NCBI GenBank assembly: GCA_010356995.1
Contig: ML996695.1
Coordinates: forward strand, 133,061-197,060
From: Trichodelitschia bisporula
Taxonomy: Eukaryota
Direction: 5' to 3'
DNA length: 64,000 bases
A program made the translations under genes and the position numbers. Each line of letters starts with the position of its first letter. Position 1 is the first letter of the stretch. Below, piece after piece: positions 1 through 64,000 of this stretch. Below the pieces are notes generated by a model. It saw only the letters and a list, made by a program, of their open reading frames with translations, was not told the origin of the DNA and ran no database searches.

Positions 1-3000
1 GTCTCCTACTGGTTTATCTAGCGGCTGAATCAATGCCGCTGACTTCGGCTGTGCGTACAGGCACTTCCTCATCTCAGGTCTGGACGTCGGACAGATGCCT
101 ACGGCGGTTCTTTCTCTTGAACTCAGTTCTTTCTCTGAGCTGGGTGATGGAGGTGCCTGACATGCGGCTATAACTGAATACTGAGCTATCGGCCGAGTAA
201 TCATGGGCGGACGCGATGTCCACGTCGTCCTATCCCTTCTACCAGGTAACCTCGTCGCGGGGAACTATCATCGCAAGCAAATTGGCAAAATTTGTGAAAT
301 CAACACGTTAGAATTGAAGCGTTCAATTGCCAGCAGCCGTGAGGAACAACATCATGCCATTCCTCTCGTTGACAGATGAACAAAACACATCCAGCATGAC
401 CCCGCTCCCCCCACCCCTCCCACTCAGACAACGTCAACTTCATACATCCCAACGATAGGCACATAGACCAAAAACAAAAAAGAACCACCCGCAGCAGTGA
501 GTCGAACACTGGACTTGGAGATAAGTCGCGCTATCCACGCTGCAATCTCCCACTCTACCACTGAGTTACTACGGGTTCTCAGTGTCTGATTCGATGACAA
601 CATTTTCCAGCCTTTCATCCTTAGAGTAACTTCCTTCCCTCCCCCTTCCCCAACCCGATCCTGCATCCGCCCTCCTCCTCCCCCTCCGACCTAAACCCCA
701 GACCCGCCTGCAGCACACCGTCAGCTGCATCGCCCGCATCATGTCAACCCCCCCCTCTAGTAAACGCGGGGTGCAGCCGCAGATCCCCTCAACCGCGCCG
801 ATCAGTCTGCCTTCGCCGCGCGCAGGGCTACAAATGCACCTCTAGTTCTACTCTGCGCAACCCCGCACCAGGTCGTCATCGCACCTGGCACTTCGACAAA
901 CGCAATTGACCATGCCCGGCCCGCCCACCCCCCGCTCATCCCCGCCGCAACGCACCGCATGCCCAGCTCTACTCACGACGTCATAGCAGTGTAAGGCCGC
1001 AACCTCCGCAGGCGGGGTGCATTATCAAGGCTCCCAGGTAGGTTATGCGCGTGACACTAGCGAGAGGCACAGTTCAAGGCCCCGGGGAGGGGTTGCTACT
1101 TCTTGCGATTCGCAAGCTGGCTGCCCGCCAGGCGACATCCCCTACAGTATCCCGTTCCTTTCTGTTCCTTTCAGCTCGGTCCCTCGATCCCTCCGTCCCC
1201 CCGTCTCCCCGTCCCCCCCGACCCCGCGCCGGCACACTCCGCCACCGATGGGCCAGTCTTGGGTGGCGGCCTGGCTGGCTTCTCCCGCGGGCGCGCCGGG
1301 CGGGACGGCTCCGCGTCTGGGGTACGGGGTGCCGGGTGTGCGGCGGGGAGGTGGGCTGGCGGTGCTATATATTATCGTATCATCGAGTGACTAATGGGCC
1401 GAGAATATATATTGCTTCGGGGGGGATGGAGCAAGGAGGTAAGGTCTACGTTGTGGGCAGTTACGGGCGATGAAATTATCCGAACGGGGAATTCGGGAGT
1501 GCAGTTGTCTGTTGTTGCGAACTGGTAATGAGATGGAAGGTTAATTGGCATGCGCTGGAGAGTAATTGGCATGAGCTGGAAGATGGAGTGTAAGTTGGTG
1601 GTTAGTTTGCTTTCTGCGTGAGGAGGCTTGCAGACAATGTCGCGTGGGCTTCTTGCGCGTGCGACGTGCGACAACCCCGGGACGTGGACGCGGAGAGTGG
1701 GTTCTGGAGCCAGGTGCTGCGTGGTGCATGGTGCTAACTCTGCTTGGTTGAGGGAGGAACGTCGTCCGACGAAGAGAGGGCGAGTTCCTGTGATCCTCCC
1801 GCGTCGCTCGTCGTTCGTCGCGATGCCGTCGCGACGTTCAATCTGAAATCTGAAATCGAGAGCGCGGCTGCGACATGACATGGGGACCCGTGCCGCGCGC
1901 GCCGCTCCATCGTCCACATCCGCGCCCGCCTCCGCATGCCGTTGCGCCATACGCACGCTCGGGGACGGATGAGCCCCTAACGTTGAGAGTGTGGAGATGG
2001 GAGTGTGGAGCCGGCGCATCGACGATGGCTGATTTGTCGAAAAATAGAGCCGCTGCAGGGCCCGTGCGGGCGGAGTTTGAAGCGTCGACTCGTTGACAAG
2101 CGAGCATATCAGCGGAATTGAGAAGGCTAGGCGCGAAATAGCCGGGGATGAGAAGATGAAAGAATAATGAGGGGAAAAGCTTGAAAGAGCCGGAAAGGCC
2201 CCGTCGTCAAAAACTGTGGGGCCGGCCAATTATTGCTACAGGGGCATTTCCATTTCCAATTCCATTCCCTCCGCCTCAAATGCCTCAACCCGTCTGCCGG
2301 ATTGCGGGGGAGAGAGTAGAAGCGAGGTGGTATGGGGTTGACGGACATGCAAGCTGCCTTGAGGGAAATTCAGCTCGCGGCTGTCTGCTGTCGTTGTATG
2401 CTTGCTTCAGTACCCTAACATCCCCAGGCCAAGGCCCCCGCCCTTCGACCTTCCTGCACCCCAGATTAAGCTGTGCCTCAGGTCATGGAGCCACTTCTTA
2501 GCTGCAAAGGCTAGTGGCGGGCCGGCTCATACCCTTTCTCTGCCCGTTCTTGCGGGAGCATGTGTGGTGTGCGGGCGATGGTGCGTGAATATCAGAGAGC
2601 GAGCGTGTGCGGAGTATCCCAGTAGGATGTGGCGTACTGGGGGGAGCGTTCGTTCCCCGCAACTCGTCAATTCTTCATCAAGACGCTCAAATTAGGTTAG
2701 GGCGAGAGTGTCAATGTCAGTGGGCATAGATGTGGAGCTGTAGAGTTTGTGCGCAAGTTGAAGAAAAGTTGGTGAGAGTTGAGGACTTGGGGTCACTGGA
2801 AGCTTGCAAACTCCCCCTCTCCCCTCACTTCCCCTCCCTCTTTCACTCGCCCTTCCCCTCCCCTCCCCACCCCCCCCAAAGAGGTCCATGCGGGTGGTCT
2901 GGGAGAACGGCCAAAGTGGTCTGTGTGGACTTTTAGTGGTCCGGTGGATCCCTGTCCGTCTCCTTACTGGGTAAAGTGGTGAGAGTGGGAGCCCGTGCGG

Positions 3001-6000
3001 CCCTGGTCTGGCCCCAACCTGCCTGACCCTGAGATCACAGGCTCCCCTCCCTCTCTGCCTCTCTCTGCCTTTGCTCTGCTACTCTCTCAAACTGCTCTCT
3101 CCATTGCTCTTCTCCCAATGCTCTTCTCCCAATGCATCTCTATCGTCCACTGTTCGCCTCTCGTCAACCATAACCAGCTGCAAGCAGTCTCTCTTCACCA
3201 AAACTCAACTCATTTTCCCTAGACAAAAAGATCTTTGCCCTTCTGTCACTGACATTCAATTCATATGCCCATAACCCCCTCCCTCCCCTCTCATCTTCCA
3301 CCCCCCTACCCCTCCTACAAATCCACCACACACATACCACCGCCCCCCTCTTCCCCGCCACCCCCCCCCCCAGTCCTTTCAACTGAGTACCCATGCCACT
3401 GCTGCCGTGAGCGCACTCCCGCACTCTCTTCAAAATCATCGCAACCCCACCCGGATGTCCAATGCCATTTCGCGCCGTTGAGAGATCAAACGAAACAAAA
3501 GTGATCGTGGGACAGGAGAGGAAAAACGGCCGGTTCAGAAAGAGCACGAGGTCCAATAAAGGGGAGCGAAATTCAATTTGATATCGGCCATCCTGCAGTC
3601 CTGCAGCCCGACCCCACGAAGGAGACGACACGACCCCCCCCATCACCATCCTCCGCACGCCGCCTAGAGGACGAACAAACTTCACGAGACCACGGGAGAA
3701 GCGCGTCTTAGCGCCACCGCAACGCACCTCCGTCGTTAAACCCCCCGTACCGTACACTCTCCGTCGCGCGCATCTCATGCGCCTCTCTCGACGAACCTTC
3801 CAAACTTCCTCGTCTGCACTCACACCATCCACCCCCGGAAAGGTCGGTTCCATCTCCCGTATTCCTTAACATCTTGCATATCCAATCCACCTCTCCCCCC
3901 CTCCCTCAACCACCCCATCCAACCAGGCTCTGCTCTTCTTCTTCTCCCTTTGTCGGTAGTCGTCTGCCTTTCCAAAGACCCCCCTGTCGCGTTTTAAACG
4001 TCCGCCGCTTTTCCCTTCCAGGCTTTGCCCCACAGAACCGTGGGCGCAACTCGACTGGTTAGAGAGCGAGGCAAGGTGCAGGACTGCAGGTCGCATCAGC
4101 AGCCGGTCGGCCTCGATCCATCATTTTGCAACCACACCCTAAACTCGAAATTCTCCTCAGCCTTTCTCATCCCATCGTTTTGTCTTTCCCTCCTCGCGGA
4201 CCTGCTACGAGAGCGTTTTGCCAGAGCTGTCGCGACGGCAGGAGCACACTCTCCAGGGGCCATTCCTCCTGCAGCGCATCGAACCATGGGATTTTGCTCC
4301 CGCCTGGCTCCCGAACTCCTTCCGCAACGTACTCCCGAGGATCTCAACTCACCTGCGTAGAACTGTGCCATCGTGCCCGCACTCATTTCTCCCACCAATC
4401 CATCGCCGCCTTCTATGCAACGAACCATCCCGCTTTCGGCTTTTCCTGCGTACGCTTTTCGTCTTCAGCAGACTTAGACTGCCTCCCGGTTCTCCCGTTT
4501 TTGGCTTTGCGATTTTGGTAAATAATCCCCTTTCGCAGCGTTTTGTGGCCCCAAGTCTGTCGCATCCGCCGTCGCCGTCTGCTTATCACTCATGTACTGC
4601 AGACTCTAGACCAGATATCTGTACTTTAGACATTTGGTTCTTAGATCTGTGTGAGCCACCGTCGTTGTTTAACCGCCGCTAGCGTTTACCGCGGTTTCCC
4701 CGATGTATCCGTCTCTAACCTCTTGCAGACAGTTGGCGTTTCGTTATCGAAGAATTCCGACCGCTCAGTTTTTGTTTATCACTTGCATTCTGGTAAGCAG
4801 TCCTCTCGTCCGTTATTGATTTCGTTGTCGTATCATCTTGGATGCGAGTTCGTCGAGGCTGCCTCGAGTAGCGATTCCGAGCGCATCTGGGTCTCTGAGC
4901 CTCATCCTTGGCAGTCGGGATCGGGCAACATCTGACGGAGGCGCTGCCCGATCGCACACCCAGCTTTCCTAAACTGTGTTTGCTGGAAAGGTCCCGATGT
5001 GATCTCACGTCGTCTGATTTGCCTTGAATCTCGTCTTCCGACCTTAGCGGCATCCTGTGCTTCTTTCTGTTACACGGCCGTGGTTTCTAGCTCGTTGGCT
5101 TGTTAGTACAGTAGCCGTAACTGACCGACGGCTAGGTTGTAATCCCCAAGGACATAATTCAACTCGCCGAGACGACCGCTCGTACGGAACTGTAGCATAG
5201 GTGAAGGCGGACCGGTTTTCCTCATCACTTCTTTTCTCCAGCCCCCGCGGGACATCGACCACTATCACTTCCATCGTACTTAGGAAATCCGCGGCACTCT
5301 GGTGATTCTGGAATCCCAATATCAATTCATACCATCTCCAACACTATAGACCCAGGAACTACCGACACACCATCAGCCAATCCCCTTGACCGGCCTCGGA
5401 ATCAGACTCCGTCGCGACCGCCTGTTACCCATATTACGTCTTCCCGACTGCGAGCGGTACTCAGTTGTGACCAGCGACCTGGAAGGCACTGCATAATTGG
5501 AGGTGCAACGTGCACAAATTTCCCGACGTTTCCTGCTTTCCGTACCTTCGCAGTGACAGGTGACCTGCAAGTGCTTTGCGCAGTCACACCAGCGCTTCCC
5601 AGGTACGTCAGATCTTCCCCGCCTTGACTCTCGCTGCATTTCCGCCAACCTGGGTGTTTGCGTGGGTCCGATTCATTAGCTCTTGATTTCCCGACCCCGA
5701 TCCGCTGTTCCCCTTTTCGATCCCCGGACACTTGAGCCCATTCGGCTCCATCGGCTGCATTGGACCTGAATGTTGTGTGCGCTTACTTACTCGGTCAATC
5801 GTTTCGCCAATTTTGCTTGTTATATGCTTGCGCTCGTTGCTGATATCCGTAGCTTCTTCGCAGCATAAATCGTATCGCTCTCCACCTGAGTCCATAGCTG
5901 GTGCTCTGGGAACGGGCAGAGCGATCAATTCCACGTTGCAGTGCAGCGCGCCTCTCCCGGACGACAAAGCGTGCTGCACCCGGCTCCATCCCATGCGAAA

Positions 6001-6185
6001 CACTGCTGCGTATGGGCGGCCGTGGTTTTGCTTGGTCACTTCAAAGACATCCCTATAGCGTTAGTGGGCTGTTATGAGACATTGTCTTACACCCCCGCAA
6101 TCACACAGCATATCCTTTCCGGGCGTAGACGGCTAAACCACGTCAGCCTAAACCACAGCCTCGCTATCCGTCTACAAAAACGACC

Positions 6186-9039
6186 ATGACATCGTCAACC
6201 TCAGCTGCGGCTCATCCGCCTCCTGGGCGCAATTCGCTGCCAGGAGGCCACATCATGCCTCCGTCTAGCATTGTTGAAAAGAAGAGCATGGGCTCGGTGC
6301 GTCGGTCTACCCCCGATTCAGAGGCAGTCACTTCGGACGATGATCACGAGCAAACACCCGCAATGTCCATGTCATTGTACTCAGTAAAGAGCATGCCGAT
6401 GCAACGTCCAGTCAGGCGGTCCTCTTGGCTGAGCGAGGTTCAGTCTTCGCAGCAGCGCAAGTACTCACTAAGTGGCATGTCGCTCGCCTCTACGGGCTCG
6501 CAACCGACGACTCCAGCTGGGGAGAATGGGCCATGGGATGCCGCTTCGCATGCACCTCGCCCCGGTACGAGTGGCACCTCGTTTCCTTGGACCCCGCAAG
6601 TCTGGCAAAAGGATCGACCGCCTCGCTTGGCTGAAGTCTTGCAATCTCCCACGAGCACCTTCCCGGACGACCTACGCTCGCCGACGATGCGCGAACATGG
6701 GCCTAATGCTGGTCTGCCGTTTGAGATCCCGCTCGAACCAAGCCGCAAAACTGTCCGGTCCCAATCGTACTCCGCGGGGCAGCTTGACAAGACCCCAGGG
6801 TTCGAGAACATGCATCAGCCTGGGCCGTATAAGATGAAGACGAGCCTGATGCATCGCCCTTCTCGTCCCAGCATGCTGGGCGACAGTGGCAGAGACCCCC
6901 TTTCGTCGCTCCGAGAGGACGAAGATGACGTGGGCAGCTCCACTGGTTCCGATCCTGACCTTAGGCTCCAGCCGTCAATGACAAATCCGGAGGTGTCGCG
7001 AACGTTTGGTCAGAACGACATGTTCAAACAGGCCAGCTTCGAGAATGGTCGCGCCCTTGCTGCTGCTGCTGCTTCTGGCCAGCAAAACAGCGGCTTCCGC
7101 TACCCGCGAAGGAACGCGCCGACCTTTCCATCTCCTCCTCCACTCCCACAGCTCGACATTGAATACGCGGTGACGGATGAGACGGAGGAACCCGTCGAGA
7201 ACTTTGGCGATTCTGGGAGGCTAGCCCGTCACTCGGTTTCGGGAGCATCGCCCGGGGCCCCACTGTCGCCGTTGGATACAGTCCTGGAGAACCGGACGTT
7301 GGAGGGACTGAAGAAGGCACAGTGGCAATCTTCTCTCGGGTTCGGCATCCCAGAGGAAGGTTCACAGAGCCGCCGCCACTCGTTTGCCGATCTACCACGA
7401 CACGAGGCAGTGGCGCGGAAGAGTCCGGATGGAAGCGGTGCTGTCCAGTATGGTGGTTATATGGACCACGTTACGTCCCTTGTTTCGCAAATGAGTATGG
7501 GTGACATGAGGCACCAGGATCACGGTGTGGATGAAGGTAAGCTCCCTGGATCAATCCACCGGTTGTAGTCGAGTCACCCATTGCAAAAGTTTTTGTACTA
7601 ACAGCATCTTGCAGCTCTGCATTTCCACGGTGGCGAAGCTCAGAAGCGGTACGCCCGAGAGCGAGCTGATGAGTTCAACCCTTTTGCGGTCTCCAACCAT
7701 TTCGCGCGCCCGCAGCGCATCCTCTACCTCGTATCCTTTAAGTGCAAGCGCTCGGACATTTACTATATTCCGGACAACACCGGACTGCAGGTCAAGGCTG
7801 GCGACACCGTCATTGTCGAAGGTGATCGCGGGCAGGATCTCGGCACGGTGGAGCATACGCACGTCACCATGGAGCAGGCTAAGAAGCTCAAGGAAGAGTT
7901 TGGCCACAAGCACTTCCGCTGCCTCATGATGTTCTCTCGCATGTATCCCCACGTCGCAGAGCTAGCGAATGATGAAGTGGCATTCACGAAGGCTATCACT
8001 GGCGCAGCTGGTGCGCAGGGGCTTCCTATGGCTGGAAATATGCCTGGGATGGGACCCACCCATGCTCGCGACGCCATGGCCCAGTTCGAACCCGAGCCTC
8101 GTCCCAAGATGATCAAGCGCGTGGCGAGACCGGATGAGGTGAACCTTCTACGGGAGAAAGAAGGAAACGAAGCAAAGGCCAAACGGGTTTGCCAAAGCAA
8201 AGTCAACGACCATAGCCTCAGAATGGAGATTCTGGACGCCGAGTTTCAGCAGTACGTTCGTCACCTAGTCATTGTACACTATGCTAACTCCCCGCAGCGA
8301 CTATCGCAAGCTCACATTCTTCTACTATGCCGAGGAATACATCAACTTCAACGACCTCGTCACTGACCTATTCAAGGTCTACAAGACACGGATCTGGATG
8401 TCCGCCATCAACCCCGGCTCCTACACAGCGATGAATCCCAACGCAGGCATTCGCGCTCAACCCTGGGCCAAACCCGCTCACCCCACTCACCCCGCACACC
8501 CAACCCTAATGCGCCAGCAGGACGATCCTCGAATCGCAATGGAGGCCCGCAAGCGCATCTCGCCGCAAGACCTGCTGCGCACTCAGGCGCGGGAGCGGAG
8601 CGCCGAAGACGCGCAGGTGCGCAAGGAGTACGAGCGCGCTATGCACCTCGAGGCAGCAGCGAAAGCGGGCTATATGGATCGCGGCCAGGAGTACGCCCAG
8701 GCGCAACAGTCATTCGAGGCGCGGCGCGCAAACGCGTTCCCCGCCTTTGCGCACCAGTTCGTACAGTCGGTACCGGCGGCACCGTGGAGCCAGGCCCTCC
8801 CGGGCGTAGGCTTGCCCTTCCCGTACGGATATCCCGAGCGCGACCCGTCCACCAATTACGCCATCTCGGCCATGATGCCGCTGGCTTCGAATCTCGGACA
8901 CCCGACGGCATTCACGCCGCGTGGCGGTATTCCGCCGCAGTTTGGTGGCAACCAGGCGTTCTCGCCTAGCTCGGAGGTTATGATGGAGGCGCTGCAGGAT
9001 CAATACCAGCGGTATTCGCTTGATCCGCGGCGGGGATAG
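6186..9039 (+). CDS. PSP1 C-terminal domain protein (3 exons; introns 7537-7614 and 8252-8297)
   Basis: Long Ser-rich N-terminus with RRHS/RRSS motifs. Splicing the GTAAGC..TACTAAC..CAG and GTACGT..GCTAAC..CAG introns joins LYLVSFKCKRSDIYYI..GDTVIVEGDRGQDLGTV and MEILDAEFQHDYRKLTFFYYAEEYINFNDLVTDLFKVYKTRIWMSAINP, typical of the PSP1 domain. Confidence 0.9.
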
Positions 9040-9899
9040 AGGACGACTTGGAAGACGGAGAAGAATCAACAGCGATAGAGGGCGACGACGTACAGCAAAT
9101 TTGCCTTGGATCTTTCCCCACCACGATCCGCCACGGCTGTGGCATGCTAGACAGCGCTCATTTTTACCAAAATCAGAAGTGGCCCCCTTTAGACTTGTTA
9201 GAGGGTTGGGTAAGGTCGGCGGCAACAAGCCGATGAGAAAACGACGGAAACGCCTAATGATTGTCTTTGGGTTTCCGGTTTGAGGTTCGGGATTGGGGTG
9301 TTTGGGTGCATGTGTTTTTTCGGGTCGCTTGCGTTGTCTCCTGCTACTGCTGCTGCTGTTGCTGCTGCCAGCCTGCTTGCTTTTTGCTTGCGCGGGTAAA
9401 ACGGCGAAAGTAATGGACGGAAGAGAAAACTGAAGATCTGCATGGGAGACCTGGGTGTATGGGTTTTTTTCGCGCGCACATACTTTTGGTGGCTTAATCG
9501 TCTGGACCTGGATGGGGATGCAAACCGGGACTGTCTTTTTGTTTTTGCTTTGACCATTTACTCGGATGCGAGACTTTCTCTTCTCTGGGACTCGGTATAG
9601 ATGCGACCATCTATATGGGTCTTGTTACTTATTAAGATGGGCTTTTGACGATGTTTTTCGGTTTTCGGCGGGCTTGTATGAGATACGGGAGTAATGGCAG
9701 CAGCTTTTGCTTGCATTGGGTTCATGTCTTTGCTTGTGCCGTGCGCGTCTGACGGGTCTGGATGCCAGCCGCATATCGGAGGCACCCCATCGCGCTTTCC
9801 TCCCCGGATGAGACCAGCTACGTCATGCCCACGGACGACATATCCTCCTCAACTCCTAGCACCTCCAAACCCATCCCAACCATTCACCACAAACCCATC

Positions 9900-10824
9900 A
9901 TGCCGCCCCATCGCAAGTCCGCGAGAGTCACCTCCCCCAAGCCAACCCCAGACTCCGAAATCCTAGCCCCGTATCTCACCTCCTTCTCCGCCACCATAAA
10001 ACGCGACCGGAAGGACGTGGCCGCGTACCTAAATACACAGATCACCACCGCGTAAACCTCCCCTCCTTTATCTACACTTCTAACCAGTCGTGTCATCAAC
10101 CAATTCAATCATGATTGGAAGGCGGTTTTCATGCCGTCGAGCCTGGTATAAGCCAAAAGCAACAGGGGTTACCTAAAAAGGTTATAGCCGCCTCCATAAG
10201 CTTTCGCTGCATGGCTTTTGGGCATAACCTTTTTGATAACTCTTGCCACTATTGGCGTACACTGGGCGAGGCAACATGAAAACCGCATTTCAATCATGAT
10301 TGAAGTGATTGGCGACATGACTGCCTCTAACCCTGGCCAGGAAATCTGCCTCTGTCGACCGCGCAGCGCACATCGAGGCCGTGCTCCAAGTTCGCAGTGG
10401 AGCACTGGCTAAATCCCAAGCGTCCATGCGTGCTGCGGCGGAGCGCACGCTGGGGTATGCTCGGGACGTGTTGGCGGAGTATGAGGCCCTGGTCGAGGCG
10501 ACTGAGGGGGCGGGAGGGGTGGTACTTGCTGTGGATGGGGTGTTGAAGGGGATGAGGGGAGATGCGAGGGAGGCTAAGAGGGTGTTGGGTGTGGGGAAGA
10601 GGGTAGGGGAGGAGAGGGTTGGGCGGTTGGTTGGTATGGCGAGGTCTGGAGGGCAAGAGGAGGGTGGGCCTGTGGAGAGATTCTTCGTGGACGGGAAGCA
10701 CGATTCGACGGGCGTGAAGGAGACGGTGAGTGCGCTGGGCCGGGCGGTGGGGATGCTTGCTCGGCCACTGCCCGTTGAGGACGAGGGGGAGAATGGGCGG
10801 CCCGCGAAGCGCAAGAAGATGTAG
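9900..10824 (+). CDS. Hypothetical protein (2 exons; intron 10052-10340 containing a MITE), basic NLS-like C-terminal tail PAKRKKM
   Basis: ATG 9900. The phase-2 intron GTAAAC...CTCTAAC..CCAG joins exon 1 (..NTQITTA) in frame to KSASVDRAAHIEAVLQVRSG.. of ORF 10381-10824. Confidence 0.7.
10085..10323. mobile_element. Non-autonomous fold-back element (MITE), hAT-like
   Basis: Ends CAGTC...GACTG. Arms of about 105 bp are inverted repeats (42 of the first 49 nt match by manual alignment, mismatches mostly transitions). Flanked by 8-bp direct repeats CTTCTAAC (10077-10084) and CCTCTAAC (10324-10331). Confidence 0.8.
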
Positions 10825-10836
10825 ATCCTCAATACA

Positions 10837-11637
10837 TCAGTCACCCCTCACACGCCCGCACATTACCACATCCTGGCCAAACTGTCTCCAAACCACATCC
10901 TTCAACCTCGCAACCGGTACCCGTACCCCTTTGTTATGCCTCGCCCCAGGCGCAACCGCAACCCCGCCTTCGCCCAACCACACCGGTGCCAGCGTAACAA
11001 CCACCGCGCCCACGAAATTTATATTCTCCGGCGCGAGCAGCCCGTTGATCACCGAAGCCCCACCTTCGACCATCACGCTCTCAATCCCGCACTCAGCCAG
11101 CGCGGACATGATATCGCGCCACTTAATTCGGCCCCGGTCGTCTATGTCTGGCGACGATGCGAGGCGGATATACTGTCCACCAACGCCCTGCAGCGCGGCT
11201 TCCCATTCAGGCGGGACGGACGTGGCCTTGCGCGTAATGACCCACGGCGCCTTCCCCCGCCCTGCCCGCGCGAGTGCGAGGACCTGCGACCGACTCACGT
11301 CCCACCGGCCACGGGGATCGAGGATGATAGGTCTGGGCTGGGATGAGAGGGTGGTTTCGGGGAGGCGTGCGTTCAGGGCGGGATCATCAATCACGGCGGT
11401 GTTGGCGCCAATTAGGATGGCTTGATGTTTGGTGCGAAGGTAGTGTGTCATAGCCTTTGTTTCGGGGCCGGAGAGGGGAGTTTGCGAGTCGAGGAAAGAG
11501 AGGGCGGAGTCGAGGGAGGTGGCGTAGGTTAAGGTGAGGAAGGGGGAGGAGGGGGAGGTGATGAGGGAGGGGAGGAAGGGGGATAGGTAAGATGGGACAT
11601 CTGGGGGGAGAACGAGTGGCGGTTTAGGTGGCATCAT
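10837..11637 (-). CDS. RIB7: 2,5-diamino-6-ribosylamino-4(3H)-pyrimidinone 5'-phosphate reductase (riboflavin synthesis, RibD C-terminal family)
   Basis: PFLTLTYATSLDSAL, LSGPETKAMTHYLRTKHQAILIGANTAVIDDPALNARL, QPRPIILDPRGR, IESVMVEGGASVINGLL. Start taken at MMPPKPP (11637). Confidence 0.92.
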   Translation of the reverse strand: MMPPKPPLVLPPDVPSYLSPFLPSLITSPSSPFLTLTYATSLDSALSFLDSQTPLSGPETKAMTHYLRTKHQAILIGANTAVIDDPALNARLPETTLSSQPRPIILDPRGRWDVSRSQVLALARAGRGKAPWVITRKATSVPPEWEAALQGVGGQYIRLASSPDIDDRGRIKWRDIMSALAECGIESVMVEGGASVINGLLAPENINFVGAVVVTLAPVWLGEGGVAVAPGARHNKGVRVPVARLKDVVWRQFGQDVVMCGRVRGD

Positions 11638-12790
11638 CGTGGTGAAGTCAAGGCTGGTGAGAAGTACGGGGTTGAGTTGAAGTCGGATGGACGTCGTCTC
11701 ACAGGCTCGGCCCGAAGCGGGGCACCCCAACAACGGCGACGGGCTACCCGCATGTGCACGTCCCCACCTTACAAAGCAAAAGCAACTCCCCAGCCACACC
11801 CACACGCAAGATTCGGCAGCCCGCGGCTCATCTCATCTCGCGCTGCAAGCGCAATGTCATCGTCCGCCTATCGTCCCCGCGCAGCCAATATTTGCACCCC
11901 TTTCAGTGGCTGGAAGGACGGGGGGGGATATTATTGGCTGCGAGGCGCCACGCGGTGCGCGCGTTTGTGTTCCTGCGTCCGCCACGCGGGTGGCTCGTAT
12001 TGGGAAATGAAACGGGCAGGCGAGTTGCGATTCGTACGGCGGCGCGTCCGGCGGTTGGGTTTTGGTGATGTAATGGAATGGATAGGTGATGATGGGTGGT
12101 TTTTTGGGGTAGATTGCGTCGGTTGGGACGGGGGGGGGATATTGTGGCCGGTGAGGGTAGGGATTGAAGCCACGGCGTGTATGGGAATTTTGAGGATCTG
12201 TTGAGAAGTTTGGACTGGTTGGGAGGGTGAGATGAAGGTTCGCTGACGTCGTTGGGGGACTGAGAAAGTTATTTCGAGGGTGTCAGGCGTACAGCTATTT
12301 GGACGTAGGCAGATGACGATACTCACCTCCAGTGTGAGATTACCCTTGTGTTCGAGTTGGGAATCACGAGTCCCATGATCCCGGATTGCGGATGGCTCTC
12401 CGCGCGGAATGCCCAATCTGTGTAAAGTGCACCTACTATCGGAATGCAACCGATCAGCAACCTAAATCCAACGTCAAGAACAGCAAAAGCAAGGTAAGAA
12501 AAAGCAGGTGCTCATGCCAACATCATATTGCGACATTAGACACTATTTACAAGCGGCCGACAAAAGTCCAGTCGCAACATCAGAAAAATTCACATCCCAT
12601 CCACGCTACATCACCCGCAAACCACAAATACCAAAAGGAGAATCAAATGTATGCCTCAATCGGCAAACCAGCATCAAAGCCAGTCACCAAAAAAACGCTT
12701 ACAAGCTAGCACAAGCTACAAATCGCCAATCCGCCGAATCCCGCGGCTAAAACCCGCGTCCAGCCAAGCCCTTCCTTTCTTCCTCAGCGC

Positions 12791-14739
12791 TTAAAACGCA
12801 TCCGCGCACCCGAAGCTGCTCTCAACACCATACGACCCGCTGCCCTTCCACAAATCGTCCTGGAACGAGAAGATGACGGTGCGCTCACCAGCCTTGGCCA
12901 GGATGTCGCCAATCGCGGCCGCCTGTTGGGACTTGCCCGGCTGGGCCGCGCCGTTCGCCTGGCCGGCACTCGGCCACCCGGACTCCAGGTTGTATGCCTC
13001 CTTGCCCGGGCACAGCGCGGCGACGAGCTTCAGCTGCGAGACCACGAAGTCGCCGGCGGAGTAGGCGCTCACGCCGCTGTTGAAGAAGGGCTGGATGTTC
13101 GCGCCGATGACGTCGATGGCGCTGCATAGGGTGCCCGCGTTGGCTTGCAGGATGTTGAGCGGCTCGGTGGTGGTCACGGGGCCGGTGAAGCCGGCGGCGC
13201 TGAAGGAGGCCTTGGCTTCGAGGATGAAGTAGGAGAGCTCCGCGGCGCCGCAGTATCCGTTGAAGATGGCTTCGTTGCCGATGACGATCATGACGACGGA
13301 CCCGAAGTTGCCCCCCTTGCCCCAGGCAGCGATTTCAGCAATCTGAGGGCGCGCGCCGTTGATCCCGTCCGCCTTGATGAAGACGCCGAGGATGAGCTTC
13401 AGGCCGTACTTGACGGCCGAGCCGCCTACGTTCTGCAGCCCGGAGCAGTCGGTCGCGTACAGGCGTACGGTGGTGAAACCCTTGCTCTTGATGGTCTGGA
13501 TGTCGGCGTCGACTTCGGCGGAGGTCTTGCAGGACCCGGTGGAGGTGTACGGCGTGTAGGTGATGGCCCACTTGTTGCCGTTCGTCGTGATCTTGCCGCC
13601 GGACACAGCGGATGCGGAGGGCTTAGCGGGGGCAGAGCTGGAGGCAGCAGGCGCGCTGTAGACAGGCGCAGCAGGGGCCGAGTAGACAGGCTTAGCCGGG
13701 GCCGAGTAGACGGGCGCAGCCGGGGCGGAGAATACGGGCTTAGCCGGGGTGATGGGCGCGGCCGGGGTAGAGGGGTAGGCGGTCTCGAGCGGGCAGACGA
13801 TGACCTCGTTGACCACGGTCGCGGTGACGGTGTGCTTAGGCGCAGTGTAGACACCGGGGACATAGGTAGTGGCGTAAGGGAAGACATAGACGGTGCTCGT
13901 CACGACCGTCGTCGTCGTCGGCGCAACGGGGGTGTACACGCCGGCGGACGGGCAGACGAAGACAGTCTCCGTGAGCAGGCTGGTGACGACGTTGTCCTTG
14001 GTCGCGATCTGGACGTAGGGGACGGTGATGGTGATGGGTGCGGGGACGGAGGTGGTGAAGCCGCCGTAGAAGTTGACACCGGGAGTGAAGGTCGCGGGGC
14101 GCTTCTCGATCACGGTGATGGTGCGGTTCACGGTCACGGTTGTGGCCTCGAAGACGTACGCGCCGGGCGTCGGGCAGACGGTGACCATGGGCGTAGGCAC
14201 GGGCGAGGCCGGCGTCACGTAGCTGGCGCTGGATGTGACGGGCTTGACGGGCGCCAGCGGGATGGACTTGGACAGCGGCTTGCTGAAGACGGGCTTGGCC
14301 GGGAGGGTCTCTGGAGGGGAGGTCAGATCGGCAACATTGATATAGAGTTGAGACATCCGATGGGATGTTTCACCACCGAAGAAGAAAGAAAAAACGGCGA
14401 TCAATTGCCAAGAGGGAACTTACCGCCAGGGTAGACAGTCACGGTGACCGTGGTCGCGTAACACGCATTGTGGATGGGGTGCGCGGGCCTGGAGAAGCTC
14501 TTGGATGCGGAGGTGGAGCTTGAGACGGAGCTTGATGGCTTCAGCGGGCGGACGGGGTACGAGATGCTGGAGCTGGCGGAGCTAGACGGCTTCACGGAGT
14601 AGGCGTAAGCCGAGCTGGAGGAGCTCTTCACAGCGGAGACGCTGGACGAGCCCCAGTAACCGTAGTCGTAGTCGCGCTTCTCGAGGGCGGCGGCGCCGCC
14701 GACGATAGAGCCCGCAAGGGCAATGATACCAGCCTTCAT
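12791..14739 (-). CDS. btgE: Secreted glycoside hydrolase family 17 (btgE-like beta-glucanase/glucosidase) with Ser/Thr/Pro-rich N-terminal region; intron 14311-14423
   Basis: Signal peptide MKAGIIALAGSIVGGAAALEKR. GH17 motifs WAITYTPY..CK, VRLYATDC, IVIGNEAIFNG, GPVTTTEP, ANIQPFFN, LESGWPSAG, FSFQDDLWK. Spliced length 1836 nt is in frame. Confidence 0.88.
13647..13748 (-). repeat. Coding tandem repeat, about 4 x 24 bp (PA[A/K]PV[Y/F]SA) in the GH17 linker
   Basis: Translation PAKPVFSAPAAPVYSAPAKPVYSAPAAPVYSAPA; coordinates approximate. Confidence 0.8.
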
Positions 14740-17454
14740 ATTGACGATCCGATCGTAGATTCGTTTATAAAATTAACGATTAACAGCAATAAACAATTGC
14801 GTTAAGGAGAGAGAGAATGCCCGCTGAACGAGTGAAGCGGTGGTAAAGACAGTGAGTGACGGAGTTCGTGTGAGGGAGAAGAGAGAGGAAATGAAGGCGA
14901 AGCAGGATGGCGATGGTATTTAAGAGTACAGCAGAGGCGCTTGCCCACCGCTCCCCACTCGCCCAGCGCCCCGGCGACGAGTCCGTAATCGACGAGCAGC
15001 GCCGGGAAATGAGCCATGGTGGTTTGGACGGGCGACAAGAGCACAAGGAAGCTGGCCCATGTCCAGAACACCGAAAGACGTTAGCATCAGGGGGTAGGAA
15101 GCGCGGCGCTCCGGCGCGCAGACTGCCTATCATGACCGCAAGAGTACAAGGAGCAGGCTTGCGGGCCGGGGCATACATAGCATTGGTTGCTTGCTCGACC
15201 GACGACCACGGCTTTCTCTCATCTGCCCTCACCCAAGAAACTAAAAGCGTGCCTTAAGCCCAAGCTGGACCTAAAAGGGTAGTGCAGTCTGGGGAAAGTG
15301 GCCAATCCGATAGTCGGGACAAGACTTGGAGGCGTCGAGCGCTGCGAGATGTTTAATTTCCCGTTGTTAAGCCGTTGGTGGAGGGAGCGGCACAACTGGC
15401 AGACGAAAAACGCCCCCCCTTTGCTCTCAGGCCTCTGGATGGATAGCGCAAAACGCCCCCTAGCCGACGGCGGATGCACAGGCGCCAGAGCCACAGCTGC
15501 GAGGCCATGTCGTGTTGTGGTACCTGCATGCGGCCTTGGTCAACGGTATTTTGCGTACAGAGCGACGTTATCCTAGTGGTGAGGAGGGGGGAAGATGACA
15601 TCGCCATCAGTCATGTCGCCTACGGACCACACAGCTTCACGCGCAACCGTCTAAGCGGACTGTGGCGGTGAGGATACGAGTGCAGGGTTTGGGGCGGCAA
15701 CAAGCAGTAACTGCCATGATCTCGGGCGGTTGTCATGAAGTTTGTTTGTTTGTTGTCCGCGTGCCGTGTACGGTTATTGCGACGGGCCGGGAGAGGAACT
15801 GAGTCAATCCCATGCTGTCCCGAGTAGGAAATGGTTGACACGGTCGGCGAGGAACAAGCAATCGATCGACATGGCTAAAAGATGACAAAATTAGTATGGG
15901 GAAGTAGAGCAAATGAAAACTGTGTTTGGGCGATGATCGTCGCTGGGGACAAGATCATGTCTCCACACCTCATCTAATATCCGCGAGCTTCACCATCATG
16001 GTATCTTTCGATCTGAACCTTTCTCCTCAGCTTTCGCGTTCTTGATGCTTGTGCCAGTCCCATGTGTTGACAATCGTGAGTTGTGAGTGATGGAAACGCT
16101 GCCTTTCCAACTTCGCATTTCCATCTTCTTATGTACATTTCCCCCTTGCGCCTTCCTCGTCCATCACGACTTCCTCCTCTCAAAGTAGCCGTCAAGCCAT
16201 ACAATGAGCATGCCACTCGTTCGTCGAAGCCGAGTTTCTATCTCATCATCGGACCTACGTCTGTTGATTAGCTCGACGATGAGGAAACAGGCATGCCGCT
16301 AAAGCGACAGTGCTGACAACGGCTGAAATAAGGACAACGCTTTGACGTTTAGTTGAGATCCCGCTGTTGCGGAGTGCAGCATCGCGAACGGACCATGAAG
16401 CGCGCTACAGTCCGCAATACGGGTCCGGTGCTATCTCCAAAGATCATATCGATGGAGGCATGATTGATGACTATCAACAAAGCACAACATCTCACCACCA
16501 CTGGCGATGACAACCAACGTTATTGGAGCCGTTGACCATTCAAACTAACCAGAGACAGACCGCGGTCACTCTGAACCATACTCAGATATGGAAGTCTACA
16601 GTAGAGCACTGATGAAGCAAGCTGACGAATCAAGCTGCCATATCAAAAGACACAGAATGCATGTTGATGGACATTCGCCATGCGGAAGATTGCCATGCTG
16701 ACAACAACCATGCGGACGTAGCACTGCTCCACCACTCAACAGCATGCCGTCGGCCACATGGCGAAGACACACATCCCAAAGGCTTGACAAGCGAATACGG
16801 CCCGGCATCAAACCCACAACCTGTCACTTGCTGAAGTGCTCAAATTTCGCACGAGAAAGCAGTTATCCAGCCGTGAAGGCAGCTGAACAAAGGCGGCTGA
16901 GCGGCTGAGCAGAGTCCTGCCGCAAGGCTCACAAGAGCCCTTCCAATCCCCAGTGTTGAGCCTACAAGGAACCATGTACGGATGTACTGTAGCTAAATGG
17001 TTCTCCAAACCGAACCATCTTCAAACATCGTGAACCTCTTCCGGATCTCTGCCTGATCAAAAGCAACACCACCACCCCGCACCGCCACTCACGCCGAACA
17101 GGCCCGGTCCGCAAAAACGCCCCCCCACTGCAAGCATCGTTGCGCCTCCAAAGTCAAAAAAGGGGGCGCAAACATCCCATGCCGACATCTCTCCCATGCC
17201 CGTGCGCGCCGAATTTCCCACAGCCCCACTGTGGCTTTCCCCTTCGCATCCCACGCCCATCCCGCACAATTAGCGACATAACTTAAATCGCCTCCTCCGT
17301 TCCCCACGCCCTTGAAAGGAAGCGCTTCAAGCGGTAAGAGCGCTTTGAAGGAACGACACGGCAAAGTAGGAGTCGGATGTACAACGTGAAATGTGTCAAG
17401 CGGCCCAACACCGCCTATTACTGCTATCTATCCAGTGTATATCCTATATGCCGT

Positions 17455-19074
17455 CTATGTACGCTCCGCCTCTCCCTCCCCATTCCGATTCCTCACCTTC
17501 GTCCACCCGCTCCCGCCCTCCCTCGGGCCGTCGGCCCCCTGCCCCTCTCCCGACACCCCCCCACCGGCCGCCGCCGAACTCCCCCCCTCCTTCACGGCGG
17601 GCACCACCTTCGCCCAGGTGCGCGGATTCGTCGCCACGGGCCACCTCCTCGCCCCCCCCACAATAACCGGCTCTTCGAACCCCCCCCCCGCGCCGTCCCA
17701 CTCCTCCTCCTCGAGCACCTCCCACTCCGTCTTCTGCATCTCGGCGATGAGGTGAGATTTGACCTGGGCCATGAGGCGGGCGGGGAGGGCGAGGCGCCAG
17801 TTGCGCGTCGCGTCGGCGGTGCCCGCGTAGAAGGAGTGCGTGGTCGCGTGGGAGAACTGGCCGAAGAGGTTCGGGAGCGGCGTCGGCGCAGGAGCAGGGG
17901 AATCGCGGCCGCGGCGCGGCTCGGGCTCGGCGAGGAGGAGGTGGTATAGATTGCGGCCGAGGGGACACACGTCGGACCAAGATGTGAAGCCCGGCATGCC
18001 CTGAGATTTACACAGCCAGGCTATGTTCCAGGCGAGGAGGGAGACGCCCTCGACGAAGATGGAGAAGGCAGCTGGGTCATCCTTTGCCAGTTTGGCGAGG
18101 TCGGCGTGGAGGAAGAGGGTGCGGGGGCGGGGGGGGGGGGGGGGGCGGTGGTCGAGGAGGCGCGAGGTGGAGGGGCTGTTGGCTGAGGATTGGTTGGAGG
18201 TTAGGCCGGGGAAGGGGACGGGGATGAAGAGGTAGGAGGAGGAGGGGGCGAAGATTGTTGGTAAAGGGTGGTCGCGGTGGGGGAGGGTGATTTCGGCGGG
18301 GAGGCGGAGGCCTAGGTATGTTGATATGCGGACGGTGAGGTAGGCGATTTGGGTCAGGGACGCTGTGAGCTCTTCCGGTTTGGCGACTGTCGCGGGTTAG
18401 CTGATGCCCTGGAAAGTCTCACTCGGGATGTACGTACGGTGTAGTCTCCGCAGATCGAATATACTCAACTTGTTGCCGATATAATATTTATCCTCAATAA
18501 GGCCGCCTGGTATAGTAGCCTTCGCCCGCGTTAATCCAGCTAGTCGTGCTGCAGCGCCGCACAGTGAAATGCGTCCACGGACAATTTCTTGATGATTAAT
18601 TTCCCACCTCCGTTCCGCACGCCGAATGCTCGACTGCACCGTTTCCAACTCTTTAGCGGACCGAGACTCCAGCTCGTACGTCGCAGAATCCGCATCCGAC
18701 CTCCGTTGCGCGAGCCCCTTCTTCTTCGCCGCCATATCCTTCGCATGCTCGGCCATCTCGCGGCGCAGTTCCTTGGCCTTGTCCGCGATGGCGACTATCC
18801 GCTCGTCGAGAGCGATAATAGCAGACCGCGTCTTCTCCAACTCAAACGCTCGTCCACATTCATGCAGGTCTATAATGGCGCCTTTGACAGACGCATTCTC
18901 GCGCGGTGCAATCGCACCGCTTGCCACGGCCTCAATCGGCCGGCTCAGGGATTCTTTGTCCAGCAGCACCGTGGCCAGCTCGACGCGGAGCGGGTATATA
19001 GCCGTGCGGGCGCAGGTGGGGCAGTGGAAGGAGAGGCCACCCCCGGGAGGGTGGGCGCAGATGTCGCATTCCAT
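17455..19074 (-). CDS. Atg14/Vps38/UVRAG-family PI3-kinase complex subunit; intron 18387-18437
   Basis: N-terminal MECDIC..FHCPTCAR zinc motif, then coiled coil, then YLGLRLPAEITLPHRDHPLPTIF and FVEGVSLLAWNIAWLCKSQG, GRNLYHLL, FGQFSHAT, GWTKVRNR. Spliced length 1569 nt is in frame. Confidence 0.85.
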
Positions 19075-19712
19075 GGCCGCGAAGGTGCAGCGGCCCTGGG
19101 ACGGATTCGGGAGTGACGCAATGGGGGTGAGAGGAGCGGTATCGGGTAGGCGGTGCGGGTGCGGGCGAGGAGTCCACTTGCGGTGGAGTCGAGTCGTTCT
19201 CTGGCGGGCGATGCGGCGGCGCACTGGGACATGGTGGAGGCGATACCCAAGCTCGTTGGGAGAGTTACTGTTCCATGTGCGCGAGCTCAGCCGGGTGAAT
19301 TGCGGGGTGTAGTATGAATATCTAGCGTAGCCTGGGGTGGCGGGTCGGTAATCAGCCGCTATCAGCAGCGGGGAGCGAGGCCAAAACTGCACGGAAGAAG
19401 GTGCGATGCGTGTGTGTGCAGGAGGCACAGATGAAGGTACCGGGAGCCTGTTCCTGTGGGTATTTGTTCTGGTCGGCAAGGCAGACGCCTGCTTGGTCAG
19501 TCTGCAGTGGTCACTCAGCGAGTTCCGGGCGGAGCTGGAGACACCTGCATTCCGGGGTCGGCGACTGCATGCGAACACCGGGCACATGACTTCGCGTTGT
19601 GACTATCCACTCGTCACGTCACCCATCATCTTCAAACCCGCGCCGGCGTCATACCTTTACGCGTGACGGTCCGGATAATCTGACTACGCGGCTTTGCTCT
19701 ACAGCTGCAGCC

Positions 19713-20220
19713 ATGCTTCCTCCGAAAGCCGCTGGCCAGAGCGCAGCGCAAGAAAACGACGACACCAAAGACCCCAGAGCGCCCATTTCAGCGTATGATT
19801 GGGAGGATGTTCAGCAGCGGGTGGAGAACGACCTGAAGAAGCGGCTCCAGGAGCAAGAAAATGTCAACAAGGAGCTAGAGGAGCTCATGGCGGTACGAGC
19901 CATCATGGTTTTGGGTGGCTCTCAGTCTCATATTTGGACAGTACTACATGCTTTGGATGAAGACCATCTCCGAGCATGAGACTGAGCGCACTCATAAGCG
20001 GTCAGTCATCAGCCATGAGTTGTGCTGCTTACTTGTAACTGACTCCCCATATCAGTATCCGAACCCGCATGCATCACATTCAAAGCTCTGAGAAGGCACT
20101 TGAGCAAAAGAGAGAACATTGTACGCCACCCCCGCCTTCGGTACTGCCCGCTAACCTAGCGCAGACACACGGGTCATCAACGCATTTGAGAGTGCGTTAC
20201 AACTCGTCAATGGTCAGTGA
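19713..20220 (+). CDS. Small coiled-coil hypothetical protein, 4 exons (introns 19893-19941, 20001-20055, 20121-20164)
   Basis: Three GT-AG introns splice in frame to give ..AYDWEDVQQRV..YYMLWMKTISEHETERTHKRIRTRMHHIQSSEKALEQKREHYTRVINAFESALQLVNGQ*. Confidence 0.8.
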
Positions 20221-20584
20221 GACGATGATGACGAGGCTTGTCTTCAGCTTCTCGCCCATTAAGAGCTACGGCTCCGGTGTTGTGTTTTGCAAATCCCCAT
20301 CCGATGCGGTGCGTAATGCTTTAGGCGGACTGCTAAGCGCTTGTGAGAGCTCGACAACGGAGTTTTGCGGACCACAACGGGGTCAAATAGTTGTACGGCG
20401 AGCATTCACATAAAATGAAACCCTTTAGGCACTTGTTCTGTCAGCCACGAAATATGCCGGTCTATAAATTGCTCCTATATAATGCAATGTAAGACCTTTC
20501 ATTCATTATGAGGCCGGTGACGCCATCCACACCAAGCTCCAACGGTATCAGATGCTAAAACACACGCATTCAAATCTATAGTCT

Positions 20585-21908
20585 TCACAGCAGGGGGTTC
20601 TGACGGTACTCCGGGGCGTCGTCATTCTTGGGCTTCACGGCGTCGCCATTCTCCAGGGGGTTCTCCGACCCTTCTTGGTCGGCCAACCACTTCTCTGCCT
20701 CCAGCGCTGCGACACAGCCAGAGCCTACGTGTGATGTTAGTCCACTTGACTCTTCATAAAAGATTGGTTGCACATACCAGCGCTAGTGATAGCCTGCCTG
20801 TACCGTTTATCCTGCACGTCACCCGCAGCGAACACGCCCTCGACACTGGTCAGGCCGCGGCCCGGCTCGGTGATGAGATAGCCATCCTCGTCCATGGCAA
20901 GCTGGCCCTTGAAGAGCTGTGTGGCAGGGTCGTGGCCAACGGCATAGAACAGACCACGCGCGTCCAGAACCTCCTCCTGTCCAGTCTGAACGTTCTTGAC
21001 CTTCAAGTGCGTCATCAATCCCCGGTCCTTCTCCTCACCCATAATCTCTGTCGCAACCGTGTTGTACCGGATCTCCACCTTGGGATGGGTTTCAAGGCGC
21101 CGGGCATTGGCGCGGCTAGCACGGAGCACGCCCCGGCGCACCAGGACCGTGACCTTCTCGGCCTTCTTCGTGAGGTAGACGGCTTCCTCGACGGCCGAGT
21201 CGCCGCCGCCGATAACGACGAGGGGCACGTTGCGGAAGATCGGGAGCGAGCCGTCGCACACGGCGCACGCGGACACGCCGTTGCCCCAGTACTTCTGCTC
21301 CCCGGGAAGATCTAACCGGCGGGCCTTTGCGCCCGTAGCTATTATGATCGCCTCAGCGGTGTGCGTCTCCTCCTCGATCACGTCGTCCTCTCCCATCGGG
21401 TGTAACCAGTACCTGAAGGGGCGCGAGGAGAGGTCGACCTTTGCTACGGTTTGGGTTATGATTTGTGTGCCACAGGCCTCGGATTGGGCGCGCATTTGGT
21501 CCTGCAATGTCGTGGTTAGCCGGGCGATTGATGCTATAGGAACTATGACACACCATGAGCACAGAGCCGTTGATCTCCTTGAAGCCGGGGAAGTTCTCGA
21601 CCTCGTCGGTGGTGGTCAACTGGCCGCCGGCGGCGATTCCGAGTGCGAGGAAGCCCTCATAGAGAACAGCTACATTATGTTAGTTGAATCTTAGGGGTTT
21701 TGACTGCATGCGCTTACGCTGAAGATCTGCGCGCGCAGCGTAGATAGCGGCGGTGTGTCCGGCGGGGCCAGACCTAAAAATACGTTAACACTCTGTCGAC
21801 GTAAAAATTGCGGGGAAGTAGCGCACCCGATAACTGCATTCGAAGTTAGCGAAGTGTTCTTGGTCACCTAGAGAATGCGATATACTTACTAACAAGTTTT
21901 GAATGCAT
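20585..21908 (-). CDS. TRR1: Thioredoxin reductase (low-MW type), multi-exon including a 7-nt micro-exon 21827-21833
   Basis: [56 protein letters not shown] active site, [44 protein letters not shown]. Confidence 0.97.
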
Positions 21909-22645
21909 TCCTCTTGTGTTGCGGAAGACGGGCAACTGGAGGGAGGGGAGAGTCGAAGGTGCGGGGTTGCGCTGGCTACACGCTGCGACGGCGACGGGAA
22001 GGCTGAGAGAGGAGCGGAGGGGAAACGCGCGAGTACGACGAAAGGCGGAGGCGAACAGTTTGCCGGCTTTGTGGTAGGCTATATGTGTGGAAAATAGACA
22101 GTTTAGGGCAGTAATCTGGAGACGTGAAGTTTTGCAAGCAGGAAAGTTGTGGTGAGTCGCGGAGATGCGGAGGAGCAGGGATCCGGGCTGGGAGAGGCGT
22201 GATAGGCACAGAAGTTTTTTTTGGATTACGGAGTAGAGGGGACGGCAAGCTCGGGCATATGTAATCTGTAGCAGCGCCTGAATGGAAGCCACTAGGACGA
22301 CGTCAAGGGCGCCATGTTTTGATTTCTAAGGACGAATGGACCAGGCCGATGATAACCATGATTCCAGAGCCGTTCGTCCCTGTTATTGCCCCACATGCGG
22401 GACCTACCGAAAACTCGGCCCGAGAGTTTCTCTGCCCGCGGTGACAATAGGAAATGCCGTGACATTCATTGCCTTGCTTCCTGCTTATTTGAGCATGATT
22501 CCAGATGCATTCTCGCGTTACTGAAGTCGGAAAGCATTATTTTGGTGGTTGGTGGTCCGGTGCGTCGATGTTCAGCAAGGACATTTGACTTCGTCATCGG
22601 CCCAATATTTGTATTTACCTGCATCTAACTGTCTGACTTGGTTAT

Positions 22646-24384
22646 TTATTCCTCATCGTTATCCCGCTTCCGCAGATTATGAACTGAGTACAGAAGAGCC
22701 TGCAGGGCCTTCTCGTGCCAATCTACCACCACCTGCTTGTTTATATCGACGAGCAGGTTGTTCCAATGGTCCCTTTCGGACCATTCTTGACATAAGCTTC
22801 GCGGGAACACCAGCAGGCGGGCCTGGGAGGTCTGTACCTAGTAAATTTCCGTTCCGTTTTGTGGAGTTGCAAGGACCTTACCTCTCTTTGATCGACTTGT
22901 GTGATTGAACCAGGTACGTGAATGTTATCGATGGAGACGATCATAGCTTGCGTGGCAAATGCTACGTCAAGGACGTTTCCGTGGGTGAAGACTCCGATAT
23001 CGACATCCTTCTCTGTTTTCCCTAGACGTGAGGTGTCAATGGCGAACAGTGCTGGTACTCCCTCGCACGCAACAAGAAGTTGCGGCTTCAGAAGTTAGCG
23101 TGCGCAGGCTTTGTCGGATATTTTTCCTTACTGCATTGCCATCCGTGCCGGGAATAGTCCAAAGTCCAGATACGGCAACAGCACTCGAGCTCTCTTCAGC
23201 GTCCACTCCAGTCTGAGTTTTGGAAACTTTGGACCTTGCTTGCGACACAACAGATGTTAGAGAGATGCGCTGCAAAAGTCTTGCATTGAGCCAGTCCCAG
23301 ACGCAGAGATAGTCATCGCCGCCTCCAGATACCAAGAGTGTCGGTGAAATAAGGCAAAGCTTGCTGATAAACTCTTCGTGTCCGAGACAGAAGTTTTCAA
23401 TGACTTGGGTCTGCGGGAAATCCCGTGAGACACGAATATGTTCGTCACGGTCTGCTGTGATAATGTACGATCGCTGGTCCATGCGGGCGATCAACATATC
23501 CGTGAGGAGAGACACATGTCCAAGGAGGAGCTGGTGAGGGAAATTCAACGCCTCTTTGGTCTTCTGCGGCGGCTGCTCTTGTGCTTTCTTTAGCTGGTCC
23601 TCGAGGGCTCTTCGGTTTGCCCCTGAATGAACTGTCAATGCGGTCGCAGCTGGCTTGAAGGGCTTTGGAGCAGCGGGTCGAGAACTGGCAGAGAATGCAC
23701 TCTCAGCTTCGGGGGTCGTCAACAAGGGCAATGCGTAGACATCTCCGAATTTGTCGCTGATGATGATCGTCTTGTTATCGGCTGAAATGACGACGGCACT
23801 TGGGCGCTTCGGCATGAGTCTATACGATCTTAGGGATGTTCACACTCGCTTGAAGTCATAGTTCGCACCTTTGGCTCAGCTCCTGAAGCTCCCCTTCGGT
23901 ACCAAGGGAAAACACACGAACGGTTTTATCTTCTCCAGTGACGACAATCGCATGCTGGTGGTCATGACTGACGGTTAATTTGCAGATGTTAGGTTGTTCA
24001 GCTGCCGCCGCAACTTTGCGTTTCTTGTTCAGCGGGCCAGCTACTTCTTCCACTTTGTTGTCGTCCTATGATCGTGTCAGTTCCTGCACAGAAATTGAGG
24101 GCAACCTTGTGACATTGTGACAGGAGCAGCCATATGCCGCATCGACCGTTGCTCTCTGCACTGGTAAGTGCTCTCATGGAATATATCCCAGTCATACACA
24201 TATAGCAGCGTAGAGGGTACCACTATACCTTTTGGTTATTCTCCTCGTCTGGCCACGAGGAAACAATGGCGCCATTTTCGAGATTCACAGCATAGAGTTT
24301 CGGTCCGCCGGCAGCCAGAAGAAAAACTGGCCCTTGAGCTCCAGCGGGAGAAAAGGTCTCAATGGCCTGATAAGGATGATGCAT
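22646..24384 (-). CDS. TRM82: tRNA (guanine-N7)-methyltransferase non-catalytic WD40 subunit, multi-exon
   Basis: N-terminus MHHPYQ..LLAAGG; VVTGEDKTVRVF; MPKRPSA..SDKFGDVYALPL; LLGHVSLLTD; ITADRDEHIRVSR; FCLGHEEFIS; LVSGGGDD; C-terminus LLYSVHNLRKR. Confidence 0.93.
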
Positions 24385-24526
24385 TCTGAGAAAGCTTATG
24401 GCTTAGTGGGAGAGGAGGTCGGTGTATGCAATCCCAAGTGTGCTCGAAGTACATCTAGTAAATTAAGCTGTGAAGGCTCGCCTGATGCGCGTCTAGGTTA
24501 TGCGCCTTGACATGCAGACAATTTCA

Positions 24527-24534
24527 GCCTTAGG
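24527..24534 (+). promoter_or_regulatory. Candidate ribosomal-protein promoter element GCCTNAGG (Dde-box-like) in the TRM82/RPP0 divergent promoter
   Basis: GCCTTAGG 176 nt upstream of the RPP0 ATG; the same motif lies 181 nt upstream of the RPS12 ATG. Confidence 0.4.
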
Positions 24535-24702
24535 GAAACATTCATTGAGCTAGCGCGGGGAGGATAGTTATTCCGGAGTCGAAGTCTTGGCTTCGCTTCC
24601 ACACTCCACAAAGCAAATCTCGGCCTGACGAAGCTGACCTCGGACAATCCACGAAGAACTCAACGATTTGCCTGAAATATCCCTTTGTCTCAATCGAAGA
24701 AA

Positions 24703-25818
24703 ATGGGGGGCAAATCCGCAAACAAGGCCGCTTACTTTGATGTACGTACAATCCCGGAATTCGAGGGTTCAGTGCTAACAGCCCTCTAGAAGCTCAAGAC
24801 TCTGTTCGAGACGTACAGGTCGATGTTAGTAGAGTGTGGATGGGCTGCGATATCGAAACGCTGATGACGAGGTAGCTTCATTGTGACGGTCGACAATGTC
24901 TCGTCTCAGCAGATGCACGAGATCCGTATCGCCCTCCGCGGCGAGGGCGTTGTGCTGATGGGCAAGAACACCATGTAAGTCTGCGAATGAGCGCCCATAA
25001 TCGGCGCGTTGCGATTATTAGACACTAATGATCTCAGGGTGCGCCGCGCCATCAAGGGGTTCCTTGCGGATGGCAGCCTGCCGGACATTGAGCGTCTCCT
25101 GCCGCACGTCAAGGGCAACGTTGGCTTCGTCTTCACCAACAACGAGCTCAAGGAGATTCGTGACAAGATTCTGTCCAATCGCGTCGCCGCCCCTGCCCGT
25201 GCCGGTGCCGTTGCGCCTGCGGATGTGTACGTGCCGGCTGGTAACACTGGCATGGAGCCCGGCAAGACGTCCTTCTTCCAGGCCCTCGGTGTCCCCACCA
25301 AGATTGCCCGTGGTACTATTGAAATCACGACGGATCTGAAGCTCGTCGAGGCTGGCAGCAAGGTCGGTGCCTCCGAGGCTACCCTCCTGAACATGTTGAA
25401 CATCTCCCCCTTCACGTACGGTATGGGCATCTCGCAGATCTACGACCAGGGTCAGACTTTCGAGCCCAACGTTCTTGACATTGAGGAGAGCCAGCTTCTT
25501 GCTGCTTTCAGCTCTGCCATCAACACGATTGCGACTATCTCCCTGGCTGTTGGCTACCCGACCCTTCCTTCGGTCATCCACTCGCTCGTCAACTCGTACA
25601 AGAACGTTCTGTCGGTTGCGCTCGAGACCGACTACTCTTGGGAGGGCATTGATGAGCTCAAGGACCGCATCGCCAACCCCGACAAGTACGCTGGCTCCGC
25701 ACCGGCTGCTACGTCTGGCGGCGGCGGCTCTGCTCCGGCTGCGGAGGCTGCCCCGGCTGCGGCCGAGGAGGAAGAGGAGGCCTCAGATGAGGACATGGGC
25801 TTCGGCTTGTTCGATTAA
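24703..25818 (+). CDS. RPP0: 60S acidic ribosomal protein P0 (uL10), 3 introns
   Basis: [73 protein letters not shown]-terminus [11 protein letters not shown]. Confidence 0.98.
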
Positions 25819-26301
25819 AGCGGTCTGACTGGGTAATTTGGCGGACCTTACATGATATCCATGGAATAGATGCCGAATTATGACCACTTATGACTCCCTG
25901 ACTGTTGCTCACGGTGATGTTCTAGCTTGACCTCAGTCAGCCAAACATCAATTTTAAGGTATGTGGTCTTCACTTTCTTCTTGCTTTGCACATGATTACT
26001 CCTTTTTAACCCTGAGATCTCGATGAGGATCATAAACAACAACAACATTCTAATTTTTTTATGACGCACACCCACTCTTTCAGCGTTGCATTTGATATGG
26101 GGTGAAGCCTGGCTGACTTGAGAATAGGATGTAGCGTCGCCACTAACCACCAACCGTACATTTGCCCACCGTTAGAGTACCTTTGGGGTTCCCGAGTCCG
26201 TAGCGAGGTGATGAAAGGATTTGGATTTTAGAGCCGTCTCTGGTATTCCCGACCAGCAATTAGATACACGTAACCAATTCATATCCAAACCCGTCTGGTG
26301 C

Positions 26302-27104
26302 CTACTTCGCCTCATGCCCCGCCGGCGGCTTAATCCACTCCTTCGCCTCAGCAAGCGTCTTCTCCATCTGCGCCTTATCCTTAATCATCTCCTTCATAGT
26401 ATGCGGCGACGGCACATGCCTTCCCTTTTCAACACCCGGCCTCGCCAGCATGCGCTCCTCCCACGCCTTCAACGCCGGGAACTCATCGATATCAACCCCC
26501 GCCCACCCAGCCGCGGCCACCCACCCCCACGTCGAGATATCGGCGATCGTGCACTTGCCCCCAACCAGATACTCCTTGTTTCCGTCAGCGAGATGAAGGT
26601 CGAGCACGCCGTACAGCCTTTTCGTTTCTTCCTGGTAGCGCGCGACGCCGTAGGGTATTTTCTCCGGCGCGTACCGGTGGAAATGGTTCGCTTGGCCTTG
26701 CATCGGCCCCAAGCCGGCATTTTGGAAGAAGAGCCAGTTCGTCACTTCGATGGATTCGCGGGACCCGGGCGGGAAGGAGATTAGGTGGTTGGGGTCGTAG
26801 CGCGAGACGAGATACTGCAGGATGGAGCCGGATTCGAAGACGCGGATGGTTTGGCCGTCGGTGAAGGTATCTGTTAGGGCGGGGATGCGGCCGTTGGGGT
26901 TGATTTCGAGGAACCAGGGTTCTTTTTGCTCGTTGGTTTTGAAGGAGAGTTGGCGCACTTTGTAGGGGAGGCTGTAGGAGGTTAGACTTGATGGGTGGTG
27001 TTATGGGGGGGGGGAGGGGTGTACCCGAGTTCTTCGAGCGCGATGGAGGCTTTGATTCCGTTGGGGGTTTGCGCGGTGTACAATGTGATGTTGGGGGAAG
27101 TCAT
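26302..27104 (-). CDS. Glutathione S-transferase (Ure2p-like/GstA type); intron 26972-27024
   Basis: LYTAQTPNGIKASIALEELGLPY, QKEPWFLEINPNGRIPALTD, FESGSILQYL, GLGPMQGQANHF, YLVGGKCTIADISTWGW. Confidence 0.95.
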
Positions 27105-28069
27105 TGTGCTGATTCGGGACTAGTTGAATGGAATTGAGTGTCTGGATAGGATGGAGATGGGGAATGAGGGTCGTGGGGCTGCGCGAAGGGCGTATATATG
27201 TCCCCCGCACGTCCCGCGCGCCGTGTATGCGTGCCTTACGATGAGTGAAGTCATGAGGGTTTGCTTAGAAATGCGCAAGCGGCTCCCCGCATATGACGCC
27301 ACCGATGGTTCGGCCGCTAAGTGCCGGCGGGATAAGTCAGCATGCTGGGACTGGGATGGGGGGTGTTATCGATGTACGTGGGAGACTGTGTAGGCGCATC
27401 GCTGTGGTGTTTAATGGATTGAGGTTGTTGGTGGATCAAGATGTGGTGCTCTGCTTGTTCGTATTGGCGGAGGGAGTAACCTTATGGATCTGGGTTCGTT
27501 ACGCAGCAGCGGCAACCTACGGCTGCTTGTTCAGCAGTTGCTGATGCAGCATCACAGCTTTTGATCGCAACTTGAATACCTAATCAAGATGGTTATGGTG
27601 TTGCAAGCTCCGTAGTCGCCTTCGGTGTCACCTCTGCGAAGCCGGATGATGCTTACTGCTCCAAGGATGTGCAGTACAGGTATTCAAGCTACTTTGTATG
27701 TTTTGTAGAGTTCTATTCAGGCGAGCAGCTTATATCGAATGTTACTCTCAACGTAGAATAGCTGAGCGCTCTGCCATGCAGAAACTGAAGTCGATCGCGT
27801 CCTCAAAGGTGCGTCGGAGACTCGGTGTTTCGGCCTGAGACATCGACGAGGCTAACGAGGTGCCACTTGCACCGCCTCAATATGCCCTTCCCTTAGGGAA
27901 CAAACAACCCCCGACTCCTTGCACACTTCCAACATAGATTGCCGCCCACTCAAAACTGCCACGCCGCAGTTTGTCAGTCTCCGTTCACCTTCACATACAC
28001 GACTGTGATTCTCCGCTTACCTCCCTATCCCCGCTGAACACTCATCACCACCGTCTTACCCTCGTCACA

Positions 28070-28789
28070 ATGGAGGCCTTCAGCGTCGCGATGACCAACC
28101 GCGCCCTGCGCACCATCAAGGCGGTAAGTGACCACTCTCTGCTTCTCTCCCCTCCTTAATAACACCCCAAGGAACTCGACTTCCTCGCCGACACCTCCGC
28201 CATCACCCCCGCGCAGCTACGCACCATCCTCGCCCAACTGCCGACCGAAACCAGCGTCGCTCCAACCCCCGCCTTCAACACCCTCTCCCTCGCGGAGCAG
28301 ACGCCCTCGCCTGCCCCCACCCCCGCGAACGAGAAGGCGCACGGCTACTACACCGCTCCAGCGCACCACAACCCTCCACCCGCCTACCCCGTCGCCCCCG
28401 CCCCGCCCGCAGCGCCCCCCCTCGCGCACGCCGTCGCACTGTACGCATACAGCGGCGCCGACGCCGGTGATCTACCCTTGCAGCCTAACGACCGGGTCGT
28501 AGTCACGGAGTACATGAACGCGGAGTGGTGGAAGGGGCGTAACGAGCGGTCGGGCATGGAGGGAATTTTCCCGCGGACCTACGTGCGGGTGGAGGAGAAG
28601 GCCCAGGGGAGCGGGTATGGCAATATGCCGCTCGAGGTGAGCCAGGGAGGGGGACAAGCTGCTGAAGGGGATGGGAAGGCGGGCAAGGGCGCGGAGATGG
28701 GGAAGAAGATTGGGAAGAAGCTTGGGAATGCGGCTATCTTTGGGGCGGGGGCGACGATTGGATCGAATATTGTCAACAGTGTGTTTTAG
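28070..28789 (+). CDS. SH3-domain protein, LSB1/PIN3-like; intron 28124-28171
   Basis: AVALYAY..DAGDLPLQPNDRVVVTEYMNAEWWKGRN..EGIFPRTYV SH3 domain; C-terminus KKIGKKLGNAAIFGAGATIGSNIVNSVF. Confidence 0.9.
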
Positions 28790-29212
28790 GGTGGTGGCGC
28801 GCTGGGCTGGGGAGAGGATTGGGCGTTGTGGTTGTGGGTTGTTGATGGCATATCGGACTGTCTACCTTCGTAGTTATGTGTCTCAAAGAGTAAACGGATC
28901 AAGGCAAATTGAATTTAAGCATGTCGTAGGCGTACGGCTGAGAAATTATGCACAGTGACCTGTCTATAAAGTCTCATGTGTCTACAGGATGTCTGCTCAA
29001 GGTCGCCGTGGCGTTCATGGTGTTTGCTGCCCCACCGCCCCGCGGTGCCTGGCCGACGAACGCCACACCCGCACCAGCCACGGCATTTTGCGACCTCAAG
29101 CGGACTTGACCTCATATTTTCGATCCACAAAGCGCAACAACAACAACAACATCAAGTCCGCAACCTACCCTCAGCACCCAGAAGTAATCAGCAACCAACC
29201 ACCGATCCCAAC

Positions 29213-30290
29213 ATGGCGATTACCATCCTCCCGCCCCCGCCCGCCCAGCTCGTAAACTACGATGTCTCAGACTCAGAAGACGAAGACATGCCCGATGCCC
29301 AAGGCGACATCGACATGGAAGGCGCCGTGCGCGGCTCCAAGCGCCCCCGCACATCCGGACACCACATAGTAACCCCCGGCGAGCTCATCGCCGACGACAC
29401 GCAGTGGATGCGGTAAGCCCCCCTTCCCCCCATCAAGGCAACCCAGACTAACCCCCAAAAGCGGCCACGGCACCTACCACCCCCCCTCCTCGACCGCAAT
29501 CCACGCCTCCGTTGCAGGCACCATCCTGAAGACCAACAAACTTCTCAGCGTCATCCCGCTGCGCGCGCGCTACGTCCCGGAGATCGGCGATCTGATCGTC
29601 GGGCGGATTATTGAGGTGCAGGCGCGCAGGTGGAAAGTCGATGTTGCGGCGCCGTTGCTGGCGGCGCTGCCGCTGAGTGGGATCAATCTCCCGGGGGGGA
29701 TTCTAAGGCGCAGGACGGCGGTGGATGAGTTGAATATACGGAGTTTCTTTACGGAGGGGGATTTGTTGGTTGCGGAGGTGCAGAGCGTGTATGAATCTGG
29801 CATGGCGGTGTTGCATACGCGGAGTTTGAGGTACGGGAAGTTGAGGAATGGGTTCTTCATGAGTGTGTCCGGGACGGGGGGCGGGGCGGGCGCGCGACGC
29901 GGCGGTGTCGCCAGAAGTCGGAGACAGGTATTCACGCTTACGACTGGGCGGGGCGGTGGCGAAGTCGATGTCATTCTCGGCGTCAATGGTTTTATCTGGA
30001 TTTCGAAGCACGTCGAGGCGCCGAAGGAGGTGGGCATTACGAGGCTGGAGGAGAGCGTCAGCTACGAGATGTACTCGAGCACGAATGATGATATTGCGCC
30101 GGAGACGAGGAGGGAGATTGGCCGCGTTGCCGGGTGTGTGCGCGCGTTGGTGGAGGCGGGGAAGCGCGTGGATGAGGATTTGGTTGTTAGGGCGTATGAG
30201 GCGGCGCTGGAGGGGGATGAGGAGGGGGAGGGGGGGTATCTTGGGGGGGAGAGGGGGAGGTTTGTTGTTGAGGCGGCGATGGTGGGGTAG
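29213..30290 (+). CDS. RRP4: Exosome complex component Rrp4; intron 29413-29461
   Basis: [93 protein letters not shown]. Confidence 0.96.
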
Positions 30291-31060
30291 GTTGAGGGTG
30301 GAATTGAGACCCGGTTACGCGTGGGGGGTACATGGCGAGGCTTACGGAGATACAGACCTTAATGATCCTCCCGTGATCGTGATGGGCGATCTTTTGCTCC
30401 ATCTGCCTGTCATGAAGCATGGCGTACAGTACCATGGGGGGCAAGACATCTCGCACCTCCCGCCCCCCCACCCCATTACACCACGAACTCAATTCAGCAC
30501 TGTCTCGCCTTCCTCGCATGAGACAACCAAGGTACCATCCCATCCGCGTCCCCCACAAGCCCGCCCGACATCACCCCATATCGCGTACCACATCCCCACC
30601 CCCGCCCTACGGATGTACAACAATTCCATCCCCGACATTCCACCCCGGAATGCCGCGCTCGCCAACCCACCGTGCCCACCCACCGAGTCTGCGTACCAAC
30701 ACCCAGACGCAGCCCCCTTTCAGCACGCCCAGGCACCAGGTGCGCCTCGCCACCGCCATTCCACCGTCGAAAACGCAGAGAGGCGAAGACCTGCGAAGAT
30801 AAGATACCCCGCGTGTTAAAATGAAGTGTGAACTTGAATGAGTTGCTTTACTAACTAGCAGTAGGAAGTGAGCTGACTATATACATCGCCGGGAGACGAC
30901 CCCTGTCTCCTGGCTCCACTCCAGCCACCCCAGGTTGCCACCACAAATCCAACACCGCGGTGCCCGGTCGCGGGCGCGTGGCGGTTTGCCCCGCTCCATT
31001 CCCATCGTCTGCAGCTCCCATACTGCCCTTCACGTAGAGCAAGGGAGAGATATCAATGTC

Positions 31061-31982
31061 ATGCTTCTCCCCCTCCCCATCTTCTTCTTGTTCCTCAGCA
31101 GCGGCCTAGCCGTGCCGGTTTGCCAGGGGGGATGTTGGAACGCGTCGCTCCCTCTCGGCAACACTAACACCACTTCCACTTCAAACCTCACCTCCCTACC
31201 CAGCCTCGCCATATCAACCTGCACCCCCGGCGTCACAATGTGTGTGCATCTGCTAAACCTCTGCGGCGCGCAAACACGCGGGTCCGTCTTTCCCCCCTTT
31301 CCCATCCCCATCTTAACGCTCCCCCTCTCCCTTTTCTTCACGAACCCCCCTTCGTAGATGCTTCCACACCTGCCACCCGACGACATACACCCTCCCCCCG
31401 TGTCCCTCGTCCTCGCCCCACCACTCAACCTTAACGAGCCGCACGACGGTCACGGCACGTTCGTGTCTCACTCCGCTAGAAGTGCCGGTGGTTAAGCTTG
31501 TGATGGCGACGAGTGAAAGTTTGCCCCCGTTGAAGGGGATCGCGAGTGCGGTGTTGGGGGGGATGCTCAATCCCGATCCGGTCACGACGACTACGGCGAG
31601 TGTGGAGGCGACCGGGGGGACGGCGGGTGGGATCGTGGCTGCGGGGCTTGACGACCCGGGCACGACGGTAAATCCGGCCACGGCACCCGACCCGACCCCT
31701 CCGCCCACGCCCACGCCCGCAGCTACCTCACCCGCAAACACAGTCACGCCACCCGCAGCGTCAAACACGCCCCCAACATGCGGAACGAAGGCCGTATGCG
31801 TAGACTACGTAAACCGCGCATGTATGCCCGCGGTGCGGTACGGAGGGTACGTTTCCTTCCCACCGTGTAGAACTAGTGAGCGTGGGAAAAGGCTGGCACG
31901 GCGCAGGTGCTACGATGTATGCCGCGGTGATCCTGAGAGCATATTTCCTGTTAAGGCGTGTCCGACTGATAGTTCTAGTTAG
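31061..31982 (+). CDS. Secreted protein with two 6-Cys modules joined by a Thr/Pro-rich linker; introns 31282-31357 and 31847-31906
   Basis: Signal peptide MLLPLPIFFLFLSSGLAVP. Modules TCTPGVTMCVHLLNLCGAQTRG|CFHTCHPTTYTLPPCP and TCGTKAVCVDYVNRACMPAVRYGG|CYDVCRGDPESIFPVKACP; splicing keeps the frame. Confidence 0.72.
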
Positions 31983-32111
31983 TGACGAATGGGAAAGGGG
32001 GGACGGGGGTATATGCTTGGATTGAATTGCGGGGGGCGTAGCTAGGGTCGCTGTATGTTTCCTTCCATTGATGCAGTACACCGTGCCATGCTCCAAATGC
32101 GAACATGCGGC

Positions 32112-34691
32112 CTACTCCCGTCCCTGCGGCGTCGCCCCTAGTACCCACCCCAAGCCAGACACCAACCCGCCCGTAACAGCATTAGCAACCAAATCCCTCT
32201 TCCGCACGCGCTCGTGCTCGTCCAAACTGCCCGCCTCACTGCCCGCCTTCTCCATTTCCCTACCACCACCGATACCCCCTCCCCCTCCCCCTCCCCCAAC
32301 CCCACCCCCCCTCAACGGAAACGCCCCCCTAACAACCCCCCCCACCGCCCCCCTCGCAACATCAAACAACCCCACCGGCCCCTCCCCTACCACCCCGCGC
32401 CCAACCTCTCGTCTCGGCTGGACCATCGCCTCCATGAACCCGCCCGGCATGCCTGTCGTATCCCTCACGTTCACATCATCGTCCTGCGCTGCTAAGGCGG
32501 TGAGTTCCTCCTCTGCTTTCCGCCATGCGGTTAGAATTTCAATGACAGCGCTCGGAGGGGCGAGGAGCAGTGCTTGGGACAGGAGTTCGAGGCGTTGTTC
32601 CAGTCGCCGCGAGGGGGGGCCGGCGGAGGAGGTTGGGGGGGCGCGGTGCCGTCCCGCCGCGAGGGCGGCGCGCCAGGAGAGGTCGTCTGCGTCCTTCCCC
32701 TCTGCGTCTGAGGTGGCCCCGGGCGATACACCAAGCCTATTCACAACATAGCTGTACGCCGTCTCAAAATCATCCTCCCTGAGCGCCGCTTCAATCGCCA
32801 TTGCCGTAACCCTCCTTTCCGTCCCCCTCCCCTCAATCTCCGGGTCCGCGGCTGCAGCCAGATGCGCGCCTATGGAGAGCAGGTCGTCGAGCCGGGTATA
32901 CGCCCCCGGATTCTGAGAAAGCAGGCGCTCGAGCAGCGCAATGGGGTCGGGCGAGGCGCGGATATTGACCGGCCGGAAAGGGAGGCCGTGGGGCAGGGAC
33001 AGGGAGTAGAAGGAGAGGGAGTGGGTTGCGGCTAGCAGGTGCTCGGTGCGGGCGAAGGGGGGGGAGGAGGGGAAGAAGGGGCGGAGGGAGGTTAGGGTTG
33101 CGGAGGCGCGGGCGAGGGCGCCGCGGTGCCGGTTGCCGTTGCTGGCGCTGTCGTAGGTTTGGAGGGTGGAGGAGATTATTGTGGTTTCGATGGTTGCGGA
33201 TGGGAGGGGGGGAGTGGGGGGTTGGATATAGGTGGTGATTACGAGGGTGTGGTGGCCGGTGGCGAGGAAGGACTTGAGGAGTTCGGTTTCTAGAACGGTG
33301 GGCGAGATGTGCGTGAATAGGCCTGCTGAGCTGCCCCAGCTGCGCAGCCAGAGGAGGTGAGACCGGATCTTTATCCATTCTGCGTCGTCGCGGTTTGAGC
33401 TCGAGAGGACGTGCAGGATGCGCTGGAGGATGCTGAGTTGCTCTTCGGCCGTGGAACAGAGGCGTATTTTCGCGGCGTCGGCGATGGAGACGGTATGCCC
33501 TAGCCCCATGAGGAGATGCGCGGAGAACACGAGGAGCTGGAGGAGGCGGAAGGCGTCTGCGGAAGGTGTCGTTAGTGCCGCGTCGCGTTCAAGGAGGAAA
33601 GCCGGTTCCAGTCCCAGCGGGGCCTGCGAGAGGGGCACGTCTCCGGTTGGCAGTTCGTCGACATGTGCATCCAAAGCACGCGGCCGCGGCGCATCCATCA
33701 AATCCGCTATCCGGATCAAAACCCGATACGCACAGCCAACCGTAGCCGTCGAAGCTTCCCGTGCCGCAAAAACCGCCGCAAACGCCGTCTGCACATAGCG
33801 TCTCTGCAGCCTCCTCTCCAGCTCTTCATCCAGATAACGCCCCTCACGATACCCCCCAAAATCGACATCCGCCGGCCCGCCCCACGTCTCAATAGCCTCC
33901 GCCACGATAGGGAACCGATCCACAGCATTATGCACCATCCACACAAACGCCGCCTCCCACTCATGTCCCGTCCCCTCACTCTCGCCCTGCTCTAGCTTGA
34001 GCCCCGTATTCAACCTCCTCCTCTTCCTTTGCCCATCCCCAAGCACCCACGGCCCAGCCAAACCCCTCAAATCCCGCGCCAACCCGCCCTCTCCCGCCCG
34101 CCGCAGCAAAAATCCGACCCCGCCATCTGCACCCACGTATTCCGTCTGCTCCAGCGCAAGCGCGACGCCCTCGGCGGGGTAATATTCGTACCCGAGGCGC
34201 AAGAGCGGCAGTACCGTCGAGACGTACCACGTGCAAAGGAACTCCGAGCGCGCCAGGAAGGGTTCTACGAGCGGGGTTATGAGTGGTAGGAGGCCGGTCT
34301 CCGTATCGATGCGGTGCGCGCGGTGGATGAGGAACTGAACCAGCGGGTCCGGACACAGTGACGCAGGACAGGCGGCGTGCGCGAGGGTGAGAAGCGGTAG
34401 ATTGCGCGCGCGCTTGCGTGCCTTCGCGACGGAGAGCGCGGCCACGGGGCCGGGGTCTACGGCGTCGGTTGCGGGGGGGAGGGTGCCGGAGACGAGGCCG
34501 TCGAGGAAGGGGGTGTAAGAGGGGGGATCGAGGGATTCGGGAAGGTAGGTGAGGAGGATGCGCAGCACGGTCGTTACGGAGAGGGCATCGGGGTTGCCGA
34601 AGGGGAGGGTGCGCAGGGCGGAGATGTTGGCTTCTGAGGTGTAGTGGACGGCGAGGAGGAGGGTGTGGTCTGGAGAGAGGGAGTGGGCCAT
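32112..34691 (-). CDS. SEC39: Sec39-domain protein (Dsl1 tethering complex)
   Basis: About 860-aa single ORF: LRILLTYLPESLDPPSY, QFLIHRAHRIDTETG, DLRGLAGPWVLG, YDSASNGNRHRG, LLAATHSLSFYSL, PFRPVNIR, AMAIEAALREDDFETAYSYVV, C-terminus RVRKRDLVANAVTGGLVSGLGWVLGA. Confidence 0.9.
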   Translation of the reverse strand: MAHSLSPDHTLLLAVHYTSEANISALRTLPFGNPDALSVTTVLRILLTYLPESLDPPSYTPFLDGLVSGTLPPATDAVDPGPVAALSVAKARKRARNLPLLTLAHAACPASLCPDPLVQFLIHRAHRIDTETGLLPLITPLVEPFLARSEFLCTWYVSTVLPLLRLGYEYYPAEGVALALEQTEYVGADGGVGFLLRRAGEGGLARDLRGLAGPWVLGDGQRKRRRLNTGLKLEQGESEGTGHEWEAAFVWMVHNAVDRFPIVAEAIETWGGPADVDFGGYREGRYLDEELERRLQRRYVQTAFAAVFAAREASTATVGCAYRVLIRIADLMDAPRPRALDAHVDELPTGDVPLSQAPLGLEPAFLLERDAALTTPSADAFRLLQLLVFSAHLLMGLGHTVSIADAAKIRLCSTAEEQLSILQRILHVLSSSNRDDAEWIKIRSHLLWLRSWGSSAGLFTHISPTVLETELLKSFLATGHHTLVITTYIQPPTPPLPSATIETTIISSTLQTYDSASNGNRHRGALARASATLTSLRPFFPSSPPFARTEHLLAATHSLSFYSLSLPHGLPFRPVNIRASPDPIALLERLLSQNPGAYTRLDDLLSIGAHLAAAADPEIEGRGTERRVTAMAIEAALREDDFETAYSYVVNRLGVSPGATSDAEGKDADDLSWRAALAAGRHRAPPTSSAGPPSRRLEQRLELLSQALLLAPPSAVIEILTAWRKAEEELTALAAQDDDVNVRDTTGMPGGFMEAMVQPRREVGRGVVGEGPVGLFDVARGAVGGVVRGAFPLRGGGVGGGGGGGGIGGGREMEKAGSEAGSLDEHERVRKRDLVANAVTGGLVSGLGWVLGATPQGRE

Positions 34692-36382
34692 GGTGGAGCT
34701 GGAGAGGAGAGATTTGGATGCTATGTTGAGATGGGAGGGGGGGGCATGGTCCGTAGAGGGCACAATTGGTGTTTAAGGCGCGGGGGTGGTGATGGTGATA
34801 GTTGGCATCATGGCGTAGTGAGCGCCTGATGCTGGCCTTGTCGGCCCGCTGAAATTCCGGGGGGGGGGTCACATGAGACGGCGTTATTGGGGGATGATGA
34901 GGCGGGATTGAGCACGCAAACAAACAAACAAACAACCAGTTTGCAGCGGAATGCGGCTTACATCTGCCCTTTAGCACCTGTCTCCTTGTTTGAGCCTTGA
35001 GGCCGATAAGCAGTCATATCCGCGTCTAGGAGAGCGCACCACGATGTGCAGACGACCGCGTGATCGGGACATCAACCCGGATAGCCCGCAAAGGAAGCTT
35101 CACCTGCCGCGTCCATCTGGTCAAAGCCGCAATTAATAACATGGATTCGGGAATACCGCGCGTGAGAGCACAGGAACAAGGCAATCAGACCCGCTCGGAA
35201 TATTCCAGAAAAGCACTAGCCATTCCCAAACCGCCTCCGCTCAATTTGGGGGCCAGAAAGGGGAGGACGTCACGCTGCCCCCTCAGCCTCGAAGTTTAAC
35301 CCGACCTCCATCCTTCGGCATCCGTATCCTTCATACCCCTCGGCCCGACCGTCGCATTTCGTTCCGCTGGCGTTGACATATGGTTTAGAATAGCCCTGCT
35401 GGCACTTGAGTTACCCGGAACCCTCTCCACGGTATATCCAATGTGGGATCGTCGGGTAGACGCCGTTTCAATCTAGACTCGTAGACTACCTTCATCCTAC
35501 GCTATCCCACTTAGCCACCCAATCTAACCACCATAGTGCAGCATGATGTCCCCGCGTCCGAGGGTTTGGATGCCGCCGAGTCTGCCCGGAAAGATTGCGA
35601 TCGTGGTCTGGAGTATCGGGCTTCACCATTCTATCTCGCATTCGTCTCCTCAACTGTTCCTCGGCTTCGTTGTGAGATTAATCCCCCACCGCGGGCATGG
35701 CATCAAGAGGATCACAACCCCACGACCTTTCCATTACTGCCGAAAGCGGCGCCCTCTCCCCTAACCTCCAAGCCACTCTCACACGCAATGGGATCCAAAA
35801 ATACTCAAATCAGCCCGCGCTAGCCCCTAGCCTCCGCTGAGCACCTCGCTTTTCTAAACGCGGCATTCTAGATGCGGTAACCCAGATGCGGCATCCCAAA
35901 CTCCCTCAAGATACCCAGTACCATTCAACACCTAGTCTGCATCCGCTTCATGTACGTTGTACATCTGCTACTCAGATCGACTGTGGCCCAGTCCCCCCCT
36001 CCGCCCCTCGTATATGCGCCTTAGACGCACCTAGCCGTTTAGTCCGAGGGCGGAGATGGCTGTGCGGCACCGATCGTCGTGCAACACGCTGCCGGGGAAG
36101 AGGGAATCTCCCCGCAGATGGACAGCACTCTGCGCTCACGAATAGTTATACTCCCAACATCACGTCCCAAACACAATCGTAGAAGTAGCCGCAGAATTAG
36201 CCGTAGAAGGTAGCTCAGCAGCCAATATGCCCAAGGGCTTCATTATGTATAATCCCCACACCCCACCCAAACAACATGGTATCCCGCCTAAATGCAGCAA
36301 TGCGCTCTCCAACCCTTCCTCTCCCCAAGCCCCTCCCCTCTGTAGAACCGAAATCCCAAACCCCATTCCCATCTCACCATCG

Positions 36383-37372
36383 TCACCTCCCCCTCCCCCT
36401 CCGCGCCCTACTCCACATCTCATCCAACTCCCTCGCCCGTCTCGCAGCCTCGACCCTCTGCCGCGCACTCGCCTCTGCCTGACTCGTCGCGTAGTCGGGT
36501 AATTCCTCATCGGCCCCATATTCCCCTTCCCCTTCCCCATTCCCATACCCATACCCCCCCAGCCCATCCCGTTCCCCAAACCCCCTTTCCCCCCCCCCAT
36601 ATCCCCCCACCCCCGCCACCGCCGTCGCAAACGCAACCCCAGGCTCACAGTGCGCATAACCCGGCACCAAGGCGCCGCGCTGGCCGTGCGGGGGCACGCT
36701 GTGCGCCCGGTCGGGGCCGGAAATCGAAAGACTATTCGTCGCCTCGACGAAGAGCGCGAATTCAGACGGAGACGTGAAGGGGGCGTCGGATTCGCGGCGG
36801 CGGTAGGTTGAGCGCGAGGGCGTGTCGTCGCTCCGGGAGCGGGTTTCGGGGTAGGAGGGGCCGGTCCCGAGGGTCCCGGTGGAGAAGCTGGTGCTGGTCG
36901 CCGGGGCGTAGCTGGTGGGCGAGGCGAGGAAAGTGTGCGCCCTGCGGCGGGCCGGCGCGTCCCAGGGCTCGTACGGGTTCGGGGCGATGGGGGAGTAGGC
37001 CGTGGCCTGCGGAGCCGCCGGCCATGGGGAGTGCGCGGAAGAGGGGCGCTGGTCGAAGGTTGTTACCAGGCTGGGCGCGGAGCGGGGTGGGTAGACGGGG
37101 GGATAGCTGGCGGGATGATGGCCTGGGGGGTAAGAGGTCGGGGAATAAGGCGCGTATGATGAGAAGGAAGAAGGGTCGGGAGCGGCGAGGCGCGCGGGTC
37201 GCCGGCGGTGGTCGCTGACGGAGCGGGCTGATGTGGAGGAGGCCGGGCCGGTGCCGCGGCGGGACCATGGCCGTGAGGGGGACATGCGGGTGCTTGTGCT
37301 TTGGGGGGTGGAGAGGGGGGGCGTGCGGGAGATATAGGCGTTGGTATAGAAGGGTGGGCGGGGCGTGGGCAT
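36383..37372 (-). CDS. Pro/Ser-rich hypothetical protein
   Basis: About 330-codon ORF from MPTPRPP. Structured-looking motifs EFALFVEAT and DEELPDYATSQAEASARQRVEAARRARELDEMW (PY-like LPDY). Confidence 0.7.
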   Translation of the reverse strand: MPTPRPPFYTNAYISRTPPLSTPQSTSTRMSPSRPWSRRGTGPASSTSARSVSDHRRRPARLAAPDPSSFSSYAPYSPTSYPPGHHPASYPPVYPPRSAPSLVTTFDQRPSSAHSPWPAAPQATAYSPIAPNPYEPWDAPARRRAHTFLASPTSYAPATSTSFSTGTLGTGPSYPETRSRSDDTPSRSTYRRRESDAPFTSPSEFALFVEATNSLSISGPDRAHSVPPHGQRGALVPGYAHCEPGVAFATAVAGVGGYGGGERGFGERDGLGGYGYGNGEGEGEYGADEELPDYATSQAEASARQRVEAARRARELDEMWSRARRGRGR

Positions 37373-38650
37373 TGTTTCCGGTTGCTGGGTGTGGTGTTTG
37401 CAGGGGAGGGTTAGGAAGACATGATGCGGGTGCTCACTTGGGGGGTGTGCGAAGAATAAAGGATGGGTGAGAAATGCTGGGGGGGGGGGGTACAGGCAGG
37501 TATCTAAGTGCATACGAGACGTTGCGGCGCAGTTGCGTTCGGGCCCTCACGATGGCGCCGACGGAATAAGGAGCTGGGTTTTGCGGTGCAGAAACGGCGC
37601 CTCCCCCCCTCTCTTTGGCTCGGCTGGATTTCATGAGCGGCCCAGGGGGAATGGGGGAGGCTAATTTGCCAGGACGATATTTCGAGGGTAGCAGAGGATT
37701 GGAGGGAAGGGGAAGCCGGGTGGGGGATTTGCGAGCTCCCGTGATCGTCGGGTTTGGGAGGGGATCATGGACCAGAATCCGGGGCGAGGAGTGTGAAGCG
37801 GCGACGTGCGAAGCCGGTTCAGCGCGCGCGGAGATGCGTGGCGTTGCTGTGGGTGCTCGCGTGCATATTTGCGGCAAGCAGCAACTCCCCACGCCACGGG
37901 AATTGTTTGTCTTGCAGGAAAGGAGAAAGGCGAAACTGTCAAAGCAGTGGATTGATGGAACTACTGGGGCACGTAAGGCGGAGAGGCGAAGAGTGGGCAT
38001 CATGGAGTCTGCGCCTTCGACAGGGATCCTATATTTGGCAACGCGGGAGACGCCAATGCTGCAACGGGCGGCGTTGGCGCAGAGGAGCGGTCGCATTGAG
38101 CGCCCTTGGCCAGAAATCCTTAGATCTGATGCGTAGGAACGAGCAAAGTAAGCTCCGAGTCGCCGACATCACTGCTTTGAGTCCTCATGGACTGGACACA
38201 TGGCGCTGATGTTTAGTTGATGGCGTTTTGGTGGTGATTATATGAGGCCATAGAAGGATCGTCGTAAGTAGGAGGTGCAGCGGTCGAGGTGTGTGTCGCG
38301 GTGAGATCAAAGCCTAACGATCCTAGCAGACTCGCCAAAACTTGGACGCAGCTGGAACACAAGAGCTACCATATGGCGATCCCGATGCATCAGCTCTGCA
38401 TCTATACCCGGCGGCAAATATCGCATCACATCGGCATCGCCTTCCAGCCGGTGTGCGAACGAATTGCGACAAACTCCGAGAGATGCATGATAGCGAAGCA
38501 GCACAGCACAAACAAAGGGGTGCCGTGAGGAGCCGTATTCGCCGCAGATTCGCATCTATCTTTAGTACCCGTATGGGGTTAGGGGCATGAACCTCCAGGC
38601 CGTGGCTTGCAGCTCGGGCCGGTCCCGATGCATCTCTCTTCTCGGGCTGT

Positions 38651-38697
38651 ACGAGGCGACCCAAGCGAGACGAGGCGACCCAAGCGAGACGAGGCGA
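38651..38697. repeat. 19-bp tandem repeat (about 2.5 copies, ACGAGGCGACCCAAGCGAG)
   Basis: Directly visible exact duplication. Confidence 0.85.
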
Positions 38698-39627
38698 TGC
38701 CGCGTTAGCGGGTTTTGGCTCGAAGCCTCTTCCTTTGTGAATTCAAATATACAACCCGCCATGGTGTTTTTGAGCCGCTGTTGCTCCTGGAATCTGCATA
38801 CGCCGGCTGCATCGTGTTGTTGTTGATGAACAGGCGGGCTTCGTATCGGCGTCGCAAGAAGCATCATGCGTCAGGGGCTTAGGTCACCGAAAAGCGCGTT
38901 ATTGCCGAATCGCACTCGGTCACGGTCCGTATGGCGACCAGCGGCTTCAGCCTCGATGTGGGGTGTTTTTGGAGTGGTCACGGGAGACAGCTGAAGTGAT
39001 GGAGGTGAAGGTGGACGGGAAGAGACTCGAGCTGAGAGCAAACCCGACGTCATGCCAAGCCAGCTGAAGTGTTCTATCTTCACTTCACACCGCGACTTCA
39101 TCTTTACAACACATTTGATCACAATTGGCTATCGTCACCTTCATCTCCACGCTGTAACAGCAAATGGCAACCATGGCCGGACATGCATCCGGCTTTGGCA
39201 GTCGGCCCGAGACCACTCCCGATTTAGCGTCATCCGCGGAGACGAAGGAACTGCATCGTGGCGACGTGCATCATGCAGCTGACTAACAAATCTCACCTTC
39301 TGCAGAGAAGTTACAGCCGGGGGCATGTGCCGTGCGGCTTGCGGTGATATGCACGGCACTGGACACGGGGTGGCGAATCTCACGGCATAACGGCGAGACA
39401 GTGATACCCGGAAGATGGGTAAATGGAATTGATATCTCTGGAGTGCAGATGACTCGGGAACTAAACATTACGCTTACATCTAGCAGATTAACGATTAAGC
39501 CGAGTTTGACGGCTCCCATCTCAATGACAAGAACATTAACCATTCGTCATGCGACCCGGCATCCCATTCATTTTGCATCCCCAGTGGAACCAGTCCATTA
39601 CGCCATCCCATCCAAACAACCCACTCA

Positions 39628-41088
39628 TCAACACCTAACCAACCTCTGCCCCCCCCTCGCCACAACCGCCAGCCGCACAGTCCGCACTTCAGCCGTATAC
39701 ACCTCTCCACACAAACTCGTCGGACTCCCGCCCACCGTCGCCGTCCGCCGCAGCTTCTTGACGTCCTTCTCCTCCATATCGTCCACCTCATCTACCTCAG
39801 CATCCACCCGCGACCCAGAAAGTCTCCGCGCCGGATTCACCCCCGGAATCTCCGGCGGCGGCGGCGTAGGCGGCGTCGGCTTGTTGCGCGCGTACACTTG
39901 CCCCACCGGCGACGGCGCCTGGTTCAGTCGTGCCGGCGACATGTCCTTGAGCGAGCGGGCGAGGGGAATATCTTCCGATCGCGAAGCAGCGTGCTTTTGC
40001 CGTTGTTGAACGGCCTCCGTTTTCTGTGTCTGAGGCGCCTCATGCCGCACTCCCCGCGGCCCATCCAACGACGTTGCTCGTGCGGAATATGAAGGCATGG
40101 GCGGGGTCTCGTCATCGCTCTCCAAATGCTCGATAAACCTTGAAGGCTTCCTCCTCAGCTCTCTCGGCGGCGGAATCGGCGGGGCCACGCTCTCGGCGCT
40201 TGTGCGGGGCGTCTCCCTTTCCACCTCCCTCTCTCTCTGCTGCTCTCCTTCCATCTCCTTGGGCCTTTCTCTTTTCTTCTCCACCGGCCGCATATCCGGG
40301 CTCCCAGGCGGGGTCTCAACCCCCCACAACCCCAGCGGCAACCCACCCACCTCCCCCCCCCTCTTAACCGGCGGACGCGGCGGCGTGCGCGGGTGCTCGA
40401 AACTGCGCGGCGGCGTCGGTGGCGGGGTGAGCACCGCGCGATATGGCCTCGGCGGGGGCATCCACGTTGGATTTGTGTGGCGGGGCGACGGGGCGGGCGA
40501 GGTGGCCGTCGAGGGAACCGCCGAGGGAACCGCCGAGGTATAAGGCGTGGTATAAGGCGTGGTGTCGGGGGTTAGATAGGCTTGCGCTATGGGTGGGATG
40601 GTGGGGCGGGAGATGGCGATGGGAGCAGGCCGGCCCTCGCGCCCGCGCTTGCGCAGGAGGGAAGGGGAGTGCTTCATGCCGCTCAGGGAGAGGGTGCGTT
40701 TTATCCTTTCCCTGTCCCTTTCCCTGCCTCTATCCTTCGGTGACGGCGGCGTTGGGGGGCGGAGGGTTATGGTAGCGTCGTAGGTTGGGCTTCGCGTGTG
40801 TGTCGCTGGGGCTTTGGAGGGGTGGTAAGGTACGTAAGGCGTTTGCGTCGGAGGGGCGGGGAGGGGATGCATGGGACTCGCGCGCCGGCTGCTTGCTGCG
40901 CTACTCGCTGCGCTCGTCGCGGCGCTATGCGTGTACATGCTGGCGTCGCGTTCTGGACGCCGTTCTGCGAGAGTGGGGATGTGTCCGTTTGGCGTTAGGT
41001 ATTCGTAGGCGAAGGCGGGGGTGGAGGGGGGGGCGTGCAGGCGGAGACGGGGTTTCCACCATTTTGTGGGAGGGGAGGAAGCGGCCAT
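39628..41088 (-). CDS. Pro-rich, probably disordered hypothetical protein (486 aa)
   Basis: Long ATG-initiated ORF with good start context (CAAAATGG), upstream TATA-like sequence near 41330, many TP/SP sites. Confidence 0.65.
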   Translation of the reverse strand: MAASSPPTKWWKPRLRLHAPPSTPAFAYEYLTPNGHIPTLAERRPERDASMYTHSAATSAASSAASSRRASPMHPLPAPPTQTPYVPYHPSKAPATHTRSPTYDATITLRPPTPPSPKDRGRERDRERIKRTLSLSGMKHSPSLLRKRGREGRPAPIAISRPTIPPIAQAYLTPDTTPYTTPYTSAVPSAVPSTATSPAPSPRHTNPTWMPPPRPYRAVLTPPPTPPRSFEHPRTPPRPPVKRGGEVGGLPLGLWGVETPPGSPDMRPVEKKRERPKEMEGEQQREREVERETPRTSAESVAPPIPPPRELRRKPSRFIEHLESDDETPPMPSYSARATSLDGPRGVRHEAPQTQKTEAVQQRQKHAASRSEDIPLARSLKDMSPARLNQAPSPVGQVYARNKPTPPTPPPPEIPGVNPARRLSGSRVDAEVDEVDDMEEKDVKKLRRTATVGGSPTSLCGEVYTAEVRTVRLAVVARGGQRLVRC

Positions 41089-42032
41089 TTTGGTGGTGAT
41101 ATGGACGAGGTGTGAGGGTGGTGGTGGTGATGTGGGGAGTAGTTGTGGGTTGTGTGGGGAGGAGATTAGGACATTTCAGTGCGGGGGTGGGGTTCGGTGG
41201 TGGAGTCGGCGGAGGAGGAGTGGTAGATTATGAATATATGTCCCGGAGTTCAGCAGAATCGCGATCGAGGGAAATATCAAGGGAAAGATCTCAAGAGCGG
41301 AGACGGGCGTAGGCTGCGTCCCGCGCCGTATATACCCCTCCCCGCAGGCAGGCCCGCAAGGCTGACCAACACCCTCGCCCCGCTTCCCTACCACATATCA
41401 CCCCGCCTCCCCTGTCCGTACAACACAGCCCGCCCTGCGCGTACTACGCCGCTGTCATCGCGTTTCAAGAAGAGCACGAGCGGGAAATCGGTGGGAGGGT
41501 AGGGTATGGGTATGGAGGGGTGAAGGGTGATTCGCGGTGAGAGAGAATGAGTGAGGGACGGGGGCCTCCCACGTCAGCGCGCGCTGGGTGGCCTGGTGCG
41601 AGGCTGGGGGGGAGGGGGTGCGGGAATCTGGGTTGGGGGGTTTTTTTTTTGCCCTGGTATTTGGAGGGGTCTTGACATGTGCACGTTGGCGGGATCAAGG
41701 CGACCGCTGGCAGGTTTGGTTAAGGGCGTGGTGACGGGTGCCAGCGAAGTCTTGTCATGGCCCGCCAATCGATAGGCGATAAGCTGCAGGTTTGGCCTTC
41801 TTTTCGACCTGCAGAGTTCGAGCGGGGCAGATCAAACCTACTTTGTTAAAAATAGGCAGCACATATCATCGCCATCAAAACGCAGCACAGCCCTCCATAA
41901 GTCTACTTACAAAGCATACGCCCATCGAGACGGCGGAGTGTAGAGCGATTCATCTGCTCTAGAACTACTCTTCCTGAATTTTGGGTTTCGTCCCAGCACA
42001 CTTTCATCCACCTCTATCGACAACTTTACGCC

Positions 42033-42495
42033 ATGGAAGCCTTAGCAGTAAACTGGCTCCTGGTGAACATCAATCAAGTCATCAATGTCAGCAAGTTAGC
42101 CCTCGAGACCTACGCGACTAGCACCTCCAAAGAGCACGCGCGGCTGGTAAAAGACATCGATTCAGCCATTCTTTCCTGGCAGAAAATAGCTCAGACCGGG
42201 AATCTGAATTCCGCGGCGGCCAGCGACGATGAGCGCTCAGTATGGACAATCGTGGCAAAGACCGAAGCGATTGCAAAAGATATATCGGCCTTCCTGCCAC
42301 TGGCTAAGCGAAATAGTAATAACCTTCCCCCCACCCCCGGTTTAGACTCCATTTTTAACAGATCCGGAAAGCGTTCGCGGCGGGTATCACAAACGTGTGG
42401 TATTGGACGAAAGAGGCTTCGCTGTTGAAACGGCTGCAAGTCTGTGAAAACGGGCTCATGAAGCGACTCAATGCGTTAGACAGGCGTAACAAGTA
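42033..42495 (+). pseudogene. Possible frameshifted or truncated helical domain resembling N-termini of fungal STAND/NACHT proteins
   Basis: ORF MEALAVNWLLVNINQVINVSKLALETYA..; a plausible helical continuation IRKAFAAGITNVWYWTKEASLLKRLQVCENGLMKRLNALDR lies in a different frame from 42362. No P-loop seen downstream. Confidence 0.3.
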
Positions 42496-43616
42496 ACACT
42501 CGGCCTACAGTATATTTGGTAGGGTGAATCTAACATGTAATAATTCGATCATCAGACAGCGGATTTTTGATGATAAGGTTACGCGTCGCCGGAATCTCAG
42601 AAGGCCACCTTTCTTCTGAATCCATGAGGATAGGACCAGCATAGATGCGGAGGGCATCCCCAAGCGAGTGCTGGCCTGACAATTCATGTCTTCAATTTGC
42701 TCTCTCTCTCTCGCTCTCACCGATCGAAACATCCCGCCCTAGGGCGGAGCTGGAATCTGACATCTGACATCGGTGCCTGCATAGATAGCCGCGTACGCAG
42801 TCCGCCTCACGCGGCGCGGCCTCTCCTCGCCTTCTCGAACGCCGCCCGAAGTGCCGCCTAGCACGAGGCGGGTGTCGTCACCCATCCATTGGTAATCGGC
42901 GTCATTACATCGTGTCTCCCTCGCAGATAAATGAATAACACAACAACTATACCGCGTCTTTTCTACCATACTAACAGGCTCACATTCCGCGCCCACCCGG
43001 TGGCGAGAGAGGCGGGAGAGAATCTTGGAAGTGATGATGACAAGAGGTGGTTTTCGTGCTGGGAGTACGGAGTAGTGAGGAGTGAGATCATCGCGGGGGT
43101 GCTCAGCCCCGCTTCCAATTTATTTGGTGCGGCTGCGAGGCCGGGGTTGGTGTGGCGGGGGGAGGCGCAGGTACGACACGAATGTGATAAGTGTGATAGT
43201 GTTTATTGGCGATACGGGACTGACACGGAGACTGGATATTGAGCCTCAGCCTTGCAGTGTTTTTCCATTTGTTTGGATTTATTGATGCTAGAACTAGTTG
43301 TTATGCCTGTAGTCGTAGCCGCGATTGAGGAAGGCCCAACTTGCCGACCCGCGGTCGATCAAACGGCCCGATCGCCGCAGGTACCGGCATCATGAATATG
43401 TACAATGCCCGAACCGCCGGGCCCCCGAATCCCGGACTCGGATCCCGCCGATTATCCGCGGAGGGAAGGCACCGATGCCGTGGGCGGTCTGAATCGCCGA
43501 ACTACCTTCCCGTCCTCAAGTCCCCTTTCCCGCTAGGAAAACTTAGTCTCGTCCAGTCTCTCCTCTCCGTTCCTACCCCGCTATCGGGAGCCCGAATCGC
43601 GGCATCACCTTCCTCC

Positions 43617-44813
43617 TCACTCCCTCCCCCCCAACCCCACCCTCCCCACACCCCTCAGTACACGCCCCAAAACCTCCATCCCCACCCCCCTTCTCCCCTC
43701 TCTCACACTAACCCCACTCTCCCTCTTCCTCATCCGACTCTCGCTCCTCCCTTCCCGCTCCATAAACCCGACCCTCTTCCCCCCACTCCGGCCCGCAGGC
43801 ACGTAACCCGGATCCTTGGGCGGCGGCGTCGGCGCCCTTCCTCTCTCGGCAAGCGGGTCCATGCTATCTTGCCGCGCGGGCCAGGCTCCCGCTCGGGACG
43901 AGGAGCGCGCCGGAGGCCGGGCGTGCGGGGGCGGGGACTGCGGGCGCGCGGGCCGGGGCGGGTGGGTGGGTTGGGCCGTGGGTTGAGCCGTGGGTTGAGG
44001 CGCATAATACCCCCCCACAGGCGGGACATCCAACCATGTCTGCTCCGCCTTGGGCAGCGGTAAATGCGCGCTACTATCGTTCAGGAACCAACTCGTGTCC
44101 ACCAGCGTGCTGATCCTTGCTGACAATCTAGGCTTCTCAGTCCGATCTCGGGACCCAGCGCGGCGCGACCAGCGGCGCTCGAGTTCACGCTTTTTGGGCT
44201 GGAGGGGGTCGGGAATGATGGGCGCGCACCAGGGTTCGCTGCCGGGCATGCTCCCGACGGAGATGAAGAGCCCGATTGTGCTGGTTGTGCTGGCGCAGCT
44301 TAGGGGCCGAGCAGGGTTGGGGGAGGGGAGGATAGGGTCTGAGGGGAGGACGGTGGAGATGCGGTTGCGAGTGTTGGATCTGTGGTCGGTGCGGGAGGAG
44401 GAGCGCGGGGGATGGGCGCCTCGGTCCCGGGGGGGTGCGCGGATCGGGCCTGGTGCTGGGAAGGGCGCGGAGAGGCGCGCCAGGTTTGGTCCTGGGAGAG
44501 TGTCGGTTCGGGACTCGGGTTGAGAGGTTGGCGAGCGCCCGGTCGGCGTGAACGTGAACCCGGGGAGCAGGGCACGGGGATGGTCCTGGCCACCGGTCTG
44601 CGTCGGTGTGCTGTTCTCAGCAGACGGGACATACGGCGGCGGCGGCGAGCGAAAAGGCGAGTCATCCGGATGCCAGCCCGCGAACGGCGGGTGCGCGAGG
44701 CGGGTCGCCGTCGTCATGATCGTGTCCGGGTCGAGTGAGAAGGGGAAATCGGCTGGGTCGTGAGAGGGGGGCCGGCGGCGGCGGTGGGGGAAGAGGGGCA
44801 TTTTGACCACCAT
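43617..44813 (-). CDS. Pro/Arg-rich hypothetical protein (398 aa)
   Basis: Long ATG-initiated ORF with a PPPPY motif; no recognisable domain. Confidence 0.6.
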   Translation of the reverse strand: MVVKMPLFPHRRRRPPSHDPADFPFSLDPDTIMTTATRLAHPPFAGWHPDDSPFRSPPPPYVPSAENSTPTQTGGQDHPRALLPGFTFTPTGRSPTSQPESRTDTLPGPNLARLSAPFPAPGPIRAPPRDRGAHPPRSSSRTDHRSNTRNRISTVLPSDPILPSPNPARPLSCASTTSTIGLFISVGSMPGSEPWCAPIIPDPLQPKKRELERRWSRRAGSRDRTEKPRLSARISTLVDTSWFLNDSSAHLPLPKAEQTWLDVPPVGGYYAPQPTAQPTAQPTHPPRPARPQSPPPHARPPARSSSRAGAWPARQDSMDPLAERGRAPTPPPKDPGYVPAGRSGGKRVGFMEREGRSESRMRKRESGVSVREGRRGVGMEVLGRVLRGVGRVGLGGRE

Positions 44814-46033
44814 GGTCTTATGGTGGAGGTGGTGATGTCTGAGAAGCGGGTGTTGACTCGCGCTCGTACTTCGTAGGGCCAGCCTCGTGTGACGTTCGTG
44901 CGTCGCAGAACAGGGATAGCGCCTGTACGCTGGAATCGAAGCACTCTGGAATGGAAGCAGAAGGGAAAGAGGAGCGAGCGTCTGTCGATCCCCCGACCGA
45001 GATGCCGACTTGCGGAAGTGTCCTGCGAGCGATTGCTGAGGAGCAGCACCCGCGTGGGCTGCCGGCCTACATATTGCTGATCCCCTTTCGACGCTCTCGG
45101 CTAGGCCTTATGCGTGATGCTTCTGGCCCCGCGTATTTTCCCTCGCTTCGGGCCCTCTTCCCACTTCCCGTCCCGTCACCGCGTAGCGTGGCGGCCGTGG
45201 CGTGGGCGGGTCAGCGGGGAATTTGCAAGAAGAGCATGGTTGATAGCGTGGGTGGGGATAGTGGCGCCTGTAGTTCCAACGCCGGGGGAAGCGAAGCAGC
45301 TCAGCATCCAGCCATGAAGCTGTCACCAGGAGTCGAGAAAGAAAAGCATCATCCGTCAGACACCTGCAGCGACTCCTCTAACAAACCTACGCGCTGTCAC
45401 AAAGACGCAGTTTCGAACTCCCATCCCTTGCGTCATGGTCGCGCCTCACGGCGACCAACGACCGCAGCGGCAAAAGAAGCAACGGCGTGTGTGTTTTGCG
45501 TCCGTTTTGCCGGCGCCGTTTGGGCTTCGGATGCGTTTCAGCGGTCCGGCGCCCCGCTGGAAGGCCTAGGCGAGGGGGGCCGCGCCTCATGCGGGACTTG
45601 CCTCGCCCCTGCGCGAGTGGACTTTTTCATGTGTCAATGTTCAGTTATGCGGTGCAGTGGTGGCCTCAGCCTTGTGCTTAATGGAGGGGATGGGGGGAGT
45701 TATGCACGTCACGACAGACATAACATGCTTCTTCCCCTAACGGAATGACTCGAGCCGTTGCTAAAAAGGGACGGCGCCGCGGCAGGGGAACGGGATTTGA
45801 GAAAATTGCTTTGCTTCTGTTTTGTGTTGGATGCAAATTGCGAAAAAGTAAGATCAATTGCATGTGCAATGTTTTGATGCTTTTGATAGTGGCGGAATAT
45901 GGCGACGGAGACCTCCGCTGTCACATCCTGTTCCGATCCCAAACCGTCCTCCGCCATCATATCCGTCCTGTATAATCCCCAACGAAAATGCGACCAGCCC
46001 ATAGTGTACATCCCAAACGCCCGCGTATAAGCC

Positions 46034-47064
46034 TTAATCATCCCATTCCTCGTCCAGTTGATCGATTAGCCGGTTCTCATCGTCAGGCAGGCTGACGCGC
46101 CCGCGCTGTCCGCTTGATACCTGGCTGTATCCTCTGCTCCTGGGAATGAAGCGTGCACACGACGACGTGAGGATGATGAAGATGTCCTGCCACTGTCAGT
46201 GTCGTATCCTGCCCACAGCCATATCACATACCTTGAGGAAACCGCCAATGCCCGCCCACATGGAATAGTTGGGCAGCTGCCGCCATCCCCGCTGGTGCAT
46301 GACCGCCCGCTGGTACACGCAACCACCGATAAAGTACACCAGCAGCGCGATCATTGCGATCACGCCAAACACCCCGCCCGGCCCTAGCTGCTGCGGCGAG
46401 GCCTCGATGCCCGCGCACGCCGCCTGCGAGCGCGCCTCGAAGAAGAACGTGCACGCATCATCGCTGGCGCCGATGAAGGCCACCACAGCCTTAGGAGCCT
46501 TCGGTGCAGGTGGGTCCTTGTCGCAGAGAAGTGAGATGATAGTGGATTTACGGCGCGTTTTCTTGTCGGAGCGCGCTTCGGACCGCTTCGAATGTTCATC
46601 GCATGGCGATCCGTTTGTGTAGTTGAGCACCAGTTTGCGCCCACGGAAGATGGGCTCTGCGTTCTGCTGACTGTGGACGTCAGCCGGGGCTGCAATTACA
46701 GATAACTGCATGCTCACCCTATGGAATACGTCTTCTTTCCTTGGGTGTAGTACGCGCTGACATTCTGCCACGCGGCCTTGTCCACCCCCTCCACATCCTC
46801 CAGCTTCGTAGCCACGGGTCCGCAGAAGTTGAGTGTAAAGTTGGCGCCAAAGTCGTATCCCTTCGCCTGCCAACCCTCGGCCTGAACGTCCCCCTTCGCG
46901 GGCTTCGTATCCTTCACCGGCACAACGTTGAGCGAGTTGAGATCGTAGTAAGCGCCTGAAGTCGGGCTGCGGATGGTGCACGGCTTCACAGGCTTCGGTT
47001 TCTCGTCGGCGGCCGCAGCGGCAGCGACAGCCGAGAGCGCAAGAGCGCAGATGGCGAACTTCAT
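46034..47064 (-). CDS. MRL1: Mannose-6-phosphate receptor-like vacuolar sorting receptor, 3 exons
   Basis: Signal peptide; PCTIRSPTSGAYYDL, GYDFGANFTLNFCGPV, RGRKLVLNYTNGSPC, STIISLLCD, CTFFFEARSQAAC; TM GPGGVFGVIAMIALLVYFIGGCVYQR..RGWRQLPNY; acidic tail ENRLIDQLDEEWDD. Confidence 0.88.
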
Positions 47065-47362
47065 GACGGCGTGGCGGGGAGCATGGAGGTTGGTGTCGGA
47101 GACGGATGTTCGAGATGGTTACCTGTCCGCGACATGGGGACAAGTCTCTCATTGAGTGTGGCTGTGTCACCCGGTGCGGCGCGGCACGTCATGGCGCCGC
47201 GATTGACGCGCCTCGTGCCCCCTGTTCAACATTCTTGCGGATCGCTGAGCTTCCGGACAGCAAATATCGTCTCACGGCAATTGTGCTATAATATGGTCAT
47301 TCTCATGCTCTGTTGAGCTGTTTCGTTCCTTTTCCGATTGATCTAGAGGAGAGACGCCCACA

Positions 47363-48922
47363 ATGTCAGCTCCCAGCAAACCCGTCGCATTTCCGCGCAA
47401 ACATGGCTACGAGTTCTTCGGCCCGTAAGTACACACAGATCTGCTGCATTGTTGTGTTCTGGGCTGACGCTCCAGACCGGGTGCCTTTGCTATCAGTTTC
47501 GGGCTGCCAATCCTCTGCTATGCGATGACCCTGCTTTGCAATGACGTATCTGGTTGTCCTGCGCCGTCCCTACTGAGTCCCTCGACTTTGACACTGGACG
47601 AGCTAAAGCGCGAGGCCGGATGGAAAGGCTGGGAGACCATCTTCAACTGGAAGGCCTTCATTGCGAACTTGGGCTGGTATGCGCTCAGCCTCGTGCTCAA
47701 CCGTGTGCTGCCGGCGACAGAGGTACAAGGGACGGAGCTCGCAACGGGCGGTCGGTTGAATTACCGCTTCAATGGTAGCTCTTTCTACGTCTCTCCTTTA
47801 TGCCGTCTCTAACCCCACGCAGCATTCAACTCCGCGATATTCACCATGTCCATCCTCGCCGCCGGCACCGCGCTGCAGGGCGCTGACTTCCCCGTGTGGC
47901 CGTTCATCTGGGACAACTTCGTGCCGCTCCTGACGTCCAACATCGTCCTCGCTGCCGTACTCGCTACGTACGTCTACGTGCGCAGCTTTGAGGTCAAGCC
48001 CGGCAACACAGAGAAGCGTGAGCTCGCGGCTGGTGGACACACCGGGAACATGCTGTACGACTGGTTCATCGGGCGCGAGCTGAACCCCCGCGTCACGCTG
48101 CCGTTGCTCGGAGAGATCGATATCAAGGCGTGGATGGAGATGCGGCCGGGGCTGCTCGGGTGGATTGTACTGGACTGCGCCATGATCGCGCGGCAGTACC
48201 ACCACTTCGGCTACGTCACAGACAGCATATTGATCACGACGGCCGCGCAGGCGTTTTACGTTTTCGACGGCCTATACATGGAGCCGGCGATCCTGACCAC
48301 CATGGACATCACCTCCGACGGCTTTGGCTTCATGCTGTCATTCGGCGACGTGGCGTGGCTGCCGTTCATCTACAGCATCCAGACGCGCTACCTTGCCGTG
48401 CACCCGGTGATGCTCGGCCCGTGGATGATGCTGACGTTTGGCGTCATCAGCCTGGGCTACTACATCTTCCGGTCGGCGAACAACGAGAAGAACCGCTTCC
48501 GCACGAACCCCAACGACCCCAAGCTGGCGCATCTGCAGTTCATGGAGACGAAGGCGGGAAGCAAGCTGCTCACTTCGGGCTGGTGGGGCACGGCGCGCCA
48601 CATCAACTACCTGGGCGACTGGATCCTGTCGTGGAGCTTCTGCCTGCCGACGGGCGTAGCGGGCTACACGGTCGTGCGCAACATGTCGTTCATACCGCCT
48701 GGCGCGCATGCGATGCTGAGCGAGCCGGGTACGGTTGTGGTGCCCGGTGGCGAGGCGTACGGGTGGGGCATGGTGTTTACGTACTTTTTCATCGTGTATT
48801 TTGCAACGTTACTGGTGCATCGCGAGCTGCGCGATGAAGAAAAGTGCCAGAACAAGTACGGCACGGACTGGGACCGGTATTGCAAAAAGGTGCCGTGGCG
48901 GATCGTGCCGTGGGTCTATTGA
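47363..48922 (+). CDS. ERG24: C-14 sterol reductase (ERG4/ERG24 family), 2 introns
   Basis: HGYEFFGP, GGRLNYRFN, LAAGGHTGNMLYDWFIGRELNPR, EMRPGLLGW, MDITSDGFGFMLSFGD, GSKLLTSGWWGTARHINYLGDW, HRELRDEEKCQNKYG..VPWRIVPWVY. Confidence 0.95.
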
Positions 48923-49664
48923 TGAGCGCAACACGTTTAAAGCGGGTACGGAGTGGGGCATCAATTGGGGAGCATGGCAACGCATTGTTTGTTTTGGTGT
49001 TCAAGATAGTTGCAGGCCAGTGGCGGCGGAGAGAATAGTGTTAATTCAGTAATTCGGACCCGTGCGGGAATTGCGTGTGGATGAGATGCGCGACGGCCAA
49101 ACGGTTCGGTCGGAGGAGCATAGCCGTTTGGATGCGCTTGAACGGGCGGTAAAGGGCTTCTGCGCGTTGGCCCGGGAAGGCTTATCGCGGGATTTTAGGG
49201 TGGGTTTAGGTGTGAAGTGTGTGGCTCCGGCTGCCCTGCGGCAGTGGTGGAAAGGGCGGGGAGTGGGCGGAAAAGCAGGTTAGGAGGAAGCTGTTGCGCT
49301 GACGTGACGGAGGACAAAGAGCCTGAGATACACGTAACCACGAGATATATCGAGATGAATTGAATTGTCCTGAGTGAATGCCTTTCTCTCTAAATTGGAG
49401 ATCGGGTAAAGTCGATTCCTCCACCAGGCTACCAAAAAAGTTAGCCGCCTTTCGCCCTGTTCCCCGTTGGTTGACCTCGGAGTTCCAATTTCACCCGTGC
49501 CAAGACCGTGCCGACCGTGCCCCGTTCCTCAGAATTTTCTCTCACAGCTGCGCTTCTTTCTTCCCCTTCTTCTTAAACCCAAACCATCCACCCTCACTGA
49601 TCTTTCGCATCAGCTTGACTTCGCTTCATCCACGTAGTCGTCCCTCCACCACACTTTTTTCAAG

Positions 49665-50970
49665 ATGTCGAAGGAACAGAAGCCCTCCGTTATGGGCATG
49701 CCGGTAAGCCATTGACTCCATTGATTGCATCTGAGAGTTTCCGGTGAGCTCGACAGTGCGCCGCTTCATTGCCGACGATGGCCATTGATCATCCATTTGC
49801 ATCATGGCATCAAAGCGATTTAGTGCACACTGTCGGGTTCCATCCGCATACAAACTGCTTATCGCATTGATGAATGTTCGCTAACCCTTTTTCACAGCCC
49901 TTCGTGGTCGACTTCCTGAGTACGTCACCGCCGAGACTAACCACTTGTCCACATGGCATATAACACTAACCATCATCTACAGTGGGTGGTGTTTCCGCTG
50001 CCGTCTCGAAGACTGCCGCCGCTCCCATCGAGCGTGTCAAGCTCCTTATCCAGAACCAGGATGAGATGCTCAAGTCCGGCCGTCTTGACCGCAAGTACAA
50101 TGGCATCGCCGAGTGCTTCCGTCGCACCACCCAGGCTGAGGGTGTCGTCTCCCTGTGGCGTGGCAACACCGCCAACGTCATTCGGTACTTCCCCACCCAG
50201 GCGCTGAACTTCGCTTTCCGCGACACCTACAAGTCCATGTTCGCGTTCAAGAAGGAGCGTGATGGCTACTGGAAGTGGATGGCCGGTAACCTGGCGTCCG
50301 GTGGTGTATGTATTTCTTCTCCGTTGACACTTGCCTCTGCTGACAGCTCCAGGCCGCCGGTGCCACGTCGCTGCTGTTTGTCTACTCGCTCGACTACGCC
50401 CGTACCCGTCTTGCGAACGACGCGAAGTCTGCCAAGAAGGGTGGAGGTGACCGCCAGTTCAACGGGCTCATCGACGTGTACAAGAAGACCCTCGCGTCTG
50501 ACGGTATCGCTGGTCTCTACCGTGGCTTCATGCCCTCGGTCGCTGGTATCATCGTCTACCGTGGTCTGTACTTCGGCATGTACGATTCCATCAAGCCTGT
50601 CGTCCTCGTCGGTGCCCTTGAGGGTAACTTCCTGGCCTCGTTCGCTCTCGGCTGGACTGTCACCACCGGTGCCGGTATCGCCTCGTACCCTCTGGATACC
50701 ATCCGTCGCCGCATGATGATGACGTCTGGCGAGGTATGTGTTTTATCTGCTTTTTCATTGTTTGTCAGCTGACCTCCCCACCAGGCCGTCAAGTACAACG
50801 GTACTCTCGATGCTGCCCGCAAGATCGTCGCCGCTGAGGGTGTCCGCTCGCTCTTCAAGGGTGCGGGTGCCAACATCCTCCGTGGTGTTGCCGGTGCCGG
50901 TGTCCTGTCCATCTACGACCAGGCCCAGCTCCTGATCTTCGGCAAGGCCTACAAGGGTGGGTCGGGTTAA
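49665..50970 (+). CDS. AAC: Mitochondrial ADP/ATP carrier, 5 exons (intron 1 = 49704-49897)
   Basis: [66 protein letters not shown], signature [26 protein letters not shown]. Confidence 0.98.
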
Positions 50971-52566
50971 ATGTGGTGTAATGTATGGTGCAGCGACTAC
51001 GGGGTGTTCTCAGGGTTGGGAGTAATTCGGATAGATTTAAAAATCACGAGCGTCTCTTGAACTTTAGGGCATTCCGAACTGTAGGGCGCGGGTTCGGGGA
51101 TTGTTGTGTGAGTGAGTGCGTGGTTGTTTTGTGCTCGCTGGTATGGCCTGTGTATCTGTCGTCGGGTTCTTGGTGGCGGATATAGGGGTTTTCGATGTGG
51201 GCATCCCTTGTGTACTTTATGACCGCTGCGTTTGCGACTTTTAGCCCCCTTATCTGTGTGGTTGCTGTTGCCGGTCTGGGCGAGTTTGTGCAATAGAGGA
51301 TTTTCATCGATGTTTGCGATGTGACGTGTGATGTGTGAATATCCTAGGGACGGTATGCATGGGATGAGCGTCTTGTGTGTTTGGCCCTGTTTATGTCAAT
51401 GGGTGTGTCCTCTGTGAGAGTGGTCTTGCTTGAGGGTGGGTATGTTCTCATCTCGATATGCTACCGGGTTGCTTTTATGGTTTCGCGCTTGATATGAAGG
51501 GAGGATGCCCGAGGCGTTTCGGCTTCGGCAAAATGGCATTCAGGGCCTGTTCAGTGAGGTGAGGCAGAACGGTACCGGTACTTGCAAAAAAACCAGACGG
51601 AGAGGGAAAGTCTCCATTCTTGAACTCGGCTACTACGTAAAAGCATGACGAGTCATCGGACCCTTCACAGTCATCAATCAGCAGGTCTGAGGTGGCGGTG
51701 ACATGGCATGGCATGACATTCTCGCCTCTTTTCCTTAATCTACCGGGGACGTGTTGTTGGCGTGCGCTTTCTACATATGGATTGATCGACTTCTTAGCTT
51801 GCCTTCTTAGCTTGAGCTTTTGTAGCGCGAGATGCATTGGGAAGGTTGATGGAGCTCTTGGAGGGGGGATGAGCACGGGGATGCGGTCAAGAAGTGGTGA
51901 TGGGGTTTGGTATGGGAGGTAGAGGGGAATAGGCAGTGCTTCTGGCTTGGATGGCGTTGGGGAGGGGATCTGCTGCGGGATATATATCGCTGGTCTCGAC
52001 AACGACGTCGCTCGTTGGTTGATGTCACTCTGAGTTGGCGATATCAAATCGATTTGAAGCAACACGGCTGTTTAGCGGCTTGCTGGAGATTGATAAACTG
52101 GGAGGATGAAGAGTGACGCTAGCTACTCTTGTGCTTATAAATTACCAGCTTTAAGATATTCCTTCTGAGGGTGCTGTAGCTGGATAGTTTGGAGCGGTGG
52201 TGAATGTGAATTCGTCTCCGCAACAACCCGACCTCAACGCAAGCAAAACCTGAACTCCACCAAACTCACCCGCCTCCACCAGCCCCCCATCTACCAAACT
52301 GACCTTCTCCGAATCCAAATTCCCAAACCATTCACGCTCCACAAGCTTCGCACGCTTCGTTCATTTAAACATCAGTCTAAATCACGTGACCTCGTCTCCC
52401 CGCCAAGTCCCCCAGCTCCATCCCCAGCACAACCTCATCACCAATGCCTCCATCCCATCCCACAAGCCCGCAACCCACCGCACCGCCCCTCGTCCGCCCA
52501 CCGCTCAAATCCCCCCCTTCGACACAGGCCTCCATCACAAACATCCACTCCCCAAAGCCAGGCGCC

Positions 52567-52659
52567 ATGTCCGACGGCGCGACCCCGCTCCCCAAGCCGA
52601 GCTCCAGCGTCAAGCTCGTGCTGCTCGGCGAAGCGGCCGTAGGCAAGGCACGTCACCCG

Positions 52660-52696
<37 letters not shown>

Positions 52697-53356
52697 ACCT
52701 TCGGTCCATCACGAGTGTAGCAGCTAATATGACCCAGTCCTCCCTCGTAATGCGCTTCGTCAACAACGACTTCCAGGATAACAAGGAGCCAACCATCGGA
52801 GGTACGTCTGGGGTTTAGTTCTAGTACCTATACCCCCTGGGAGAGAGCACGCAACTGACGTCGCCCGCCCGCAGCCGCCTTCCTAACCCAAAAATGCACC
52901 CTCCCCACCCGCACCATCAAATTCGAAATCTGGGACACGGCGGGGCAAGAACGCTTCGCCTCCCTCGCCCCAATGTATTATCGCAACGCACAAGCCGCGC
53001 TCGTCGTGTACGACATCACCAAACCCGCTTCCCTCATTAAGGCGCAGCACTGGGTCGCCGAACTCCAGCGCCAGGCCTCCCCGGGGATCGTCATCGCGCT
53101 GGTGGGGAATAAGTTGGATCTGGTGGCCTCGGCGGGTAGTGATGGAGAGGAAGTGGAGGGCGAGGATGCGCGGGGCGTGCCGGCGGCGCAAGCACGGAGC
53201 TATGCGGAGGAAGAGGGACTTTTGTTTTTTGAGACTAGTGCGAAGACGGGGGAGAGGGTTGCGGAGGTTTTTACGGCGATTGCGGGGGCGATTCCGGAGA
53301 CGCAGCTTAAGGGCCCCAGGGGGGGGCAGAGGGTTGAGGAGAGGAGGGTGGAGTAG
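52567..53356 (+). CDS. VPS21: Rab5-family GTPase (Vps21/Ypt51-like); GC-AG intron 52648-52737 and GT-AG intron about 52802-52873
   Basis: [74 protein letters not shown]. Confidence 0.9.
52663..52696. repeat. C34 homopolymer inside Rab5 intron 1
   Basis: Directly visible. Confidence 0.9.
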
Positions 53357-53861
53357 AGAGGAGAGAAGGGGAGGGGGAGGGTGGGTTCTGGGTTTGTTAG
53401 TAATGGGAGTTGGTGGGTTGATATCCTTTCTCTTGTCCGCGGGCTCGTTGGGCCGTGGCAGCTGCGAGGCTCTTTGTATGTAGTCGGCGTATACGGGGTA
53501 GAATGCGAGATGGGATGAGTTGTAATTGTGACATGGTGAGTGTGAGGGCAGGGGTTGGGAAATGGCTTGCTTGCTTCTCTGTCGTACACTACTCGCATGA
53601 CTACAACACATAATCGACCTATTACCACATCATCCATCTACCGCGCGAGCTGGTTAAGAATCTTCATGCAGTGAGAGCGGTTAGGAATGCCTTTTTGCTT
53701 CTCTATCGTACACTATCAAAGCCAATACCCATACCACGTGGCCCAGCAAGGGAAGTCAACCACGAAACTACCATGACCCTCAACGCTAACAGTCCCACCC
53801 ATCTCCCTAGTCATACAAATGCCATAATCTTAACATCCCGTCATCTTCGTCCTCTCTCCCT

Positions 53862-54509
53862 TCAAACCCCCTTCCCCCCCCTAACCCACCTCCAAACCCC
53901 CTCCTCCGCCTTCTGCGCCGCCTCCCCCACACTCCCAACCACCCCCTTCAAACTCCCCAAAACGCCCTCCTCCCGCTCCGCCTCTTCCTTCGCGATTTGT
54001 AACCGCTCCCGCTCGGCTGCGGTCCCGTCTGCGGCGTAGGGGTTTTGGATGTAGTTGGGGGGGTGCTCGAGGGAGGAGGTGCGGTTGTGGCCTGGGGTGA
54101 ATGAGCCCTGCTGTGCGGTAGGGAGCTGTGCGAAGGGTTGTGTGAAGGGCTCAGCGGTGGTGGTGGAGCGGGTGCCGCCGTAGCTGGGCGTCGGAGGCGG
54201 GATGCCCATCTGCGGCGGCGAGGGAGGCGGGCCGGTCGTTGTCGTGGTGTAGGTTGCGGTTATGAGCGAAGGCGTCGGGCCGGGTTGAGGCGGGGGGGGG
54301 GTAGATGAACGGCCGGTTGGGGCAGCGGGAGGCTGTGGCCGGGCGCCGGGTTGGGGAGCGGGTGGTGAGGAGGATGAGGTGCCGGTCGGGACGGCGGTGG
54401 TACGGGTTGGTTCGGTGGGGGAGGGGTTTTGAGGTTCGGGGGCGGCGGTTTGGGGGGTTATACCGCTTGGGTGGAGGGGTGTGTCGGCGAAGATGCGAAC
54501 TGGTGGCAT
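53862..54509 (-). CDS. Pro/Thr-rich hypothetical protein (215 aa)
   Basis: ATG in ACCATG context; repeated PPAPQPG motif; ordered C-terminus LEHPPNYIQNPYA..AEEGVWRWV. Confidence 0.75.
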   Translation of the reverse strand: MPPVRIFADTPLHPSGITPQTAAPEPQNPSPTEPTRTTAVPTGTSSSSPPAPQPGARPQPPAAPTGRSSTPPPPQPGPTPSLITATYTTTTTGPPPSPPQMGIPPPTPSYGGTRSTTTAEPFTQPFAQLPTAQQGSFTPGHNRTSSLEHPPNYIQNPYAADGTAAERERLQIAKEEAEREEGVLGSLKGVVGSVGEAAQKAEEGVWRWVRGGKGV

Positions 54510-54527
54510 GGTGGGTTTGGTTGAGGT

Positions 54528-54558
<31 letters not shown>

Positions 54559-54581
54559 GGGGGGGGGGGGGGGGGGGGGGG
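54528..54581. repeat. G30-T-G23 homopolymer tract just upstream of the 54509 start codon
   Basis: Directly visible. Confidence 0.9.
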
Positions 54582-54630
54582 TGTTGTGGCTGTGGTTGTG
54601 GTGAGGTTGATGTAGAGGTGAGGTGGAGTT

Positions 54631-54720
54631 GAGGTTCTTTGATAGCAGACGTTCTTCGACGGAGAGAGGTGGAAGGAGGTTCTTTGATAGCAGACGTTCT
54701 TTGACGGAGAGAGGTGGAAG
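54631..54720. repeat. 45-bp tandem duplication (1 mismatch)
   Basis: GAGGTTCTTTGATAGCAGACGTTCTT[C/T]GACGGAGAGAGGTGGAAG x2. Confidence 0.92.
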
Positions 54721-55917
54721 GAAGATACTCAACAAAGGTTTGATTGATAGAGGCAGGTAAGTTGAAGAAGAGGTACGGACAGCTGTTGCCTTGAGTTGAG
54801 GACACATCGATATTGACCCCTCACACCACTCACCCTCCCTTCAAACAACCAGTGACGTCAACCCGAGCCCTGTGTCACGGGTGCCTGCCTGACTGCCTGA
54901 ACGACATCGGGGCCTTTCAAACCTCAACATTCCACCGTCAATTCAGCGTTCGCCAGCGGGCCGCGGCAGGGAAATTTTTCAGCGATGAAGCTCTCACAAA
55001 CATCTGCCGAGCCCGGCGGCCAGCCTGGCTGCTCCCTGTGCCTGCCTGCCGTATCGTACCTGCGTGGGGCGGCGCAAATCCCCACCCTCTCACCCAGCAA
55101 GCAGCCAGCACACCCCAACACCCCACCCATCCGACCAACAATTTCCAGATAAACGGCAAATCAAACAACAAACCGGGCAACAACGCCCTCCTCCAGGAAC
55201 AGCCGCGCGCACACTGCGGCTGCATTATGCAGTTTCGCTCGCGGCTACATTACCGTATGCAGTCTCTCGCGGCTAGCGCTCCTTACGGCATCGGCGGCCT
55301 TGGACCGCCGCCAGATTCCAAGCAGCGCTGCTAGCACCATCGGGGGATCGACGATGCGAGGAATGAGGAGGGGATGGGCAAAAGGAAAGAGTGTTGATCT
55401 TGGTGGAAACGTAGTGGGAGCTCTATTTCGACTACAGAGCAAGCTGGCGCTGCAGTGTTGTTCCTCTTGCGCGCTGTGACAATTGTTTTCCGCCCCTAAG
55501 ATGGGACATCTGATGCTTTCAATTGCTCGCTTCGCTCGCACTGCCCGCTCGGCTCAGCTCACGCTCCTCCCCTCTCTCTCCCACGCCTTGGCCCCACGCT
55601 TCAACTCCGCACCCCGTGCGCGCTGTCAATCAAGCCGATGGCGCAACACACGCCATACGCCGCGCCAGCCAGGCTGCGGTGCGAGCGGGGTGGCGAGGCC
55701 CGGGGCCGCATAACAAGAACGTAACACGTGCCAGTTACAGTAAAGTAAAGCGGAGAGCACCGCCACAATGCTATGCGTCCCCCACTGCGCCATTCCGCAT
55801 GCGGGCACCTGGCATACGGGCGGGTCTCATGATGCCATTCCGATTCCTGTCGAGTGACTTTTTGTCATGAGAGAGATGGGAGAGATGCGAAGGGGAAGGC
55901 GGGGAGGGAATTGGGAT

Positions 55918-56709
55918 NNNNNNNNNNNNNNNNNNNNNNNNNNNNNNNNNNNNNNNNNNNNNNNNNNNNNNNNNNNNNNNNNNNNNNNNNNNNNNNNNNN
56001 NNNNNNNNNNNNNNNNNNNNNNNNNNNNNNNNNNNNNNNNNNNNNNNNNNNNNNNNNNNNNNNNNNNNNNNNNNNNNNNNNNNNNNNNNNNNNNNNNNNN
56101 NNNNNNNNNNNNNNNNNNNNNNNNNNNNNNNNNNNNNNNNNNNNNNNNNNNNNNNNNNNNNNNNNNNNNNNNNNNNNNNNNNNNNNNNNNNNNNNNNNNN
56201 NNNNNNNNNNNNNNNNNNNNNNNNNNNNNNNNNNNNNNNNNNNNNNNNNNNNNNNNNNNNNNNNNNNNNNNNNNNNNNNNNNNNNNNNNNNNNNNNNNNN
56301 NNNNNNNNNNNNNNNNNNNNNNNNNNNNNNNNNNNNNNNNNNNNNNNNNNNNNNNNNNNNNNNNNNNNNNNNNNNNNNNNNNNNNNNNNNNNNNNNNNNN
56401 NNNNNNNNNNNNNNNNNNNNNNNNNNNNNNNNNNNNNNNNNNNNNNNNNNNNNNNNNNNNNNNNNNNNNNNNNNNNNNNNNNNNNNNNNNNNNNNNNNNN
56501 NNNNNNNNNNNNNNNNNNNNNNNNNNNNNNNNNNNNNNNNNNNNNNNNNNNNNNNNNNNNNNNNNNNNNNNNNNNNNNNNNNNNNNNNNNNNNNNNNNNN
56601 NNNNNNNNNNNNNNNNNNNNNNNNNNNNNNNNNNNNNNNNNNNNNNNNNNNNNNNNNNNNNNNNNNNNNNNNNNNNNNNNNNNNNNNNNNNNNNNNNNNN
56701 NNNNNNNNN
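55918..56709. other. Assembly gap (792 N)
   Basis: Run of N. Confidence 1.
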
Positions 56710-57426
56710 TCCTCTCGTTCTCCGACCTCTAGCTGTATCGTCGCTCCAGTCTCCCTGCAAGCTGCAACCGCGTCCCAAGCACTCCTCGCGAGTCTTCTTC
56801 TCCACTTTCTCTGTTGTGCCGCTCCCGTACACCACACACGCCCCCCCCAAAGCCAAGGTCGCTTCCCCCCAGTCCAGCTTTCCAGCCCACCCAGACAAGC
56901 CAACCAGTCCAGCCCTCAACCCGCTCCGCTCCCGCTTGTCGTCGCAATCAATCAAGAGCAGCGTAAGCGCGGGGTGGCCGCTGCTACTCTCTGCTCTCTC
57001 TCCACACTTTATTTCGCTCTCCAACAATTTGTCCTGCCCGCACAACTTCTTGCTTCTTCTTCTTGCTTCTCCTTCCTCTTCCTCCTGCTGCCTCTTTTGC
57101 GCTGCTCTCACAACCCCGTCGGAATTCCCCCGTCCCTTTCAACCCTTCTTGTCTTCTACTACAGTACACATTCCCCCCCTTCTTTCACTTTGTCCATATA
57201 ACCCAACCTCTACCACCCAACCACCAACCCCTGGCCCAAGGGAGTCAACGTGTGCCCTCCCAATTAGCCCTCCAATCCCCTCCCCAATTGCCCACCCATT
57301 CCACAAGCCGAAAGACAACGCCTCGACCACTGTACCACCACCACCCACAAAATTCTTCACCCAACCCGTCCTCCCACCAAAGCTCCGAAAGAACCCTCAG
57401 CCTCGCAAATCCGTCTCCAGCCAGCC

Positions 57427-58800
57427 ATGACCGTAAACAAGGTGGCCCCAATCCCCCCTTCCCCCACTCCCCCATAAACGCACATCAGCTAAATATAAAT
57501 ATGATAAAGGACACAACCCACCACCGCTCCTCCCACCACACCCGCCTCTCCCTCTCCTCCCCGCAAACCGTCGCCGCCTACGCCCCCAAGCTCCCCCGTC
57601 CCCACACCCACTCTCTCAGCGCCGGCGCCCTCTCCACCGCCCACCGCATCACCCGCCGCAAGAGCATGAGCAGCGGCGCAGCAGCCGCCGCAGCAGCAAT
57701 GGCCCCGCTCAAGCACACAAAGCCCAAGTCCGGCACGCCGGCCAGCCTCCCCTCTTCGAGTTTCCTGGCTGCGAATGCGTCCATGGGACCGGGCGCGAGC
57801 GCCGTGATCGACGGCCCCCCGCTAGCGGCCCATGCCGATCGCGTCGCGAAGCCGCGCACGCGCCGTGCCAGCGAGGGGTCTAGCCGCGGTAAGGACCTTA
57901 AGCGCGGCGAGCTGCGCTGTGAGACGTGTGGCAAGGCGTATAAGCATAGCAGCTGTTTGACCAAGCACCTGTTAGTTATTCCCCGAGGCCGTGGAGGAGC
58001 CGTTTTTTTTTTTTTTTTTTTCAGCCCCCGTCCCTGTCCCCAGTCCCTGGTTTCGCTCTTTCCCTATCAGGATCAGCTGTCCCTGGTTCCTTCCTTTCAT
58101 TCCCCCGTTGTATTGCCGTCACCCACTCCTCCCCGTCGCCCGCTGCCGCCGCAAACGCTTGCTGACCCGCCCCCCCCCCCCTTCCAGCTGGGAACACACC
58201 CCTGAATGGTCCTACACCTCCAAGCTCCTCATCAGCAAGCACCAGCAAGTGCAGCTCCTAGAAGCAGCCTCCGTCCTGATCGCCATCAACCACGAAGCCC
58301 AACAAGCCTCCGACCCCGCCTCCGACCCCGCCTCCGACCCCAGCGCCCCCTCCAGCCGCCCCAGCTCCACCGAAACATCCCCTCCGCCGACGGGAGGGGC
58401 GAGCTATGCCAAACGTCTCAGCGGGAGCAGCAGTGCCGCCTCTACGGCCACGAGCTGGGCTTCCGCGTCCGCGTTCAGCGAGAGCGCGCCCGGCGCGGGC
58501 CGCGCGTATATGAGTCATTATCGGCAGTGGAGCGATGATGCCGGGGATGACGAGGCGGATCTGGCGGCTGCGGTGCGGCTGCTGAGTTGTTCGTACAGCG
58601 GGCCGCCGGTTATGCTCCCCGCGGACGCGCCGCCGGTTCCACCCCTGCCGCGCGAGTTTTTGCCCACGGGGGGGAAGGTGACGAGTGTAAGGTATAGCTG
58701 TGTCAGGGGAGGGGCTGGAGGGGATGTGGATATGGAGGAGGGGGATGAGTGGGGGCGGATTTCGGAGGAGGAGGGGATGTTTGGGAAGATGGAGGAGTAA
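57427..58800 (+). CDS. C2H2 zinc-finger protein (start uncertain: 57427 via a short intron, or 57501); intron 57971-58187
   Basis: LRCETCGKAYKHSSCLTKHL|WEHTPEWSYTSKLLISKHQQVQLLEAASVL; DLAAAVRLLSCSY; VPPLP; C-terminus EEGMFGKMEE. Confidence 0.88.
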
Positions 58801-59141
58801 GCTGGGGGCGGGTGGGTATGTGTGTTTGGGGAGTGGCCTGGGTGTGAGATTTGGCGGGCTGGAGCGTTAGCTATTTGGTCTGCTCTCCTTAGCGTACGGA
58901 CGGCACGTTGCTCCGCACGTGATCCTCGCACCGATGAGATGGCGCCCGTTGCTGGCTGTTCTGATCGGGACTGGCTAGTTCTACTCGGGCGCTGTTGAGG
59001 TTAAAGGGGGGTTGGTGTTGCGTTGAGCGGTGCTGTTTTTGTTCTGACGTAGGGAATGGAATGGTTATGATGATGTCTATACGTTTTGTGCGCGTTGTTG
59101 CGTGATGGGCCAAGGCGCGGTGGCCCGAGTGATTTTTCACT

Positions 59142-59150
59142 GCCTGAGGC
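59142..59150 (+). promoter_or_regulatory. Candidate ribosomal-protein promoter element GCCTGAGGC, next to an RRPE-like GTGATTTTTCAC
   Basis: Palindromic GCCTNAGGC 181 nt upstream of the RPS12 ATG, matching the RPP0 upstream motif in sequence and spacing. Confidence 0.4.
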
Positions 59151-59322
59151 CCCAATGTGAAATACACCAGGCCCCCTCGCTAAAAAGCCGGCCCGAGCGC
59201 GAACCGCACGCCAAGACTTCACCTCCGTGCAAAAAAGGGCACTCCAGTTCCCCTCCTCCTCCTCTCTCCAAAACCACACACCACTCTTCGAGGACTTTCG
59301 ACATACTTGAACAGCAAGAAAA

Positions 59323-59890
59323 ATGGTAACCCCCCCCCCACCCTTCCCCTCTCCCCCATACAAGAAACACAGCTAACCCCCCACCCAGTCGGACGGAGAA
59401 GAGCCCCAATCCCCCGTCGAGGCCCCCGAGGTCGAGCTCAGCGGCGATGCCTCCGCCGGCAAGGGCCAGATGTCTGTCATCGATGCCCTGAAGGGCGTGC
59501 TCAAGATCGCGCTTATTCATGATGGATTGGCGCGTGGGCTCCGCGAGGCGAGCAAGGCGCTCGATCGGCGGCAGGCGCATATGTGTGTACTCAATGAGGC
59601 GTGTGAGGAGGAGGCGTACAAGAAGCTTGTTGTTGCGCTTTGCTCGGAGCATAAGATCCCGTTGATTAAGGTGCCGGATGGGAAGCAGTTGGGGGAGTGG
59701 GCTGGGCTTTGTGAGTACCTCGATGGGTGGAGGGGTTTTTGTGGATGGGGCTAATTGTGGGATAGGCCAGCTGGATCGTGATGGCAACCCGCGCAAGGTT
59801 GTTAACTGCTCGTGCGTTGTTGTGCGCGATTGGGGTGAGGAGAGCCAGGAGCGCAGCATCATCCTTAACTACTTCTCCACTGAGCAGTAA
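59323..59890 (+). CDS. RPS12: 40S ribosomal protein S12 (eS12); first coding exon is ATG only (introns 59326-59388, about 59712-59765)
   Basis: [90 protein letters not shown]. Confidence 0.98.
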
Positions 59891-59954
59891 GGGATCGGCA
59901 GCTCAGCGGCTCAACTTGGCGTCAACATCATCGACTTGAACCGACATCTGGGTT

Positions 59955-60427
59955 TCGACACGGCATGGAGGGGCGAGGGATGGTAGCGTAGTCTAGGTCA
60001 ATGACAGCTTCGGCATCGTAACCATGCACTACTCGTGCTCTATGAACCCTCAACTCGACCAACCCGCAAATTACCAACCAACAAATTACCAACCAACTCT
60101 ACTCCAACCCCCCCTCCCTCCCTCTGCGTCTCGACATGGCACGGAGGAATGGGAAATGGTAGCGTAGTCTAGATCAATTGCAGCTTCGGCATCGTAACCA
60201 CACACCGCTCGTGCTCTAGGAACCTTGAACCCTATTAACGCTCAAATTCCGAATCCCACACCCACTCCCACTCCCCTCCCTCTCCATTTCCACACCGCAT
60301 GAAGGAACCGGGAATGGCAGCGACTCCAGCACAAGCGTAGCTTCGATATCATATCCACACACAGCTCGTGCTCCAAAAACCCTCAACCCAACAAAAACGT
60401 CGATGTCATATCCATACACAGCCCGCC
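59955..60427. repeat. Degenerate tandem repeat, 3 copies of about 160-176 bp plus a partial fourth, between the convergent RPS12 and DUF3602-like genes
   Basis: Shared blocks ATGGTAGCGTAGTCTAG, CAGCTTCGGCATCGTAACCA and CTCGTGCTC..AACC in units starting at 59955, 60131 and (diverged) about 60289. Confidence 0.85.
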
Positions 60428-60442
60428 CATTCCCAAACCCCC

Positions 60443-61184
60443 CTACTCCCACTCCCCCTCCCTCACAACCGCCCTCCCCGGCTTCTTCAACCCCATCTCC
60501 ACATCCCTAGCCACAATCTCCTTAAGCTCAATCTCCCTCTCCCGCTCCACCCTCTCGCGTTCCTCACGCACCCTCGCCTCCTCCTCCTCCCCCCACACAA
60601 AATTCCCCGCCCCACCGCGGCCCCTATGCCTCGTCTCCGTCACCGGCGTGGCTACCTCGCTCGTCGGGCTCGCGAGCGCTTCAGCCGCTTCTGCGGTCGC
60701 GGGCGTGCTGTTTAGGCTAGGGGAGGGGTAGGAGGGGTTCAGGGGGGGGGGGGAGCTGGGGGGGGGGGTGGGATCTTGGGGGTCGGTGGTGGGGGAAGGG
60801 GTCGAGGAGAAAAACCCCGCCCCGAGCAGCGCGCGCGGACTAAACCAGTTCCCGGCCCCGCCGCGGCCGCTGTACGCGTATTCCGGCGCGATGGTTTGCG
60901 AGCGCTCGGTTGGGGGTGGGGAGGGGGGTGCCTGTGCGGTGCTGGAGGAAGGGGGTGCTTGGGTGGTGCTGGAGGAAGAGGATGGGCCTGGTTGCGGTTG
61001 GGAGGCGGATGAGTCGCTGGAGATGCTGGGGCGCTGGGCTTCGGGGTCCTGAGAGGGGTTAGATGGGAGGGGAATGGGAGGAGGGGGTGGGAGGGAGACG
61101 GACGTTTTTCCGCGCGGCTGCTGCTTCTGCTAGCAGGGCTGCTTGCGCGGTGAGATTTCCTGCGCCGCCGCGGCCGTAGGCCAT
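60443..61184 (-). CDS. GRGGAGN-repeat protein (DUF3602-like); intron 61049-61103
   Basis: MAYGRGGAGNL, YSGRGGAGNWF, RGRGGAGNFVW; exons of 81 and 606 nt are in frame. Confidence 0.82.
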
Positions 61185-61213
61185 CTTGCTTGTGTCGCGG
61201 GAGATAGATGCGT

Positions 61214-61253
<40 letters not shown>
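61214..61253. repeat. G40 homopolymer 30 nt upstream of the 61184 start codon
   Basis: Directly visible. Confidence 0.9.
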
Positions 61254-61254
<1 letters not shown>

Positions 61255-62715
61255 CGCGATTGGGTGAGATGGGCTGGCGGGATGGCGGGTGATGAGAAGC
61301 GGAGAGAGCGTTGATTGTGCTTCGAACGTGGATTGCCCCGTGAATATCGGCTCGGATTACAGTTGAAGACTGGATGGCTGGTCGAATTCGAAAGAGTATG
61401 AAGTCGAGATAATCGCTCGAGCGCGGATCAAGCGCGGTAGATAACCCTCATGCCCCCGCACTACAGCTCAGCCTGACCCCGGCTCCGCGGCATAACTCGT
61501 TGCTGAACATCCCACCACGCGTGCCTGCGTAGCGGGCAACTTTTTGCGCCTCTACCCCACGCTGTGCCTAGACGCCAATCCGCGCATGCGCAATCAGCGG
61601 CACGTCTGGGCTGACAGGTGCCGCGCAGAAAAACCGCAGGATGAGAGGCGCCGTGGTGGCGGGATTAAGTGTCCTTCGCATCTTAACTCGTTTCATGCGA
61701 GGCTGGTGGGCTTGCGGGAGTGGCTTTATTCTGACGAACAAATTTTTTTTTTTTTTTTACTACCCAAGGCTGTGGAGGGGGTTTGGTAGGGCTGAGGGGT
61801 GGGATTGAGGTATGATATCGCTTTCACGTCTGCGGTTGTTGCATGCCAGGCTGGCGGGCATGCGAGGAAGCGGCGTCGTGAGCGCTACGGGGAGCAGACT
61901 GCTTCTCCGTTATAGACGCCTCGGCAAGTCCGCTGGGAGGATACGGGAACTGAGTTTGACGTCCGGTGGAACATGAAAGGTGTGGTCGAGGACGACGGAG
62001 CAGAGAGGGGAGAGGGAGTAGATGGGCTCCACGCTGGCGGTTACGAAAGAAGGATTGCGCTGCGAATCCCGTACACCGTAAGTGTTGATCTCACTGATTC
62101 ACCGATGAGCGGGATCCTACGGTCAAAGGATCGTAGAGCACCAGTCATCGGGAGTTGGATAAAAGGTAATGGAAGCATAGGCTTGACACGTACAAAGACT
62201 ACGGTATGAAGTGAAGAGGTGATGAAAGACGAAGAAGAGAAGAAAATTGAGCTGAAGAATATATACAATATCTTGTCCTCCGATGCTCCTTCCTGCCATC
62301 GTGAGCACAATACATCATGTTCCTTTATTTCCCTTCCCACGACAGTACTCCTGCCTTGTCTACATCACACGAAAGCGAATCGAGGCCAAACCATCGAATG
62401 GGCAAAACCCCCAGTCCCCAAATGCAGAGTGAAGTTTACACATGATGCCTATAGACGGAAGCCGGCGTCTGATGTCGAACCGCTGTATGAAGTCGAGCAT
62501 TCAGCCGATGCCAAGTGATATCCCATTATCACGATGTACAATCAGCCCCTCATCCCCATATATACCCTTGAGTTGAGTGACGACTTGACACGGTAAGGCT
62601 AGGAGTTAAGAATGCTTCTTGCTTTCTCTATCATACACTTACACCCCATTACCACTATACATATCACCCTCACCATCTCCATCTCCACCACTCTCATCAC
62701 CCCCTCTCCCATACC

Positions 62716-63807
62716 CTACAACCCCGGCATCCCCACAACCCCCCTCCACTCAGCCCACCCCCGCGGCGCAAAATACACCCCCCAAACCACCAACCCCGCA
62801 ATGAACCCCCCCGCCCACTTCTCCCTCCAGTCATGAAAAAACGCCGCCGTCATGAGCAACATCCACCAACAAACACCCACAACTCCAATGGCAATCCTAG
62901 TACCCAGACCCGTGGGCCCCTCCCCCCCATCCCCCCCGCCATCCCTACTCTCAACCTCAAGACTCCGTCCCACACGCCCGACATGCCCACTCGCCTTCCT
63001 CACGCGGCGCTCCTCCCTCAACCCCGCCGCCCGCAGTACGGTAGGCAAAATTTCAAGCCCGAGCATCGCGCTCCCGAGCACGAGCAGGAACACATGGCCG
63101 GAGACATCGTGCCCGCCCAGCCACGCCCCCCCCGCGCGTCTACACTGCGCATGCGAGCGCGCCGCCAGCGCCGCATGTGTATCCCCGCCCGGCGGCACGC
63201 AGCCTCCCCCTGTAAGGACAAAAATGCGATCAATCAGCGCGGGGCCTAGGAACCACTGCGTCGTGGCCGCCCACGCAGTCGTACACAGCGCCCATCGCAC
63301 GAAAAGCTGCGCGAGGCGGCGCAGGCGGCGGTCGCGGTTGTCTCTTTCGTCGGCGCGGGCGGAGAGGGCTTTGGCCCCGGTGTCGGGGTTGTTGAGGCGG
63401 GCTTTGGCGTGCTCGAGGGCGTTCGCCTTCCTCCAGAATGCGCGGTGGGATAGGGCGAAGAGGAGCAGCGCGGCGCTGACCCATCCCCATCCCCTCTTTA
63501 CGAATACCACGTTCCATGCATTTGTCTTGCGCGCCCAGTACGCTGGGGCTAGTTTCTCGGGATGGAAGGCTTGGTGTTGCTGCGAGTAGGGGCTGGCGCG
63601 GATGTGCGGCGCTAGGGATGCGAAGAGGCTGCCCAGGGCGAGAGTGAGGGGGTAGAGAGCGAGGAGCGCGGTTTCGAGGGGGGTGGGGAGGTGGGGGGTG
63701 AGGGCGTGCCACGGGTGAGAGGCGGTGGTGGTGGTTTGGGGTTGGGGTTGAGGGGGGGCGGAGTACTGGCTAAACGGAGGAGGAGACGGTTTGCGTTTTG
63801 TTGCCAT
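62716..63807 (-). CDS. SCS3: FIT-family protein Scs3 (fat storage-inducing transmembrane, acyl-CoA diphosphatase)
   Basis: APAYWARKTNAWNVVFVKRGWGW, TQWFLGPALIDRIFVLTGGGC, CRRAGGAWLGGHDVSGHVFLLVLGS, WWMLLMTAAFFHDWREKWAG. Confidence 0.93.
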   Translation of the reverse strand: MATKRKPSPPPFSQYSAPPQPQPQTTTTASHPWHALTPHLPTPLETALLALYPLTLALGSLFASLAPHIRASPYSQQHQAFHPEKLAPAYWARKTNAWNVVFVKRGWGWVSAALLLFALSHRAFWRKANALEHAKARLNNPDTGAKALSARADERDNRDRRLRRLAQLFVRWALCTTAWAATTQWFLGPALIDRIFVLTGGGCVPPGGDTHAALAARSHAQCRRAGGAWLGGHDVSGHVFLLVLGSAMLGLEILPTVLRAAGLREERRVRKASGHVGRVGRSLEVESRDGGGDGGEGPTGLGTRIAIGVVGVCWWMLLMTAAFFHDWREKWAGGFIAGLVVWGVYFAPRGWAEWRGVVGMPGL

Positions 63808-64000
63808 TGTGATTGAAGACGAGGGAGAGAAGATGGTGAGGTAGAGGAGGAGGAAGAGGTAAGGTTGGCGATGAAGTTTGCTCAGGCGGCAAGCTTGCGC
63901 TTTTGCCTCCGCAAGAGGACAGATGGAATGACGTCCGCGCCAAGGCTGCCTCCGTTCCCAGTCCGTGCGTCACTGGAAGGCCGGCACGAATTTCAACTTC

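Follow-up and report, generated by a model that had tools for sequence, protein, structure and literature searches.

A fold-back insert in a short intron of Trichodelitschia bisporula, probably the relic of a non-autonomous DNA transposon that duplicated the branch site

Introduction

The locus described here raises the question of what a long self-complementary sequence is doing at the branch site of a fungal intron, and whether the intron can still be spliced around it. The original prediction, made from the letters of the DNA, held that a hAT-like fold-back MITE had inserted at the branch point, duplicated it and created a cryptic poison exon. The stretch analyzed, referred to as the window, comprises 64,000 nucleotides of Trichodelitschia bisporula contig ML996695.1 (assembly GCA_010356995.1, positions 133,061 to 197,060 of the forward strand), and all coordinates given without a locus name are those of the window. 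The assembly searched consists of 25.8 Mb in 44 contigs, the window lying within contig C9, and has compact genes with fungal splice signals. Window positions 55918-56709 are an assembly gap of 792 N.

Results

The host gene and its intron

The gene that carries the insert was reconstructed from its translation and from the list of open reading frames. The database ORF call at this place spans 9762-10052 only. The parts are as follows.

9900..10051, + strand: inferred coding exon 1, with ATG at 9900 and an upstream in-frame ATG at 9762
10052..10340, + strand: inferred U2 intron of 289 nt, GTAAAC...CAG
10052..10057, + strand: weak 5' splice site GTAAAC
10338..10340, + strand: 3' splice site CAG
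10341..10824, + strand: inferred coding exon 2, mostly helical with a basic C-terminus

When 9900-10051 is joined to 10341, a single open frame of 211 aa results, while retention of the intron leads to an immediate stop. To judge from these signals, the 289-nt intron and its splicing are likely. The donor has A at +5, which is found in 3% of 2022 Fusarium introns with lengths of 42-529 nt (PMC5677156). An alternative weak donor in the same phase, GTACCT, is present at 10025. At the other end of the intron, the CTAAC at 10327-10331 lies 6 nt from the CAG acceptor, the commonest branch site-acceptor distance in a Hypoxylon intron set (PMC9024468).

We also considered that there may be no such gene or intron, in which case the fold-back would be part of RNA that is non-coding or seldom spliced. 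No homologue of the protein was found in Pfam or by phmmer against 1.84 billion representative proteins, and the only match in a word-seeded search of 844 word-sharing candidates was the window's own ORF. A metagenome scan gave a sole match, 33% over 78 residues, which was dropped and which we take to resemble a bacterial insertion-sequence ORF. The single-sequence structure model had a pLDDT of 59, and its Foldseek and VIA-align matches were generic coiled coils only. These results, together with the rare donor type, would suit a spurious gene. However, the GT...AG joining produces a single frame of 211 aa, and both the branch site and the acceptor are of textbook form. A weak lead in the same direction, weak because recognition was 1571, comes from the Atlas, in which the closest clusters consist of unnamed Ascomycota proteins with lengths of 208, 156 and 206 aa (scores 0.91, 0.90 and 0.89). 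A spurious gene or intron appears very unlikely.

Assembled contigs of four runs, representing at most two samples, listed no splice joint in the host gene. In two of these runs, from one study and guessed to be RNA, one contig ends at 10052, the point at which spliced and unspliced forms part. Another contig of the same two runs spans 9837-10092, extending 41 bases into the intron, and the region 10093-10604 had no listed cover in either run. Holes in contig cover prove nothing, and none of these observations was given weight. The neighboring gene on the minus strand (10837-11642) is convergent, its end lying 12 bases from the host stop codon, and from its resemblance we take it to be a RibD/Rib7-type pyrimidine reductase.

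Structure of the fold-back insert

Most of the intron consists of an insert with the following parts.

10085..10323, no strand assigned: fold-back insert of 239 bp, 46% G+C, ends CAGTC...GACTG
10085..10185, + strand: 5' arm, about 100 bp
10224..10323, + strand: 3' arm of about 100 bp, with about 76% complementarity to the 5' arm
10104..10133, + strand: best-paired 30-bp stretch of the stem, with 2 differences, which includes a 12-bp palindrome

The original prediction of an element of this length, inverted almost throughout and bounded by these ends, was correct in coordinates and letters, and the palindrome that it placed in each arm, CAATCATGATTG, is present in both. An ungapped alignment of 10085-10178 with 10230-10323 showed 74% complementarity; when gaps were allowed, Watson-Crick pairs occupied 76 of the 101 columns. 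The insert is the longest inverted repeat in the window among pairs up to 1.5 kb apart. The hairpin was confirmed by folding: the RNA of 10052-10340 had a predicted energy of -122.7 kcal/mol compared with a shuffle mean of -71.5 (z -10.5), and none of 200 shuffles was as stable. The insert has no sequence match to its own flanks, and its G+C content contrasts with the 60-65% of the exons. The ORFs that cross it are short and of chance length only. A non-coding sequence of less than 500 bp with terminal inverted repeats has the anatomy of a MITE.

The flanking direct repeat and the reconstructed empty site

The insert is bordered on both sides by copies of a short direct repeat.

10077..10084, + strand: left copy, CTTCTAAC, with a spare branch-site motif at 10080-10084; it reaches 10085 if the repeat is read as 9 bp and spans 10076-10085 if it is read as 10 bp
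10324..10331, + strand: right copy, CCTCTAAC, with the likely working branch site CTAAC at 10327-10331, 6 nt before the acceptor

The repeat containing CTAAC, as claimed, is real, the two copies CTTCTAAC and CCTCTAAC differing at 1 of 8 positions. It can be read as 8 bp, as 9 bp with one mismatch or as 10 bp with two transitions, in which case the element becomes 10086-10322 and its ends are still symmetric; a single copy cannot fix the length of the duplication. Under every reading, removal of the element and one copy of the repeat leaves an empty site of 42 nt with the order GT...CTAAC...CAG, the ordinary short intron that had been predicted. With the upstream donor at 10025, the empty intron would be 69 nt.

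A flank match at this fixed place had a chance of 0.0003 when compared with sampled genome DNA (252 of 788,351 positions) and of 0.004 when the 5' part of the intron itself was shuffled. The predicted ensemble gave the left copy an unpaired probability of 0.94-0.99, and both CTAAC motifs are open. It is unremarkable that the branch site falls within the duplication because, by arithmetic, 4 of the 35 8-bp windows in a 42-nt intron contain the entire CTAAC, and because harmful insertions would not survive; no special cause is needed. The earlier explanation of why the insertion is tolerated also held up, in that the downstream repeat keeps CTAAC at a normal distance from the acceptor, which would make the insert harmless.

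Copy number

When the whole element or a single arm was used to search the genome, the only locus returned was its own. The same search, when applied to an unrelated 222-bp fold-back family as a positive control, returned 86 matches with identities down to 68-70%. On this sequence comparison, there appears to be no further copy of moderate age, while very old copies could be missed by a DNA search. The core palindrome pattern occurred at 1 other place in the genome (1 in the control) with nothing related around it. An 18-base pattern of the ends, with up to 3 mismatches allowed, gave 268 matches compared with 107 for the control; none of the 28 loci examined, out of 266 other matches, had an inverted partner within 1.4 kb, and 3 further close plus/minus pairs of the pattern were unrelated to the insert. 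Furthermore, an unpaired source of either arm was not found elsewhere in the genome, an exact 30-base pattern of the insert had no match in JGI metagenomes, and BLASTN of the insert against plasmids gave no match.

MITE families have been defined by 10 or more copies (PMC3227409), and many copies of uniform size are expected of them. The insert, in contrast, occupies a single place, so the term MITE, used in the sense of a family, was not borne out. The original prediction had asked for other copies with 8-bp duplications and had named two observations that would together speak against a MITE, no other copies and a hairpin conserved in distant species; the first of these is what was found.

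Other fold-backs in the genome

A self-comparison of 80 stretches, evenly spaced rather than random and amounting to 793 kb, was used to survey fold-backs elsewhere. Outside the window it gave 12 rows, from which a duplicate, a 42-bp G+C-rich row and a 66-bp low-complexity row were dropped, leaving 9. There were 8 fold-backs of at least 140 bp in 0.79 Mb, equivalent to about 260 per genome if the sample is fair. None of the 9 is related to the insert. Moreover, none has a direct repeat of at least 7 bp at the exact arm ends, in a scan that is blind to duplications of 2-3 bp. The insert is thus set apart by its duplication, which favors insertion at a staggered cut. Among some 260 fold-backs, however, 0.1-1 flank matches as good as that of the insert would be expected by chance. 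Scored for a preference for introns, 2 of the 9 and 0 of 8 copies of the 222-bp family were intron-like, compared with a background of 8%.

Two of the 9 belong to the 222-bp family, the 86 matches of which fall at about 42 places as counted by eye (representative L081:5972-6193). Eight copies of this family have 70-85 Watson-Crick pairs, G.U pairs about as numerous as A.C and a G+C content of 47-53%. The family thus resembles the insert in size, whole-length palindrome, G+C content and in the degree and symmetry of arm decay. However, it has no sequence similarity to the insert, and its ends, TATCCC...GGGATA, suggest a dinucleotide target. Copies also lie at L081:8492-8680 and in L130-L137, and the matches are strongly clustered on several contigs, with 2-5 of them within 1-10 kb.

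Four of the surveyed fold-backs are single-copy, mutually unrelated and 143-325 bp long, with a decay pattern like that of the insert. Three of them, of 183, 215 and 143 bp, lie within 850 bp of one another (L085:5673-5855, 5986-6200 and 6381-6523; C6:305673-306523). The first begins at GTATGC; the second is bounded by GTATGT on one side and by a branch-like motif plus CAG on the other. The trio may represent introns of a single transcript that are filled by hairpins, or else a cluster of small-RNA loci. The fourth, of 325 bp and 46% G+C (L064:1989-2313; C3:99989-100313), has no flanking duplication and no nearby splice motifs. A young fold-back of 369 bp (L112:3854-4222; C13:103854-104222) has identical 150-bp arms and no flanking duplication, and one of its arms is also present unpaired on contig C29. 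The sequence just 3' of it presumably belongs to a 5S rRNA gene, which it resembles. In addition, an 87-bp palindrome (L103:1816-1902) has partial copies in the sampled stretches L103, L118 and L072.

The proposed cassette exon

The original prediction paired the leading CAG of the element and an internal GTATAA with the duplicated branch site to define a cassette exon.

10088..10145, + strand: proposed 58-nt cassette exon, not supported; its cryptic sites are predicted to be paired and its upstream intron would be 36 nt

Such an exon could serve control by NMD or mark a step in intron gain. The motifs do exist, and a 58-nt exon would indeed shift the frame to the TAA at 10410-10412; moreover, the spare branch site is predicted to be unpaired and the true donor is weak. 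The geometry, however, is poor. The intron before the exon would span 36 nt, and CTAAC and CAG would be separated by 0 nt, compared with minima of 42 nt for the intron and 4 nt for the branch-acceptor distance in an intron-search model for Pezizomycotina (PMC9024468), and the shortest of the 2022 Fusarium introns is 42 nt (PMC5677156). In addition, both cryptic dinucleotides are predicted to be paired in the stem: the acceptor CAG (10085-10087) had unpaired probabilities of 0.42, 0.04 and 0.00, and the donor GT (10146-10147) 0.00 and 0.05. Motifs of this kind are cheap, the intron containing 12 AG and 11 GT dinucleotides. Of this claim, therefore, the motifs and the frameshift stood, and use of the exon did not, as its geometry falls below the working minima, its sites are predicted to be paired and no junction was seen. 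The original prediction had itself pointed to the closeness of the CAG to the upstream branch point; pending junction reads, this weakness of the geometry was taken as decisive, and a poison exon was judged most improbable. The same geometry and pairing leave the NMD switch and the intron-gain route unsupported.

Other readings of the intron were rejected. A cryptic exon at 10122-10145 (24 nt, in frame) had no support, its AAG acceptor lying 38 nt from the branch A and inside the best stem; nor had one at 10188-10256 (69 nt, with an in-frame stop). An introner-like element is a whole intron, splice sites included, repeated in many copies (PMC3609843), whereas the splice signals here lie outside a single-copy insert. 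A stwintron is defined by an internal U2 intron that splits one of the external intron's own signals, be it donor, branch site or acceptor (PMC8469720); here all three are intact without the removal of anything.

Decay of the arms

The hairpin might also be kept by selection as an intronic RNA, either feeding Dicer as a milRNA or hairpin siRNA or tuning the rate of splicing. Its very stable fold (z -10.5) and the 30-bp stretch with only 2 differences agree with this, as does its single copy, which is the case for many small-RNA loci. A selected sense-strand hairpin would, however, favor G.U pairs, and besides the 76 Watson-Crick pairs the arms show 8 G.U, 9-10 A.C and 6 transversions. With 8 G.U against 10 A.C, there is no RNA-strand bias in the arm differences, and a selected RNA is not supported. 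Similarly, the folding energy of the insert is equal on both strands (-121.3 and -120.8). The strand-specific preservation of pairing expected of a milRNA was not seen.

The well-paired stretch is itself within chance, since permutation gave p 0.12 for the best 30 bp and p 0.41 for the longest perfect run. No Rfam family was found, the 1 match being at chance level (21.7 bits compared with a cut-off of 48.5), and the core motif had no target-like match above the control (1 other place, control 1). Wholly intronic mi/milRNAs are described as very rare in fungi (PMC9757828). A selected RNA is accordingly quite improbable. The transitions in the insert showed no CpA enrichment as a signature of RIP (5 of 17, compared with 33 of 82 in the background).

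Discussion

Origin of the insert

The insert is probably an old, solitary fold-back insertion, the relic of a non-autonomous, MITE-like DNA transposon, tolerated in its intron. Fold-back DNA, likely a non-autonomous cut-and-paste transposon, would have entered a short U2 intron of 42 nt, or of 69 nt if the upstream donor is used. A staggered cut would have duplicated 8-10 bp including the branch site. With CTAAC kept 6 nt ahead of the old CAG by the downstream copy, the splice signals that the intron started with, namely donor, branch site and acceptor, could still work, and a spare branch site would have been left upstream. The hairpin may fold out of the pre-mRNA, so that the single-stranded remainder comes to about 33 + 17 nt (about 50 nt), which is near the old geometry. 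The spliceosome would most likely use the donor at 10052, the branch A at 10330 and the acceptor at 10340, so that the insert leaves with the lariat, and the insert would have decayed neutrally after insertion. The hairpin, the direct repeat, the want of a second copy and the symmetric decay are direct observations; the pairing of the cryptic sites is predicted, and we infer the intron and its splicing, the transposon origin and the help from folding.

Several observations argue for a transposon. The direct repeat lies exactly at the arm ends, where its chance is 0.0003-0.004 per site, and 0 of 9 other fold-backs are alike in this. The insert differs from the exons in G+C and matches nothing in its flanks. 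In size, G+C content and decay it is matched by 8 members of the 222-bp family, so the genome does carry mobile elements that are palindromic over their whole length. The folding energy of the insert is also the same on the two strands. There are also precedents: fungal MITEs whose terminal inverted repeats (TIRs) measure 115 bp and whose target-site duplication (TSD) is 9 bp have been described (PMC3227409), Mutator elements make TSDs of 8 or 9 bp and have TIRs of more than 100 bp (PMC5225508), and repetitive elements within regular fungal introns are on record (PMC3609843). On the other side, genome searches found neither a second copy nor a parent element, no Mutator transposase matched 2 Pfam models, and a long direct repeat is missing from 4 other fold-backs of single copy. 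The expected 0.1-1 chance flank match among about 260 fold-backs also counts against a transposon, as do the weak donor, a host protein without a sequence homologue and the fact that no empty site was seen.

This genome has many one-off fold-backs that bear no transposon marks, and a repair origin is therefore a serious rival. The insert could be hairpin filler DNA captured at a staggered double-strand break, or an inverted duplication in a once longer intron with a chance flank repeat. Its single copy and the lack of a parent element fit such an origin, as do the 4 fold-backs, unrelated and single-copy, that measure 143-325 bp and have decayed in a like pattern. The young fold-back of 369 bp, whose 150-bp arms are identical, which has no duplication and of which one arm is unpaired on C29, indicates that a route other than transposition exists in the genome. 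However, the direct repeat lies exactly at the arm ends, unlike in 9 of 9 other fold-backs, and a short intron that is complete remains once the insert is removed. The genome also has a true dispersed family built in the same way, and neither arm had an unpaired source elsewhere in the searches. A repair product is possible, if rather doubtful, and the splicing consequence would be the same, the insert being tolerated on either account.

A broader proposal, which we consider unlikely, is that the insert belongs to a set of fold-backs, perhaps two hundred or more, that are unrelated to one another and in many cases single-copy. These would have been made without ordinary transposition, by capture of hairpin DNA at staggered breaks or by fold-back duplication, and kept in introns because only self-folding inserts restore short-intron geometry. 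If this were true, the fungus would offer a natural test of the idea that introns can lengthen when the pre-mRNA folds, and would be a ready source of new Dicer substrates.

Taken singly, the locus matters little, being a decayed self-complementary intron insert that shows no hint of a switch, a selected RNA or intron gain, though it illustrates how splice geometry can come through a target duplication unharmed. More useful is the wider pattern, since long fold-backs are frequent in the genome and several adjoin splice signals. It raises the question of whether long introns in short-intron fungi survive mainly where the extra DNA folds out.

Superfamily

The description of the element as hAT-like was not sustained. 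An 8-bp duplication is common to Mutator, its length here may equally be 8, 9 or 10 bp, and arms of about 100 bp are unlike the 10-bp TIRs of a hAT MITE. The TIRs of hAT elements are 5-27 bp, and the short TIRs of that superfamily are thus not what the insert has. The hAT dimerization domain, PF05699, had 6 matches in the genome. A search near these for a transposase with matching TIRs, as the original prediction had proposed, found no matching end pair within flanks of 1.5 kb, where there were only scattered 10-mers of the insert ends with 2 mismatches and no BLASTN match. The hAT matches (L006-L011) lie on contigs C29, C26, C23, C1 and C3. L007 and L008 share 1.2 kb at 99.6% identity and L009 and L011 share 0.8 kb at 99.5%, which indicates at least two recently copied hAT fragments.

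Mutator MITEs combine TIRs of about 100 bp or more with TSDs of 8-9 bp, and the insert has arms of about that length and, on two of the three readings, a direct repeat of that size. In mosquitoes, Mutator elements have TSDs of 8 or 9 bp, and in 12 of 14 families the TIRs exceed 100 bp (PMC5225508). In Epichloe festucae, a hAT MITE has an 8-bp TSD with 10-bp TIRs, while two Mutator MITEs have a 9-bp TSD with TIRs of 115-116 bp (PMC3227409). Both superfamilies are reported to be ubiquitous in fungi (PMC5751038). A Mutator transposase was found neither with PF10551 (2 candidates scored) nor with PF00872 (0 candidates), and the lack of a match does not show absence. By its anatomy, the insert appears to fit Mutator at least as well as hAT; neither superfamily is assignable, since the Mutator-like anatomy comes with no match to the two Mutator Pfam models.

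Comparison with known systems

The ends of hAT elements start with CA or TA. The insert shares with hAT elements, including the hAT MITE EFT-11m, ends that start with CA and, on one reading, an 8-bp duplication. However, EFT-11m has 10-bp TIRs, whereas the insert is inverted over nearly its whole length and present in one copy (PMC3227409).

Closer in build are EFT-24m and EFT-26m, the two Mutator MITEs of E. festucae, which, like the insert, are non-coding, a few hundred bp long and decayed, with long TIRs (PMC3227409). As described there, their TIRs are about 115 bp and 81% and 93% identical, with a 9-bp TSD, compared with arms of about 100 bp, 76% and a repeat of 8-10 bp in the insert (PMC3227409). 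They are likened to the insert by anatomy and not by sequence, and they have 13 and 31 full copies, one of them with a parent element, whereas the insert has one copy and no parent or Mutator transposase was found for it (PMC3227409).

The symmetrical sister stwintrons and introns of Hypoxylaceae also have long inverted repeats in the intron RNA with the splice signals outside the hairpin (PMC8469720). There, however, the account given is of whole introns that proliferate, with TIRs of 45-55 nt and no short flanking duplication, whereas the present case is a single insert inside an intron, with a duplication (PMC8469720).

In the repetitive elements recorded within regular fungal introns, which are distinguished from introner-like elements, as at this locus, the insert lengthens an existing intron and creates none (PMC3609843); the recorded cases are multi-copy and the insert described here is single (PMC3609843). 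A search of the open-access literature found no report of a TSD that duplicates a fungal branch site. The TSD-duplicated branch site is nevertheless a small variation on kinds already recorded, namely repeats in fungal introns and degenerate long-TIR MITEs in ascomycetes.
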